IMG/VR virus record: IMGVR_UViG_3300047409_000665
Coordinates: 1-43,459 of that record
DNA length: 43,459 bases
Direction: 5' to 3' (one strand)
From: a virus
The position numbers were made by a program, and so were the translations under genes. Numbering within the stretch: the first letter of the stretch is position 1; the number at the start of each line of letters is the position of its first letter. This document shows positions 1 to 43,459 of the stretch, piece after piece. The notes beneath the pieces were generated by a model. It saw nothing but the letters and a program-made list of their open reading frames with translations. It did no database searches and was not told where the DNA came from.

Positions 1-127
1 TATTATTTATGTTTACTTTGTGAACATGTCCGTACACAAATAATCGCATCATTGTAATATATGAAGACCGAAATCAATTCGCCCTCAGAAGAGGCCGCTC
101 CGATTCGGCAGGATGCCGCGGTGATGG
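1..127. repeat. Terminal direct repeat, left copy; identical to 43333..43459 (circular-assembly overlap or terminal redundancy)
   Basis: Base-by-base reading: tattatttatgtttactttgtgaac...gccgcggtgatgg at 1-127 recurs exactly at 43333-43459, including the start of ORF 61..282. Confidence 0.97.
17..40. promoter_or_regulatory. Candidate operator: imperfect palindrome TTTGTGAAC-N6-GTACACAAA in the divergent switch region
   Basis: The arms at 17-25 and 32-40 match 8/9 as an inverted repeat. The site lies in the 120-nt gap between divergent RHH genes 42883..43272(-) and 61..282(+). Confidence 0.35.
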
Positions 128-282
128 TCAGGATTTCGCTTTCCATGCTCGATGAGCTCGATGAGCGCGCCCGATCACTTTACGCCACACGATCGGTGGC
201 TGTCAGACAGGCAATCGGGGATTGGCTTAAACGACATACCGAGTGCCCACCCAAGGGATCGGAGGCTCGAAAGTCTCGTTAA
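61..282 (+). CDS. Ribbon-helix-helix (CopG/Arc-like) DNA-binding protein; Cro-like early regulator candidate
   Basis: VRISLSMLDELDERARSLYATRSVAVRQAIGDWL has the strand-helix-helix pattern. It is the first gene of the rightward operon, divergent from a second RHH gene. Confidence 0.7.
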   Translation: MKTEINSPSEEAAPIRQDAAVMVRISLSMLDELDERARSLYATRSVAVRQAIGDWLKRHTECPPKGSEARKSR

Positions 283-301
283 CTCTGAACGAGTTCTTGT
301 T

Positions 302-601
302 ATGTCAGCATCGGAAGCACCAACCGCCTGGGAAATTGTACGCGCTGCTGAAACTTTAAAGGCTGCGGGTTTTTTGTTTTCGCCGCCCCAGAATGTCGCA
401 ATCCGGATTCGCCTTTACACATTTGCTGAAGCCGCGGAGATGACGGGGCTGCAGCTCACCTGGTGGCGACGACACCAAGGCGAGTTCCCCCACCTAACCA
501 AGCCGCCCGGCAGCCCGTTGCGGATCACCCTCGCTGATATCGAGGCTGCCATCAAACGGTGGCGAGTCAACGGCGAAGGCAGCCACGACAGTTCCCCTTG
601 A
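302..601 (+). CDS. HTH DNA-binding protein (MerR/AlpA/excisionase-type)
   Basis: YTFAEAAEMTGLQLTWWRRHQGEFPHL...PLRITLADIEAAI. ATG 302 was chosen because 152..301 of the ORF overlaps the RHH gene out of frame. Confidence 0.55.
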   Translation: MSASEAPTAWEIVRAAETLKAAGFLFSPPQNVAIRIRLYTFAEAAEMTGLQLTWWRRHQGEFPHLTKPPGSPLRITLADIEAAIKRWRVNGEGSHDSSP

Positions 602-610
602 TTAGTTTTT

Positions 611-1399
611 ATGCGCCTTTCAAACAGTCGCAGCCTGGCAGCCACCTGTCTGGATTTAAGCGAGGACTTGGTGTCGCAACCGCTACTTTTCGATCGCGAT
701 TTGCTGCCGGTGGAAGTGCCGATTTTACGGGCCGCGAAACGACTCAACAACACAGGAAAGATCGCATCACGCGATGAGGCCACAGCCATGGCGATCGCAG
801 TCTGCAAGCTCGCAGGATTGGGCAATGCCGAGACTGCAAAGCGAGTTGGGGTCAGCCATCACACCGTTCGCACTGTGTTGCGGATCCTCGAGGACTCTGG
901 ACGCATTCCATCGGCCTCGCAGCGTCTGGCGAGCCAACTTGGCGAGATGGCAGAATCAGCGTCGAACGAGATAGCCAAGCTAATTGATGAGGCGGATGGT
1001 GCCTGGACTCCAGCATCGGCTGGTGCTGTTCGGGCGCTCGGTGTTGCCGTCGGGATTGCGGTGGACAAACATCAGCTTCTAACCGGTCAGGCAACGGCGA
1101 TTGTGGAACAAAGAGTGGGTGCGCCCTCGGCGGATGCGGTGCGAGAGTGGGAGGCCAAACTGCGCCAGGTGTTCGGACCTGTCATCGACCTGGAGACATC
1201 ACCTACTGATTCACAATCAGATGTAATTCTGGATAACAGCCTCCTTAACAACACATCTGAGGCAAATGCTACTCATATTGCTACTCGTTCTGCTGCTCAA
1301 TTTGCTACCCACGACCTGCCCGAGGTGGCCTGCCCAGGGGGCGGGGGGGGTTGCCCGGCCGCGGCGGCCGGCGAAACGACGAGGGATTCCATCGAATAA
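611..1399 (+). CDS. HTH-containing early protein (regulator; function unclear)
   Basis: LGNAETAKRVGVSHHTVRTVLRIL helix-turn-helix; 262-aa ORF in the same orientation as the early operon. Confidence 0.5.
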   Translation: MRLSNSRSLAATCLDLSEDLVSQPLLFDRDLLPVEVPILRAAKRLNNTGKIASRDEATAMAIAVCKLAGLGNAETAKRVGVSHHTVRTVLRILEDSGRIPSASQRLASQLGEMAESASNEIAKLIDEADGAWTPASAGAVRALGVAVGIAVDKHQLLTGQATAIVEQRVGAPSADAVREWEAKLRQVFGPVIDLETSPTDSQSDVILDNSLLNNTSEANATHIATRSAAQFATHDLPEVACPGGGGGCPAAAAGETTRDSIE

Positions 1400-1402
1400 C
1401 TT

Positions 1403-1939
1403 ATGGAACAAGTGCCCCCAGCCGATTTGCAGGCACATCTTGACGAAACAACACCCTTTGTCGTCGCTGAGACCTGCCTTGCCAATGCCCTCGGCTTAAA
1501 ACGGGATGATCTCCGGGCGGCTCGCTCAAAAACCGTCCGCGGGACCGACTGGCAGGTCCGGGGACACGGCGTTTATTGGACCGAAAAGGCCGCTTATTTG
1601 CTCACCTCCCAGCAGCAGCCTCCAGATCCCTCGCCTGCCCCCTGCGAAAGCGTGGCGACCCCGTCCCAGGCGCCCGATGAGGCCGAAAATCTGCTTCCCC
1701 AGGCCGAGGTGCTGCGCGTCACGGCGTGGAATTTCCCCAATACGCGGGTGATTCGGTGCATTTCCGAAAATAATGGTCACGCGGGCCAGGACATCACGGT
1801 CCGGGTCAAGGACGCGCGTTTATTTCGCAACGGCATGCTGGTGTTAGCGCGCCCGCAGCCTGGAGCAGCCTGGGAATTCCTCGGCAACCCGGCAAACCCC
1901 GAGGGCCCGCGCCATCCCCGCTGGCCCGGTCGCTGGTAA
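1403..1939 (+). CDS. Hypothetical early protein
   Basis: 178-aa ORF starting 4 nt after the previous stop; no motif recognised. Confidence 0.55.
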   Translation: MEQVPPADLQAHLDETTPFVVAETCLANALGLKRDDLRAARSKTVRGTDWQVRGHGVYWTEKAAYLLTSQQQPPDPSPAPCESVATPSQAPDEAENLLPQAEVLRVTAWNFPNTRVIRCISENNGHAGQDITVRVKDARLFRNGMLVLARPQPGAAWEFLGNPANPEGPRHPRWPGRW

Positions 1940-1949
1940 AATTACCCTT

Positions 1950-2294
1950 ATGAATTCTGACCCAGTCAGCAATCTCCAGGCGCAGATTCAAAAACTCATT
2001 GAGGAGCATGAAAGCCCGATGGTCATGGCTTGCATTGATGCCATCCGCTCCTTTCCCGAGTTGCGCTTCAGCTCGGTTGATGTGTTGGCCTGGGTTCAGC
2101 TTCATCGAAAGCATGTTGAAGCCGGGCTTACGCTCCAACAAGTGGCCCAGGCATTAAACCACCTCTCTGATCTCCGGATGGTTCGGCGGGACCGGGAGGA
2201 AGAAGTGGACCCCTTTGCCATTTGGCGGCGACTCCCGGCGATCGAACCGAAACCCGAATCGCAAACCAACATTCCAAAAGGAAAATCACGATGA
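1950..2294 (+). CDS. Hypothetical protein, paralog A of a tandem pair (winged-helix-like)
   Basis: CIDAIRSFPELRFSSVDVLAWVQLHRKH...LNHLSDLRMV aligns with CLEGIRSFPDEEFTTEQLVQWIEKHRPH...AKLSDLHLRGL in the next gene. Confidence 0.6.
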   Translation: MNSDPVSNLQAQIQKLIEEHESPMVMACIDAIRSFPELRFSSVDVLAWVQLHRKHVEAGLTLQQVAQALNHLSDLRMVRRDREEEVDPFAIWRRLPAIEPKPESQTNIPKGKSR

Positions 2295-2755
2295 ACTACG
2301 CCCTCATTAACAAGCTCAAGGAAGTGCAGATCCAGTTGGAAAACGTTCGCACGATCATCTCAAGCCTTGTCGACGATATCGTCCTGAGCGGCAAAATGCC
2401 GCCGCCGCGCTGCGAACCCCACGACAGATCATCTGATGAAGCCTGGCCGGGGCCCGCGATGATCCAGTTCGAGATGGCGTGCTTAGAGGGGATTCGGTCA
2501 TTCCCTGATGAGGAGTTCACCACTGAACAACTTGTTCAATGGATCGAAAAGCATCGGCCTCACCTGTTGCCTCATTCCTCTAAAAAGGCGCGCGCCGTCA
2601 TTGCCGCCAAGCTTTCCGATCTTCATCTGCGAGGTCTGATCAACCATGCGATGAAGAACGCCAGCCACATCAGTTGGCGCAGGACCGCATTGATCGACGC
2701 TTTGCAGGAGAAGGCTGAAACAGAAATCACCAAGGAGGCCGCCCTAACACACTGA
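2291..2755 (+). CDS. Hypothetical protein, paralog B of the tandem pair
   Basis: ATG 2291 overlaps the upstream TGA (ATGA). Shares the IRSFP...W...H...LSDL motif with 1950..2294. Confidence 0.6.
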   Translation: MNYALINKLKEVQIQLENVRTIISSLVDDIVLSGKMPPPRCEPHDRSSDEAWPGPAMIQFEMACLEGIRSFPDEEFTTEQLVQWIEKHRPHLLPHSSKKARAVIAAKLSDLHLRGLINHAMKNASHISWRRTALIDALQEKAETEITKEAALTH

Positions 2756-2778
2756 TTTAACCACGACACGCCGCTGCC

Positions 2779-3786
2779 ATGCCCTCGCTCAACGTCGATA
2801 TCGACTTCCCCGATCATCCGCAGACGCTCCGATTGGTACGTCTGGTCGGCGACCAGGCTGCGATGATCCTGTTCCGGCTTTGGAGTTACGCGGGCAAGTT
2901 TGCGGCTAGCGACGGAATATTGCTGAATTGTTCTGCCGAGGAAATTGAACGGATTTGCGGCTGGCGCGGGCGAAAAGGCAAGGCCGTCAAGGCCCTGGTC
3001 ACCACTGGGTACCTGGAATGCCGCAAAAACACCTATGTGCTCCACAACTGGGTCAAACACCAGGGCCATATCGCCCGGTTTCGGATCCGCGCCCAGGTCG
3101 CGAATACGACCCGGTGGTCAAAGGATCCAACAAGGACTCCTAAATCCATCCAACAAGGATCCAACAAGGACTCCTTGGTTGATCCTAGCTGCGTATCACA
3201 AGGACTCCTTAATGATCCAACAAGGACTCCTAGAGCTTCCCCCCCGCCCTCTCTCTCCCCTCCCTCGCCCCTTTCCCCCCCCTACAACCCCCCTCATACC
3301 CCACACCTACCCCTCGCTCTCCCACCCCCCGCAGTAGCAGTGACAGAGCAGCGGGCGGGTATACCACAGGGTACAGTAGTTGGCGAAACTACCGCAGCCC
3401 GCCCCCATAAAACCCCGGATTCTATTGGGGATTCCGCCGCTTTCGAAGGTGAAAAAGAAAGTGGTTCAAAAGCTGAAAATGGAACTGCCTTTGCCGAGTG
3501 GCCAACGCATGGCGAATGGTGCGCCGCGGCACGCATGGAAGGGATGACCACGACCCAGCTCGAAACCGAGTGGGCCAACCAGGAGCGGAAGGCCCCGATC
3601 GAACGGTGGCGCGGCATCGACCGGACCCGGCTCCGGCACCACGCGAGCTTTGTCCTGGCCAAGATCCGCGAGCGAACAGGGGGCAAGGCCCCGGCTGGCG
3701 CCCGCGGTGCGGCCAAGGCCTTCGCTCACGAGGTGGGCGAGGAAGCCGAGATCAAAATCCTGAACAAGGAGCACACCCATGGATGA
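2779..3786 (+). CDS. Replication initiator / replisome-organizer-like protein with internal iterons and a Pro-rich linker
   Basis: It sits directly upstream of the DnaC-like and DnaB genes. The N-terminus (LWSYAGKFAASDGILL..SAEEIERICGW..KALVTTGYL) resembles phage replisome organizers. It contains the 19-mer DNA repeats. Confidence 0.5.
   Translation: MPSLNVDIDFPDHPQTLRLVRLVGDQAAMILFRLWSYAGKFAASDGILLNCSAEEIERICGWRGRKGKAVKALVTTGYLECRKNTYVLHNWVKHQGHIARFRIRAQVANTTRWSKDPTRTPKSIQQGSNKDSLVDPSCVSQGLLNDPTRTPRASPPPSLSPPSPLSPPYNPPHTPHLPLALPPPAVAVTEQRAGIPQGTVVGETTAARPHKTPDSIGDSAAFEGEKESGSKAENGTAFAEWPTHGEWCAAARMEGMTTTQLETEWANQERKAPIERWRGIDRTRLRHHASFVLAKIRERTGGKAPAGARGAAKAFAHEVGEEAEIKILNKEHTHG
3123..3231. 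repeat. Iteron-like direct repeats (candidate ori): GGATCCAACAAGGACTCCT x3 plus one shortened copy
   Basis: Copies at 3123-3141, 3157-3175 and 3213-3231 (first base T), with ATCACAAGGACTCCT at 3195-3209. A polypyrimidine tract follows at about 3240-3330. Confidence 0.6.
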
Positions 3787-4465
3787 CACCGATCCTCAGA
3801 GTTCGTGGGAACCCCGGATCATTTCCGACGAGGAGTTCGAGCGGACCCAGCGCCGGATGCGGCGCGATGACCTTCGCTGCGAAGCCGACCTGCCCGACGC
3901 CGCCGTGGCGTGGTGGAGATTTCGTAACAAGGTGTTAGAAACTCCCGCCTGGGCCCATGCGGCCCCGAGCTCAAAGGGGCCATGGGACAACGCCTACAAT
4001 GTGGCCCGGCGCCGGGTCGAGAGCCGCAACGAGCGGGACACCGGCCTCATCGTTGGCCTGGTCGGTCGGCATGGGTCTGGCAAGACCGTGATGGCCACCG
4101 GCCTGATGCTGCTCGTCACCGCCCGGCTGCAGTCCGCCCGTTACACGACCCTGTTCGACGTGAGCCTCTCGCTGGAGGCCGCCCTCGAATCGCACGGGGA
4201 AACCACGCGCGAGGAGGTCGTCGCCAGTTATCGGCAGCCGCGCCTACTGGTGATCGACGATTGCTCGGCCTGCGCCGGCTCCGAATCGGAGTCGCGCTTC
4301 CTGCGCGGCATCCTGGACCACCGTTACTACAAGAAACGGGACACCATCCTGATCTCAAACGACAGCTCGGAGGGATTCTCATCCTTCATCGGCAAGGCGA
4401 ACATGAACCGCCTCAATCAAGGTGGCGGCATCATCGAGTGCAACTGGGAATGCTTCCGAAAATGA
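3779..4465 (+). CDS. DnaC/IstB-like AAA+ helicase loader
   Basis: Walker A GLVGRHGSGKTVMATGL and Walker B RLLVIDDCSA; immediately upstream of and overlapping dnaB. Confidence 0.75.
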   Translation: MDDTDPQSSWEPRIISDEEFERTQRRMRRDDLRCEADLPDAAVAWWRFRNKVLETPAWAHAAPSSKGPWDNAYNVARRRVESRNERDTGLIVGLVGRHGSGKTVMATGLMLLVTARLQSARYTTLFDVSLSLEAALESHGETTREEVVASYRQPRLLVIDDCSACAGSESESRFLRGILDHRYYKKRDTILISNDSSEGFSSFIGKANMNRLNQGGGIIECNWECFRK

Positions 4466-5979
4466 ATCCGGACTCCTTTGCATTGCCCCCCCACGCGCCT
4501 GAGGCCGAAAGAGGGGTGTTAGGCAGTCTGCTCCTTGCGGCGTCGGCAGGCGCCGACGAGTACGAGCGCGCGATGGGCCAGGCCCAGGAGAAATTGAGCT
4601 GTGCTGACGGCGTCGGCCTGCAGTTCTTCGAGAACGCCAACCGGACGATATATCAGGCGATGCTCGCCCTGGATTCCGAGAACCTCCGGCCCGATCTGGT
4701 CCTGCTGGTGACCCGGCTGCGTGACCTGGGAATGCTCGAGGAGGTGGGCGGTCCCGCCTATGTCTCGAGCCTGCTCGATGCGAGCCCGAGCCCTCTGAAT
4801 CTCGAGGTGTATCTCGAGGTCGTGGTGGCGAAATACCGGATCCGCCTGAGCCTTCGGGTCGCGGGCGATCACATGATGCAGGCCGGCACCGCGACCGATG
4901 CCAATGAATTGATTTCTCAATTCGAGGGCCATGTCATCGCCTTGAATGACCAGGGCGGACAGGAAGGCCCGAAGGTCATCGGCGACTTGATCCCCGCCGC
5001 CTTGCACACCATCGAGGTCAGCACCCAGCACCGTGCGCAAGGCTTGGCCACCGGGATACAATCGCCCTGGGGCTATTACAACAAGCTCACCATGGGATTT
5101 CTTCCCCGGCAACTAACACTTGTCGGCGGCGAATCCAGCGTTGGCAAGACCTCGTGGATGCTAAACCTTGCCAACCACATCGCCGTTGTTCAAAGAGTGC
5201 CGGTCGGCATCCTGAGTGCCGAGAGCGGCAAGGAGGAATTGACGATTCGGCTTTTATGCATCGAGGGGCGTGTTAGCGGAAAGAAGGTGCATTCGGGCTA
5301 TGCGGGCGAGACGGACTTGCGCGGTCTGGTCCGGAGCGCCGGCCGATTGACCCATGCCCCGATCTACATCGATGACCGCGATGAATTGACGCCGCTCAAT
5401 ATCCGCGTGCGGGGTCGCCGGCTGGTGAAGCAATTCGGCTGCAGGATCCTGATGCTCGATCACCTCCACGAGTGCTACGCGCCCGAGGCCCGTGGCGATA
5501 TGAAACTGGAGGGCAAACTTCTCATGACCGCCTGCCGGTGGCTCGCGCGGACTCTGGACGTGCCCGTCGTCGTCCTGGCGCAACTCAACCGGGAGGGCCA
5601 GCGCGAGATGGCCAAGAGCAGGAAACGCCGGCCCATCAAGACAGACCTCCGTGAGAGCGGTTACCTCGAGCAGATGGCCGATAACATCGGGATTCTGTAC
5701 CGCGATCGGCGCAATGAAGACGACAAGAAATCTGGCGAGGAAGATGAACAAGAGACACCAGAGGCTGCGGAAGCGCGGGAGGAAACATGGCGCGTCTCGA
5801 TGGAAGTCCTCAAGCAGCGCAATGGGCCGACAGGCGCCGTTGAACTGCTCTTCCACCGCCCGACCTTTCGTTTTCTGGACCGTCACGCGAATACCGGTGC
5901 CGTGGAGGCTGGCAAGAAGGTCGCGGCCCTCAATGTAGAGGCTGAATTACTTGCCGAGGCAGAGGAGGAGATCCCGTGA
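4462..5979 (+). CDS. dnaB: Replicative DNA helicase DnaB
   Basis: N-terminal PHAPEAERGVLGSLLL, Walker A GGESSVGKTSWMLNLA, ILMLDHLH, VVVLAQLNREG, LRESGYLEQMADNIGILYR. ATG 4462 forms an ATGA overlap with the loader stop. Confidence 0.9.
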   Translation: MNPDSFALPPHAPEAERGVLGSLLLAASAGADEYERAMGQAQEKLSCADGVGLQFFENANRTIYQAMLALDSENLRPDLVLLVTRLRDLGMLEEVGGPAYVSSLLDASPSPLNLEVYLEVVVAKYRIRLSLRVAGDHMMQAGTATDANELISQFEGHVIALNDQGGQEGPKVIGDLIPAALHTIEVSTQHRAQGLATGIQSPWGYYNKLTMGFLPRQLTLVGGESSVGKTSWMLNLANHIAVVQRVPVGILSAESGKEELTIRLLCIEGRVSGKKVHSGYAGETDLRGLVRSAGRLTHAPIYIDDRDELTPLNIRVRGRRLVKQFGCRILMLDHLHECYAPEARGDMKLEGKLLMTACRWLARTLDVPVVVLAQLNREGQREMAKSRKRRPIKTDLRESGYLEQMADNIGILYRDRRNEDDKKSGEEDEQETPEAAEAREETWRVSMEVLKQRNGPTGAVELLFHRPTFRFLDRHANTGAVEAGKKVAALNVEAELLAEAEEEIP

Positions 5980-5982
5980 GCC

Positions 5983-6180
5983 ATGAATCCGTCGGTCTCT
6001 CACATCCCCATCGAAGAGCAGGTCCGCTGTGCCGAGCGCGAGGTGGAGAAACGGAAGAGATTTTATCCGAAGTGGGTCGCCGAGGGGCGGATGCCCCAAC
6101 TCAAGGCCGATCGGGAGATCGCCGCCATGGAAGCCATCGTTGAAACGCTCAAAAATGTGAAACAACCCCTGTTATTATGA
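5983..6180 (+). CDS. Small hypothetical protein
   Basis: 65-aa ORF, 4 nt after the dnaB stop. Confidence 0.5.
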   Translation: MNPSVSHIPIEEQVRCAEREVEKRKRFYPKWVAEGRMPQLKADREIAAMEAIVETLKNVKQPLLL

Positions 6181-6404
6181 ACCCGAGATACCCATTTGGC
6201 CTGAAACAAAAGGCCAAAGTCATTGATGTAACCAAGGCATTCATCAGCCTGATTCAGGAGGGTGAATCCGTAACGATTCCCAACGCTCCTTATCATCTGG
6301 TTCAACCTGAACCGGGCGATATTTGCACGGTTGAATACATGGATGGTGGAGGTGAAGGCGGATACTGGCGGATCATCGAGAGTTCCTCTGGAGAGGAATC
6401 ATGA
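6177..6404 (+). CDS. Small hypothetical protein
   Basis: ATGA overlap with the previous gene; 75 aa. Confidence 0.5.
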   Translation: MNPRYPFGLKQKAKVIDVTKAFISLIQEGESVTIPNAPYHLVQPEPGDICTVEYMDGGGEGGYWRIIESSSGEES

Positions 6405-6517
6405 AACCGGAGGATGATCCTGAACTCAAACGGGATGTCCGGCTTATCCGCGTTGTGCTGCTCGGCGTCCCAGTGGCCCTCCTCCTTGGAGGCCTGATTT
6501 ACCTCCTTTTCCGATAA
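6401..6517 (+). CDS. 38-aa single-pass membrane peptide (not in the supplied ORF track)
   Basis: ATG 6401 in an ATGA overlap. Translates to MKPEDDPELKRDVRLIRVVLLGVPVALLLGGLIYLLFR with stop TAA at 6515-6517. Confidence 0.4.
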   Translation: MKPEDDPELKRDVRLIRVVLLGVPVALLLGGLIYLLFR

Positions 6518-6526
6518 GAGCGGAGA

Positions 6527-7321
6527 ATGAATGAACCGGTCCACATCCTGGTCACCTGCCGTAAGCAGAAACTCGAGCAGGCGGCCACATTGATTTTCAA
6601 GACGCTCCGGGTGGGCTTTCCTGATGTGCCCGTCACAGTCTCCATGGGCACAGGGCATTGTTGCAAGGCGGTGATTCGCAAAGCAGCCGTATCGGTGGGA
6701 GCAGAAATTGTTGAGATCCGCGACATTGAGCAATTTGGCCCGCCCCATGACAGTTGGTTGGAACAACTCATCGCGTCGGAAGAAGACCCCTTCTGGATTT
6801 GCGATACTGACGTGGTGTTCTGGAAACGCTTTGAACACACCGCGGATGGTTCGGCGCTGGCTGGGGTGCGAGTGCCCGGCTTCTTTGAGCCTTGGACTGG
6901 GACCCAATACCGCGAACGGCTGCATACCTCCCTCATGCGGATTGATCCGGAAAAATTTAGGAAATCAGCAGACGAATACGAGGCCCAATTTCCGCAGGAG
7001 CCATTCCGACCTCAGCTCATGTTTGTTTCCCAGCAATACCAACCCGAACGCCGGAATGGCACGGTCACGACCCATTTCTACGACACGTTGGCGATGGCCT
7101 GGCACGCGTTTGGCGGGCAGGAATTCACCCAGGAACAGATCGAGTCGTTCTCGCACCTCAACTGCGCTACTTACGCTGATCTGATCGCCCCCGCGGTCGA
7201 TTTCGACATGCTCGGCGCCCATAAAGCCGTCTACGAGAACATCGAGAACGCCCGCGGACTATGGGCTAAACAATTTGAGTGGTTCGCACAGCACCGAGAG
7301 AAGCCAAAACAAATAAAATGA
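6527..7321 (+). CDS. Hypothetical enzyme, possible GT-A-like nucleotide-sugar transferase (DxD)
   Basis: N-terminal beta-strand HILVTCRK and acidic motif FWICDTDVVFW; no TM segments. Confidence 0.3.
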   Translation: MNEPVHILVTCRKQKLEQAATLIFKTLRVGFPDVPVTVSMGTGHCCKAVIRKAAVSVGAEIVEIRDIEQFGPPHDSWLEQLIASEEDPFWICDTDVVFWKRFEHTADGSALAGVRVPGFFEPWTGTQYRERLHTSLMRIDPEKFRKSADEYEAQFPQEPFRPQLMFVSQQYQPERRNGTVTTHFYDTLAMAWHAFGGQEFTQEQIESFSHLNCATYADLIAPAVDFDMLGAHKAVYENIENARGLWAKQFEWFAQHREKPKQIK

Positions 7322-7542
7322 AGATTATCAGGCCAAGGGTCTCACCGAGGCAGTTGAATCTAGCCCTTGGAGACTGGGTGGAATACCAGCATGACGATGG
7401 CCACAAGACGCTACATCCGGTCTCGGGGTATCCGGCGAAGCTAGGGGGGCACACATGGGTGATATGGCTTGATGGCGTTGTGGGTTGCGTCGCTCTCTCG
7501 CGTTGTAAGCCCACCAAGTTTTATCCGGCAGCCGCACAATGA
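7318..7542 (+). CDS. Small hypothetical protein translationally coupled to terL
   Basis: ATGA overlaps at both ends (7318 and 7539); 74 aa, beta-rich. Confidence 0.5.
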   Translation: MKIIRPRVSPRQLNLALGDWVEYQHDDGHKTLHPVSGYPAKLGGHTWVIWLDGVVGCVALSRCKPTKFYPAAAQ

Positions 7543-9536
7543 CCACCCCCACCCTCAATGACCCCTGGCTGCTGGACCAGGCGCGCAAGTTCCTCGAGGA
7601 AGAGGGGCCGCCGCCGCATCCGCTGCTTCGCCTGCCCACGGCTGAGGAAATCGCGCAGGCGATGCGCCTGCCGAAGCAGTATGGTATTTACAAAGTCTCC
7701 GAGGCCTTTGCCGAACATCAGAAGCGTGTGCAGGACGCCGATGAACGCACCGGCGAACCCCTCACGCGCGGATTCATCCTCGAGCCGTGGTACACCCTGA
7801 TGGAGCAATTCCAGCACGCGCGGACGGTTTATTGCGGCGGTGGAAAGCGCGCCTCAAAGACCGAGTGCGCCGCGTGGCTGTTTGTTAAATCGTGCCTGGC
7901 CTATCCGGGCGGCCGGCGATGGATCCTGGGTGAGACCGAGAAATCCTCACAGAACATCCAGCAGCCCGCGATCTGGAAGTATCTGCCCCGGTCCTGGCGC
8001 ACGCAGCTCAACGCGAAGGAATCTCGCGAGTTCAAGCTCAAGTATGCCGAGGGCCGCGGCTTCTCCGACAACCTCCTCGTGATGCCGACCGATCCGCCTA
8101 CCATCGTCCAGTTTCTCTCGTTCATCCAGGACCCCCAGCATTACCAGGGGTGGCGGCTTGGAGCCGAGAACTTCAAGCCCATAACGTTAAAGGTCGCTGA
8201 AGGCCGGGAAATTCCGTTGCCAAACATGGGTTGGTGGGCTGATGAGAACATGCCACTGCTCTGGCTCGAGACGGCCGAGACGCGCAGCCAGGACGTGCAA
8301 TCGTGCGGTCTTTGGACCTTTTCACCCCTCGAGGGGATCACCGCGACGATCAAGGAGATGCTCGGAAGCCCGAAGGTTCTGGCGCAGAAACCGGCCGAAC
8401 TGGTGCCTCAGGACCGGATCATGGTCCCAGGCTGCAAGCCGGGTTGCATGCCCACGGTGATGGAATGCAGCCGCCCTCGCACGCGAGCGATCTTCTTCTT
8501 TCGCGAGGATAATCCCTTTGCCCGTTACGCCGATCACGCGGCGGAGATCCGCTCAAAGCCCGAGACCGTGATCATGCGCGATTCCTACGGCTGGGCTGTG
8601 GATGTGCGGCACCGCGCATTCCCGAAGTTTGGCGCGGTCCATATCATCAAGCCCGAGCATTTACCATCAGACGGAACCAATTACATGTTCACCGATCCCG
8701 CCGGGGCCAGGCGTTGGGCAACGATCTGGGTGCGGGTGGACCCGCGCGCCTACCTTTTCATCTATCGGGATTGGCCCGACAAAGCCCGATATGGCGATTG
8801 GGCGGTTCCGAGCGATCGCGATGAGGAGCCTGATGGACGGGCCGGGCCGGCGCAGCAAAGCGACGGCATGGGCGTGACCGGTTACAAGGAACTATTCCTC
8901 AATGAGGAGACCGTGACCTTGGAAATCTCAGGCCATGGAGAATGGGTCGAGTCGGACCCGTACCGAAGGAAGCTCGGCGACGATGTGATGTTGAACGCCC
9001 GCAAATCCAGGGCTGCTCCTGGTCGATGGAATCCGTCCGATGCCCGCGAGGTCCGCTCCCAACTGGCCAGTCCATTACGCGAGGAAATTCTCAGCCGTCG
9101 AGTGGATCCGCGCGCGGCCGGCAGCGAACACGCCCAGGAGCAGGGCGCCAAGACCGTTGTCGATCTCTTTGCGGAACGAGTGGTCGGCCCTGCCGGGGAG
9201 ATCACCGAGCCGATGATGCTCGAGCCAGCCTACAGCGGACGTTCTGTTGGCGTCGGTGAGAATGCACAGATCGGCACCGGCCTGGCCGAAGTCAACGAAC
9301 TCCTCGATTGGGACCCGCTCGACCCAAACGGGCCAGTGCCTGGCATCAACGAACCACGCTTGTACGTCTCGACCGAATGCGAGCAGGTGATCTGGATGAT
9401 GCAGACCTACACGGCCAGGGGCGGAGCGAAAGGCGGCTGCAAGGATTTTGCCGATCTGGTGCGGTACATGGCTTTGGCGGACCTGCAATACATCGGCGCC
9501 GAGGGAATGCTGGCGACAGGAGGAGGGACGTATTGA
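7539..9536 (+). CDS. terL: Terminase large subunit
   Basis: Walker A YCGGGKRASKTECAAW, Walker B GWWADE, C-terminal RNaseH-like nuclease segment FTDPAGARRWATIWVRVD; 665 aa. Confidence 0.85.
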   Translation: MTTPTLNDPWLLDQARKFLEEEGPPPHPLLRLPTAEEIAQAMRLPKQYGIYKVSEAFAEHQKRVQDADERTGEPLTRGFILEPWYTLMEQFQHARTVYCGGGKRASKTECAAWLFVKSCLAYPGGRRWILGETEKSSQNIQQPAIWKYLPRSWRTQLNAKESREFKLKYAEGRGFSDNLLVMPTDPPTIVQFLSFIQDPQHYQGWRLGAENFKPITLKVAEGREIPLPNMGWWADENMPLLWLETAETRSQDVQSCGLWTFSPLEGITATIKEMLGSPKVLAQKPAELVPQDRIMVPGCKPGCMPTVMECSRPRTRAIFFFREDNPFARYADHAAEIRSKPETVIMRDSYGWAVDVRHRAFPKFGAVHIIKPEHLPSDGTNYMFTDPAGARRWATIWVRVDPRAYLFIYRDWPDKARYGDWAVPSDRDEEPDGRAGPAQQSDGMGVTGYKELFLNEETVTLEISGHGEWVESDPYRRKLGDDVMLNARKSRAAPGRWNPSDAREVRSQLASPLREEILSRRVDPRAAGSEHAQEQGAKTVVDLFAERVVGPAGEITEPMMLEPAYSGRSVGVGENAQIGTGLAEVNELLDWDPLDPNGPVPGINEPRLYVSTECEQVIWMMQTYTARGGAKGGCKDFADLVRYMALADLQYIGAEGMLATGGGTY

Positions 9537-10128
9537 GCACACCCACCTTGATCTCTTCTCAGGCATCGGAGGATTCGCCTTGGCTGCTCAATGGGCAGGA
9601 TGGACAACCATCGGATTCAGCGAGATCGATCCCTACGCCAGCAAAGTACTCAAGCAATACTGGCCCAGCGTCCCAAACTACGGAGACATCCGAAACCTCA
9701 AAGGCATCAAGGCCGACTTGGTTACAGGGGGATTTCCTTGCCAGCCATACAGTGTTGCCGGGAAGCGAAGAGGCGCGAGCGATGACCGCGCGCTCTGGCC
9801 GGAAATGCTCCGAGTTATTACCGAAACAGCACCCACTTGGGTCCTTGCTGAAAACGTGCCTGGAATCATCAACATGGAACTCGAACGTGTGCTTTCTGAC
9901 CTGGAAGCCATCGGTTACGCCTGTTGGCCGCTTGTTATTCCAGCTTGCGCCGTGGACGCAAGACACCGACGAAGCCGAGTCTGGATTGTGGCCCACCCCG
10001 TCAGCCAACGACTGGAAGGGCTGGAGCCATGGCCACAACAGGGCGGATACCGACGACCGACTGGACTACAAAATCGAACGACAGGCGGCGGAACTCCTGA
10101 GCCCCCCCCCGACTCAATGGCCGGCTGA
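9448..10128 (+). CDS. DNA (cytosine-5)-methyltransferase, N-terminal catalytic part (frame 1); real coding probably ends near 9993
   Basis: Motif I LDLFSGIGGF, motif IV GGFPCQPYS, motif VI ENVPG, motif VIII-like ARHRRSRVWIVA. The start is uncertain: ATG 9448 overlaps terL by 89 nt, whereas ATT 9532 follows AGGAGG (9521-9526). Confidence 0.8.
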   Translation: MPIWCGTWLWRTCNTSAPRECWRQEEGRIEHTHLDLFSGIGGFALAAQWAGWTTIGFSEIDPYASKVLKQYWPSVPNYGDIRNLKGIKADLVTGGFPCQPYSVAGKRRGASDDRALWPEMLRVITETAPTWVLAENVPGIINMELERVLSDLEAIGYACWPLVIPACAVDARHRRSRVWIVAHPVSQRLEGLEPWPQQGGYRRPTGLQNRTTGGGTPEPPPDSMAG

Positions 10129-10252
10129 ACCCGCCCTGGGTCGAGTGGCTCATGGGATACCCAATAGGTCACACCGCCTTAAAGGACTCGGAAATGCCAT
10201 CGTCCCGCAAGTCGCGGCGCAAATCCTCCACTGGATGAAGAATCACTCGTGA
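9986..10252 (+). pseudogene. C-terminal part of the same C5-methyltransferase in a different frame (frame 2), ending in motif X
   Basis: LWPTPSANDWKG...WPAEPALGRVAHGIPNRSHRLKGLGNAIVPQVAAQILHWM. Third-position GC over 10001-10102 is 26/34 in this frame versus 15/34 in frame 1. Confidence 0.7.
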
Positions 10253-10458
10253 CCTCTCGCCTCCAACTGTTCGTAGACGGCTTCCGCCTTTGGCTCTCCC
10301 CCAAGGAAGCCCGGCAATTACTTTCGTGCGGCCGGGAAACACTGCGCACCTATCGCGATCGCGGGAAGATCCGAACCCGGCAGACCCCCAGAGGACACTA
10401 CCGCTACTGGCGCGATGACATTTTAAACATCCTAAAACCGATAAATCATGAAAACTAA
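10249..10458 (+). CDS. Excisionase/MerR-family HTH protein
   Basis: WLSPKEARQLLSCGRETLRTYRDRGKIRTRQTPRGHYRYWRDDI; GTG start in a GTGA overlap. Confidence 0.6.
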   Translation: MTSRLQLFVDGFRLWLSPKEARQLLSCGRETLRTYRDRGKIRTRQTPRGHYRYWRDDILNILKPINHEN

Positions 10459-10699
10459 ACAACAAACTCACCAAACTAAACCGACTCAACACACACTCGA
10501 CATCCGCAGTCTCGACGCGATTCAGGCCGAGATTGATTCGTTGCCTGAAGGCTCCCGGCGTAAAGCGTTGGAAGGGGCGAACGAGATTCGCGGGACGGTC
10601 CGCAGATTAGGTGAGCCGAGTGGTTCTCACGCTCTTGCGCTGGTGGTGGCAGAACTCGCGCTTGAGGCTCCGCCTGAATCAGACCACTCCGTCTCATAG
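10448..10699 (+). CDS. Small hypothetical protein
   Basis: 83-aa ORF overlapping the previous gene by 11 nt. Confidence 0.45.
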   Translation: MKTKQQTHQTKPTQHTLDIRSLDAIQAEIDSLPEGSRRKALEGANEIRGTVRRLGEPSGSHALALVVAELALEAPPESDHSVS

Positions 10700-10707
10700 A
10701 AATCTGC

Positions 10708-10950
10708 TCAAGCCTTCTGCGTGATGCGTTCCGCAAGCCACATCTTGATAATCGATTGCCGGGGAACACCCACCCGGCGCGCCTCCTGGTCCAGTCCGTC
10801 AATCATCCATGCGGGTAGATCGACATTCACCCGCCGTTGCTCGAGACCAGGTCGGGTGGCTTTCGACCAGTCCAAATACTCGCTCATATCCTCACCGGAA
10901 TCAGCCAGCCGATCGAATTCCTCAGCGGTAATAGTTTTCTTTTTCTTCAT
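10708..10950 (-). CDS. brnA: BrnA-type (CopG-like) antitoxin
   Basis: MKKKKTITAEEFDRLADSGEDMSEYLDWSKA...RVNVDLPAWMIDGLDQEARRVGVPRQSIIKMWL; directly downstream of brnT. Start taken at the internal ATG 10950. Confidence 0.75.
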   Translation of the reverse strand: MKKKKTITAEEFDRLADSGEDMSEYLDWSKATRPGLEQRRVNVDLPAWMIDGLDQEARRVGVPRQSIIKMWLAERITQKA

Positions 10951-11182
10951 CGCGTGCCCTTCTGGCGGTGATGATTCGAATTCGGTCTTCCCGTTCGGTG
11001 TAAACGCACATCCAGAGTTTGCCATCAACCTCACCGACCAGCCCGGAACGGGTTTCATTCACCTGCCGGGCTGGAACCACTATTCGATTCGCATCCTGCC
11101 ACAATTTCTGGATTCGAACGAAGTCGATCCCGTGCTTGGCCAGATTTGCGGCCGACTTTGCGGGATCAAACTCGAATTCCAT
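10922..11182 (-). CDS. brnT: BrnT (DUF497) ribonuclease toxin
   Basis: MEFEFDPAKSAANLAKHGIDF...VYTEREDRIRIITARRA is the typical BrnT signature. Confidence 0.8.
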   Translation of the reverse strand: MEFEFDPAKSAANLAKHGIDFVRIQKLWQDANRIVVPARQVNETRSGLVGEVDGKLWMCVYTEREDRIRIITARRARDEEKENYYR

Positions 11183-11217
11183 TAACGGTATAATAAAGGT
11201 ATATTTTCAGGAGTCAA
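11183..11217 (-). promoter_or_regulatory. Sigma70-like promoter for brnTA (probably leaderless). It overlaps a plus-strand TATAAT and AGGAG upstream of the portal gene
   Basis: The minus strand reads TTGACT (11217-11212), a 16-nt spacer, TATTAT (11195-11190), 7 nt, then ATG (11182). The plus strand has TATAAT at 11189-11194 and AGGAG at 11209-11213. Confidence 0.45.
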
Positions 11218-11218
11218 A

Positions 11219-13417
11219 ATGAAACCCGACATCAAAGACCTCGTCACAGAGTTCCAGGAGCTGATCGACGGCCCTGGCGATGACCTCGCCCGGCGCCAGC
11301 TCAACTACAACACCCGCTATTGCGTCTGGGCCGGCCAATCGCCCGATCTCAAGAAGTGGAAGAAGAATATGCCCGCGGGCCAGGAGGTCGTCCCATGGGA
11401 AGGCGCGACCGATTCCCGCGTGTACCTCGTCGACCAATACATCAATGAGGATGTGGACACTCTTTGCCTGGCGTTCAACCAGGCTCAACCCGAGGCCAAG
11501 CCAGTCGCACTCGATGACATAGGAAAGGCCAAGAGGACCTCGCAATTTCTGCAGTGGCTCTGGAGTTCGCAGATTGAAGACATCGATGCCGAGGCAGAGA
11601 TCCTCGCCAACGGCATGCTCGAGGATGGCATCGCCTACGCCGGGATCGTGTGGGAACGCAAGGTCGAGCTGACCGACCAGGAATTCAGCCTCGAGCAAAT
11701 CACCAATGCGGCCATGGCCGCCCAGTTCCAGCGACAGAAAGGCGACCCGGATCCGAATCTTGACCTGATCATGGCATTGCCGCAGACCCTGATGGATCCG
11801 GAGCGCGACGATGATTCGATTGAGCTGGTAAAAGCCATCTATCGCCAGCAAGCCGAGCTGACAGGTGATTTCTATGAGTCAGAAATTCCAGACCCGACCA
11901 CTGCAGATGTCCGGGCAGGGATCAAGGAATTGCGCGAGACGGGCAAGACCACGATCGCAGTGCCCAGGCTCGTATCCAACAAGCCGGCGGTTACTGCCCT
12001 GCGGGATCGGCTCGATCTGTTTCTGCCTGACGACACCCAACGGCTGCAGGACGCGCGCCGTATTTATCGCCGGGAATTCGTCACGGCGGAGGCCCTCGAC
12101 AATCGGCAGATTTCAATGGGTTATGACGAGAAATGGGTGAAGGAGGTCAAGGAACGGGCCAAGGGCCGATCCACAGCAGCCTGGTATGCCGGCGTCGAAC
12201 AGCGCAATGCAAAGGGCCTTGTCTCTTCGCGCCGTATTCCTGGCGATCCATATCTGGATATCAATGAGCTCTACGAGATCGTCCATTGTTACGAGCGCAA
12301 ATCCAATGAGCGTGGCGTTCCGGGCATTTACTGCACGGTCTTTTGTCCCTCCTGCACGCACGTCAACAGCCAGGAGATTTATGCCTACAGCCAATTGCTG
12401 GGCTACGATCACGGCCAATATCCGTTTGTGGAATTCCCGCGGGAACGGTTGAGCCGGCGTTGCACTGATGCCCGTGGCTACGGCGAATTGGGTGCGAGTT
12501 TCCAGAAGCTGCTCAAGGTCGAGCAGGATTCGCGGTGCGACAGCACCAACATGACCACGATCCCGCCCTTGATGCATCCGATGGGCCGGCCCCCGACCCG
12601 CTGGGGTCCAGGGGTCCGGGTGCCCGAGGCGCGCCGGGACGATTACCACTACGCGGCTGTGCCCCCGCCGCCGAGCACCTCGTTTCAGGTCTCGCAGGAT
12701 ATCCAGCATCGAGCCGACAGGAACTTTGGACGGCCGGTCGCGGACGAGGATCCGGCCTATGCCAGGAACCGGCGAATGCGAATGACTGAGCGTTGGCTGG
12801 GCTGCTGGACAAAGGTTCTCGCGCAGGCCTTCGCCTTGTGCCAGCAATTCCAGCCCGATGTCTTCTGGTTTCGTGTCACTGGCCAGCTCGATGCCGAGCC
12901 GATCCGGGCCAGCCGGGATGATATCCAGGGCAAATTCGATCTCAGCCTGAGTTTCAACATTGCCGGCCTTGAGCCCGACCTCCTCGAGAAACAATTCAAG
13001 ATGCTGATTGAATTCGTCCAGGCTGTGGACATCGGCGGCACCGTGGACCGCGACCAACTGTTGCGCCTTGGCCTCGAGGCGATCAACCCCGCATTCGCGG
13101 AACGCCTCCTGAAGAATCCGCAAGGCGCAGCCCAAGCCGAGATCGACCAGGAACGATTGGTCGTGACCGGCCTGCTCAACGGCATCGACAGCGACGTGAA
13201 GCCCGGGCAAGCCCATCAACTGCGATTGCAGACCTTCGACAACATCATGCAGACCAACAGCCGCGCGATGCAGATCGCGGCGGAGAACCCGCAAGTGGCG
13301 GAGCTACTGAAGAAGCGCCGTCAACAGCTCCAATTCGCTGTGGAGCAGAAGACGACCAACGCCCAGGCGGGGAGGGTCGGCACGTTGCCAAGTCAACAGA
13401 TGGGGGCGGGGGCGTGA
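11219..13417 (+). CDS. Portal protein (candidate)
   Basis: 732-aa ORF, the first large late gene after terL and followed by scaffold and capsid genes. The call rests on position and size. Confidence 0.6.
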   Translation: MKPDIKDLVTEFQELIDGPGDDLARRQLNYNTRYCVWAGQSPDLKKWKKNMPAGQEVVPWEGATDSRVYLVDQYINEDVDTLCLAFNQAQPEAKPVALDDIGKAKRTSQFLQWLWSSQIEDIDAEAEILANGMLEDGIAYAGIVWERKVELTDQEFSLEQITNAAMAAQFQRQKGDPDPNLDLIMALPQTLMDPERDDDSIELVKAIYRQQAELTGDFYESEIPDPTTADVRAGIKELRETGKTTIAVPRLVSNKPAVTALRDRLDLFLPDDTQRLQDARRIYRREFVTAEALDNRQISMGYDEKWVKEVKERAKGRSTAAWYAGVEQRNAKGLVSSRRIPGDPYLDINELYEIVHCYERKSNERGVPGIYCTVFCPSCTHVNSQEIYAYSQLLGYDHGQYPFVEFPRERLSRRCTDARGYGELGASFQKLLKVEQDSRCDSTNMTTIPPLMHPMGRPPTRWGPGVRVPEARRDDYHYAAVPPPPSTSFQVSQDIQHRADRNFGRPVADEDPAYARNRRMRMTERWLGCWTKVLAQAFALCQQFQPDVFWFRVTGQLDAEPIRASRDDIQGKFDLSLSFNIAGLEPDLLEKQFKMLIEFVQAVDIGGTVDRDQLLRLGLEAINPAFAERLLKNPQGAAQAEIDQERLVVTGLLNGIDSDVKPGQAHQLRLQTFDNIMQTNSRAMQIAAENPQVAELLKKRRQQLQFAVEQKTTNAQAGRVGTLPSQQMGAGA

Positions 13418-13423
13418 AAGAAG

Positions 13424-13458
13424 TGACAAGTGATGAGTGACGAGTGATGAGTGACGAG
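13424..13458. repeat. Heptamer tandem array (TGAYNAG)x5
   Basis: TGACAAG TGATGAG TGACGAG TGATGAG TGACGAG, equivalent to two exact 14-mers GTGATGAGTGACGA at 13430-13457. It lies between the portal stop and ATG 13460. Confidence 0.9.
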
Positions 13459-13459
13459 C

Positions 13460-13744
13460 ATGAAATTCGCTGAACTCAATAAGGCAGCGCAGAGCCTCGC
13501 GCCCGAACAGGTCGATGCCAGCTTGCGCGAATTGATGCGTGATCCGCGCTTTGCGGCCGTCGTCAGGCTTTTGAGCGATTACCGGGAGGAATTGATGGTG
13601 CGCGGCGGCGCGCCGAACGTTGCGGCCAATCCCAGCGCCTCAACGATCATGGCCCATTATTTCGGGGGCGTGGATATTCTCCTGGCCCTGGAAACCCGCC
13701 TTTCGGGGATTTGTGAAGAGGCGGAACGGCAGAGGGCAAGTTAG
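13460..13744 (+). CDS. Hypothetical protein
   Basis: ORF 13451..13744; ATG 13460 is preferred over GTG 13451, which lies inside the repeat. Confidence 0.5.
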   Translation: MKFAELNKAAQSLAPEQVDASLRELMRDPRFAAVVRLLSDYREELMVRGGAPNVAANPSASTIMAHYFGGVDILLALETRLSGICEEAERQRAS

Positions 13745-13755
13745 GCTAGGCCAGG

Positions 13756-14241
13756 CTAGGGGATCAATTCAGGTTGGTCGACAACCGGTTGGCTGATTTC
13801 GAGCCCCCCCACCCTGGGGTCCTTGTTTAGTACCAGTATACGACTGTCGAATGTGAATAAAGCTCGAGCCTTATAAATCAGAGCTGTAGCTATGTGAATT
13901 GCATCAGGGGTGGCAAGTTTTCCACTCTCCTGATTTAGCAGCCGGTCGCGAAGCTCGCGAGCTTTCAGCGCGATGGCTATGTCAACGTCGTAGGCGATGT
14001 GGTCGCGTGTGCGAAACGACTTGCGGAACAACCGTTCCTTTTCCTCGTCCATTTTCGAAGCCAGAACTTCGATTAGGGTGATCGTCGAAGAGATGATAGT
14101 AACTTTGCGCTCGAAGTTCTCCTTGAGAACCTGGGCGATGGCGTCCATCGGTGCCTTGCCGTGAGATTGTTCATCTCTCAACCAGGCAATGTAGACACAA
14201 GAATCCCAATAAATAACTTTGGTCTGGTCAGTCCCACTCAT
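13756..14241 (-). CDS. PIN-domain (VapC-like) ribonuclease
   Basis: N-terminal VIYWDSCVYIAWL (Asp), TPDAIHIATALIY and LFTFDSRI acidic motifs typical of PIN. Confidence 0.75.
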   Translation of the reverse strand: MSGTDQTKVIYWDSCVYIAWLRDEQSHGKAPMDAIAQVLKENFERKVTIISSTITLIEVLASKMDEEKERLFRKSFRTRDHIAYDVDIAIALKARELRDRLLNQESGKLATPDAIHIATALIYKARALFTFDSRILVLNKDPRVGGLEISQPVVDQPELIP

Positions 14242-15049
14242 CCCGGATAGCTCTCACGAATTCGACGGATGACATTTGCGGCAATGCTCCAGCAGCAATC
14301 CCTCTCAAATCCTTCAAATGGACTTCGGTTTTGTCCGAGAGAATCTCGAAATCTCGGACTGCCACCCGGTAAGGATAGGGACTTTGTGGCCGGAAATATT
14401 TGAATCCTTCCACCCGGACGTATTGTCCCAGAGCGTCGCGAAGCTGATCCGCGGTGCCTGGGAGAAAATCACATCGGATCTTTGGGGGAGCTACACGCGG
14501 ATAGATCCAGAATCTGCGCGCGTGACCGTGAATGTTGACGCTGTCCAGGCTTCCTTCGACGGTTCCGTATGATGAATCTGCTTCGTTGAGCAACCGTTGA
14601 ATGTTTATTACGAAATCCTGATCGAGCCGCACCCCGGTGTCTCCGTTGGAGATAATCACCGTCTTGAATGAGCTTTCCGGGCCGGCTGTAAGATCCCGCA
14701 AATGCTCCAATATGGGTTCGTCCAGATCCGGGGAAACCGGTTCATTGCGACTAATCGCTTTGAGTTCCTGGAAGAATCTGTGGTGCCTGACGGCGATGTG
14801 GTCGCGGTTCGGCTTCGGAAAGCTGGGGCGGACCATCGGCTCCAGGGTCACTCTTACGGGGCTACTTTTGCTTATTTCAACAATCCGATAATAAAGCGTT
14901 GGTTTTCCCGTTCCTCCGACCAACCGATCGAAGCCGTTGAGCGTGGTGATGAGGTGGCTCAGCTCTTCACAGAATTGATCAGCTCGAACTTGCCCCTGCT
15001 CAGATTCGCCACCTTCCACTATGAGTGTAATGCGGTTTTCTGAATTCAT
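14228..15049 (-). CDS. 273-aa unknown protein, operon partner of the PIN gene (candidate atypical antitoxin or sensor)
   Basis: Its stop overlaps the PIN start by 14 nt; GAGG lies 5 nt before the ATG. The C-terminal tail is SSVEFVRAIRDEWD. No family recognised. Confidence 0.6.
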   Translation of the reverse strand: MNSENRITLIVEGGESEQGQVRADQFCEELSHLITTLNGFDRLVGGTGKPTLYYRIVEISKSSPVRVTLEPMVRPSFPKPNRDHIAVRHHRFFQELKAISRNEPVSPDLDEPILEHLRDLTAGPESSFKTVIISNGDTGVRLDQDFVINIQRLLNEADSSYGTVEGSLDSVNIHGHARRFWIYPRVAPPKIRCDFLPGTADQLRDALGQYVRVEGFKYFRPQSPYPYRVAVRDFEILSDKTEVHLKDLRGIAAGALPQMSSVEFVRAIRDEWD

Positions 15050-15070
15050 CGGCCCCTCACTTTATCCGTG

Positions 15071-15087
15071 TTACCAACCCTTGGTAA
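15071..15087. promoter_or_regulatory. Perfect palindrome TTACCAA-ccc-TTGGTAA upstream of the 273-aa/PIN operon (candidate autoregulatory operator)
   Basis: The site is 22 nt upstream of start codon 15049. On the minus strand it overlaps a possible TTACCA-N17-TAAAGT promoter. Confidence 0.35.
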
Positions 15088-15115
15088 TTTCTTTCGGGCA
15101 GAATCGTGCTCCTCG

Positions 15116-15688
15116 TCATGGGAACAGGCTTCGCACCGCAACTTGGATTGAAGGTATTGATTGACATTTAATGGTCTCCATCAACCCGAAGTTTTTCTGA
15201 GCCGTGTACCTGCCGTCCGCGGGCAATCGGTAGACCTCGACGTGTTTCGTTGCCGTATCAACGATCCAATATTCCAAGACACCGGCCTCCGCGTAGATTT
15301 CGGCCTTCGCACGATCGAGGGCGAGGCTGGTGACAGCGACTTCGATGACCAGGAGGGCGGTTGTGGGGTGTTGTTGACGAAATTCAATTTCATTGGCTCC
15401 CACGACGGCGATATCCGGTTCGGGTTCCGAATCGATGAAGGTCAGGGGCTCATCTTTCCAGACTGAGAATCCCTCAAGGGGGATGGATCGGAGAATGAGT
15501 GTGTGGAGAAAGGTAGAGATCCAACTGTGAAGAGGTGATTTTGACATCTTTTCAATGACGATTCCCCGCACCAGTTCAGTGCGTCGGCCGCGATGGTTGC
15601 GTTCCGGAAACTGGTGATATTCCTCGACGGATACAGGCGAGAGACGCTCGCGAACCTCGGGGATCTGCAAGAGTTGTGTGGCGCTCAT
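15116..15688 (-). CDS. Uma2 (DUF820) family endonuclease
   Basis: SVEEYHQF...TELVRGIVIEKMSKSPLHS...EPEPDIAVV...LVIEVAVTSLALDRAKAEIYAEAGVLEYWIVD...VEVYRLP. An alternative GTG start is at 15742. Confidence 0.75.
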   Translation of the reverse strand: MSATQLLQIPEVRERLSPVSVEEYHQFPERNHRGRRTELVRGIVIEKMSKSPLHSWISTFLHTLILRSIPLEGFSVWKDEPLTFIDSEPEPDIAVVGANEIEFRQQHPTTALLVIEVAVTSLALDRAKAEIYAEAGVLEYWIVDTATKHVEVYRLPADGRYTAQKNFGLMETIKCQSIPSIQVAVRSLFP

Positions 15689-15767
15689 TTGTATTACCGG
15701 GCATTTCGGGCCGCCTCGGGCCCTCAGGGTATCGGAATTCACAAGTTAACTCATCAAAATCGGCCCT

Positions 15768-15797
15768 AATCTGCCTCAATCTGCCTCAATCTGCCCT
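15768..15797. repeat. Tandem 10-mers AATCTGCCTC x2 plus AATCTGCCCT
   Basis: Copies at 15768-77, 15778-87 and 15788-97, in the divergent gap between the Uma2 gene and the scaffold gene. Confidence 0.85.
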
Positions 15798-15921
15798 GAA
15801 GTGCGACAGATAAAGTTTGTTTTACCTCCCCGAAGCCGTGAGAGCCTTGCGCTTGACACCGGCCTCACGTCCTTGGGCCGCCGCAGATTAAGCACCTGCG
15901 GGAACCAAGGACGGCTTTCAA

Positions 15922-17139
15922 ATGCCAGAGACAATTGCGGCGGGCGACGGCGCCCCGCCATCAGCGGCACCAGCCGCTGCGGTTCAAACGCCGGCAGCAC
16001 CCACAGAAGGCAACGCTTCGGTCCTTGAGTACGCGCGCCGCAAATTGCGCCAGCGCGAAGCGACAGGGGCGAAGCCCGTCCCGCGAAAGCGGGACGGGGC
16101 CGCAGGTAGCACCCAGAACCAGCCGGGTGCGTCCGAGGCCAGCCCGGAGAAGCCAGTAGTTCTTTCTCAAGCAGCAGTAGCAGAGCCAGAGAAGCCTGAC
16201 CAATCGGAACAGGGCGATCCCTCTGAGGCAGCTCCCGCCCCTAGCACCACCCCGGAGGAACCGAGGCCCGCAGATGCGGGAGAAGCGGAGGAGGCCAGTC
16301 CCGCCGACGCGGCGGACGATCTGAGCATCCCTGAAGATGCGCCAGATTGGCTTCAGAAACGGATCGCGCGATTCACGCGGCAGAAAGGCGACCTCGAGCG
16401 AAAGCTCCAGGCGGCCGAGGCGGAGAGGCAGCAACTCAAGGGTGAGGTCGACCGGTACAAATCGATTCCGCCCCCGGAAGCGCCGCTGCCAGTCGTGGTG
16501 AACCCGACCGATCCGGCCGGCAACATCCTGAGCGAGGCCCAGCTCGAACAGGCGCATCGCGAGGCGCGCTTTCTGAGGCGATGGTGCGAGGACAATCCGG
16601 AAGGCGGCACCTTGCAAGTGCCTGATGGCAAAGGGAGCTATCAAACGCGGGAATTCAGCCCGGAGCAGGTCCGCACGATGAAACGTGCGGCCGAGGATGA
16701 CCTCGAGGAACACCTGCCGAAACGGCGCGAATATCTGCGAGCCGAACAGACCAGCACCGCGGAGGCCCTGAAGGAGTTTCCCTGGCTCAGCGATCAAAGC
16801 ACGCCGCAGTTCAGGCTATTCAAGCAGGCATTGGCGAATTTTCCGGCCGTTCGCCTGAATCCGGACTGGGCCAGGGCCACGGCGATCTTCGTCGAAGGTC
16901 TCGAGGCCCGCCAGGCAAGGCTCGTCGCGGCGGCCAAACCGCCCGCATTGCCGAAGATCAAGAATGCGCCGCCCAAGGTCCCAGGAGCACCGGCAAGTGC
17001 CCCGCCACGGGTCGGGCCGCAGGGAGCCTTGGACGCTCAAATCGCTGCTGCAGAGAAGGAATACAAGGCAACTCCGAATGCCAAGACTTTTGCCAGGCTG
17101 GATGTACTGAAACGACAGAAACGTCAAGCGGGAGGATAG
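15922..17139 (+). CDS. Scaffolding protein (candidate)
   Basis: Acidic Pro/Ala/Glu-rich N-terminal half and a helical or coiled-coil C-terminal half; located immediately upstream of the major capsid gene. Confidence 0.5.
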   Translation: MPETIAAGDGAPPSAAPAAAVQTPAAPTEGNASVLEYARRKLRQREATGAKPVPRKRDGAAGSTQNQPGASEASPEKPVVLSQAAVAEPEKPDQSEQGDPSEAAPAPSTTPEEPRPADAGEAEEASPADAADDLSIPEDAPDWLQKRIARFTRQKGDLERKLQAAEAERQQLKGEVDRYKSIPPPEAPLPVVVNPTDPAGNILSEAQLEQAHREARFLRRWCEDNPEGGTLQVPDGKGSYQTREFSPEQVRTMKRAAEDDLEEHLPKRREYLRAEQTSTAEALKEFPWLSDQSTPQFRLFKQALANFPAVRLNPDWARATAIFVEGLEARQARLVAAAKPPALPKIKNAPPKVPGAPASAPPRVGPQGALDAQIAAAEKEYKATPNAKTFARLDVLKRQKRQAGG

Positions 17140-17173
17140 GGATTAGAGCCCCTCGCCTTTCGCCCCTAAGCAA

Positions 17174-18157
17174 ATGCCAGCAGCAAATACGTATCAGAGT
17201 CCGAGTTGGCCCGGAGGCAACCGAGAGGATCTCATGGATGTCCTCACGATTGTCGAGCCGGAGACTTACCCGGTCACATCCACCATCACTAAAGGCCCGG
17301 CCCCAAACGCCGTTTTCAGTGAATGGCTCGTGGACAACCTCAGACCCGCCCGGATTGGCGGAGTGCCAGAAGGCCAGGATGTCCAAATGTTCAATAACAA
17401 GGCGACCAACCGGAAACGAATCGGCAATTATGTGCAGATATTCCGGGATGAATACGCCGTGACCGATCTCCAGGAATTGGTTGAGGTCGCCGCGGTTGAT
17501 GACGAGTTTTCCTACGCCAAATACAAGAGCGCGCGGGAACTCAAACGCGATATCGAGCTGACAGTCTGTTCGGGTCAGGACCGGCAAGTGGGCGCTGCAG
17601 ATGTGCCCTACCTGACGCGGGGTCTTTTCAATTGGATCAGCGCGACCGGTCCGGCTGATGTTCCTGCTGAGGTTCGCAGCCCAGCCGGCGCGATCCTCAC
17701 GACCGGCTCGGCCACGACGGAGCAACAGCTCAATGCGGCCTTGCAGGCGCTCTTCGAAGTCCAGGGCGGCCCGAAGGAATATCTCGGCGCGTTCGGCACG
17801 AACCTGATTGCGCAGGTGGACAATTTCACCCGGCTCTCAGGCGCAGCGGATTCCAGCCGGAATCGTTACACGGTCACTGAGGACGCCTCAACCCACACCA
17901 TCACCCTTCACGTCAAACGATTCGAGAGCACCTTTGGCGACATTAATTTTGTCCCGGATGTGTTCCTGAACCCGACGCCGGGCACGATCAGCCAGAATGC
18001 GGGACTGATTCTAAATACGGAACTGCTCGAGCTGGCGTATCTCGACAAGCTCCACTCCATGGAGCTGCCGGACCAGGGCGGCGGGCCTCGTGGTTACACC
18101 AAGGGCGTCATGCAACTGCGCGTATTGAATCCGCGTGGCCTGGGAAAGATCACCTAA
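17174..18157 (+). CDS. Major capsid protein (HK97 fold, SU10/DUF5309-like)
   Basis: 327 aa. REDLMDVLTIVEPETYPVTS...FSEWLVDNL...EGQDV...NRKRIGNYVQIF...KSARELKRDIELT... resembles the DUF5309 capsid family. Confidence 0.8.
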   Translation: MPAANTYQSPSWPGGNREDLMDVLTIVEPETYPVTSTITKGPAPNAVFSEWLVDNLRPARIGGVPEGQDVQMFNNKATNRKRIGNYVQIFRDEYAVTDLQELVEVAAVDDEFSYAKYKSARELKRDIELTVCSGQDRQVGAADVPYLTRGLFNWISATGPADVPAEVRSPAGAILTTGSATTEQQLNAALQALFEVQGGPKEYLGAFGTNLIAQVDNFTRLSGAADSSRNRYTVTEDASTHTITLHVKRFESTFGDINFVPDVFLNPTPGTISQNAGLILNTELLELAYLDKLHSMELPDQGGGPRGYTKGVMQLRVLNPRGLGKIT

Positions 18158-18182
18158 ACCCTAACCTCTATTTCCTGATTAT

Positions 18183-18650
18183 ATGAGAGTTTATCCATTA
18201 ACCGAAAGCGAGCGGCAGAGCGGGTTCAGCCATTGCATCCGCATCGCTTATTCACCCGTTGCAGCCGACAACGATTTCAATGTTGCCGCAGCCACAACGA
18301 CCCTTCAGCCAATATCCCTTGCGGCGGGTGATGCCGTAGTCTATCCGCTCGCCCTGGTCTACACCAAGACGGCGCCTGCGGGTGCTGGTCTCAGTGCCCC
18401 GACCGTCTCGGTGGGCGTAACAGGGACAGCGGATTACCTCGTCGCGAGCGGCACGCCAGCTACCGGCCGCAGTCTCGCGGCGATCGGCCCGGCTGCCACA
18501 GCGGGCGGACCGTTCGTATCGGATGGCGCGTCGAAGTTTGTCACGATCACGCTCGGTTCGACAGGCAATCTGAGCCTGGCAACAGCCGGCGAGATATTCG
18601 TTTATGTGGCCATCGTCCGGGCTTCCGATCTGTCAAAGCTTCAAGGTTAA
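18183..18650 (+). CDS. Hypothetical head protein (decoration-like candidate)
   Basis: 155-aa Ala/Gly/Thr-rich beta-type ORF directly after the capsid gene. Confidence 0.4.
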   Translation: MRVYPLTESERQSGFSHCIRIAYSPVAADNDFNVAAATTTLQPISLAAGDAVVYPLALVYTKTAPAGAGLSAPTVSVGVTGTADYLVASGTPATGRSLAAIGPAATAGGPFVSDGASKFVTITLGSTGNLSLATAGEIFVYVAIVRASDLSKLQG

Positions 18651-18662
18651 GCAGTCACCCTC

Positions 18663-18778
18663 AAGCCAGTCGCGGGACTCTGAATAGGTTGTCGTTATTA
18701 AGCAAACTGAGTGAGTTGAGCGGGTTCATAGGGCAGGGATGCTGCAATCCTGACTTCAAGCCCACCCGCGACTGGCTT
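18663..18778 (+). terminator. Long-range perfect 14-bp inverted repeat followed by a T-run (terminator or structured RNA)
   Basis: AAGCCAGTCGCGGG (18663-18676) pairs with CCCGCGACTGGCTT (18765-18778), followed by TTTGAAATTG. It lies in the 142-nt gap after the capsid/decoration genes. Confidence 0.4.
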
Positions 18779-18792
18779 TTGAAATTGTTCGG

Positions 18793-19107
18793 ATGGAAAT
18801 CCTGACGCCCAGGTTTGGCGGTCTCACTGGGACAGCCCGGCGAACGATCGAGAATGAGCTTCGGTTCGGTTCATGGCTTCAGCGCAAGATCGCGCGCGAA
18901 CGTGCGGACACCAAACGCCGCATGGTTGCTGCTGCTGTGCCGTATCGGAATGTCCGCAACCGACAAATGGGTGAACTCACACTTACGGGTGTCATTGACG
19001 CCCGGACTTATTTCCGATGGCTGCAGACCGATCCGGATTTCTTTAAGGACAAGGGGAATTGGAGACGCTTTGTGAGGGATAATCCCGAAGTTCAGCCGTG
19101 GAAGTAG
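18793..19107 (+). CDS. Hypothetical protein (head-completion region)
   Basis: 104-aa ORF; position only. Confidence 0.5.
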   Translation: MEILTPRFGGLTGTARRTIENELRFGSWLQRKIARERADTKRRMVAAAVPYRNVRNRQMGELTLTGVIDARTYFRWLQTDPDFFKDKGNWRRFVRDNPEVQPWK

Positions 19108-19110
19108 TCT

Positions 19111-20142
19111 ATGCGTAGCATTCACGCCAGTGAGATTTTCCGCGTTGCGTGCGGCCTTCATGGTCAGCCGTGGTCATCCAGGGCGGGCGAAGATTCCCTC
19201 TCTCTCACTGATTTCCGGATGCTGCGCGCGATCCTCTCCGAGCGGCTCAACACAGCCTGGCACATGTTTCCATGGCCCACCCTGGTAATCTTCGAGAAAC
19301 GCCAGCGGAACCAGCGGACCTATGACAATGGAACGGTTTATGTCGCCGGTGACCAGGTGTTCGATGCGCTCAGCAACCGTTGCTGGCAGTGCATCCAGCC
19401 GACAGTACCCGGGACAGATAACCCTCCGGACACGCCCACGAAATGGGCAATGCAAGGTTCTCTTCCCTTCACTGTAACCAACGATCCCAACACCAAATTC
19501 CAGGTCGGGGACCGCGTGTTCAACCCCAGGGATGGCAATATCTACTATTGCTTTGCGCCGGACAGTTTTTTTGCCGACATCAATCAACCGAGCCAATTCT
19601 CGCCATTGATCCCGTTTGATCCGGCTTTTCCGCTCGATGACGGCTGGCAGAAACCGATGGAGGAACTCTTCGAAGTCATGCCGTTCCGGGAGCTTGAACG
19701 CGGTCCGTCCAGGCTCGAGTTCGAATTGGTTGATGACGTCGCGCGGGTGGAGGGCGATCCGGGCAGTTCATTCTTTCGATACCGGTTGCGGTGTCCGGAA
19801 CTAACAGGTGATCCGTGGGATGAAGAGGCCACCTACGGAATCGATGACCAGGTGTATTACACCGACAGCTCGGGTAATGGCGATTTCTGGAACTGTTTCA
19901 ATGGAGCCCTCCCCGGGGAAGCCCCGGGGTCAAGCCCGCTGCTTTGGAGCAAGATCGAGCTGCCGTACATTTTCGGGCCTTACCTGAGCCGCGCCCTTCA
20001 TGCCGATTGGTACGAACTCGACGGCCAATTCGAGAAGGCAGCCTCGGCGGCCACCGCAGCCTTCGAGCGGCTGCAGCTCGAATTCGACAAGATCGAGCGT
20101 CAACAGCGTCAACTCGAACCCTGGACTGTAGCAACGAGATAA
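19111..20142 (+). CDS. Structural protein with three CBM5/12-like (chitin-binding type 3-like) repeats
   Basis: YVAGDQVFDALSNRCWQCIQP...TPTKW, FQVGDRVFNPRDGNIYYCFAP and YGIDDQVYYTDSSGNGDFWNCFNG...SPLLW. Confidence 0.5.
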   Translation: MRSIHASEIFRVACGLHGQPWSSRAGEDSLSLTDFRMLRAILSERLNTAWHMFPWPTLVIFEKRQRNQRTYDNGTVYVAGDQVFDALSNRCWQCIQPTVPGTDNPPDTPTKWAMQGSLPFTVTNDPNTKFQVGDRVFNPRDGNIYYCFAPDSFFADINQPSQFSPLIPFDPAFPLDDGWQKPMEELFEVMPFRELERGPSRLEFELVDDVARVEGDPGSSFFRYRLRCPELTGDPWDEEATYGIDDQVYYTDSSGNGDFWNCFNGALPGEAPGSSPLLWSKIELPYIFGPYLSRALHADWYELDGQFEKAASAATAAFERLQLEFDKIERQQRQLEPWTVATR

Positions 20143-20150
20143 GTGACATC

Positions 20151-20504
20151 ATGGGCATCAATTCCTATACCGTCGTCAACCTGATCGCAGCCGCTGCCGC
20201 GAAGCAATACGTCGTCGCGGGTCCGATCAACTTCCAGGCGGGCACCGCGGTGCCTCTCAGTGCCACTCCCCAGAAGGTCACGCAGCTCGAGATTTACGGC
20301 TACAAATCGATCGGGACCAACACCGTGCCTGTGGCTAACACCAGCGCCGGTTGGGCAGGGGCCGGGACAAGCGGCCTAACCGATACGATACCGGCCGGGG
20401 GCAAGGTTCTCTTGAAGCCCTTTGGTGGAACCTCTTTCGATCTCTCTAACGTCTACGTGTTGGGAAGCGCAGGCGACAGCGTTTACATCAAATATCTGGT
20501 TTAA
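20151..20504 (+). CDS. Small structural paralog 1 (117 aa)
   Basis: MGINSYTVVNLIAAAAAK...VYIKYLV aligns along its full length with 20512..20874. Confidence 0.6.
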   Translation: MGINSYTVVNLIAAAAAKQYVVAGPINFQAGTAVPLSATPQKVTQLEIYGYKSIGTNTVPVANTSAGWAGAGTSGLTDTIPAGGKVLLKPFGGTSFDLSNVYVLGSAGDSVYIKYLV

Positions 20505-20511
20505 CCGTTTT

Positions 20512-20874
20512 ATGGGCATCAATTCATTTGCGGTAGCCAATTGGATCGGGGCCAGTCTTGCCAAGGCTACGAGTTCCCTGGGGCCGATCCCGCTGCCGGC
20601 GGGAGTAACGACCCCTATCAGCGCCACGGACCTCTGGGTCACCGAAGCGAATTTTTTCGGTTACAAGGCCATCAGCCAGACGGCTGCTCCAACCAACAAC
20701 GCAGCCAACGTTGCGATCGGACCTGTTGTCGATGGTCTTGCCAGGCTCACCGATGTTGTCACGCCGGGCGGCAAGCTTACTTACGCCCCGGCGATGGGCA
20801 CGAAATTCAACCTGAAGGACATCGCCGGCAGCGGAACCGGCACCGATGCGGTGTTCGTGACTTACCTCCAGTAA
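20512..20874 (+). CDS. Small structural paralog 2 (120 aa)
   Basis: MGINSFAVANWIGASLAK...VFVTYLQ. Confidence 0.6.
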   Translation: MGINSFAVANWIGASLAKATSSLGPIPLPAGVTTPISATDLWVTEANFFGYKAISQTAAPTNNAANVAIGPVVDGLARLTDVVTPGGKLTYAPAMGTKFNLKDIAGSGTGTDAVFVTYLQ

Positions 20875-20875
20875 T

Positions 20876-21229
20876 ATGGGTCTTCAACTTACCGATCCGA
20901 GCATCCCCTTCCTGGTCACCTCAGGGTTGAATTTGCAGGATTATGGGACGTACGTCCGGAAGTTCACCTCCGGCGGCACTCAGGATTTCAAGCTCACGCT
21001 GGCGGACCTTGTCGCAACCAACCAGGTGATGGTGGCGAACAATAAGGACCAGATGCGGACCTTGAATCCGCAGGCCGCGGACAAAGTCTGTTTTTGCAAG
21101 GGTGGGAACGTCCCTTTCGACAACAAGGCTGGCATTTACATCACGGTCCAGGCGAATGACCTCGACAATGATGGCGACCGGATTCGGCCCGACAACTTCA
21201 TCGGATTTGTATGGTACAAATACCTCTAG
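20876..21229 (+). CDS. Small structural protein, possible distant paralog 3 (117 aa)
   Basis: Same size, starts MG and ends FVWYKYL; similarity to paralogs 1 and 2 is weak. Confidence 0.5.
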   Translation: MGLQLTDPSIPFLVTSGLNLQDYGTYVRKFTSGGTQDFKLTLADLVATNQVMVANNKDQMRTLNPQAADKVCFCKGGNVPFDNKAGIYITVQANDLDNDGDRIRPDNFIGFVWYKYL

Positions 21230-24200
21230 GCGGGGGGCGAGGGTCTAGGAGCGAGCAAAGACTGTTGCGCTTTTTGTGCCTCCTTCTGTTCTCGCCTCTC
21301 ATCTCCAGTCTCTCGCCTCTCTACGCCCAGCCCACGGTCAAATCGTTCATCACGGTTGCCGAGATGGTGGCGGCCAATCCGTTTCAGGTGGCCGATCCAA
21401 CACCGGGTGGCACGCGAACAGCCACCGTGATGGTCCAGCAGACCGCCGCGGCTTACGCCCTGACCAATACATGGAGCGGGACGAACACAAGCACGCTGAT
21501 CGCCTCGAGCACGCCGGATTGGGCCTGGCACATGCTGCCGCTCGCCAGCGGTCCGAATTTCTACAACTCCGATGGCACCCTGACCGGGCCGCGGACGGTG
21601 GATCTTGCCACGCAACCCCTGGTGTGGCGGGGGCCTGGGGCCATCATCAGCACGAACATCACCTCATGGATGGCTTATGCGAATGGCTCGATTGGGCTGA
21701 CCGCGGCCAATGACGTGACCCTCACAGGCCTTCGACTTTTCCTCAAGACACCTTACGTCGGCAGTCCCAACGCTCGTGCGGGCGATGCCCTGACCCTGCT
21801 TAATGCGGGCACGGGCGAGGCGGACTACAGGCCGATCCCGTCGCAATCCACGCTCTACAATTCCGACAACACCATTTCGAGCAACCGGGTGGTGACCCTG
21901 GGCGGGAAATCCCTGACGTTCAAAGGACCGGGGCCGGCCGCCTTCAACGCGGTCGATAATTTCTCGGTGGTTGCCAGCCAGTACGCGCAAATTTCGAGCC
22001 CAGGCAACGTCATTCTCGAGGCGCAATCGCCGGGATTCATGAGCATCCGCACTCCTGGCGTGGTTGGTGGTGGAGCGCAACTCGGCCAGGTCCTTACGCT
22101 GGTGGGGCCGAACGGGGTGGTGGAATTTCAGACGACGGTTGGAGGGGGCGGCACCAACATTTACAACTCCGATGGGATCCTCACAGGCAACCGCACGGTC
22201 AACACGACCAACAATTTTCTGACGTTCAAGGGCACCGGCACCTTTGCGGTGAGTAATGCCATCACCGATCTGCGGGGCTCGACCGCTCAATTCATAGGGG
22301 ACACAACGACGATTGCGGGAACGAATCAGGTCCGGATCCAGACGCCGAACATTAGAAATTTCAGCGCGAGCACGGGCCAGGTACTGACATTGCTGGATGC
22401 CGCAACAGGTCGGATCGAGTACCAGAATCCCGCGGTGCTGCCCACGGCCAACATTTACAACTCCGATGGCACGCTCACAGGCGATCGAACCGTCCAGGGG
22501 GCCAGCAAATTCCTGAATTTCACCAACAGCTCGAAATTTTCTGCCGCTGCGCAAACGATGCTCCTGAGCGGCTCGGGCACCCTCCAGCTTGTCACGCCGA
22601 ACGTCTACGGGTCCACGGCTGTTCCCGGCCAGGTGCCAACCTTGTTGAGCACCAACGGCACGATCGAATTCAACACTCCCTACAACCTTTATTCGAGCAA
22701 CGGCACGCTCGCCTCGGATCGAACTGTGAGCGGCAACGGCAAGTTCCTTGCGTTCACCAATCTCTCAAATTTCGACGTTCGCTCTCCGACCGCGACCCTG
22801 GCTGGCACGAACCTTTTGAAGCTCATCACGCCAGGGGTCAGTGCCGCGTCGGTATCAACCGGGCAGGTGTTGACCCTCGACAACGTGAGCGGCCAGGCTG
22901 AATTCCGGACGTTGCCCGTTACCTCCTCGGTCAATCTTTACAACTCCGACGGCACCATCACGGGCACGAGCGGCAGCGGGGGGGTCCGCAGCATTCACCT
23001 TGGGACGAACCGTATCGTGATCCAGGATGCAACCGGGACTTTCGAGACCTTTGGTGTCGGCAAGGTGGTGTTGTCGGCCAAGACCAACGTGTTGTATGCC
23101 ACTGAAGAGGCGCAGCTCGGCGCGGGCCAGCGTTTAAAGATGTTCACTCCGCGCGGGAATACCGCGGCCCCCGGGCAGGTGTTGACCCTCCTGGATCAGA
23201 ATCTCGCTCTCACCGATTATTATCCGGCTCATAATCTTTACAGCAGCAACGGGATATTGGCGGGCAACCGGATTGTGGATGGCAATTTCCGTGATCTGAG
23301 CCTGACTAACCTCAATGTTTTCGATCTTCGGGGCCGGACCTCGGTCATTTCCGGCAACCTGGAATTGGATGTGCGAACGCCCAATGTCACCGCCGGCTCC
23401 GCAACCACGAACCAGTTCTTGAAACTGATGGATGCGACGAGCGGTCGATCCGAGTTTTCGACGATCAGTTTCCCGGCAGATACCAGTATTTACAACAACA
23501 GTGGTTCGATCGGTACTGCGGTATATCGAACGGTGGATCTCAACCAGTATGCCGCCGTTGTTTTTCGAGGCGCCGCCGCTCAGCAGGGATTGCTTCAGGG
23601 TTTTCAGCTCGGCCAGGTCGACTTTGCTGCAGAGACCAACGGAATTTATGGCGCCAAGGAAATGAATATTTCCGGGTCCATCAAGTTGAGGATGAAGACC
23701 CCCAGGGTTTTGAATTCGCTGGTCACGGACGGGATGGTGCTGACAGCGGTCGGCACCGATGGATCCACCGATTATTATAATCCGACCAATTTCTATTTTC
23801 AGAACGGGGCATTGAGCAGCAGTCGAACCGTCAACGGCAACGGCTTCAGCCTGAATCTCATCAATGGACTCAATACCTTCTACGTTGACAGCACGAACAT
23901 GTACCTGTGGGCGCGGAAAGACATGCGCATGGTGACGCCCAGGTTCCTTGGGGAACCGGGTGGACCCGTAGTTAACGGATGGGTGTTGACTATGCTGGAC
24001 ACGGGCACGGGCAAGGTCGATTTCGCGCCCCTGCCAAGCGGCACCAGTTCCGGAGATTATTCAAGCATCTATGCGAACGACGGCAATATCTCGACAAATG
24101 TCGGGGCATCTCTAACCCGCAACGTCAATCTCCCCGGTATCCGATTGTTGTTCAATGGCAGCCAATCTCCAGGTTCAGCGTTCGATGTCAATGTGCTGAA

Positions 24201-25893
24201 CGGTTCAGGTCCAGGCACAGGACGAATTTCCCTCACATCGGCCACTAATAATTATTATTCGACGGGACTGATGCAAATCGGCGGTTTGCAAACAACCATT
24301 TACAACACTCCCGGCACGCTTGCCAATGCAGCCGCCCGCACTGGCTGGGTCCTTCAGTGGGATGGAAGCAAATCAGAGTATGTCCCGATAGTTAACGGGC
24401 AGGATGTCAGCCTCTATTCGACTAACGGCACCCTGAGCGGGAATCGACAACTCACAGGCGGCAATTTCGATATGCTTTGGACGGGCGTTAGGGACATGAG
24501 CCTGAATGCAACCACGGCGACAATTGCAGGAAGCTCAGCGTTAAATTTGAAGACTCCTTCTGTAACCAGCTCCACGGCCGGACAGGTGTTAATAGCCCAG
24601 GCAAATGGAACAGGCCAGGTTGAGTTCGGTACAGTGCCCACTCTTTACTCCGCCAATGGAACGATTTCGGGGAATCGAGGCGTCACGATCGCCGGGGGAG
24701 CCACACTTGACTTCGGCGGCACCGGGAATTTCCTCATCGACGACACTCTCAATAACGTCGATCTCCGCGCTCTGGCCACTGTCATGCTGGGCACCAAGAG
24801 TGCCGCGATCGGCAGTTTGACAAACCTGGCAATTCTCACGCCCAATGCGCTCAAGGGGGCGACGCAAATCGGACAAGTTCTAACCCTCCAGGGTCTGCCC
24901 GGAACGGTTGAATTTGCCGCCATTCCGCCGGACAAGAATATTTACAATAACGATGGCGTTCTGGCCGGAACGCGCATCGTCACGCTGAATAACCAGACAC
25001 TCACTTTTCAGGGATTTGGCAACGTGGCGTACAACACGCTTGGCACTTTTGATGTCAGCGCCATTTCGCGGGCCAAACTGCAATCCTCGGGCGAAATGGA
25101 AATTGGTGGCCAGACCGCGCTGCGAATCCGCACGCCAAAGGTGCAACAGGGCAATGGCGCTGTTGCTGTCGGTCAGGTTCTCACGCTCACCAATGTCGAT
25201 GGATCGGTCGAGTTTGCCAATGCGCCCGCGGCCTCAAGCGTGCAATACGAAGATGACCTCGTGGACACGAGCACGCCTGTTAATCCGTCGACCTTGTGGT
25301 TTGGTGTGAACAGCCTCAATCCGACCTACAGCGGTCCATCGCCTGAGCCTGCAAGCGGAACACGCTTGTCCGGCCGGCTTCGCCGGCCGAACGCTCCTGG
25401 TGGCTGGAGCAATACGGGCAGTGGCGGCGTCACCTTGAATTTCCCGGTCAATCCGGGCAGCGGTTCTGATCACACCTATGAGCGCGGTATCCTCAATCCA
25501 AACGGGAGCGAACTTTCTGCCGGCACTTTGAAAGAGGGTGTTGCCGTTGATCTGATTTTTTACCGCGAATGGAATGGAGTTGGCACGCCGGGCAAGTGGG
25601 TGATGCTCAACTCCGGTTATTCCGCGCTGACGCGGGAAGGTGGACAGATGAATCCGCGAACCGCGAGGGTGACAACCGTGACCCTTGTTGGCGTCGTGGA
25701 CACGGCGGATGAACTCGCCTTTGCACCTCTGGAGTTCAAGAAACTTTCGACCCTTGGCCGCAACACGATTGGTGACGGTCATCACGCCGACTATTACCAG
25801 GGAGCCTACGACCCCAACGCGCCTATCACTGAAGTGGTCCGCTCGAGCGTGGATCTCAATCGCATGTGGAGGATGCTCGTCAGCAAACCATAA
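21211..25893 (+). CDS. Giant repeat-rich fibre/adhesin-like protein (1560 aa) with a signal-peptide-like N-terminus
   Basis: At least 13 modules of about 80-100 aa, each starting (L/I/F)Y(N/S)(S/N)(D/N)G(T/I)L(T/S)G(N/D)R(T/I)V and ending TP.V....GQVLTL.D..G..EF. The N-terminus RLLRFLCLLLFSPLISSLSPLYA/QP looks like a Sec signal. Confidence 0.7.
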   Translation: MVQIPLGGGRGSRSEQRLLRFLCLLLFSPLISSLSPLYAQPTVKSFITVAEMVAANPFQVADPTPGGTRTATVMVQQTAAAYALTNTWSGTNTSTLIASSTPDWAWHMLPLASGPNFYNSDGTLTGPRTVDLATQPLVWRGPGAIISTNITSWMAYANGSIGLTAANDVTLTGLRLFLKTPYVGSPNARAGDALTLLNAGTGEADYRPIPSQSTLYNSDNTISSNRVVTLGGKSLTFKGPGPAAFNAVDNFSVVASQYAQISSPGNVILEAQSPGFMSIRTPGVVGGGAQLGQVLTLVGPNGVVEFQTTVGGGGTNIYNSDGILTGNRTVNTTNNFLTFKGTGTFAVSNAITDLRGSTAQFIGDTTTIAGTNQVRIQTPNIRNFSASTGQVLTLLDAATGRIEYQNPAVLPTANIYNSDGTLTGDRTVQGASKFLNFTNSSKFSAAAQTMLLSGSGTLQLVTPNVYGSTAVPGQVPTLLSTNGTIEFNTPYNLYSSNGTLASDRTVSGNGKFLAFTNLSNFDVRSPTATLAGTNLLKLITPGVSAASVSTGQVLTLDNVSGQAEFRTLPVTSSVNLYNSDGTITGTSGSGGVRSIHLGTNRIVIQDATGTFETFGVGKVVLSAKTNVLYATEEAQLGAGQRLKMFTPRGNTAAPGQVLTLLDQNLALTDYYPAHNLYSSNGILAGNRIVDGNFRDLSLTNLNVFDLRGRTSVISGNLELDVRTPNVTAGSATTNQFLKLMDATSGRSEFSTISFPADTSIYNNSGSIGTAVYRTVDLNQYAAVVFRGAAAQQGLLQGFQLGQVDFAAETNGIYGAKEMNISGSIKLRMKTPRVLNSLVTDGMVLTAVGTDGSTDYYNPTNFYFQNGALSSSRTVNGNGFSLNLINGLNTFYVDSTNMYLWARKDMRMVTPRFLGEPGGPVVNGWVLTMLDTGTGKVDFAPLPSGTSSGDYSSIYANDGNISTNVGASLTRNVNLPGIRLLFNGSQSPGSAFDVNVLNGSGPGTGRISLTSATNNYYSTGLMQIGGLQTTIYNTPGTLANAAARTGWVLQWDGSKSEYVPIVNGQDVSLYSTNGTLSGNRQLTGGNFDMLWTGVRDMSLNATTATIAGSSALNLKTPSVTSSTAGQVLIAQANGTGQVEFGTVPTLYSANGTISGNRGVTIAGGATLDFGGTGNFLIDDTLNNVDLRALATVMLGTKSAAIGSLTNLAILTPNALKGATQIGQVLTLQGLPGTVEFAAIPPDKNIYNNDGVLAGTRIVTLNNQTLTFQGFGNVAYNTLGTFDVSAISRAKLQSSGEMEIGGQTALRIRTPKVQQGNGAVAVGQVLTLTNVDGSVEFANAPAASSVQYEDDLVDTSTPVNPSTLWFGVNSLNPTYSGPSPEPASGTRLSGRLRRPNAPGGWSNTGSGGVTLNFPVNPGSGSDHTYERGILNPNGSELSAGTLKEGVAVDLIFYREWNGVGTPGKWVMLNSGYSALTREGGQMNPRTARVTTVTLVGVVDTADELAFAPLEFKKLSTLGRNTIGDGHHADYYQGAYDPNAPITEVVRSSVDLNRMWRMLVSKP

Positions 25894-25913
25894 GCACGAT
25901 TTCCGGCGAACAA

Positions 25914-26327
25914 ATGACAAAGGAACCTCCAGTGGACAGCAAACGCCACGGCTTTAATCTCACATCTTTGGACGTGGTGCGTTGCATCGGTTGTCCCCCG
26001 ATCTGCTGGCCAATGTCGTTCGCCGGATTTCTTTTTTTGGGAATGCTGAGCGCCCTGGCAGCGGAGCGATTTGAGGCAAAGGTGATAGTTCCGCCCGATG
26101 TCACGCTTACCGTCACAAACACTCCCTTGCCGGTGCCACTGCTTGTTATCGTCCCGACGAACCTCACGGTCCAGGTTATCAGGGTCCCATCCAAGCCGGC
26201 GCATGGGTGCGATATCCCCATCACCTACGTCACCTCGAACTCGATCTCTGAAGGCGGAAGAATAACCGTAACGATGGGCAAGGTGTTTCGACGCACCGTG
26301 GCCGTCAAAACAAGGAGGACAAAATGA
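25914..26327 (+). CDS. Small secreted or membrane-anchored beta-rich protein
   Basis: Hydrophobic MSFAGFLFLGMLSALAA segment followed by VIVPPDVTLTVTNTPLPVP. An alternative start is ATG 26013. Confidence 0.45.
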   Translation: MTKEPPVDSKRHGFNLTSLDVVRCIGCPPICWPMSFAGFLFLGMLSALAAERFEAKVIVPPDVTLTVTNTPLPVPLLVIVPTNLTVQVIRVPSKPAHGCDIPITYVTSNSISEGGRITVTMGKVFRRTVAVKTRRTK

Positions 26328-26545
26328 ACCTGATACTCGCGGCGTCAAACCTCAGTGAAAGCAACATCACCAATGCCATCATATGGGTATGCGTAATGGG
26401 GCTGGTCATCTGGCTTCTCTACTGGCTGATCGGCAAGCTGGCCATCCCGGAGCCATTCAGCAAGATCGCCTATGCGGTTCTTGCAATCGTGTCGGTGGTT
26501 CTTTGCATCAAGATCCTGTTCAAATTCGTGGGCAATCCATTCTAA
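26324..26545 (+). CDS. Two-TM small membrane protein (holin-like candidate)
   Basis: 73 aa with TM1 AIIWVCVMGLVIWLLYWLIG and TM2 IAYAVLAIVSVVLCIKILF; ATGA overlap. Confidence 0.45.
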   Translation: MNLILAASNLSESNITNAIIWVCVMGLVIWLLYWLIGKLAIPEPFSKIAYAVLAIVSVVLCIKILFKFVGNPF

Positions 26546-26549
26546 TCTT

Positions 26550-27188
26550 ATGACAGTAGGTTCCAAGACCAAGACTGAGTCCGCGCCTGCGGGTCCCGTT
26601 CGGGCTCCGCGCCCGCTCCGGCGGTTGTGCAATCGGCAAGGCATCAATGTTGATTGGCCGGAGCCGCCCGTCGAATTTCCAATCACTGAAGGAAACTGGG
26701 ACCCGGAATTTCCTGTACTCATGTTTCCGTGGGGCGGCGGGCAGCCACTCATCTATTCAATTGAGGATCAGTATACCTATTTCTCGAAGGCGCCGCCCAA
26801 ATGGTGGGTCTATCCGAACACACAGACGCATCTGTTCGGCGAGGAATACCGGCTGGGCATGGGTGCCATTAAATTCGGCCTCGCGTTCCTCTATAATCTG
26901 AGCGGCGGAGGTCCATCAGGTAACGGCATCCAGATCGATGCCGCGACATGGCTGATCAATGACATCTACCGGCCAGATCTCGATGCCAACCAGCGAAGCT
27001 ATGAAATGGTCAACCTTCCGGCGCAGCCCGAAGGCGTTGGAATCGTGCGCCCGGTGCAAGTCAGTGACGCGGAGAACTTCAACCGTTACCTGGAAAGCTT
27101 CAAGGACTCTGGCTTTATCGGCGGACTTTTGCGGCCATTGGATCACATGTATGGCGAGGACCAGTTCGCGGTGATTTCCAAGATATAA
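26550..27188 (+). CDS. Hypothetical protein (212 aa)
   Basis: Internal ATG 26550 of ORF 26472..27188, 4 nt after the previous stop; no motif recognised. Confidence 0.5.
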   Translation: MTVGSKTKTESAPAGPVRAPRPLRRLCNRQGINVDWPEPPVEFPITEGNWDPEFPVLMFPWGGGQPLIYSIEDQYTYFSKAPPKWWVYPNTQTHLFGEEYRLGMGAIKFGLAFLYNLSGGGPSGNGIQIDAATWLINDIYRPDLDANQRSYEMVNLPAQPEGVGIVRPVQVSDAENFNRYLESFKDSGFIGGLLRPLDHMYGEDQFAVISKI

Positions 27189-27192
27189 AGCT

Positions 27193-27612
27193 ATGAGCAC
27201 CACGCCAATCAGTTATCGGTGGAACATCTGGTCGCCCGGTGCGGAATGCACCGTCGTCGAGTATGGCGGCCCAACCGGACAGCGCACCCTTCAGGGGCAG
27301 GAAAAGGAAGAAGCCCTTAAGATCATCCAGGAGGACATCGATGCCGTTGACAACGGCGCCAGATATTCCGTGTCCGTGATCAACGAGGATGAGCGATGGT
27401 ATTGGTGGACGATCCAACCCTCCGGCCGGTCGAGGTGGGAGGTGAAGCTCGATGAGGAAGGTGATCCTCTGCCTAATCCTTGTGAACGCCAGGTGCCGCC
27501 CGACCCGAGAAACGTCTCGGTCAGCCTGGCCAACTGCTCCCTCTCGTTGCGGTACCAGGGCCAGCAGGTAACGATGACATTGAAAGGCACGGCAATTTCG
27601 CCGACCCAGTGA
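27193..27612 (+). CDS. Hypothetical protein
   Basis: 139-aa ORF. Confidence 0.5.
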   Translation: MSTTPISYRWNIWSPGAECTVVEYGGPTGQRTLQGQEKEEALKIIQEDIDAVDNGARYSVSVINEDERWYWWTIQPSGRSRWEVKLDEEGDPLPNPCERQVPPDPRNVSVSLANCSLSLRYQGQQVTMTLKGTAISPTQ

Positions 27613-27851
27613 GATGGATCATTCCATTGCTATTGATCCTGATCCTTATGACCGGCTGTATTCATCGCCGCTATCAGTCTGACCGCTCTTTGAAGATGCT
27701 CCACATCTTCGGCATCGGCTGGGTGATGGAGCGGTGTGGCACCAACGCGACGCGTGTCTTTGGGATCGGCTCCATCGATGCCACCATGATGCGTGCGCTC
27801 GTCGAGACCAATGCCCCCAGCTCCATTGAACCAATGAAGAGTGATAAATGA
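27609..27851 (+). CDS. Lipoprotein (lipobox LMTGC); spanin-like or exclusion candidate
   Basis: MRWIIPLLLILILMTGC signal plus lipobox; GTG start in a GTGA overlap. Confidence 0.55.
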   Translation: MRWIIPLLLILILMTGCIHRRYQSDRSLKMLHIFGIGWVMERCGTNATRVFGIGSIDATMMRALVETNAPSSIEPMKSDK

Positions 27852-27872
27852 TGGTGAGTGATGAGTGACTAG
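27852..27872. repeat. Heptamer array TGGTGAG TGATGAG TGACTAG
   Basis: Shares the 12-mer GTGATGAGTGAC (27858-27869) with 13430-13441. It lies between stop 27851 and ATG 27878. Confidence 0.8.
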
Positions 27873-27877
27873 CGATC

Positions 27878-30355
27878 ATGCGACAGCGTTCCTACGGACC
27901 CAGAGATGACACGCCGCTCGATACGGGCGACGTGGCCTGGAGCGGTGTCTACCTGAACGCGGAACCCTCCCAGCTCAATGCCGGCTTATTGGCCGACGGC
28001 ATCAACCTGCGCTGCCGGACAGGCCGGCCCGTGACTCGCCGCGGCCTCTGGAAACCGGCGTGGCTGAACAGGCTCGACGGCGAGCGCGTCTTGCCCTGGC
28101 ACACAGTCAACGGCCAGCCGCAGCCTTTCCGCGATCCGAACGGCGTCGAATGGTTGATTCTCGCGGCCGATGAGGGGGTTTTCGCCTTGCGGCCGTACAA
28201 CACCCCGCTTGGCATCCCGCTGCCGGCTGGCGTGAAGATCCAGACCGAGGTCAGCTTCGTGCAGGCTTTTAACCAAATGTTCATGTTGCGGGGTGAACTG
28301 ATGGCTCCGCTGGTGCTCGAGACGATCGACGGCGGATTCAAGGACATGGTGGAACGGTGGGATCCGACCAAGGCTTATGAGAAGGGGAATTTAGTAGCTT
28401 CGGGTCCGTGGATCGGCGGCGATGTCGTAGCCACCGGCGCGACCCTTCGCGTGACGACCTCCCAACAGCATGAGCTGATAACAGGTTCGGATGTCCAGAT
28501 TCGCAAGACCTCGGGAGGCAAGCAGGATGGGCGTTACACGGTCACGGTTATTGATGAGTACGCCTTCGAGTTTGCGGCGGCGGATGTCAGCACCGTGAGC
28601 GCGACCCTGGAATGGTCCACCAACTGGCATTACTGGATCACCGCTACCGGTTCGACAGCCGGCCAGCGGCCCGGTGATGGTGATACGGTGCCAGGCGATG
28701 ATCCCGATGGTACGGGTGGTGAGCCGGCGCCCGATGTCCCGGTGTGGACGCGCGAATACTTGATCCTGCCCAACTGTACTAATGGGATCTTCATCAACAA
28801 CCGGCTCCTGGTCACAACCTCCTGGATTCCTGACGCGCAATTCAAGGCCGGAGCGTATGGAGCAAAGCGAGATTTTGTTGCCGCGACCTACGTCCTCGAT
28901 TACTACCGCTATTCGCCCAAGAACGAGTTTCGGATCAACCAGGGCAGTGCGGATGAGCTTCAGTCGTTGCTCAAGATCGGTGACACATCGGTGTTAGCCC
29001 TGAAGTCGCAGTCCGTCGGATTGCTCACCAACCTGACCGGGGACACGCTTGATTTTCTCAGCCTCGAATTCATCATCCGCACCTATGGCGTAGTCAATCC
29101 GCGGGCCGCGACCGAGGCCGGGCGCGACGCAGTCTTTGTCTCGCCGCGGCGAGGGGTGGTCAGCCTGCAACAGACCGAGCAGAACCGGATCCAGGGAGTG
29201 GAACGGGCCTTTTCGGATCCAATTCAACCCTGGATCAACGAGATCGACTGGACCCTCTCGGATAAGATCCGGCTGGCCTATTGGAATGATGCCCTCTACC
29301 TGGCAGCGCCGGTAACCTCTTCCGAGAGCTTTTCCTTAAACTGGCTTGAAGGGGTGTCATACATCGATGTGATCGATTTCAGCCAGGACCCCTTTGTTCG
29401 AACCGGGATGACCTTTCGATGGGATCCATCCCCTGATGATAGCGAGTGGTTTTTGGCTAATGCCCAGGTCTATAAGGCTTCCGTTCAAGTAACGTGGGAC
29501 GGAACGAGCGTACTTGGGATTCATCGGCATGGGGTCGATTCCCAGCCGAACCCTGCCAAGAGCGTCCTGCGCCGTGTTATCCCTGACGTGAACACAGCCG
29601 TGATCGTGTACGATTACCAGACCCAGCAATGGCAACCGATCCAGCGTGGGATCGACCTGGCGGTGCGGGAATGGTTCGTGATGACTGTCGATGGGATCGA
29701 GCGGCTTTGTTGCGTGACCGAGGATGGCTATCTCAACCTTTATGAAGAATCAGACGCCGGTGACCAGGTGTTCAATTCCTTTGCCCCCAACTTCCTCGGA
29801 TTTGCGCCAATCGCCACCCGTGCAGCGACTCGAGGCTACACCGGCGGCACTGCTGGTTTCAAAGCTGGCCAATTCGCGCGCATGGTCATTGCCACTCAAG
29901 CCCCACGTTACACGGTGCGTACGCGAACCGAGGGAGTGAATGAATTCTCGAGCCTCGCGACGGATCGTTTCCGGGATTTCCGGACGTATGACCGGCCTGC
30001 GGGAGTGAAACGATGGGTGCCGGACAATTCCAACGCCGATTTCTTCACGCCTTTTCGGCAGGATTATAGCCTCTATTTGCTCACGACGGAGACCCCGCTG
30101 GACCTCTCGACGGGTGAATCGCTCGATCTGTCGACCGGCTTTGCCCTGGATCTGTCGCCACAACCCTTGCAGTTGAACCTCGACAATGGGTTGCCCGTGG
30201 ACCTCACCCAGGAAGCCAATCACTCGTTGCGAATGGTGCGGCAGCGCGGCCGCTGGCATCAGGCGATCGTGGAAAACGCCGAAGGGATTCTCGAGCTGCG
30301 GGCGGTCGAGCTCGAATTGCAGGAAACTTCACGACAAGTAGGAATCAAGGTCTAG
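27878..30355 (+). CDS. Large tail structural protein (825 aa; nozzle/tubular-like candidate)
   Basis: Size and position upstream of the tail-fibre gene; no specific motif. Confidence 0.45.
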   Translation: MRQRSYGPRDDTPLDTGDVAWSGVYLNAEPSQLNAGLLADGINLRCRTGRPVTRRGLWKPAWLNRLDGERVLPWHTVNGQPQPFRDPNGVEWLILAADEGVFALRPYNTPLGIPLPAGVKIQTEVSFVQAFNQMFMLRGELMAPLVLETIDGGFKDMVERWDPTKAYEKGNLVASGPWIGGDVVATGATLRVTTSQQHELITGSDVQIRKTSGGKQDGRYTVTVIDEYAFEFAAADVSTVSATLEWSTNWHYWITATGSTAGQRPGDGDTVPGDDPDGTGGEPAPDVPVWTREYLILPNCTNGIFINNRLLVTTSWIPDAQFKAGAYGAKRDFVAATYVLDYYRYSPKNEFRINQGSADELQSLLKIGDTSVLALKSQSVGLLTNLTGDTLDFLSLEFIIRTYGVVNPRAATEAGRDAVFVSPRRGVVSLQQTEQNRIQGVERAFSDPIQPWINEIDWTLSDKIRLAYWNDALYLAAPVTSSESFSLNWLEGVSYIDVIDFSQDPFVRTGMTFRWDPSPDDSEWFLANAQVYKASVQVTWDGTSVLGIHRHGVDSQPNPAKSVLRRVIPDVNTAVIVYDYQTQQWQPIQRGIDLAVREWFVMTVDGIERLCCVTEDGYLNLYEESDAGDQVFNSFAPNFLGFAPIATRAATRGYTGGTAGFKAGQFARMVIATQAPRYTVRTRTEGVNEFSSLATDRFRDFRTYDRPAGVKRWVPDNSNADFFTPFRQDYSLYLLTTETPLDLSTGESLDLSTGFALDLSPQPLQLNLDNGLPVDLTQEANHSLRMVRQRGRWHQAIVENAEGILELRAVELELQETSRQVGIKV

Positions 30356-30357
30356 CC

Positions 30358-31656
30358 ATGCCATTAAGTTTGCGAGTTATTCCCGGTTACCAGTTTGGTG
30401 ACGACGAACGGCTCACGCAGGTCAAACTCAACCAGCTTGGCCGGCCGACGATTGAACTTCAGGGTGCCCTGGCATCGAGCGCGATCGCGCCAGGCAGTAT
30501 CACCAGTGACAAATTGAGCCCAGCCTTGATCACGGGGCTCTCGGATGGGGATCCCGATAAGGGTGACCTGGTGATGTTCCACGATTTCTTTTCCAATGGC
30601 CTGCGCAAGACAACGATCGACAAGATCCTGGCGCTGAGTACTCCGAGCCTGACGCAGATCACCACCGTCGCCTTGACTGATATGGCTTGGATCATTCAGG
30701 CAGGCAATAATTACAAGGCGACCATTTCGGATACACTTCGCGACGCGATCAACGGTCAAACGGAGTTGCTCACCCCGGATGAGATCGACAAGGCCAACGA
30801 CACGCTTCTCTTGTGGGATGCCTCAGCCCCCGCTGGTAGCGATCGCAATCGCAAGGCGAAAGTCGGCGTGACGGTCAAGACAGTCACTAACACCTTGATT
30901 GCGGATGCCCCGGCTTTCAACGGCACCCTCGATCGGGGCAATGACGAGCTTTTACTCAGGGATGCAAGCCTGACGGCAGGCACGCAACAGGTCCGGGTGA
31001 AGCTTCAGGATCTACTGGCCCAGGCGGGCGGAATCAAGGCGTGGGCCCGAATCAATGCGAATCTCAGCCGCACCTTTGTAGACTGCACTTGGGTTGCCAC
31101 CCAGGACATCCTCACTACAGCGACCCCGCATAATCTCGCCGCCGGCGATTTCATTTGGTTTAACGACACCTACAATCAGGCGCCCCAGGTTGCCGCTTTC
31201 ACTGCTTATTACGTCTTTCCCATTAACTCAACGACGTTTCAGTTGTACTCAACCAGGGCCGCTGCCCTTGCCCAGAGCCCTGCGCAGCGGATCGATATCC
31301 CTGTTGATACCTCGGCGAAGAAGTACACCCGGTGGTCCACCAATCCGATTGTTGCCGGTTCAAATATCTCGGCGGTCATCACGACACGAAGCACTCCCGG
31401 TGACATCGGTTATTATCGGGTCTTCTTTGAACTGCCGTTGCTCAGTTCCCTTTACGCAATTCAAATCACGGCAAGTTACTATGAAGGGGATCACGACCAG
31501 CAGGGCCTCGGCGCCTCCGTCAACATCGCCGGATCGAATGCCTCGCCTTCGGCGACATCCAATCCCACTTCAGCACTATTCGATCTGCTCGTTCGCAACA
31601 TCTCCGGCAACGATCCGGCCGCTCCAGATATTTTGTCGGTCACCGTTTTTCAATGA
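30358..31656 (+). CDS. Tail fibre protein (candidate)
   Basis: The N-terminus MPLSLRVIPGYQFGDDERLTQVKLNQLGRPTIELQGALASSAIAPGSITSDKL resembles phage fibre N-termini. Confidence 0.5.
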   Translation: MPLSLRVIPGYQFGDDERLTQVKLNQLGRPTIELQGALASSAIAPGSITSDKLSPALITGLSDGDPDKGDLVMFHDFFSNGLRKTTIDKILALSTPSLTQITTVALTDMAWIIQAGNNYKATISDTLRDAINGQTELLTPDEIDKANDTLLLWDASAPAGSDRNRKAKVGVTVKTVTNTLIADAPAFNGTLDRGNDELLLRDASLTAGTQQVRVKLQDLLAQAGGIKAWARINANLSRTFVDCTWVATQDILTTATPHNLAAGDFIWFNDTYNQAPQVAAFTAYYVFPINSTTFQLYSTRAAALAQSPAQRIDIPVDTSAKKYTRWSTNPIVAGSNISAVITTRSTPGDIGYYRVFFELPLLSSLYAIQITASYYEGDHDQQGLGASVNIAGSNASPSATSNPTSALFDLLVRNISGNDPAAPDILSVTVFQ

Positions 31657-32174
31657 GCAATCAGGCGCAACGCAACGATGACGCGAAGGCCGTGAGTGAC
31701 GCCATCTCACTTGCCTGTGGAGACAATGCGGCGGCCTCGGCTTACCTGACGATGATCGCGCAGGTCGCCCGGATGATAGACGACCTCGAGGACGGCGACA
31801 CGGGCCCGGTCGATATCGGTTACCTCGCTCACCTGGTCCTGGTTGCCCTGCCTCGCAATCCGTTCTTTGCGCAGCACGCAGCCTACCTTGTGCCGTTGCA
31901 CGATGCTGCCATCAACGCATGGCAGGATGCCAATCAGATGGATCCGGATGGCCACTTGCCGGCAGTCCGAATCTGGTCCGATCAGATCAACGAAATCGCC
32001 TGCGTGGTCGCAGGCCTCGCCGGTGGTTATCACCATCGCCGCAATGTAAGCCCCCGCATTCGAATGCTTCTTCATCCGGATTGGGACGATGCCTCGGCCG
32101 ATAGCGAGCCGGAGAAGAATGGCAGGGCGGCAGAGACTCCAACTCATCACTCATCACTCATCACTCATCACTAA
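31653..32174 (+). CDS. Small helical protein with IDDLED (DDxxD) motif, paralog A
   Basis: Aligns with 33705..34136 (IDDxxD, NPFF/HPFW, GGYxHxRxxSPxIR); ATGA overlap with the fibre gene. Confidence 0.55.
   Translation: MSNQAQRNDDAKAVSDAISLACGDNAAASAYLTMIAQVARMIDDLEDGDTGPVDIGYLAHLVLVALPRNPFFAQHAAYLVPLHDAAINAWQDANQMDPDGHLPAVRIWSDQINEIACVVAGLAGGYHHRRNVSPRIRMLLHPDWDDASADSEPEKNGRAAETPTHHSSLITHH
32143..32170. repeat. Heptamer array (CTCATCA)x4, the reverse complement of TGATGAG
   Basis: Four perfect copies at 32143-49, 50-56, 57-63 and 64-70. They encode the THHSSLITHH tail of the 31653 gene and end 6 nt before ATG 32177. Confidence 0.9.
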
Positions 32175-32176
32175 TT

Positions 32177-33001
32177 ATGGGCCTCTACGCACCCGATGTT
32201 GGATCTCGCGATCTCGGCCAGGAGACACGCGATACCCTTCAGGCAGAAATTGACCTGGCGCCGCAACGTTACGCTGCCGAGGCGCAATACGGGCCGCAAT
32301 ACACGCAGTTGGGCCTGCAATCGCTGCAGGACACCCTTCTCGGTACCGGTGGCAACCGCGGACTCCTCGACATTTACTCCACCGATATCGCGCCGCGAAT
32401 GGGCGATCTCGAGCGCCAATCCCAGGCAGCGCAGCGTGCGGCGGATATCGCCGCGGTTGAACAGTTCGGTCCGCGAGCCACGGAAGCGATGCGTGCGGTC
32501 AACCCGCAGCAGACCGCGCTGCTCGATGCGATCACCCAGCAATCCCTAGGAGATATTCAGTCAGGCTATAACTTGCCTGCAGGCCTGCGGAACACTGTCA
32601 ATCAGGCCACCAGGGCGGGACAAGCGGCTCGTGGTCTCGGCTTTGGCCCATCCGATGCCTACGCTGAAACCCTGGCTCAAAGCGATGTAGCCAACCAATG
32701 GCGCGGTCAGAACCTCGATCGCGGCATGCGCGTCGCCGCCACCAATGCAGCGACCCAGACCGATCCCTTTCTGGCGATCCTCGGCCGCCCGGCGAGCAGC
32801 CCTGCGGCAGCCCAGGGACTGTTGGGATCGCTTCAAGGTCAGAGTGGCCAGGCCGCTGGCCGGGTCGCCAATCAGTTCGATCCCTTCAGTGGCTACGCGC
32901 AGGATTTGTACAACACAAACTACAACGCCCAGGCCGCGAGCAAGATCGGCGGCGCCAATGCCCTGGCCGGGATTGCCTCGTCGGCAGTGGGCTCCCTTTG
33001 A
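32177..33001 (+). CDS. Internal virion / ejection-type protein (Gln/Ala/Gly-rich)
   Basis: Composition and position; 274 aa. Confidence 0.4.
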   Translation: MGLYAPDVGSRDLGQETRDTLQAEIDLAPQRYAAEAQYGPQYTQLGLQSLQDTLLGTGGNRGLLDIYSTDIAPRMGDLERQSQAAQRAADIAAVEQFGPRATEAMRAVNPQQTALLDAITQQSLGDIQSGYNLPAGLRNTVNQATRAGQAARGLGFGPSDAYAETLAQSDVANQWRGQNLDRGMRVAATNAATQTDPFLAILGRPASSPAAAQGLLGSLQGQSGQAAGRVANQFDPFSGYAQDLYNTNYNAQAASKIGGANALAGIASSAVGSL

Positions 33002-33004
33002 TTT

Positions 33005-33379
33005 ATGCCATACAATGCTGGAGTCCCTCAACCTGGAGCCCCTTTCGCCTCGATGGGCCAGGGAATCAACCAGAACGTCGCTGCATTTCAGCAGCAACAG
33101 GATCTTGAGAAACTGCGGCAATTCTATGCGGCGCTCGGCGCCGGCCAAGGCAATCCCTTTCAGGGTGGCCAAGACCCTGCTTTCGGAGGCCGCGGCTTTG
33201 ACGCTGCAGGCAATCCGCTTGGGGCTGCCTCCGGCTCCCAGCCGATTGCTCCCCCTGCGGGCCATCAGCAATACGTTAAGAACGCGGGCGTCAATGCACT
33301 TCTGAATAGCGTCATCAAGCCGAGTGGCGCGGGTGGCGGCAGCGCACTTAGCAAATGGGCGGCGCTCAAGGCATTGTGA
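33005..33379 (+). CDS. Gly/Gln/Pro-rich virion protein; its N-terminus is paralogous to 34174..35487
   Basis: MPYNAGVPQPGAPFASMGQGINQNVAAF aligns with MPYAPGINYQAGELFSKIGPRINANVEAW. Confidence 0.5.
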   Translation: MPYNAGVPQPGAPFASMGQGINQNVAAFQQQQDLEKLRQFYAALGAGQGNPFQGGQDPAFGGRGFDAAGNPLGAASGSQPIAPPAGHQQYVKNAGVNALLNSVIKPSGAGGGSALSKWAALKAL

Positions 33380-33708
33380 ACTATATTTTCCATTGCACTG
33401 GAATTCCTTTGCTGCGCTGGGGGCGCTGGCGCGTCGAGTTGTGGCTGGTGCCTCGGTGCGCTCATATCCCCGGCCACAGACACCCGAACATGGACGCCTG
33501 GTTGATCCACCTGTGGGGCCGGATGCTCTGGCGCCGCGGACCGAAACTTCGTCAGACCCGTCAGATCGGTCCGACCCGGCCGATGAAGGTCGGTGCGGGC
33601 CAGGACCACGAGGCGCTGGCTTACAGTCGCTCGGCTTTCCTCACGGTGGAACGCTGGAAGGCGGGCGCCCAGGTGACCAGCGCGGCCCACGACCTGCAGC
33701 TTGCTTGA
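33376..33708 (+). CDS. Small His-rich (cupin-like?) protein
   Basis: GTG 33376 in a GTGA overlap; CAHIPGHRHPNMDAWLIHLWG. It shares ORF 33355..33708. Confidence 0.4.
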   Translation: MNYIFHCTGIPLLRWGRWRVELWLVPRCAHIPGHRHPNMDAWLIHLWGRMLWRRGPKLRQTRQIGPTRPMKVGAGQDHEALAYSRSAFLTVERWKAGAQVTSAAHDLQLA

Positions 33709-34136
33709 CCCTCGAAATCCCAATTGGAGAACTGACAAATGGCAACGTGGTTGCAGCGGACTGGCTACAGAAATGGCACAAATACTGCCATGCAATCGAC
33801 GATTGCATTGATGAGGCGCGAGGTCCTGAGGCATTGCTCGAGATTCTGGCCGAGGCTGCTGAGCTCTATTCGCACCCATTCTGGCTGGCCAACTGGTTCA
33901 ATCTGCGGCCCATCGTTATTGCCGTCACCAATTGCTACGCCGATTCTGTTGCCTGGGAGAAATCACCTGAGGGATCTGAGCGGGCCATGGCCGACGTACT
34001 TCGATTTGCCGGCGTGGAGATGTACTGCATGGTCGCGGCGATCTGCGGTGGCTACGCCCACATGCGGAAATTTTCCCCGCAAATCCGGCGCCACACCTGG
34101 AGTTCAAACCACGACGGCGCTGGCAATCCCTGTTGA
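33705..34136 (+). CDS. Small helical protein with IDDCID (DDxxD) motif, paralog B
   Basis: TTG 33705 in a TTGA overlap, within ORF 33324..34136; homologous to 31653..32174. Confidence 0.5.
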   Translation: MTLEIPIGELTNGNVVAADWLQKWHKYCHAIDDCIDEARGPEALLEILAEAAELYSHPFWLANWFNLRPIVIAVTNCYADSVAWEKSPEGSERAMADVLRFAGVEMYCMVAAICGGYAHMRKFSPQIRRHTWSSNHDGAGNPC

Positions 34137-34173
34137 CTTGCCTCTCGCCTCCAACCTCTAACCCCTCTTTCAA

Positions 34174-35487
34174 ATGCCTTACGCACCGGGAATTAATTAT
34201 CAGGCCGGAGAGCTCTTCTCCAAGATCGGCCCGCGCATCAACGCCAACGTCGAGGCCTGGAATAAGAACCGTGAGGAACGGGACCAGGCGCATGCCAGTG
34301 CCGAAATGGTCGCCAGATATCTGAAGGACGATCCCGAGGCGGTCGCGATGTTTGGCGATAAACTCGCGAACATCCCCAAGATGAGCACTGGCGCGGCGAA
34401 AGGTTTGCTGGGTGAAGCCACAATGTTTCTGACGCAGCGCCATCTCAAAGCCACTGAAGCGGATCAGCAAGCCCGCACAGGCCTTTTGCAGCAGGAACAA
34501 GCCCGGCTGGCCGGCGAAGCCGCCAGTAAACTCGAGCAGCAGAATCGCCTGGGGAAATTCAACCAGCTCTTGATGGGCCACTTCAATCAGCCTTCGGATG
34601 TCGAGCCTCCCCTTGCGCCAAACCCAGTGGAGTTGGACCCGGGAACTGCTCTTCGATATATGTCCGAGGCCAACGTGTTAGGCGATCCCAACGCCACAAG
34701 TCTCCTGAATGCAATCAACACTTACCAGAACCGGATCCAGAGCTTGCCACTGGGGCGGAGCTTTAAGACTGAATACGGCGATGTGATTACGGGGCTGGGA
34801 CCAGGGGTCGCTCCCAATATCCGTGCACCAAAGGAAGTCACTCCCAAGACGGGCCTGCCCAGGGGGCAAAGCCAGGTCGTTGACGAAGGGACATGGGTCG
34901 GCGCTGGCGAGGATAAAGAGCCTAAGTTCATTCCGAACCCTGACCCACCTAAGGTTACCGATGCGGACAAGACGTTTCTGGATCAGTCCGCCAACCTGGA
35001 TCGGCTGCTTCTGGATCTGGAGAATACCGTCACCAAGTATGGGAACGTGGAAACTGGGCTGCCATGGGTCAGCAATCCAGAAGCAGCGGCGAAGCTCAAG
35101 GCGTTGCCTTACGAAATCGCGATCGCCAAGGCAAAGATTGTCGACCCGGGCAGCGTGGCACGGGAAGGCGAGGTCAAGGCAGCCCAGAAATACCTGATCC
35201 CGATGGGATGGACAATGACAGGGAAGATAAAAAACTCGGAAACCTTGGCGGCCATCAAGGCGCAGCGCGAGGATCTCGCTGCTCGCCGCAAGACCTGGGA
35301 ACAGAATCGAGCGAGCACCGCCACTCCGCGAGGTGCTGCATCAGCAGGAGCGGCTGCCCCGGAATTCAAATCCGCGGGTGATGTGGTGAAAGCCCTTAAC
35401 TCGGGCCAGATCTCTCGCGAGCAAGCCAAACAGATTCTCGTCCAGCGTTTCGGCGTGAGAAGCAGGCAGACCCCAGCCAGCCCGTGA
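34174..35487 (+). CDS. Internal virion / ejection-type protein (437 aa)
   Basis: Helical, Lys/Glu/Ala-rich; precedes the 1169-aa protein. Confidence 0.45.
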   Translation: MPYAPGINYQAGELFSKIGPRINANVEAWNKNREERDQAHASAEMVARYLKDDPEAVAMFGDKLANIPKMSTGAAKGLLGEATMFLTQRHLKATEADQQARTGLLQQEQARLAGEAASKLEQQNRLGKFNQLLMGHFNQPSDVEPPLAPNPVELDPGTALRYMSEANVLGDPNATSLLNAINTYQNRIQSLPLGRSFKTEYGDVITGLGPGVAPNIRAPKEVTPKTGLPRGQSQVVDEGTWVGAGEDKEPKFIPNPDPPKVTDADKTFLDQSANLDRLLLDLENTVTKYGNVETGLPWVSNPEAAAKLKALPYEIAIAKAKIVDPGSVAREGEVKAAQKYLIPMGWTMTGKIKNSETLAAIKAQREDLAARRKTWEQNRASTATPRGAASAGAAAPEFKSAGDVVKALNSGQISREQAKQILVQRFGVRSRQTPASP

Positions 35488-38400
35488 TGTCCAGCTCTGT
35501 TCCAACGTTGGAGGATCTCATTGGTCCTGATGCGCCTGAAGAGCTGACTCTTGAGGAATTGCTTGGTCCGGATGTTGCCGAGGTGGATCCGCGGGTGTTC
35601 GATGAGATCCTCGGTCCGCCTCCGCTCGATGAACTCGAGCAGCGAGTCTCAAACCTCGACTATACCCCCACCGATTACGAGGTGGGCAGGCTTCTGGATT
35701 TACGCGCTCAAGAGAAAGCCAAACAGCCACTGTCAGATCGTATGGGCCATTTGGGGGATGAAGCCGCTGCGGGCGCCTCGGGCCTGATTGGGTTGGTTAA
35801 AGATGCCTTGGTGCGTCCATTTCAGGGAAATCTCGGGATTCGCGATCTGGGCCAATCGATGATCGAAGGTGCAACCCGCTCAACCCTCAGAACCGGTGAA
35901 GGGGCCTATAATACCTTCCCGGATAGTCCAGAGGACATCTATGCTGAGATCCCAGGGGTCAAGCCCCTGATGAGGATGGCTGGTGTGCCGACAGAGAAGC
36001 CGCTCACTGCCGCTCAGGCCCGCGAGAAGGAAATAGAAAAATTCAGAAAGGAACTGGAGGAACAGAAGCTCGCCCGAGACCGCTCCAAGGGTCAGCGCAA
36101 TGCCGTCCCGCAGGTGCTCAGGCGACTTGGGATTGATCTCCCCGAAGAAGCATGGGCAGAAGCCTGGACACCAGATCCCACAATGGCGCAGGCGGCCGAA
36201 CTGCTGGACCCCACAATCGTCATTGGAGGTGCGGAAGGTGCCATAGCCAAAGGCGGATCAGTGGCTCGCCAGGTTGCGGGCCGGACTCTCGCCAGGGCTG
36301 GGCGCGAGGCCGAGCGTGTGGCTGATGTCGGGACCCGCATTTCGGAAGGAATCCGTGCCGTTCCCGAGCGAGTTGCGGAAGGAGTTTTCGGCGAAGGAAC
36401 GAAGGCGGCTGCCGGATTAGAAAAGGCCATCGATCGCACGGCACTCATTCCATCAATTCCTTTGGCTGCGACAGCGGCTGCCACGCTCCCGACGCTGGAG
36501 ATGGGAGGACAGGCTCTCCAGGCTGTTGGTCGCAATCTTGACAAGCCCAGCTACAGCGCACAGCTCGGACTTCTCCAGAACATCTCCCGTGATCCGAATG
36601 CGCCAAAGTGGGTGCGGGACACAGCCAGCGCCACGCGATTTGCAGACCCTGCCCTGAGCGCGGCCGGACGTACCGCCGAGGGAATGCTCCATGGCGGTAC
36701 GACCTCGGCATTGATCACCGCAGCGTTAGGCGGAGATGAGGATCAGATTGCCCGGTCCTTTGGTGGAGGATCCGCTCTCGGAGGAGCGCTGCGAGCCACA
36801 ACAGGCCGCGCAGCCAGGCTGAAGGAAGCGGTGGAGACCGACCTGGCCCGCTGGAAATCGGGAATGACACCAGAGACAGCCGCCACGCTGGAGCAGGTTC
36901 TCCCTGACAGTGCTCAACAAGCGCGGGTGATGAATGCCCAGCGTTTTGTGTCCGGGCTTGGTGATGTCGATTTCAAGTATCTCACCGACGCGCAATGGAA
37001 AGCGGAGGGCAGGACGCCATCACGCGCCATGGAGGTCACCGAAGGCGAAAGGCCTACGGTCCTGGTGAACGTCGACAAGATTGGCAATGGCTCGCCAGTG
37101 CTCCATGAAGCGGGTCACGTGTTGCGCCGTCTTTTGCCCGATGAGTTTGCCGGCGTGGACAGGGCGCTTTTCAGCGATTTCACTGTTGCCGAAGGCGCCG
37201 GCAAGGACTTCATCTCGGGCAGAACCGACACATCCCCTGGTATTCTCAGCCCTGAACTTCAGCAGAAGATTTATGACGCCTATCTGGCCAAGCTCGATCC
37301 GAAGGTCCGGGCTGAACGGGAATCCACCTGGAGCCGCCAGGAACATCTCAACAGCTTGCGGGAAGAGGTCACCAGCGATTTCCTTGGCAGCCTCCTGCAG
37401 GACAAGCGGCCTGATTACCTGATGAGACTCGGTGGAGTGCGGGAGAAACTCCTTGGGGCACTCTCTGCGAGCCAGGAGGGGAAGCTACTGTCGAGGATCC
37501 CCGGCCTGGAACGAATCCGTCAATCTACGGATGTAGCCGGCCGCGCGACCTTCACCATCGACGGCGAGCGCCTGCCAGTCACTGGAAAGGCCGCCAATGA
37601 ATTGAGGCGGGTGCTCAAGGTTCGTGATCGTGTCACCAAAGAACTCACAGCGGACGTGGGTGAGAATACTGGTGTGTCCGGTATCGTAACACCTCGAGAT
37701 ATTGCGGGGGACAAATCCGGCATCATCGCGAAGATGTATGGCAATTCCCCGCTGTTTGCCAAAGACCCGGCCACGGGCAGAGTCATCATCGATCCAGTAA
37801 CCAAGAGTGCGAAGCTCAACGACAATGGCGCCATTGCAAAGCTCACAAACCAGCAGCATCAGCAACTGACTGAGGCCCTTGGGGGTGTGAAGACCACGCC
37901 AGGCGATGTAATTCGGGTCGGTGGCAGGGAACTGGCCCCCATGACTCTGCAGCCCAACAGCAAGAGCTGGGAGGGTCATTATTTCACGGACGCTCAACTC
38001 GACGCCGTTGCCCGAGGTGTGGCGAAGAATCTCATCTCGCCAGAGCATTATCGGAATATCCTCGCCGTGAACGAGGCCATCAAAGCGGGTGACGGAGCGA
38101 TTAAATCCATCAAGTATTTCCCGGCGACCAAGGAGAAAGGCCAGACTGGTAAGCGGAGGTACGCACCGCTTGGCCAGAAACAGTATGCGGTCACTCCATA
38201 CGGATTCTTGATCAACAAGGAAGGCGGCTTGTCGATGCGGACCTTCGATTTCGGTTCACTCCAGAATAAGGTCAACCGCTGGATGCGTGATGAGAACACC
38301 CGCTCACGCCTTTCAGTCTGGCAAGGAGACCGGGAGGCTCTCTGGAAGGATATTTACAAGTACCTGGACAACCACGCGAAAGGATTGCTTAACGATCCCA

Positions 38401-38993
38401 ACCTGCACCCCAACCCGATTGTGGCTGTTCAGAAACGCAATATCATCAGTGACCTACTCATTGGAAAGCGCGTCAACCCGTCCGATGCTAGCCGGAAGAT
38501 CAATCACTTCATCTCGACCGATGCGGGAAAGGATAACCCGGTGAAGACCTTCCGGATCGATCGGCTTGGCGAAATTGGTAAGGAGTCACCCGGGAAATTC
38601 CCGGTGGACTACTTCAAGGTGAAGGAGAACCTGTTGCCACTTGAGGCTCCGGATCCGGCGACCGGCACGCTGCCCCCTGGTGTCACTCCAGGCGCTGTGA
38701 TCAAGCAGGCGCAGGCACAGGCTATCCATGATCTGCGTGGCAAGCTGATCCGGGCGGGTGCACCAGCAGGGTTGGCGGATCAGATTGCTGAGACCGGATG
38801 GAAGAAGGCGGAGAAGGCAGCCAGGCGCCTGCCGGCACCGAGTGAGCGGGCCTATACCGTGAGCGCAGCCCACCGCTTGAACCAGCTGGGGCCAGCAGAC
38901 CTTCAGGCCATTCGTGCCGCTACCATAAGGGGAGGCACAGATGGTGCGGCGGAGGAAATGGGGAGGCGTTTGCTGGTTGGGCGCGTCAGATGA
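35484..38993 (+). CDS. Large internal virion protein with an HExxH zinc-peptidase motif (1169 aa)
   Basis: VLHEAGHVL, with HEAGH at 37104-37118. The N-terminus has a triple L(E/D)xL(I/L)GP repeat. An alternative ATG is at 35487. Confidence 0.55.
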   Translation: MMSSSVPTLEDLIGPDAPEELTLEELLGPDVAEVDPRVFDEILGPPPLDELEQRVSNLDYTPTDYEVGRLLDLRAQEKAKQPLSDRMGHLGDEAAAGASGLIGLVKDALVRPFQGNLGIRDLGQSMIEGATRSTLRTGEGAYNTFPDSPEDIYAEIPGVKPLMRMAGVPTEKPLTAAQAREKEIEKFRKELEEQKLARDRSKGQRNAVPQVLRRLGIDLPEEAWAEAWTPDPTMAQAAELLDPTIVIGGAEGAIAKGGSVARQVAGRTLARAGREAERVADVGTRISEGIRAVPERVAEGVFGEGTKAAAGLEKAIDRTALIPSIPLAATAAATLPTLEMGGQALQAVGRNLDKPSYSAQLGLLQNISRDPNAPKWVRDTASATRFADPALSAAGRTAEGMLHGGTTSALITAALGGDEDQIARSFGGGSALGGALRATTGRAARLKEAVETDLARWKSGMTPETAATLEQVLPDSAQQARVMNAQRFVSGLGDVDFKYLTDAQWKAEGRTPSRAMEVTEGERPTVLVNVDKIGNGSPVLHEAGHVLRRLLPDEFAGVDRALFSDFTVAEGAGKDFISGRTDTSPGILSPELQQKIYDAYLAKLDPKVRAERESTWSRQEHLNSLREEVTSDFLGSLLQDKRPDYLMRLGGVREKLLGALSASQEGKLLSRIPGLERIRQSTDVAGRATFTIDGERLPVTGKAANELRRVLKVRDRVTKELTADVGENTGVSGIVTPRDIAGDKSGIIAKMYGNSPLFAKDPATGRVIIDPVTKSAKLNDNGAIAKLTNQQHQQLTEALGGVKTTPGDVIRVGGRELAPMTLQPNSKSWEGHYFTDAQLDAVARGVAKNLISPEHYRNILAVNEAIKAGDGAIKSIKYFPATKEKGQTGKRRYAPLGQKQYAVTPYGFLINKEGGLSMRTFDFGSLQNKVNRWMRDENTRSRLSVWQGDREALWKDIYKYLDNHAKGLLNDPNLHPNPIVAVQKRNIISDLLIGKRVNPSDASRKINHFISTDAGKDNPVKTFRIDRLGEIGKESPGKFPVDYFKVKENLLPLEAPDPATGTLPPGVTPGAVIKQAQAQAIHDLRGKLIRAGAPAGLADQIAETGWKKAEKAARRLPAPSERAYTVSAAHRLNQLGPADLQAIRAATIRGGTDGAAEEMGRRLLVGRVR

Positions 38994-39007
38994 GATACAG
39001 AACCCGA

Positions 39008-39433
39008 TTAGGTCGTGGCTGGTGGGGATTGAGGTTCCTTGACAACTTTTGGCGTTTCTCGACGTAGTTTGCTATTGAAAAGGTACACTCCCACCAAACT
39101 GCCCAAACTCAGAAGAAATGCAGATAGGCCTACAATTGGTTTACTCATTCCAACTAAGGTTAAGCCTCCGATCATACCCACCGCACCCAGTCCGAAAGCA
39201 AAGTATTGCCCTCGTTGCATCATCTTAAGACGCGCCTCGAGCTCCTTTTTCTGCATGTCGTGGCGGTGACTCTGTTCTTTTTCTGCCATCGCAACGATTC
39301 GCTCCGCGCATCCCGGCAAGGCACGCTCGTAGCCCGCAAGCAATTCAGGTGGTGGGATCGGGGCGGAATATTCGCTGTGCTGGTACGTCAGCGTTACCTG
39401 CTGTCCGACCCGTGGCTTCTGCTGTTCGCTCAC
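39008..39433 (-). CDS. DUF2335-family membrane protein
   Basis: SAPIPPPELLAGYERALPGCAERIVAMAEKEQSHRHDMQ followed by two TM segments; GTG start in a GTGA overlap. Confidence 0.75.
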   Translation of the reverse strand: MSEQQKPRVGQQVTLTYQHSEYSAPIPPPELLAGYERALPGCAERIVAMAEKEQSHRHDMQKKELEARLKMMQRGQYFAFGLGAVGMIGGLTLVGMSKPIVGLSAFLLSLGSLVGVYLFNSKLRRETPKVVKEPQSPPATT

Positions 39434-39645
39434 GCAGCGAACCCCGGAAGGAAAGGCTCAGAGGATTCGAGAATAATATGAACCGGTTGGTTGCTCATCG
39501 CATGAGCGATATACCCGCCGACCCGCTCGAAGTCGCCAGCAATCGCTTGGGCGTCATCCATCTCAAGGGTTTGTCCTGACGGATAATCACCAGCCAGGTT
39601 AAGTACCGAAGCGGCTCCCCAAACGAACGCGTGCCATGGTGACAT
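39430..39645 (-). CDS. Small hypothetical protein upstream of DUF2335
   Basis: MSPWHAFVWGAASVLNLAGDY...DDAQAIAGDFERVGGYIAHAM; internal ATG of ORF 39430..39696. Confidence 0.5.
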   Translation of the reverse strand: MSPWHAFVWGAASVLNLAGDYPSGQTLEMDDAQAIAGDFERVGGYIAHAMSNQPVHIILESSEPFLPGFAA

Positions 39646-39807
39646 CTCCCGAATCACAATGAAAATTGAGCAATCCCGGCTCGCGGAGTCAAGCAACTCG
39701 TTCGTTAGCTGCCGTTTACAAAATAAATATCACACGCGACCCGCGTTGACGTTCACGCCGAGATTCTTGGCGGAATTCCGATTGGCGAAGGACCCTGGCG
39801 GACATAA

Positions 39808-39921
39808 GCGATCCGCGCTGCAACGATCAAAGGCGGCACCGATGGGGCTGCGAAGGAAATCGAGAAGCGGTTACTGGTGGCTCCGACCCGAAGCCAGCGG
39901 ATTCCTGTGCGGGTGAAGTGA
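39808..39921 (+). pseudogene. Relic 3' end of a diverged homologue of the 1169-aa gene
   Basis: It translates AIRAATIKGGTDGAAKEIEKRLLVA..., compared with AIRAATIRGGTDGAAEEMGRRLLVG at 38907-38980. Many differences are synonymous third positions, and an in-frame TAA sits immediately upstream. Confidence 0.7.
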
Positions 39922-39956
39922 CTAATTTCTTTGATCGGTCGGGAGGAGTTTTTTGT

Positions 39957-40640
39957 TTAAAGCAAGGAGAGCGCAGATTTTTGCTCTGACTTTGGATGAT
40001 CGGCTTCTTTGTCTTCAAGTTCAGCAGCCATTCGATCCAATTCCTTGACTGCTTGCACAAGCACCGCGGGATCATCTTGATTTTCGAGCTCGCGTTTAGC
40101 CTGGAGTTCCATTTCGACGTCTGTGAATTTTAGCGCAACCCCTCCTAAGTTGCCGAAGTTAGGCCAGAATGTGATTGCCCGGCCGCCTTGAAGCGAGACT
40201 TGGCAGAGTCCCATCGATGTATAGACCTCTTGCGGTTGGATACCGAACCTATCGCGTATTTCTTTCTCCATCCGTCGCTTCATGAGTTCGTCCCGGACTG
40301 CCGGATTGTTTCCCTGAACAACGAGGCTCACAACCCGATGAGTCAGAGGTGTGACTCGGACCTCGAACGAGGTGAATAGTTCTGAACTTGGGTTGGGCTT
40401 GAATTTGTAGATGATGCTTCCATCCATAGAGCGGGTCACATCCGTTGCTGTGCGAATATCAAAGAATTCTCCGAGCGTTAGCCCAAACATTCCTTGAATT
40501 TTTTCTGCTTGAACTTTTTGTTCTTTAGTCTTCGGGAATTTCAGCGAGGAGACTCTCTCCAGGTCAATTCCCCAGGACTGTTCCAGGCAGGCACTAATCA
40601 TGAGTGCCCAGCACGTTGCGTGAAGGATTCTTGGTATCAT
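39957..40640 (-). CDS. Lipoprotein, hypothetical (lysogenic-conversion candidate)
   Basis: MIPRILHATCWALMISAC signal plus lipobox; start taken at the internal ATG 40640. Confidence 0.55.
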   Translation of the reverse strand: MIPRILHATCWALMISACLEQSWGIDLERVSSLKFPKTKEQKVQAEKIQGMFGLTLGEFFDIRTATDVTRSMDGSIIYKFKPNPSSELFTSFEVRVTPLTHRVVSLVVQGNNPAVRDELMKRRMEKEIRDRFGIQPQEVYTSMGLCQVSLQGGRAITFWPNFGNLGGVALKFTDVEMELQAKRELENQDDPAVLVQAVKELDRMAAELEDKEADHPKSEQKSALSLL

Positions 40641-40740
40641 TTTGTGTCCAAATCGTCTGGTGCGGACGATCGTCGCCGTCCGTATATTCAGTGCAAATGT
40701 CAAATCGCCGCCGTTGCCTTTGGCATTTGGCACCGAGATG

Positions 40741-40763
40741 TAAGTAGCAAATCTAGTAGCAAA
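40741..40763. repeat. Arm-type repeat pair (TAAGTAGCAAA / CTAGTAGCAAA), left of the att core
   Basis: Copies at 40741-51 and 40753-63 with 12-nt period, in the same orientation as the pair at 40997-41019. Confidence 0.6.
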
Positions 40764-40824
40764 GAACACTTCTTCATTCGTAAGTTGTTCACCGTCAGCG
40801 TTTGAGTGACTTTTCCTCCTTTGC

Positions 40825-40863
40825 TCCGTAGTCAGATGCTCTATCCAATTGAGCTACGGATGC
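40825..40863 (-). other. attP core candidate: 5' half (positions 1-38) of a tRNA-Arg(ACG) gene, not a complete tRNA
   Basis: The minus strand reads GCATCCGTAGCTCAATTGGATAGAGCATCTGACTACGGA: acceptor 5' strand, D-arm, anticodon stem 5' strand and loop CUACGGA. No matching 3' stem, T-arm or acceptor 3' strand follows. Confidence 0.65.
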
Positions 40864-40875
40864 CCACAGCCTGAT

Positions 40876-42291
40876 TTACAATGAGTTACACGTGTATGTC
40901 ATTGTATTTGAATCACATGTCGCTTTCACGTCGCTAATATATTGCACGAAATTGCCTCCGCTTGCAATGCTATTTGAAGGTATTTCTACCGGCGAGCTAG
41001 TAGCAAAGCTAGTAGCAAATCCAGCGAGATCGCCCCGTGGCTTCTGCAGGGTCTTGGGAGTCGGAACGGCCGCCATCGGAGCGTCGGTTACTCGCATTGT
41101 CACGTAGCGGCCGTAGTAACGCTGGGTTGTCGCCATGTCGCCGTGTCTGAGCCAGAGGCTTCCTTGTAACATGCCATCCCGCGAGATGACCTGGCATCCA
41201 GCGTAGGCTCGGAGTTCATGAATTCCTTTTTGTGTTTTCCAGCCTAAATTTCGGAGCCATTCGTTGACTTCTCGGAATACGCCGTCGAGGCGCCAAGTCA
41301 TCGTGCCCCCGATCACATATGCTCCAGGTGCCATGGCGTCGATCAGCGGTCCGAGGCGGGTCCAGGCATCATTTGCCACAGGAATCCGTGGGATAAGTTG
41401 CCCATTCTTTGTCGCCTCGCTCTCCCCGTATCCCATTCGGCCGCTCACGGCTCGCAGCTCGAGCTCAATGCGGCCCGCGACGGGTACGAACCAGTCCGCC
41501 CGCACCGCGCTGATTTCCGACTTCCTGAGACCGAATCCCAGGGCTAGCCAACAAACCAAATAGCGATCAGGCTGATCTTCCCTGCTGGATTCCAGTTCAG
41601 CGAATGTCTTGGCAATAAGCCAATCCGGCGGCGGTTGGTAATCCTTGTTGCGCCCCTTGCCAAACCCAGGGGTATTCCGGAACCCGTCCATCGAGGGAAG
41701 GACCAGGCCGGCGCGTCGCGAATAATAATGCAACAACTCTCTTGTGAAGATCATGCGAGCCTGCCTGAGCGTCGAGATTCCTCCATTTCTCGCTCGGCTC
41801 AACGCTGCCATTCCCTTGCCAAGGGCTGTCTTCTCTTTGATCTCGCCATAGCGAATGACCAGGTCTTCATTGAGTTCTGATAAATCGCGATCTTTCCAGA
41901 CGGGCATGGTTCCCAAGCTCACTTCGATCACTCGCTTCAGAGCGCAAATATACCCATACCGAGTGGCCGGCTTCGCTTGCCCAGGTGCCCCCTGGAAGAT
42001 GGTCACCACCTGCCCCACAGTGACTGCGGCAACGGTAGACTTGGTTTGTTCGGACGGCGGACGCAGCGAGTCGAGTGCTGCTGAGACTCGGCCCTCGAGC
42101 CCGGCCTGCAAGATCCGCTTGGCAATCTCCACCGCCGAATCCCTCGCACTGGTTCCGAGGGATTTCGGGATTTGTTTTCCATTAAGACTGATCCGGATTT
42201 CCCAGGACGCGTGCGGGCTTCCACGCTGGAATATCTTGCGCGGCAGTCCTCGAAACTTGAATTCGTGGGTGACGTAGTATCGCTCAGGCAT
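40876..42291 (-). CDS. int: Tyrosine recombinase / phage integrase
   Basis: LALGFGLRKSEISAVRADW (Arg box), HELRAYAG..., LWLRHGDMATTQRYYGRY (His and Tyr nucleophile region). Confidence 0.85.
   Translation of the reverse strand: MPERYYVTHEFKFRGLPRKIFQRGSPHASWEIRISLNGKQIPKSLGTSARDSAVEIAKRILQAGLEGRVSAALDSLRPPSEQTKSTVAAVTVGQVVTIFQGAPGQAKPATRYGYICALKRVIEVSLGTMPVWKDRDLSELNEDLVIRYGEIKEKTALGKGMAALSRARNGGISTLRQARMIFTRELLHYYSRRAGLVLPSMDGFRNTPGFGKGRNKDYQPPPDWLIAKTFAELESSREDQPDRYLVCWLALGFGLRKSEISAVRADWFVPVAGRIELELRAVSGRMGYGESEATKNGQLIPRIPVANDAWTRLGPLIDAMAPGAYVIGGTMTWRLDGVFREVNEWLRNLGWKTQKGIHELRAYAGCQVISRDGMLQGSLWLRHGDMATTQRYYGRYVTMRVTDAPMAAVPTPKTLQKPRGDLAGFATSFATSSPVEIPSNSIASGGNFVQYISDVKATCDSNTMTYTCNSL
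40997..41019. repeat. Arm-type repeat pair CTAGTAGCAAA x2, right of the att core (inside the int 3' end)
   Basis: Copies at 40997-41007 and 41009-41019 with 12-nt period; they encode FATSFATS in Int. Confidence 0.6.
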
Positions 42292-42841
42292 AATCAGGGA
42301 AATCCATATTTGCTAAGAGAATGCTAAAGAATGTCCACACCCGCCGGCGGTCCTGCTCCCTCAGAGGGAGTTCTTCCCATGGCTCATCGCGTCCAGTACG
42401 GCATTGCAATTGTATGCGCTCTTCATGATTATCGTATTCAGGCCGACCTCCCCAGATCTCGCCAATAAACCGGGTACGCGGTTGATCACCTTGATCGAAA
42501 CGCCCATCGGGATCGGTTCCTATCGCATCGAGCAAAGGATGGTAGCCGCCCCCAGGGCGGATCGGGACTCCAGCAAATGCAAAGGTTTGAGGCTCGACCA
42601 TCCCGTTCGGTCGGCTTCGCCACGAGGTGATTTTGATGGCGTAGGCATATCCGCAAATTTCTTCTTCTCGGATCTGCCAATTCTGGCTCTCTTTTTCCCA
42701 TCGTACGCTGGCCTCCTGCTCAGTCTCCCCTGCGCGTGGTAATGGGTCGGGCAAAGGTCCAACATGCCCCAGAATCCATTCGAGTGCCCTGGCGGCCTCT
42801 AGCCGAGCGCCGGCTTTATCAGTTGATTGTATCATCCACAA
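42284..42841 (-). CDS. Hypothetical protein in the lysogeny operon (185 aa)
   Basis: Lies between the RHH repressor candidate and int, overlapping the int start by 8 nt. Confidence 0.5.
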   Translation of the reverse strand: MWMIQSTDKAGARLEAARALEWILGHVGPLPDPLPRAGETEQEASVRWEKESQNWQIREEEICGYAYAIKITSWRSRPNGMVEPQTFAFAGVPIRPGGGYHPLLDAIGTDPDGRFDQGDQPRTRFIGEIWGGRPEYDNHEERIQLQCRTGRDEPWEELPLREQDRRRVWTFFSILLANMDFPDYA

Positions 42842-42882
42842 GTACCATGCAGAAGAGGCTTGTGCACAGCAATTAAATTTAA

Positions 42883-43272
42883 CTAGTTAACTTGCCCGTC
42901 CGATTTGTCGCTTTCGGCTTGGGAATTCGATGTTTGGGCACCGATCATATCAGGGGAATCGCCGGGGCGAGTTTGAGTTTCACCGTGCCACCGAGCATGG
43001 GCCGCGGCTTGTTTCATCTCCCTGGTTCCCCTCTTTCCTCCCCCTTTGCCGGCACGTCCACCGAGTCTTCCGCGGGCGACGGCAGCCGGATCTTTCTCAA
43101 TTTCCTTAGCTTTAAGAGTAATTTTGTGCCGTTCCGGCTTCTGAAGAAATTCCTCGATCGCCAGCCGGATGATGGTGGCGCTGGTCAAGCCAAATTGACG
43201 TGCTCGTAGCTGAAGCTCTCGCTTCATCTCAGCTGTGCATCTAACCAGAAAGCCCACTGGATAATTCACCAA
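42883..43272 (-). CDS. Ribbon-helix-helix protein; lysogeny repressor candidate
   Basis: VRCTAEMKRELQLRARQFGLTSATIIRLAIEEFL RHH pattern plus a basic tail. It is the first gene of the leftward int operon, divergent from 61..282. Confidence 0.6.
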   Translation of the reverse strand: MVNYPVGFLVRCTAEMKRELQLRARQFGLTSATIIRLAIEEFLQKPERHKITLKAKEIEKDPAAVARGRLGGRAGKGGGKRGTREMKQAAAHARWHGETQTRPGDSPDMIGAQTSNSQAESDKSDGQVN

Positions 43273-43332
43273 TTAACGCTAGGGAAACCGCATACAATGT
43301 CAATCGTTCGTAAACTCGGCAAGGGTTATCCG

Positions 43333-43459
43333 TATTATTTATGTTTACTTTGTGAACATGTCCGTACACAAATAATCGCATCATTGTAATATATGAAGAC
43401 CGAAATCAATTCGCCCTCAGAAGAGGCCGCTCCGATTCGGCAGGATGCCGCGGTGATGG
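43333..43459. repeat. Terminal direct repeat, right copy (duplicate of 1..127)
   Basis: Exact 127-nt identity with 1..127. Confidence 0.97.

What the first reader, a model, noticed from the sequence alone, without database searches (positions are those of the whole stretch)
9448..10252. C5 DNA methyltransferase with conserved motifs spread over three reading frames around C-runs
Frame 1 carries motifs I, IV and VI and ARHRRSRVWIVA, ending at 9993. Frame 2 carries LWPTPSANDWKG starting at 9986, and later WPAEPALGRVAHGIPNRSHRLKGLGNAIVPQVA (motif X). The two frames overlap on TTGTGGCC next to the run GCCCACCCC. Removing one C would give ...RVWIVATPSANDWKG... as a single ORF.

My third-position GC counts support frame 2 after 10000 (26/34, against 15/34 for frame 1).

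Downstream of a C9 homopolymer (10102-10110), the third frame encodes RLNGRLNPPWVEWLMGYPIGHTALKDSEMPSSRKS. From memory this is a motif usually found just before motif X in phage C5-MTases. That frame has higher GC3 (20/27) than the frame continuous with motif X (13/28) over 10109-10192.

The pattern suggests one uncompensated frameshift near 9990, plus a compensated pair bounded by the C9 tract and about 10176. Alternatively the C9 tract could toggle between two C-termini. Possible explanations are a decaying anti-restriction gene, a phase-variable gene, or recoding.
Basis: partly seen in the sequence, partly recalled or inferred. Interest (0 to 1): 0.65.

Follow-up and report, generated by a model that had tools for sequence, protein, structure and literature searches.

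The report
Nested two-subunit methyltransferase gene, frameshifted
This phage cytosine-methyltransferase gene normally encodes two proteins in two overlapping reading frames, as the known enzyme M.EcoHK31I does, and in this genome one extra C in a run of nine breaks both, which explains why its motifs lie in three frames.

Summary
Motifs I-VIII are in frame mod1, a WPTP module and motif X in mod2, and motif IX in mod0.

Two of the three frame changes are not mutations. In about 130 relatives found only through the N-terminal domain, the frame of I-VIII (f0) runs on to motif X. The +1 frame (f1) encodes one to five '[WL]PTP.A.D' modules and motif IX. Both frames stay open and the third does not. 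The wobble phase switches from f1 (motif IX) to f0 (motif X).

This is the layout of M.EcoHK31I, a heterodimeric C5-methyltransferase. Its beta chain (motif IX) lies in another frame inside the alpha gene (I-VIII and X).

The window departs from this norm by one base. All 40 intact beta homologues and 114 of 120 alpha homologues change frame at about 10100-10125, where the C9 run lies (10102-10110). C8 restores alpha (239 aa) and beta (234 aa). As assembled, neither is intact.

An identical C9 occurs in a second assembly, which may not be independent. I cannot tell whether C9 is a fixed lesion, a reversible switch or leaky through slippage. Long repeats in relatives make switching plausible.

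The gene is a new member of a known but little-recognised kind.

The parts
9520..9527 (+). Shine-Dalgarno-like GAGGAGGG serving the two adjacent start candidates
   Evidence: Read directly. It lies 4-5 nt upstream of ATT 9532 and TTG 9533. Function is inferred.
9532..10128 (+). alpha (f0, frame mod1), N-terminal part as assembled. It carries motifs I, IV, VI and VIII, then an unconstrained linker, and is cut off by a stop at 10126-10128 after the C9 run. It has no canonical start: ATT at 9532, and the only in-frame TTG is at 9448, inside the upstream ORF.
   Evidence: Pfam PF00145 1e-40 and TIGR00675 9e-34. 114 of 120 homologues align here in mod1. Start analysis.
10112..10252 (+). alpha C-terminal part, displaced into frame mod2: TQWPAEPALGRVAHGIPNRSH RLKGLGNAIVPQVA (pre-X segment and motif X), stop 10250-10252.
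   Evidence: Alpha homologues align here in mod2 at 60-86% identity. The f0 wobble phase over LGNAIVPQVA is seen in 51 relatives.
9533..10110 (+). beta (f1, frame mod2), N-terminal part. TTG start at 9533, then the +1-frame 'shadow' of the alpha catalytic domain, then one TRD-like module LWPTPSANDWKG (9986-10021). As assembled it reads through into the alpha C-terminus, giving the 239-aa ORF 9533-10252 that gene callers report.
   Evidence: 40 of 40 intact beta homologues align here in mod2. phrog_1008 at 9e-29. The ORF is called as a 239-aa gene in the Logan contig and is P0121.
10110..10238 (+). beta C-terminal part, displaced into frame mod0: RLNGR LNPPWVEWLMGYPIGHT (motif IX, 10125-10175) plus an unconstrained tail, stop 10236-10238. 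No start codon of its own precedes motif IX.
   Evidence: 40 of 40 beta homologues align here in mod0 at up to 82% identity. The f1 wobble phase over G.LNP.WVEWLMGYP.GWT is seen in 51 relatives. ORF list.
10102..10110 (+). C9 homopolymer, the only departure from the family's frame plan. Deleting one C restores alpha (239 aa) and beta (234 aa) together.
   Evidence: The frame junctions of alpha and beta homologues both fall at about 10100-10125. An identical C9 is in a second assembly.
10118..10182 (+). Dual-coding zone where both products are under selection. Beta motif IX is read in one frame. In the other frame lie the alpha residues W..EP...R....R..R(L/I)(K/R) just upstream of motif X.
   Evidence: Third positions of f1 codons are fixed where they form alpha W, E and R residues. 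Elsewhere they vary freely and produce the alpha H/N/D, I/V/L and S/T/P/A 'variation'.

Best explanation
The locus is a nested two-ORF C5 DNA methyltransferase gene of the M.EcoHK31I type.

- **Alpha (f0)** is the catalytic large domain: motifs I-VIII, then a disordered spacer of arbitrary sequence, then the motif X helix.
- **Beta** is read in the +1 frame inside the same DNA. It consists of a weakly constrained leader overlapping motifs IV-VIII, one or more TRD-like '[WL]PTP.A.D..G' modules, and motif IX. Together the modules and motif IX supply the small DNA-recognition domain.

By analogy with M.EcoHK31I, the two chains would assemble non-covalently into the active enzyme. This step is inferred.

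In this phage one extra C in a C run (C9 instead of C8, 10102-10110) shifts everything downstream.

- Alpha loses motif X.
- Beta loses motif IX and instead reads into alpha's C-terminus.
- Motif IX is left in a third frame with no start.

As assembled, the enzyme should therefore be off. A small amount could be rescued by slippage on the C run (polymerase slippage, or +1 ribosomal slippage on CCC-C). A one-base contraction of the run would switch it fully on.
For: **Family plan**
- In about 130 loci fetched with the N-terminal domain alone, PTP modules and motif IX are in f1 and motif X is in f0. IX mostly starts 44 nt before X.

**Both frames kept open**
- f1 has no stop from upstream of motif IV to past IX in 126 of 127 loci. 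Synonymous shuffles give P = 0.145 per locus.
- f0 has no stop across the linker in 124 of 124 loci, against P = 0.06 per locus.
- f2 has the expected number of stops.

**Selection by frame**
- The wobble phase is f1 over IX and f0 over X.
- Alpha W/E/R residues are fixed at f1 third positions.
- In PTP modules the f1 third positions are free and the alpha residues are unconstrained.
- pN/pS for f0 is 0.30 in the N-terminal domain and 0.37 at motif X.

**Independent beta starts**
- One clade has ATGAATGAA, with the f0 and f1 ATGs 4 nt apart.
- Other clades have TAG-ATG preceded by AGGA, built from the alpha D-V-R-N codons.
- An SD-like motif precedes the first f1 ATG in 30% of loci, against a 10% background.

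**Precedent**
[quoted passage not shown] Alpha carries I-VIII and X, beta carries IX, and both are required. The N-terminal ~42 residues of beta are dispensable (PMC2836561 and PMC3404938).

**Structure**
- An alpha homologue folds as the large domain (pLDDT above 90), a disordered linker and a motif X helix. It matches M.HhaI and M.HaeIII at 1e-12 over about 162 columns, the large domain only.

**Databases hold both products**
- phrog_363 (alpha) and phrog_1008 (beta) both exist.
- Phage Likha annotates both nested ORFs.
- 26,117 beta-like cluster representatives score E <= 1e-10.

**Single lesion in the window**
- Alpha homologues go mod1 to mod2 and beta homologues go mod2 to mod0, both at about 10100-10125.
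- C8 restores both ORFs.
- C9 is identical in a second assembly, and the contig is a short-read-style circular assembly.
Against: - No protein or methylation data exist for this family. Assembly of alpha with beta is inferred from one characterised enzyme, and I could not test its sequence relationship to this family.
- Pfam does not detect motif IX or motif X in any C-terminal piece. Their identity rests on direct reading of the motifs.
- Beta alone gives a low-confidence model with no PDB match.
- The literature places the TRD of M.EcoHK31I in alpha. Here the only conserved candidate modules are in beta.
- Alpha has no canonical start codon in the window (ATT), which could mean further decay.
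- The pN/pS contrast in the linker is weak (0.61 for f1 against 0.77 for f0), because the modules are hard to align.
- Loci are phylogenetically related, so the per-locus probabilities cannot simply be multiplied.
Confidence: 0.75

Rival explanations
1. The C9 run is a reversible phase-variation switch rather than a fixed lesion. Slipped-strand mispairing toggles C8 and C9, so the phage population switches the two-subunit enzyme on and off. A single one-base slip disables or restores both subunits at once.
For: - C8 restores both ORFs exactly.
- Relatives carry much longer repeats inside the same gene: G10 (L009, L017, L057), G11 (L022), G8 (L012, L085) and (AG)17 (L013). L013 is itself in the shifted state.
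- The same '+1 state' recurs independently in L117 (an isolate genome) and L023.
- The '-1 state' occurs as proteins P0018, P0067 and P0111.
Against: - No length polymorphism has been seen. The two assemblies available both show C9 and may come from the same sample.
- A C or G run of at least 9 is expected about 0.7 times per genome of this composition, so the run itself is not remarkable.
- Homopolymers of at least 7 are not enriched in the family's genes compared with their flanks: 0.25 against 0.54 per kb.
- L117 and L023 are shifted without any long repeat.
Confidence: 0.3
2. The extra C is a sequencing or assembly error. The real phage has C8 and an ordinary intact alpha/beta gene.
For: - Homopolymers are the commonest site of length errors.
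- One base fewer gives a perfect family-standard gene.
- All other long ORFs of the window are intact, including ones containing G8, C8 and C7 runs.
Against: - An independently built Logan contig (32 kb, SRR35509274) is identical over 8 kb, including C9.
- The 127-nt terminal overlap points to a short-read de Bruijn assembly, where 9-mer length errors are uncommon. This last step is inference.
- About 3% of relatives are in the same shifted state.
Confidence: 0.15
3. A single canonical methyltransferase chain is made by programmed ribosomal frameshifting: +1 after motif VIII into the PTP/IX frame, then -1 after motif IX back into the motif X frame. In the window a further +1 would be needed at the C run.
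For: - The motif order I-VIII, TRD-like modules, IX, X is exactly canonical if the frames are joined.
- The IX-to-X spacing is fixed at 44 nt in most loci.
- 30 of 51 sequences have TTA-AAG over CTT-AAA at the switch.
- CCC-C is a known +1-prone site (my own knowledge).
Against: - f0 is kept open across the whole linker. Alpha residues W, E and R inside the IX region are conserved at f1 synonymous positions. Neither would be needed if f0 were not translated there.
- f1 is kept open, with its own ATG and often an SD, from upstream of motif IV. That is far 5' of any possible shift site.
- The first PTP module lies at variable distances from motif VIII.
- The lysine pair at the IX/X switch is not conserved, and TTA-to-CTT re-pairing is poor.
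- The joined chain would leave only 7-8 residues between the GYP of motif IX and the LGN of motif X.
- The characterised precedent works as two chains.
Confidence: 0.07
4. One reading: a decaying single-ORF gene that has accumulated three separate indels, near 9990, at the C9 run and near 10176.
For: Three frames are needed to read all the motifs. The GC3 pattern follows the frame changes.
Against: - The offsets at about 9990 and 10176 are present in about 130 relatives across many phyla and are under purifying selection in both frames.
- No relative has the PTP module or motif IX in the frame of I-VIII with motif X also in that frame.
Confidence: 0.03

Closest known systems
M.EcoHK31I (E. coli HK31; Lee, Kam and Shaw 1995, as described in PMC2836561 and PMC3404938)
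   Same: [quoted passage not shown] - The beta N-terminus is largely dispensable, as expected for the weakly constrained 'shadow' leader seen here.
- Sizes are similar: alpha 230-330 aa here. My recollection of M.EcoHK31I is alpha 309 aa and beta 176 aa.
   Different: - The literature assigns the TRD to alpha. Here alpha's variable region is an unconstrained spacer, and the conserved TRD-like PTP modules (one to five in tandem) are in beta.
- M.EcoHK31I belongs to a restriction-modification system. These genes are orphan phage or prophage genes.
- The window copy is frameshifted.
- Sequence homology to M.EcoHK31I could not be tested.
M.AquI (two-subunit C5 methyltransferase; PMC3404938)
   Same: It is a natural heterodimeric C5 methyltransferase split within the variable region.
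   Different: M.AquI is split end to end: alpha carries I-VIII and beta carries IX-X. It is not nested, and motif X is on the small chain. Relative L088 (PTP modules, IX and X all in +1 relative to I-VIII) looks more like this type.
Phase-variable DNA methyltransferase genes with simple-sequence repeats (e.g. type III mod genes; PMC1557822)
   Same: A homopolymer lies inside the coding region, and changing its length by one unit switches the reading frame. Relatives carry G10, G11 and (AG)17 tracts.
   Different: Here one slip affects two overlapping ORFs at once and yields three distinct coding states. No length variation has been observed, and the C9 run is not longer than chance allows.
Multispecific Bacillus phage C5 methyltransferases (SPR, phi3T, rho11s; from my own knowledge)
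   Same: Phage-encoded enzymes with several short target-recognising modules in tandem between motifs VIII and IX.
   Different: Those are single chains in one frame. That each PTP module confers its own specificity is speculation here.

Membership tests
C5 cytosine DNA methyltransferase (Pfam PF00145 / TIGR00675) | Motifs I (F.G.G), IV (PCQ), VI (ENV) and VIII (R.R) in one domain | tested here: met
   PF00145 at 1e-40 over residues 5-169 and TIGR00675 at 9e-34. Motifs read at 9556-9993. An alpha homologue model matches M.HhaI and M.HaeIII at 1e-12.
C5 cytosine DNA methyltransferase (Pfam PF00145 / TIGR00675) | Motif X (GNAV.P) present and joined to the catalytic domain | tested here: not met
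   GLGNAIVPQVA is present at 10184-10216 but in frame mod2. The mod1 ORF stops at 10128. Deleting one C would join them. Pfam itself does not score this short motif.
C5 cytosine DNA methyltransferase (Pfam PF00145 / TIGR00675) | Motif IX (..L.P.E...L.GFP..) and a target-recognition region between VIII and X in the same chain | tested here: not met
   LNPPWVEWLMGYP is in a different frame from I-VIII and X, in the window and in every relative. The HMM test of its identity as motif IX was inconclusive (no Pfam hit; phrog_31772 at 3e-5 for a relative). The identification rests on direct reading.
M.EcoHK31I-type nested heterodimeric C5 methyltransferase | Alpha ORF carrying motifs I-VIII and X, with no motif IX | tested here: not met
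   Met in about 124 relatives. Not met in the window as assembled, where alpha is truncated before X. Met after removing one C.
M.EcoHK31I-type nested heterodimeric C5 methyltransferase | Beta ORF lying wholly inside alpha in another frame and carrying motif IX | tested here: not met
   Met in relatives: f1 is open from upstream of motif IV to past IX and ends before the alpha stop. In the window beta is split between mod2 and mod0 at the C9 run. It is restored by C8.
M.EcoHK31I-type nested heterodimeric C5 methyltransferase | Both frames translated and under selection | tested here: met
   Family level: stop avoidance in both frames but not the third, a codon-phase switch and dual constraint, and beta start codons with SD-like motifs. 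This is indirect evidence, with no protein data.
M.EcoHK31I-type nested heterodimeric C5 methyltransferase | Both polypeptides required for methylation | not testable with these tools
   Needs expression of alpha and beta separately and together. Shown for M.EcoHK31I only (PMC2836561).
M.EcoHK31I-type nested heterodimeric C5 methyltransferase | Sequence homology to M.EcoHK31I alpha and beta | not testable with these tools
There were no E. coli hits among plasmids or E. coli genomes.
Phase-variable (contingency) gene | A simple-sequence repeat in the coding region whose unit change switches the product on or off | tested here: met
   C9 at 10102-10110. C8 restores both ORFs.
Phase-variable (contingency) gene | Observed repeat-length polymorphism within or between populations | not testable with these tools
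   No reads are available. Two assemblies both show C9. Pattern scans for other run lengths in viral and metagenome contigs found nothing.
Phase-variable (contingency) gene | Repeat longer or more frequent than composition predicts | tested here: not met
   0.73 runs of at least 9 C or G are expected per genome and one is observed. Some relatives do carry G10, G11 and (AG)17.
Programmed ribosomal frameshift gene | Conserved slippery site at a fixed position, with the zero frame closed after it | tested here: not met
   The VIII-to-PTP distance is variable. TTA-AAG at the IX/X switch occurs in only 30 of 51 sequences. Both frames stay open far beyond the putative sites.

The most novel reading that the evidence does not exclude
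A very large family of phage and prophage C5 methyltransferases is obligately two-subunit. It includes thousands of alpha homologues and 26,117 beta-like cluster representatives. Databases file alpha as an ordinary single-chain Dcm and beta as a hypothetical protein.

The DNA-recognition half (tandem PTP modules plus motif IX) would be written in the +1 frame of a spacer inside the catalytic-subunit gene. That would place the true TRD in beta, contrary to the published assignment for M.EcoHK31I.

Because the two frames are interleaved, one-base slips at internal repeats would move the gene between three coding states:
- alpha plus beta;
- alpha fused to motif IX;
- beta fused to motif X, which is the state of the window.

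Phages would use this as a switch for methylation or its specificity.
Probability: 0.3. Interest if true: 0.75.

Novelty: new member of a known kind. Interest (0 to 1): 0.58.

Why it matters
- **Annotation.** Gene callers report either the alpha or the beta frame, or a chimera as here (the 239-aa ORF 9533-10252). Alpha gets named as a complete Dcm-type enzyme although it lacks the DNA-recognition half. Recognising the nested plan would correct thousands of phage annotations. It would also prevent intact genes being called frameshifted pseudogenes, and the reverse.
- **Enzymology.** The comparative data suggest that the recognition modules sit in beta and come in one to five tandem copies. This is directly testable and bears on how these anti-restriction enzymes choose their targets.
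- **Evolution.** This is a clean, large-scale example of long-term dual coding, with a sharp hand-over of selective constraint between frames.
- **This phage.** The practical conclusion is that its methyltransferase is probably off, or only leaky.

Tried and rejected
- **Frameshift at about 9990.** Rejected, because the offset is universal in the family.
- **Near-identical contigs with other C-run lengths.** Pattern scans of viral and metagenome contigs found nothing. The only other copy is identical.
- **Sequence link to M.EcoHK31I.** No E. coli hit in plasmids (tblastn) or in E. coli genomes (blastn with a gammaproteobacterial relative). The original paper is not held and the later paper has no supplement text.
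- **Pfam on f1 products and on artificial f1+f0 C-terminal chimeras.** No hit, even for the obvious motif X.
- **Beta alone in AlphaFold2.** Mean pLDDT 65. There were no Foldseek matches below E = 3 and no PDB sequence match.
- **Mixed alpha+beta alignment for modelling the natural fusion P0018.** It aligned beta 'shadow' regions against the catalytic domain, so I did not use it.
- **pN/pS in the linker.** Only weakly discriminating, 0.61 against 0.77. The anchored entropy analysis was much clearer.
- **Literature searches for a description of this architecture in phages.** Searches found only the M.EcoHK31I and M.AquI work.
- **Calling the upstream 665-aa ORF a terminase.** Dropped, because it has no PHROG or Pfam hit.
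Full report
**What is in the window.** The region follows a 665-aa ORF (7539-9536) that has no family match.

- Frame mod1 carries motif I (FSGIGG, 9556-9573), IV (GGFPCQPYS, 9727-9753), VI (ENV, 9850-9858) and VIII (RHRRSRVWIVA, 9961-9993). It runs on to a stop at 10126-10128.
- Frame mod2 is open from 9308 to 10252. It carries LWPTPSANDWKG (9986-10021) and, later, WPAEP...RLKGLGNAIVPQVA (motif X, 10175-10216).
- Frame mod0 carries LNPPWVEWLMGYPIGHT (10125-10175).
- A C9 run lies at 10102-10110.

The N-terminal part is an unambiguous C5 methyltransferase catalytic domain (PF00145 1e-40, TIGR00675 9e-34).

**Homologues give two answers at once.** It found thousands of proteins of 230-330 aa. 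They read '...RVWIVA(H/Y)S', then a variable charged linker, then 'W.(A/P)EP..GRVA.GIPNRSHRL(K/R)GLGNAIVPQVA', all in one frame. Against the window, 114 of 120 align as mod1 then mod2, with the change at about 10100-10125.

Three database proteins (P0018, P0067, P0111) instead end in 'LNP.WVEWLMGYP.GWT...' and align to mod0. Back-translating these endings showed that 'LNP.WVEWLMGYP.GWTDL..S' and 'EP..GRVA.GIP.R..RL.GLGNAIVPQ' are two readings of the same DNA.

**The family plan.** I fetched 160 loci from viral contigs and GTDB genomes, using only the N-terminal domain as query. I then located the motifs in all frames. Let f0 be the frame of motifs I-VIII.

- In essentially every locus the f0 ORF runs on to motif X.
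- The +1 frame (f1) of the 'linker' encodes one to five '[WL]PTP.A.D..G' modules and motif IX (EW[LM]MG[YF]P).
- Motif IX usually starts exactly 44 nt before GNAIVP.
- No locus has motif IX in f0.
- f1 is open from upstream of motif IV (-23 to about -250) to just past IX. f2 closes within a few codons.

**Both frames are maintained by selection.**

- *Stop avoidance.* f1 has no stop across motifs IV-VIII in 126 of 127 non-identical loci. Synonymous shuffles of f0 give 1.7 stops on average and P(0) = 0.145 per locus. f0 has no stop across the linker in 124 of 124 loci. Synonymous shuffles of f1 give 3.8 stops and P(0) = 0.06. This set was chosen for having motif X inside the f0 ORF; about 2 further loci have an f0 stop. 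f2 matches expectation (5.5 against 5.4, and 7.9 against 7.7).
- *Anchored alignment of 51 unique IX-X segments.* The high-entropy position is the f1 third base all through 'G.LNP.WVEWLMGYP.GWT(D/E)L'. It switches to the f0 third base at 'LGNAIVPQVA'.
- *Alpha 'variation' is beta wobble.* The variable alpha residues in this stretch (H/N/D, I/V/L, S/T/P/A before H, V/M/L before D) are exactly what free f1 wobble predicts.
- *Alpha is also constrained there.* Some f1 third bases are frozen where they build alpha W, E and R residues ('W..EP...R'). So f0 is also translated and selected here, and the zone is truly dual-coding.
- *PTP modules, 229 segments.* The f1 third bases are free and the alpha residues are unconstrained.
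- *pN/pS.* f0 is the constrained frame in the N-terminal domain (0.30, against 0.93 for f1) and at motif X (0.37, against 0.99). The linker contrast is weak (f1 0.61, f0 0.77).
- *The f1 'shadow' of motifs IV-VI.* Most fourfold sites are free. A few are biased towards particular beta residues. This leader is translated but only weakly constrained.

**How f1 is reached.** Nearly every locus has an f1 ATG upstream of motif IV, at clade-specific positions (-203, -71, -59, -38, -26).

- One clade has ATGAATGAA, with the f0 and f1 ATGs 4 nt apart behind a single ribosome-binding site.
- The -38 clade has AGGA, about 7 nt of spacer, then TAG-ATG, built from the alpha D-V-R-N codons.
- An SD-like motif precedes the first f1 ATG in 30% of loci, against a 10% background.
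- In the window the pair is ATTG behind GAGGAGGG. TTG (9533) starts f1. f0 has only ATT (9532).
- Some relatives even carry a PTP module in f1 upstream of motif IV (P0143, P0148, L082). f1 must therefore be read right through the catalytic-domain DNA.

**Known precedent.** M.EcoHK31I is a natural heterodimeric C5 methyltransferase. [quoted passage not shown]' Alpha has motifs I-VIII and X, beta has motif IX, and both are needed. The first ~42 residues of beta are dispensable, and internal methionines can start it (PMC2836561; PMC3404938). M.AquI is a second, end-to-end split enzyme.

The layout found here is the M.EcoHK31I layout. I could not test whether M.EcoHK31I belongs to this sequence family.

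There is one difference from the literature. There, the TRD is assigned to alpha. In this family alpha's variable region is a disordered, unconstrained spacer, and the conserved TRD-like modules are in beta.

- An AlphaFold2 model of the alpha homologue P0031 shows the large domain (pLDDT above 90), a disordered stretch at 161-208 and a confident motif X helix.
- Foldseek matches M.HhaI and M.HaeIII at 1e-12 over about 162 columns, the large domain only.
- Beta alone models poorly (pLDDT 65) and matches nothing.

**Databases already hold both products without connecting them.**

- Alpha matches phrog_363 and beta matches phrog_1008, both labelled 'DNA methyltransferase'.
- Paenibacillus phage Likha annotates both nested ORFs as cytosine methyltransferases.
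- 856 or more beta-like proteins, all without a Pfam domain, were found by word search.
- 26,117 cluster representatives match the beta profile at E <= 1e-10. Some of these may be single-chain enzymes that share the modules.
- Six literature searches found no description of the architecture in phages.

**What is wrong in the window.** The family norm is I-VIII in f0, PTP in f1, IX in f1 and X in f0. The window has I-VIII in f0, PTP in f1, IX in f2 and X in f1, with the normal 44 nt between IX and X. That amounts to one extra base between the PTP module and motif IX.

- All 40 intact beta homologues hit the window as mod2 then mod0, with the junction at about 10100-10125.
- Alpha homologues change from mod1 to mod2 in the same zone.
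- The only repeat there is the C9 run.
- Removing one C gives alpha of 239 aa (...GGGTPEPPPTQWPAEPALGRVAHG...) and beta of 234 aa (...AELLSPPRLNGRLNPPWVEWLMGYP...).

As assembled, alpha lacks motif X. Beta reads into alpha's C-terminus, which produces the 239-aa chimera that gene callers report. Motif IX has no start of its own. The enzyme should be inactive unless slippage on the run rescues a fraction. That rescue is inference: CCC-C is +1-prone according to the literature I recall.

**Real or artefact, fixed or switching.**

- The window is a circular contig with a 127-nt terminal overlap.
- A separate 32-kb Logan contig from SRR35509274 is identical over 8 kb, including C9. It may come from the same sample.
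- Other long ORFs, including ones with G8 and C8 runs, are intact.
- A run of at least 9 C or G is expected 0.73 times in a genome of this composition, so the run is not itself evidence of a selected switch.
- On the other hand, relatives carry G10, G11, G8 and (AG)17 tracts inside the gene.
- The same '+1 state' recurs in L117 (a Marinococcus isolate genome), L023 and L013. The '-1 state' exists as P0018, P0067 and P0111.
- I therefore regard a genuine one-base insertion as most likely (about 0.8). Whether it is a dead end or a reversible switch stays open.

**Verdict.** The gene is a frameshifted new member of the M.EcoHK31I kind of nested two-subunit C5 methyltransferase. What is less expected is how large and uniformly dual-coded this family appears to be, and that its recognition modules appear to lie in beta.

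Noticed in passing
window 1-127 and 43333-43459: The first 127 bases are repeated exactly at the end of the window. The contig is therefore a circular assembly, a complete element of about 43,332 bp, probably from a k=127 de Bruijn assembler.
   Followed up: partly
window 10708-11182 (- strand): A BrnT-like ribonuclease toxin (10922-11182; phrog_4399 at 2e-18, Pfam BrnT_toxin) and a CopG-type antitoxin (10708-11058) sit between the methyltransferase and the 732-aa ORF.
   Followed up: partly
window 9532-9535: Alpha has no canonical start codon. Behind the SD-like GAGGAGGG there is ATTG, with ATT in the alpha frame and TTG in the beta frame, overlapping the TGA of the upstream ORF. In a related clade the same position reads ATGAATGAA, with two ATGs 4 nt apart.
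   Followed up: partly
window 7539-9536 and 11219-13417: The two large ORFs flanking the locus (665 aa and 732 aa) have no PHROG hit, and the first has no Pfam hit either. By position they could be a terminase and a portal, but nothing supports this.
   Followed up: no
window 10249-10458: A 69-aa excisionase or HTH-like ORF (phrog_66 at 3e-5) starts at a GTG that overlaps the methyltransferase stop (GTGA).
   Followed up: no
L009 +342, L017 +379, L057 +148, L022 -32, L012/L085 +331, L013 +318 (positions relative to motif IV): Relatives carry G10, G10, G10, G11, G8 and (AG)17 tracts inside the methyltransferase gene. L012's contig ends at its G8 tract, and L013 is in the frame-shifted state.
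   Followed up: partly
L088 (MAG, Pseudomonadota), gene region +228 to +760 from motif IV: Here the PTP modules, motif IX and motif X are all in one frame, +1 relative to motifs I-VIII, with 45 residues between IX and X. This is either an M.AquI-like end-to-end split or a frameshifted single-chain relative.
   Followed up: no
L082 / P0110 / P0143, P0148, P0153, P0155, P0157, P0159: Some relatives have an extra insert between motifs III and IV of alpha. In alpha it reads as charged filler, and in the beta frame it reads as a further WPTP module. Beta is therefore read across the whole catalytic-domain DNA.
   Followed up: no
P0122 residues 60-125 (beta 'shadow' of alpha motifs IV-VIII): AlphaFold2 gives this weakly constrained leader a fairly confident fold of two helices and a hairpin (pLDDT 65-90). 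It may be a real small domain, or an artefact of covariation inherited from the alpha frame.
   Followed up: partly
window 9541-9990: GC3 of the alpha catalytic domain is only 58%, against 68-75% in three other long genes of the window. This could reflect constraint from the overlapping beta frame or a foreign origin.
   Followed up: no
PDB 3g7u and 3lx6: Two solved structures of putative prophage cytosine methyltransferases (E. coli CP-933R, Shigella flexneri) appear among the structural matches of alpha. I did not check whether their genes have the nested plan.
   Followed up: no

What the first reader, a model, noticed from the sequence alone, without database searches (positions are those of the whole stretch)
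13756..15742. Antisense three-gene island (Uma2 nuclease + 273-aa unknown + PIN RNase) inside the morphogenesis operon
Three co-oriented minus-strand genes sit between the portal-proximal gene (ends 13744) and the scaffold gene (starts 15922), antisense to the whole late operon. By eye they are more AT-rich than their neighbours, which is moron-like.

The PIN gene is translationally linked to a 273-aa upstream partner by a 14-nt overlap. That partner is several times larger than VapB-type antitoxins, and I cannot place it in any family. It has two similar beta-rich segments (about residues 1-75 and 160-245) and a short C-terminal tail, SSVEFVRAIRDEWD, that looks like a toxin-neutralising tail. 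A Uma2/DUF820 nuclease lies directly upstream.

This could be an uncharacterised prophage-expressed TA, abortive-infection or superinfection-exclusion module.
Basis: partly seen in the sequence, partly recalled or inferred. Interest (0 to 1): 0.7.

Follow-up and report, generated by a model that had tools for sequence, protein, structure and literature searches.

The report
PIN toxin with OB-fold partner cassette
A temperate phage carries, in a variable cargo slot between its portal and scaffold genes, a mobile two-gene cassette (a VapC-like PIN RNase plus a widespread, unannotated 273-aa OB-fold partner) that looks like a new kind of toxin-antitoxin pair, while the neighbouring Uma2 nuclease gene is unrelated cargo.

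Summary
The three minus-strand genes exist as described: PIN 13756-14241, the 273-aa gene 14228-15049 and Uma2 15116-15685/15742. They are AT-richer than the genome, and the 14-nt overlap is real. They are not one island.

In about 45 loci from at least six bacterial phyla and three phage lineages, the 273-aa homologue is always followed by a cognate PIN, usually with an 11-14-nt overlap. Uma2 is never nearby. One sister phage has Uma2 alone at this junction, another has the pair without Uma2, and a third has neither.

The 273-aa protein belongs to a large family (2,028 clusters at 50% identity) with no Pfam, NCBIfam, PHROG or PADLOC model. Its model shows an α/β N-domain with no PDB neighbour, an OB-fold, a disordered linker and a C-terminal helix (F-V-R-x-I/L-R-D/N-E-W) under protein-level selection. 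The four PIN catalytic acidic residues are invariant.

Close bacterial relatives carry a third, small RHH-like gene upstream, which the phage copies lack. In a cultured Pseudomonas phage the pair follows the CI repressor.

Best reading: a non-canonical VapC-type toxin-antitoxin or abortive-infection cassette, which is a new variant of a known kind. Toxicity, neutralisation and defence are untested.

The parts
13756..14241 (-). VapC-like PIN-domain nuclease gene (161 aa), the putative toxin or effector
   Evidence: Pfam PIN 5.8e-11, 43.5 bits against a cutoff of 23.6. D13, E58, D113 and D132 are 100% invariant in 19 partner PINs. Orthologues in RefSeq are named 'type II toxin-antitoxin system VapC family toxin'. 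This copy lacks a 9-12-aa segment after D132 that 16 of 19 homologues have.
14228..15049 (-). 273-aa partner gene, a member of a large unannotated family. Putative antitoxin or sensor of the PIN.
   Evidence: 56 close homologues. 2,028 representative clusters at E<=1e-3. No Pfam, NCBIfam, PHROG, PADLOC or PDB sequence match. AF2 model has pLDDT 82.6 and pTM 0.74.
14579..15049 (-). N-terminal α/β domain of the partner (residues 1-157)
   Evidence: AF2 model has pLDDT 88 and pTM 0.86. Best PDB Foldseek hit has E=4.8e-3 and TM about 0.3. Only weak ferredoxin-like resemblances appear. A sub-threshold DUF7946 hit covers residues 29-77 (E=0.066).
14339..14578 (-). OB-fold domain of the partner (residues 158-237)
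   Evidence: The strand order is β1-β2-β3-α-β4-β5. Foldseek hits include the Asp/Lys/Asn-tRNA synthetase anticodon-binding domain, SSB, Stn1, HIN and OBody (probability 1.0, E about 1e-3, TMt up to 0.63). N172, H174, C193, F195, G162, G166 and G215 are near-invariant.
14231..14269 (-). Conserved C-terminal amphipathic helix of the partner (residues 261-273, SVEFVRAIRDEWD), the putative PIN-docking and neutralising element. It follows a disordered linker (residues about 238-260).
   Evidence: F264, R266, R269, E271 and W272 are invariant. Synonymous codon variation at F, V, R and R shows protein-level selection. Low pLDDT (47-63) suggests it is not packed on its own domains.
14228..14241 (-). 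14-nt overlap between the partner's last codons and the PIN start (ATGAGTGGGACTGA), indicating translational coupling
   Evidence: Read directly. An 11- or 14-nt overlap is conserved in 18 of 19 loci down to about 25% identity and in Pseudomonas phage AV001.
15071..15087 (-). Perfect palindrome TTACCAAgggTTGGTAA, 22-38 nt upstream of the 273-aa start codon. A possible operator, but speculative.
   Evidence: It is not conserved in other loci. No sigma-70 consensus promoter was found in the region.
15116..15685 (-). Uma2/DUF820 PD-(D/E)xK-type putative nuclease gene (189 aa from the likely ATG; the longest ORF runs to 15742). Independent cargo, not part of the PIN module.
   Evidence: Pfam Uma2 3.4e-30, full length. 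PADLOC candidate PDC-S03 1.9e-20. A 60%-identical orthologue stands alone at the same junction in L008. Absent from all other module loci.
13745..15921 (.). Variable cargo hot spot of this phage lineage, between the small portal-proximal gene and the scaffold-like gene
   Evidence: The backbone is homologous in L007, L008 and L043, but the content differs: two other ORFs in L007, Uma2 only in L008, and the pair plus other ORFs without Uma2 in L043. Phage C75C1 has no insert.

Best explanation
The core feature is a mobile two-gene cassette, not a three-gene island. A VapC-family PIN ribonuclease (the toxin or effector) is co-translated with a 273-aa partner encoded just upstream.

The partner is built from four parts: an N-terminal α/β domain with no PDB structural neighbour, a nucleic-acid-binding-type OB-fold, a flexible linker, and a short conserved amphipathic C-terminal helix carrying two invariant arginines.

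The proposed mechanism has three inferred steps:
1. The C-terminal helix docks on the PIN and occludes its acidic active site, as VapB/FitA tails do.
2. The folded OB and N-terminal domains either bind nucleic acid or act as the sensor that decides when the PIN is released.
3. Once freed, the PIN cleaves RNA and arrests the cell. VapC-family enzymes typically cleave tRNA or rRNA.

In close bacterial relatives the operon begins with a third small RHH-like gene. It probably acts as a separate transcriptional regulator, giving an omega-epsilon-zeta-like division of labour. Both phage-borne copies have lost this gene.

In this temperate phage the cassette sits antisense in a cargo hot spot. It most likely serves the lysogen by excluding or aborting superinfecting phage, or it stabilises the prophage. 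The adjacent Uma2 gene is a separate piece of cargo.

Shown here: the gene pair, its coupling, its synteny, the intact active site, the folds, selection on the tail, mobility and the independence of Uma2.
Inferred: inhibition by the tail, the RNA target, sensing, and the defence role.
For: - Synteny: a cognate PIN lies immediately downstream in every informative locus. That is 23 loci from genomes, MAGs and phages plus 22 of 22 metagenome loci. The overlap is 11-14 nt in 18 of 19 measured loci.
- PIN active site: D13, E58, D113 and D132 are invariant.
- Tail: the motif [ED]-F-V-R-x-[IL]-R-[DN]-E-W is conserved, with synonymous codon turnover at F, V, R and R. It persists in L036, where the PIN start lies elsewhere. 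The tail and linker have low pLDDT, so they are not packed on their own domains.
- Minimal partner: natural short partners with only the OB domain and tail still pair with an intact PIN (L035, L038).
- Third gene: a small upstream gene with a 4-nt stop/start overlap occurs in 9 independent bacterial loci and about 10 metagenome loci.
- Distribution typical of TA modules: patchy across Verrucomicrobiota, Saccharimonadales, Alpha- and Gammaproteobacteria, Chloroflexota and Spirochaetes. The cassette lies next to IS1/rve transposases and integrases.
- Phage contexts: the pair occupies this hot spot in two related phages. In cultured Pseudomonas phage vB_PaeS_AV001 it lies directly downstream of the CI-type (Peptidase_S24) repressor.
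- Composition: the island is AT-rich, consistent with acquisition by horizontal transfer.
- Established knowledge: FitA/VapB C-terminal segments bind the VapC groove with an Arg reaching the acidic pocket (Mattison 2006, cited in PMC10440598). PIN toxins pair with many unrelated antitoxin folds (PMC10440598).
Against: - No experiment and no complex model.
- The partner is about three times the size of a VapB. Its OB domain has near-invariant N-x-H and C-x-F motifs, which suggest an activity or ligand beyond simple inhibition.
- Bacterial neighbourhoods are mostly housekeeping genes and are not enriched for defence genes: 2 methyltransferases among 111 ORFs.
- No PADLOC model hits any member.
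- No promoter consensus was found for the cassette, and expression in the lysogen is unknown.
- The window's PIN has a 9-12-aa deletion after D132, and the cassette lacks the small regulator gene, so this particular copy might be impaired.
- The PIN scores far below the NCBIfam VapC equivalog cutoff (20 against 80 bits).
- Part of the locus sampling used patterns that include the tail motif. That could favour loci with the overlap. The exact-protein look-ups were not biased in this way.
Confidence: 0.6

Rival explanations
1. The pair is a two-subunit ribonuclease rather than a toxin-antitoxin pair. The OB-fold partner would be a substrate-recruiting or specificity subunit, for example binding a tRNA anticodon loop or ssRNA. 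It would activate or target the PIN instead of inhibiting it. The C-terminal helix would then be only the assembly interface.
For: - The OB-fold's best structural matches are nucleic-acid-binding OB domains, including class IIb aaRS anticodon-binding domains and SSBs.
- The OB core has many near-invariant residues, including aromatic ones.
- The partner is large and well folded.
- Strict 1:1 coupling fits a holoenzyme as well as a TA pair.
- PIN plus OB/S1 combinations occur in cellular RNases such as Dis3/Rrp44 (my own knowledge).
Against: - The patchy, mobile-element-linked distribution and the prophage cargo positions suit a selfish or defence module better than a housekeeping RNase.
- The gene order, with the partner first and overlapping the PIN, plus an upstream RHH-like regulator, is the classical TA layout.
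- Foldseek scores do not separate aaRS-type OB domains from generic ones.
Confidence: 0.2
2. The cassette is inert or decaying cargo in this particular phage. It has lost its small regulator gene and carries a deletion in the PIN, so it has no function here even if the family is functional elsewhere.
For: - The small upstream gene is present in bacterial relatives but absent here.
- A 9-12-aa segment is missing after D132.
- No promoter consensus was found.
- Remnants of the module exist elsewhere, for example L037 and the truncated small gene in L046.
Against: - Both ORFs are intact, and all catalytic residues, the tail and the overlap are preserved.
- The sister phage L043 also keeps an intact pair without the small gene, at 66-71% identity. 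That implies long-term maintenance under selection in phages.
- L036 also lacks the PIN insert yet is otherwise intact.
- The distant clade never has the small gene.
Confidence: 0.1
3. One reading: Uma2, the 273-aa protein and the PIN work together as one three-gene defence or TA island.
For: The three genes are co-oriented, adjacent and all AT-richer than the genome. Uma2 matches a PADLOC single-gene defence candidate, PDC-S03.
Against: - None of about 45 other module loci has a Uma2 homologue within about 5-6 kb.
- L008 has Uma2 alone at the same junction. L043 has the pair without Uma2. L007 has neither.
- A 66-bp gap separates Uma2 from the pair, with no coupling.
Confidence: 0.03

Closest known systems
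VapBC type II toxin-antitoxin systems (for example FitAB of Neisseria, VapBC of Shigella and Mycobacterium)
   Same: - A single-domain PIN nuclease of about 160-180 aa with the four conserved acidic residues.
- It is encoded downstream of, and overlapping, its partner gene.
- The partner ends in a short conserved Arg-containing segment after a flexible region.
- The distribution is mobile and patchy.
- RefSeq already names the PIN orthologues VapC family toxins.
   Different: - The partner is 273 aa with an α/β domain plus an OB-fold. It lacks the AbrB, RHH, PHD or HTH DNA-binding domain that defines VapB.
- The PIN scores below the NCBIfam VapC equivalog cutoff.
- In close relatives the DNA-binding role seems to be delegated to a separate small gene.
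- Toxicity and neutralisation are untested.
Omega-epsilon-zeta (and PaaR-PaaA-ParE) tripartite TA operons
   Same: In bacterial relatives the operon order is small RHH-like protein, then partner, then toxin, with all junctions overlapping. This suggests a regulator separate from the antitoxin.
   Different: - The toxin is a PIN RNase, not a zeta kinase or ParE.
- The RHH assignment of the small protein comes from its sequence pattern only. Pfam and PDB give no match.
- The window and the other phage copies lack this gene altogether.
Lambda rexAB-type lysogen-expressed exclusion genes and prophage defence hot spots (P2/P4-like)
   Same: - In Pseudomonas phage vB_PaeS_AV001 the pair lies directly downstream of, and co-oriented with, the CI-type repressor.
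- In the window's lineage the pair occupies a variable cargo slot whose content differs between sister phages.
   Different: There is no sequence or fold relation to RexAB. Neither expression from the repressor operon nor any exclusion phenotype has been shown.
NetFlax-type non-canonical TA pairs (PIN toxins with PanA, SpnP, RHH_6 and other antitoxins; PMC10440598)
   Same: The principle is the same: PIN toxins swap partners with unrelated folds, and such pairs are often phage-defence related.
   Different: None of the antitoxin domains listed there is an OB-fold two-domain protein. No paper in the searchable library describes an OB-fold partner of VapC.
Uma2/DUF820 family (PF05685; PADLOC candidate PDC-S03)
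   Same: The third gene is a full-length member.
   Different: It is not linked to the PIN pair anywhere else. It is a separate cargo gene.

Membership tests
VapBC type II TA | The toxin is a PIN domain with four conserved acidic active-site residues. | tested here: met
   Pfam PIN 5.8e-11. D13, E58, D113 and D132 are invariant in 19 homologues.
VapBC type II TA | The partner gene lies immediately upstream in the same operon, often overlapping. | tested here: met
   14-nt overlap, conserved in 18 of 19 loci. A PIN follows in all informative loci.
VapBC type II TA | The antitoxin is a small protein with an N-terminal AbrB, RHH, PHD or HTH DNA-binding domain. | tested here: not met
   The partner is 273 aa. 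Neither it nor 70 relatives match any such Pfam domain. Its folds are an α/β domain plus an OB barrel.
VapBC type II TA | The protein scores above the NCBIfam VapC equivalog cutoff (NF047959). | tested here: not met
   20.3 bits against a cutoff of 80.
VapBC type II TA | The toxin arrests growth and the cognate partner neutralises it by direct binding. | not testable with these tools
   This needs expression assays or a complex structure.
OB-fold nucleic-acid-binding domains | A five-stranded β-barrel with a helix between β3 and β4. | tested here: met
   DSSP order is E158-172, E179-183, E191-194, H200-205, E210-219, E227-237. Foldseek probability is 1.0 to aaRS IIb N-domains, SSB, Stn1 and OBody.
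OB-fold nucleic-acid-binding domains | The domain binds ssDNA, RNA or oligosaccharide. | not testable with these tools
   This needs EMSA or a structure. Conserved aromatic and polar residues give only a hint.
Omega-epsilon-zeta-like tripartite TA | A separate RHH regulator gene lies upstream of the antitoxin and toxin. | tested here: inconclusive
   A small upstream gene is present in 9 bacterial and about 10 metagenome loci, but not in the window. Pfam and PDB do not confirm the RHH fold. Wider homologue searches timed out.
Known or candidate anti-phage defence systems (PADLOC-DB v2) | The protein matches a defence-system protein model. | tested here: not met
   No hit for the 273-aa protein or the PIN of the window, nor for five divergent pairs. 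Only Uma2 hits candidate PDC-S03.
DUF7946 (PF25678) and DUF6575 | The protein scores above the Pfam gathering threshold. | tested here: not met
   DUF7946 scores 13.7 bits against a cutoff of 27, and 1 of 70 relatives hits it at E=0.008. DUF6575 appears only as the annotation of a BFVD structural hit, with no sequence match.
Uma2/DUF820 (third gene) | Full-length match to PF05685 above threshold. | tested here: met
   105 bits against a cutoff of 27, covering profile positions 1-171 of 172.
   Uma2 is absent from all other loci. The genes assort independently in L007, L008 and L043.

The most novel reading that the evidence does not exclude
The OB-fold partner is a sensor-antitoxin, meaning it both holds the PIN inactive and detects infection. 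It holds the PIN inactive through its C-terminal helix. It releases the PIN when its OB or N-terminal domain binds an infection-specific ligand, such as phage ssDNA or RNA, a phage SSB-like protein, or a specific tRNA. This would define a new, widespread abortive-infection family of more than 2,000 sequence clusters. Temperate phages would carry it in cargo hot spots and beside their repressors to exclude rival phages. Bacterial versions would add a dedicated small regulator.
Probability: 0.22. Interest if true: 0.75.

Novelty: new variant of a known kind. Interest (0 to 1): 0.55.

Why it matters
VapC/PIN toxins are the most abundant TA toxins, yet many are annotated as orphans because their partners are unrecognised. 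Here the partner is a well-defined, large family of about 270 aa that is unannotated in every protein-family library searched here (Pfam, NCBIfam, PHROGs, PADLOC). It has a nucleic-acid-binding-type fold, strict pairing with the PIN, and a conserved docking tail.

Recognising the family would re-annotate thousands of 'hypothetical protein + VapC' pairs. It would add an OB-fold class to the antitoxin repertoire and give a candidate phage-borne exclusion module. The module is experimentally tractable because one copy sits next to the repressor of a cultured Pseudomonas aeruginosa phage.

The work also documents a cargo hot spot inside the head-morphogenesis gene cluster of a Verrucomicrobiota-associated phage lineage.

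Tried and rejected
- **Three-gene island with Uma2:** rejected on synteny.
- **Internal duplication in the 273-aa protein:** rejected. hhalign probability is at most 4%.
- **Membership in a curated family:** none in Pfam, NCBIfam, PHROGs or PADLOC, even for 70 divergent relatives. PDB sequence and profile searches were empty.
- **N-domain fold:** it was modelled separately with high confidence, but Foldseek found no significant PDB neighbour.
- **Defence-island enrichment:** not seen around 12 bacterial loci.
- **Conserved operator:** the window's palindrome is not shared by other loci. The promoter and terminator scan showed nothing above chance.
- **RHH confirmation for the small upstream protein:** Pfam and PDB were negative, and two large homology searches timed out.
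- **DUF6575 lead from BFVD:** the domain is listed among new defence domains in PMC9519451, but I could not tie it to a named system or to this family by sequence.
- **Mobile-element collections:** PLSDB plasmids gave no homologue. IMG/VR gave only the sister phage.
- **Literature:** no description of an OB-fold VapC partner, nor of phage vB_PaeS_AV001.
Full report
**What is in the sequence**

The window is a complete, circularly closed contig with a 127-bp exact terminal overlap. It is a temperate tailed phage. It has an integrase at 40876-42291 (phrog_1), a DnaB helicase, a DNA methyltransferase, a 732-aa portal-like protein at 11219-13417 and an SU10-type major capsid protein at 17174-18157.

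| Gene | Coordinates | Size | Family match |
|---|---|---|---|
| PIN | 13756-14241 | 161 aa | Pfam PIN 5.8e-11 |
| Partner | 14228-15049 | 273 aa | none |
| Uma2 | 15116-15742 | 208 aa (longest ORF) | Pfam Uma2 3.4e-30 |

- The 14-nt overlap reads cgg gAT GAG TGG GAC TGA.
- The island has GC 0.527 against 0.578 for the genome, in the lowest 3.4% of 2-kb windows.
- Uma2 probably starts at the internal ATG near 15685, giving 189 aa like its orthologue in a sister phage.
hhalign probability is 4%.

**The island is composite**

Three relatives of this phage share the backbone: portal 78-87% and capsid 86-93% amino-acid identity. They differ at this junction:

| Phage | Content at the junction |
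|---|---|
| Window | 273-aa gene + PIN + Uma2 |
| L043/L051 | 273-aa gene (71% identity) + PIN (66%) + other ORFs, no Uma2 |
| L008 | Uma2 only (60% identity), directly beside the small portal-proximal gene |
| L007 | Two unrelated minus-strand ORFs |

The more distant phage C75C1 has no insert at all. So this is a cargo hot spot, and Uma2 and the PIN pair are independent passengers.

**The conserved unit is the pair**

The 273-aa protein has 56 close homologues of 270-277 aa. A profile search finds 2,028 representative clusters at 50% identity (326 at E<=1e-30), nearly all about 270 aa and matched end to end.

I examined loci from three sources: exact-protein look-ups, a scan of one genome per species and a metagenome scan.
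- Every locus with downstream DNA has a PIN gene immediately after the homologue, and the window's own PIN or a profile of partner PINs recognises it. That is 23 loci in the first two sets and 22 of 22 in the third.
- The single exception, L037, is a truncated remnant.
- The overlap is 11 or 14 nt in 18 of 19 measured loci, down to about 25% identity.
- No locus other than the window has a Uma2 homologue within about 5-6 kb.
- Hosts span Verrucomicrobiota (the closest, and probably this phage's host group), Saccharimonadales, Alpha- and Gammaproteobacteria (including isolates Thermomonas fusca DSM 15424 and Dyella sp.), Chloroflexota and Spirochaetes.
- RefSeq calls the PIN 'type II toxin-antitoxin system VapC family toxin' and the partner 'hypothetical protein'.

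**The proteins**

The PIN keeps D13, E58, D113 and D132 in all 19 aligned homologues. The window copy lacks a 9-12-aa segment after D132 that most homologues have.

The partner has no match in Pfam, NCBIfam, PHROGs, PADLOC or PDB sequences, even for 70 divergent relatives. Its AlphaFold model is confident (pLDDT 82.6, pTM 0.74) and shows four parts:
- **N-terminal α/β domain (residues 1-157).** Remodelled alone at pLDDT 88. It has no significant PDB neighbour; the best hit has E=4.8e-3 and TM about 0.3.
- **Canonical OB-fold (residues 158-237).** It matches class IIb aminoacyl-tRNA-synthetase anticodon-binding domains, SSBs, Stn1 and HIN domains.
- **Disordered linker** (residues about 238-260).
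- **C-terminal helix** (residues 261-272).

The tail motif [ED]-F-V-R-x-[IL]-R-[DN]-E-W is invariant at F, R, R, E and W.
- The F, V and both R codons vary synonymously between loci, so selection acts on the protein.
- Only the D/N-E-W codons, which also encode the PIN's M-S-G, are nearly fixed.
- L036, where the PIN starts elsewhere, keeps the motif.
- Natural short partners made only of the OB domain and tail still accompany an intact PIN (L035, L038).

**A third gene in bacterial relatives**

The DNA upstream of the partner in close bacterial loci is coding. It specifies a 65-75-aa protein with a GG-x-R-x-GAGRP basic arm, a K-I-x-V-S-V strand and two helices. Its stop codon overlaps the partner's start by 4 nt (ATGA or GTGA).
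- It is present in 9 independent genomic loci and about 10 metagenome loci.
- It is truncated where an rve-type IS has inserted (L046).
- It is absent from the window, from L043-45 and from the distant clade.
- Its pattern looks ribbon-helix-helix, but Pfam and PDB give nothing, and wider searches timed out. That assignment is my inference.

**Context and mobility**

In bacteria the cassette sits in unrelated, mostly housekeeping neighbourhoods. It is often next to IS1-like or rve transposases or integrases, and it is not in obvious defence islands. It is absent from 72,556 plasmids.

One cultured phage carries it. In Pseudomonas phage vB_PaeS_AV001 the order is CI-type repressor (Peptidase_S24), then the partner homologue, then the PIN, all co-oriented with an 11-nt overlap. 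The PIN there is misannotated as 'repressor protein'. Lambda's rexAB occupies the same position relative to cI (my own knowledge).

**Interpretation**

The best-supported reading (confidence 0.6) is a non-canonical VapC-type toxin-antitoxin cassette. The partner's C-terminal helix would neutralise the PIN. Its folded domains would bind nucleic acid or sense a trigger. In the ancestral bacterial form, a separate small protein would regulate transcription. In phages it is lysogen-benefiting cargo, serving exclusion, abortive infection or prophage stabilisation.

Inhibition, the RNA target, sensing and the defence role are all inferred. The complex could not be modelled here.

Three rivals remain:
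- A non-inhibitory OB subunit that targets the RNase (0.2).
- A decaying copy in this phage (0.1).

**Comparison with known systems, and novelty**

The pair works like VapBC but fails the defining 'small DNA-binding antitoxin' feature and the NCBIfam VapC cutoff. It resembles omega-epsilon-zeta only in operon logic.

The PIN superfamily classification (PMC5499597) describes no such partner. Neither do the NetFlax survey of non-canonical TA pairs (PMC10440598) or full-text searches.

I rate it a new variant of a known kind, with interest 0.55. It is not a surprise in principle, because PIN toxins are known to swap partners. It is, however, a large, cleanly defined, unannotated partner family with a distinctive fold, and it has a tractable phage model.

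Noticed in passing
window 1-127 and 43333-43459: An exact 127-bp terminal overlap. The contig is a circularly closed, complete phage genome of about 43.3 kb, not a prophage with host flanks.
   Followed up: yes
window 15768-15797: The decamer AATCTGCCTC is repeated three times in tandem, between the Uma2 start and the scaffold gene. Degenerate copies occur at the same place in sister phages L007 and L008. It may be a regulatory site for the scaffold/capsid operon or for the divergent Uma2 gene.
   Followed up: partly
window 13820-13850 (PIN residues about 132-140): The window's PIN lacks a 9-12-aa segment (consensus DGxKxKKxLGL) right after the fourth catalytic Asp. 16 of 19 homologues have it, including the sister phage copy. 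The effect on activity is unknown.
   Followed up: partly
L001, L002, L004, L005, L027-L029, L046, L048 (just upstream of the partner gene, for example L004 5777-6004): An uncalled or mis-called small gene of 65-75 aa with a GGxRxGAGRP arm and an RHH-like pattern. It overlaps the partner's start by 4 nt, which makes the bacterial module tripartite. Public gene calls often place a minus-strand ORF or nothing there.
   Followed up: partly
L050 (Pseudomonas phage vB_PaeS_AV001, PQ349086.1 35161-36520): The module sits directly downstream of the CI-type repressor. Its PIN gene (vBPaeSAV001_055) is annotated 'repressor protein', which looks like a misannotation.
   Followed up: yes
L035 179-1145 and 2471-3437; L038 829-1843: Thiomargarita and Parabeggiatoa carry a short partner of about 165 aa (OB domain plus tail only) with an intact PIN. 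The pair is duplicated in L035.
   Followed up: partly
L037 5947-6411: A remnant of the partner (OB domain plus tail only), preceded by a HicB-like ORF, with no PIN downstream. This is a degraded copy.
   Followed up: partly
L004 4902-5732, L027 4899-5729, L029 4903-5733, L048 841-1545: The same IS1-like 276-aa ORF lies divergently upstream of the module in several Verrucomicrobiota loci, and rve transposases do so in L001 and L046. The cassette may travel with, or attract, IS elements.
   Followed up: no
L008 2480-3760: A repeat-rich stretch of about 1.3 kb with overlapping ORFs on both strands. It lies between the portal gene and the small portal-proximal gene of a sister phage and is additional cargo of unknown nature.
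   Followed up: no
L007 10425-11134: The same hot spot in another sister phage holds two different minus-strand ORFs: a 152-aa protein and a 113-aa coiled-coil or TM-like protein with a weak CCDC90-like hit.
   Followed up: partly
window 39000-41000: The lowest-GC stretch of the genome (about 0.48-0.51), next to the integrase and lysogeny region. It contains ORFs with no family match (for example 39957-40769, minus strand) and may be another cargo region.
   Followed up: no
window 15071-15087: The perfect palindrome TTACCAAgggTTGGTAA lies just upstream of the 273-aa gene's ribosome-binding site. It is not conserved in other loci.
   Followed up: partly
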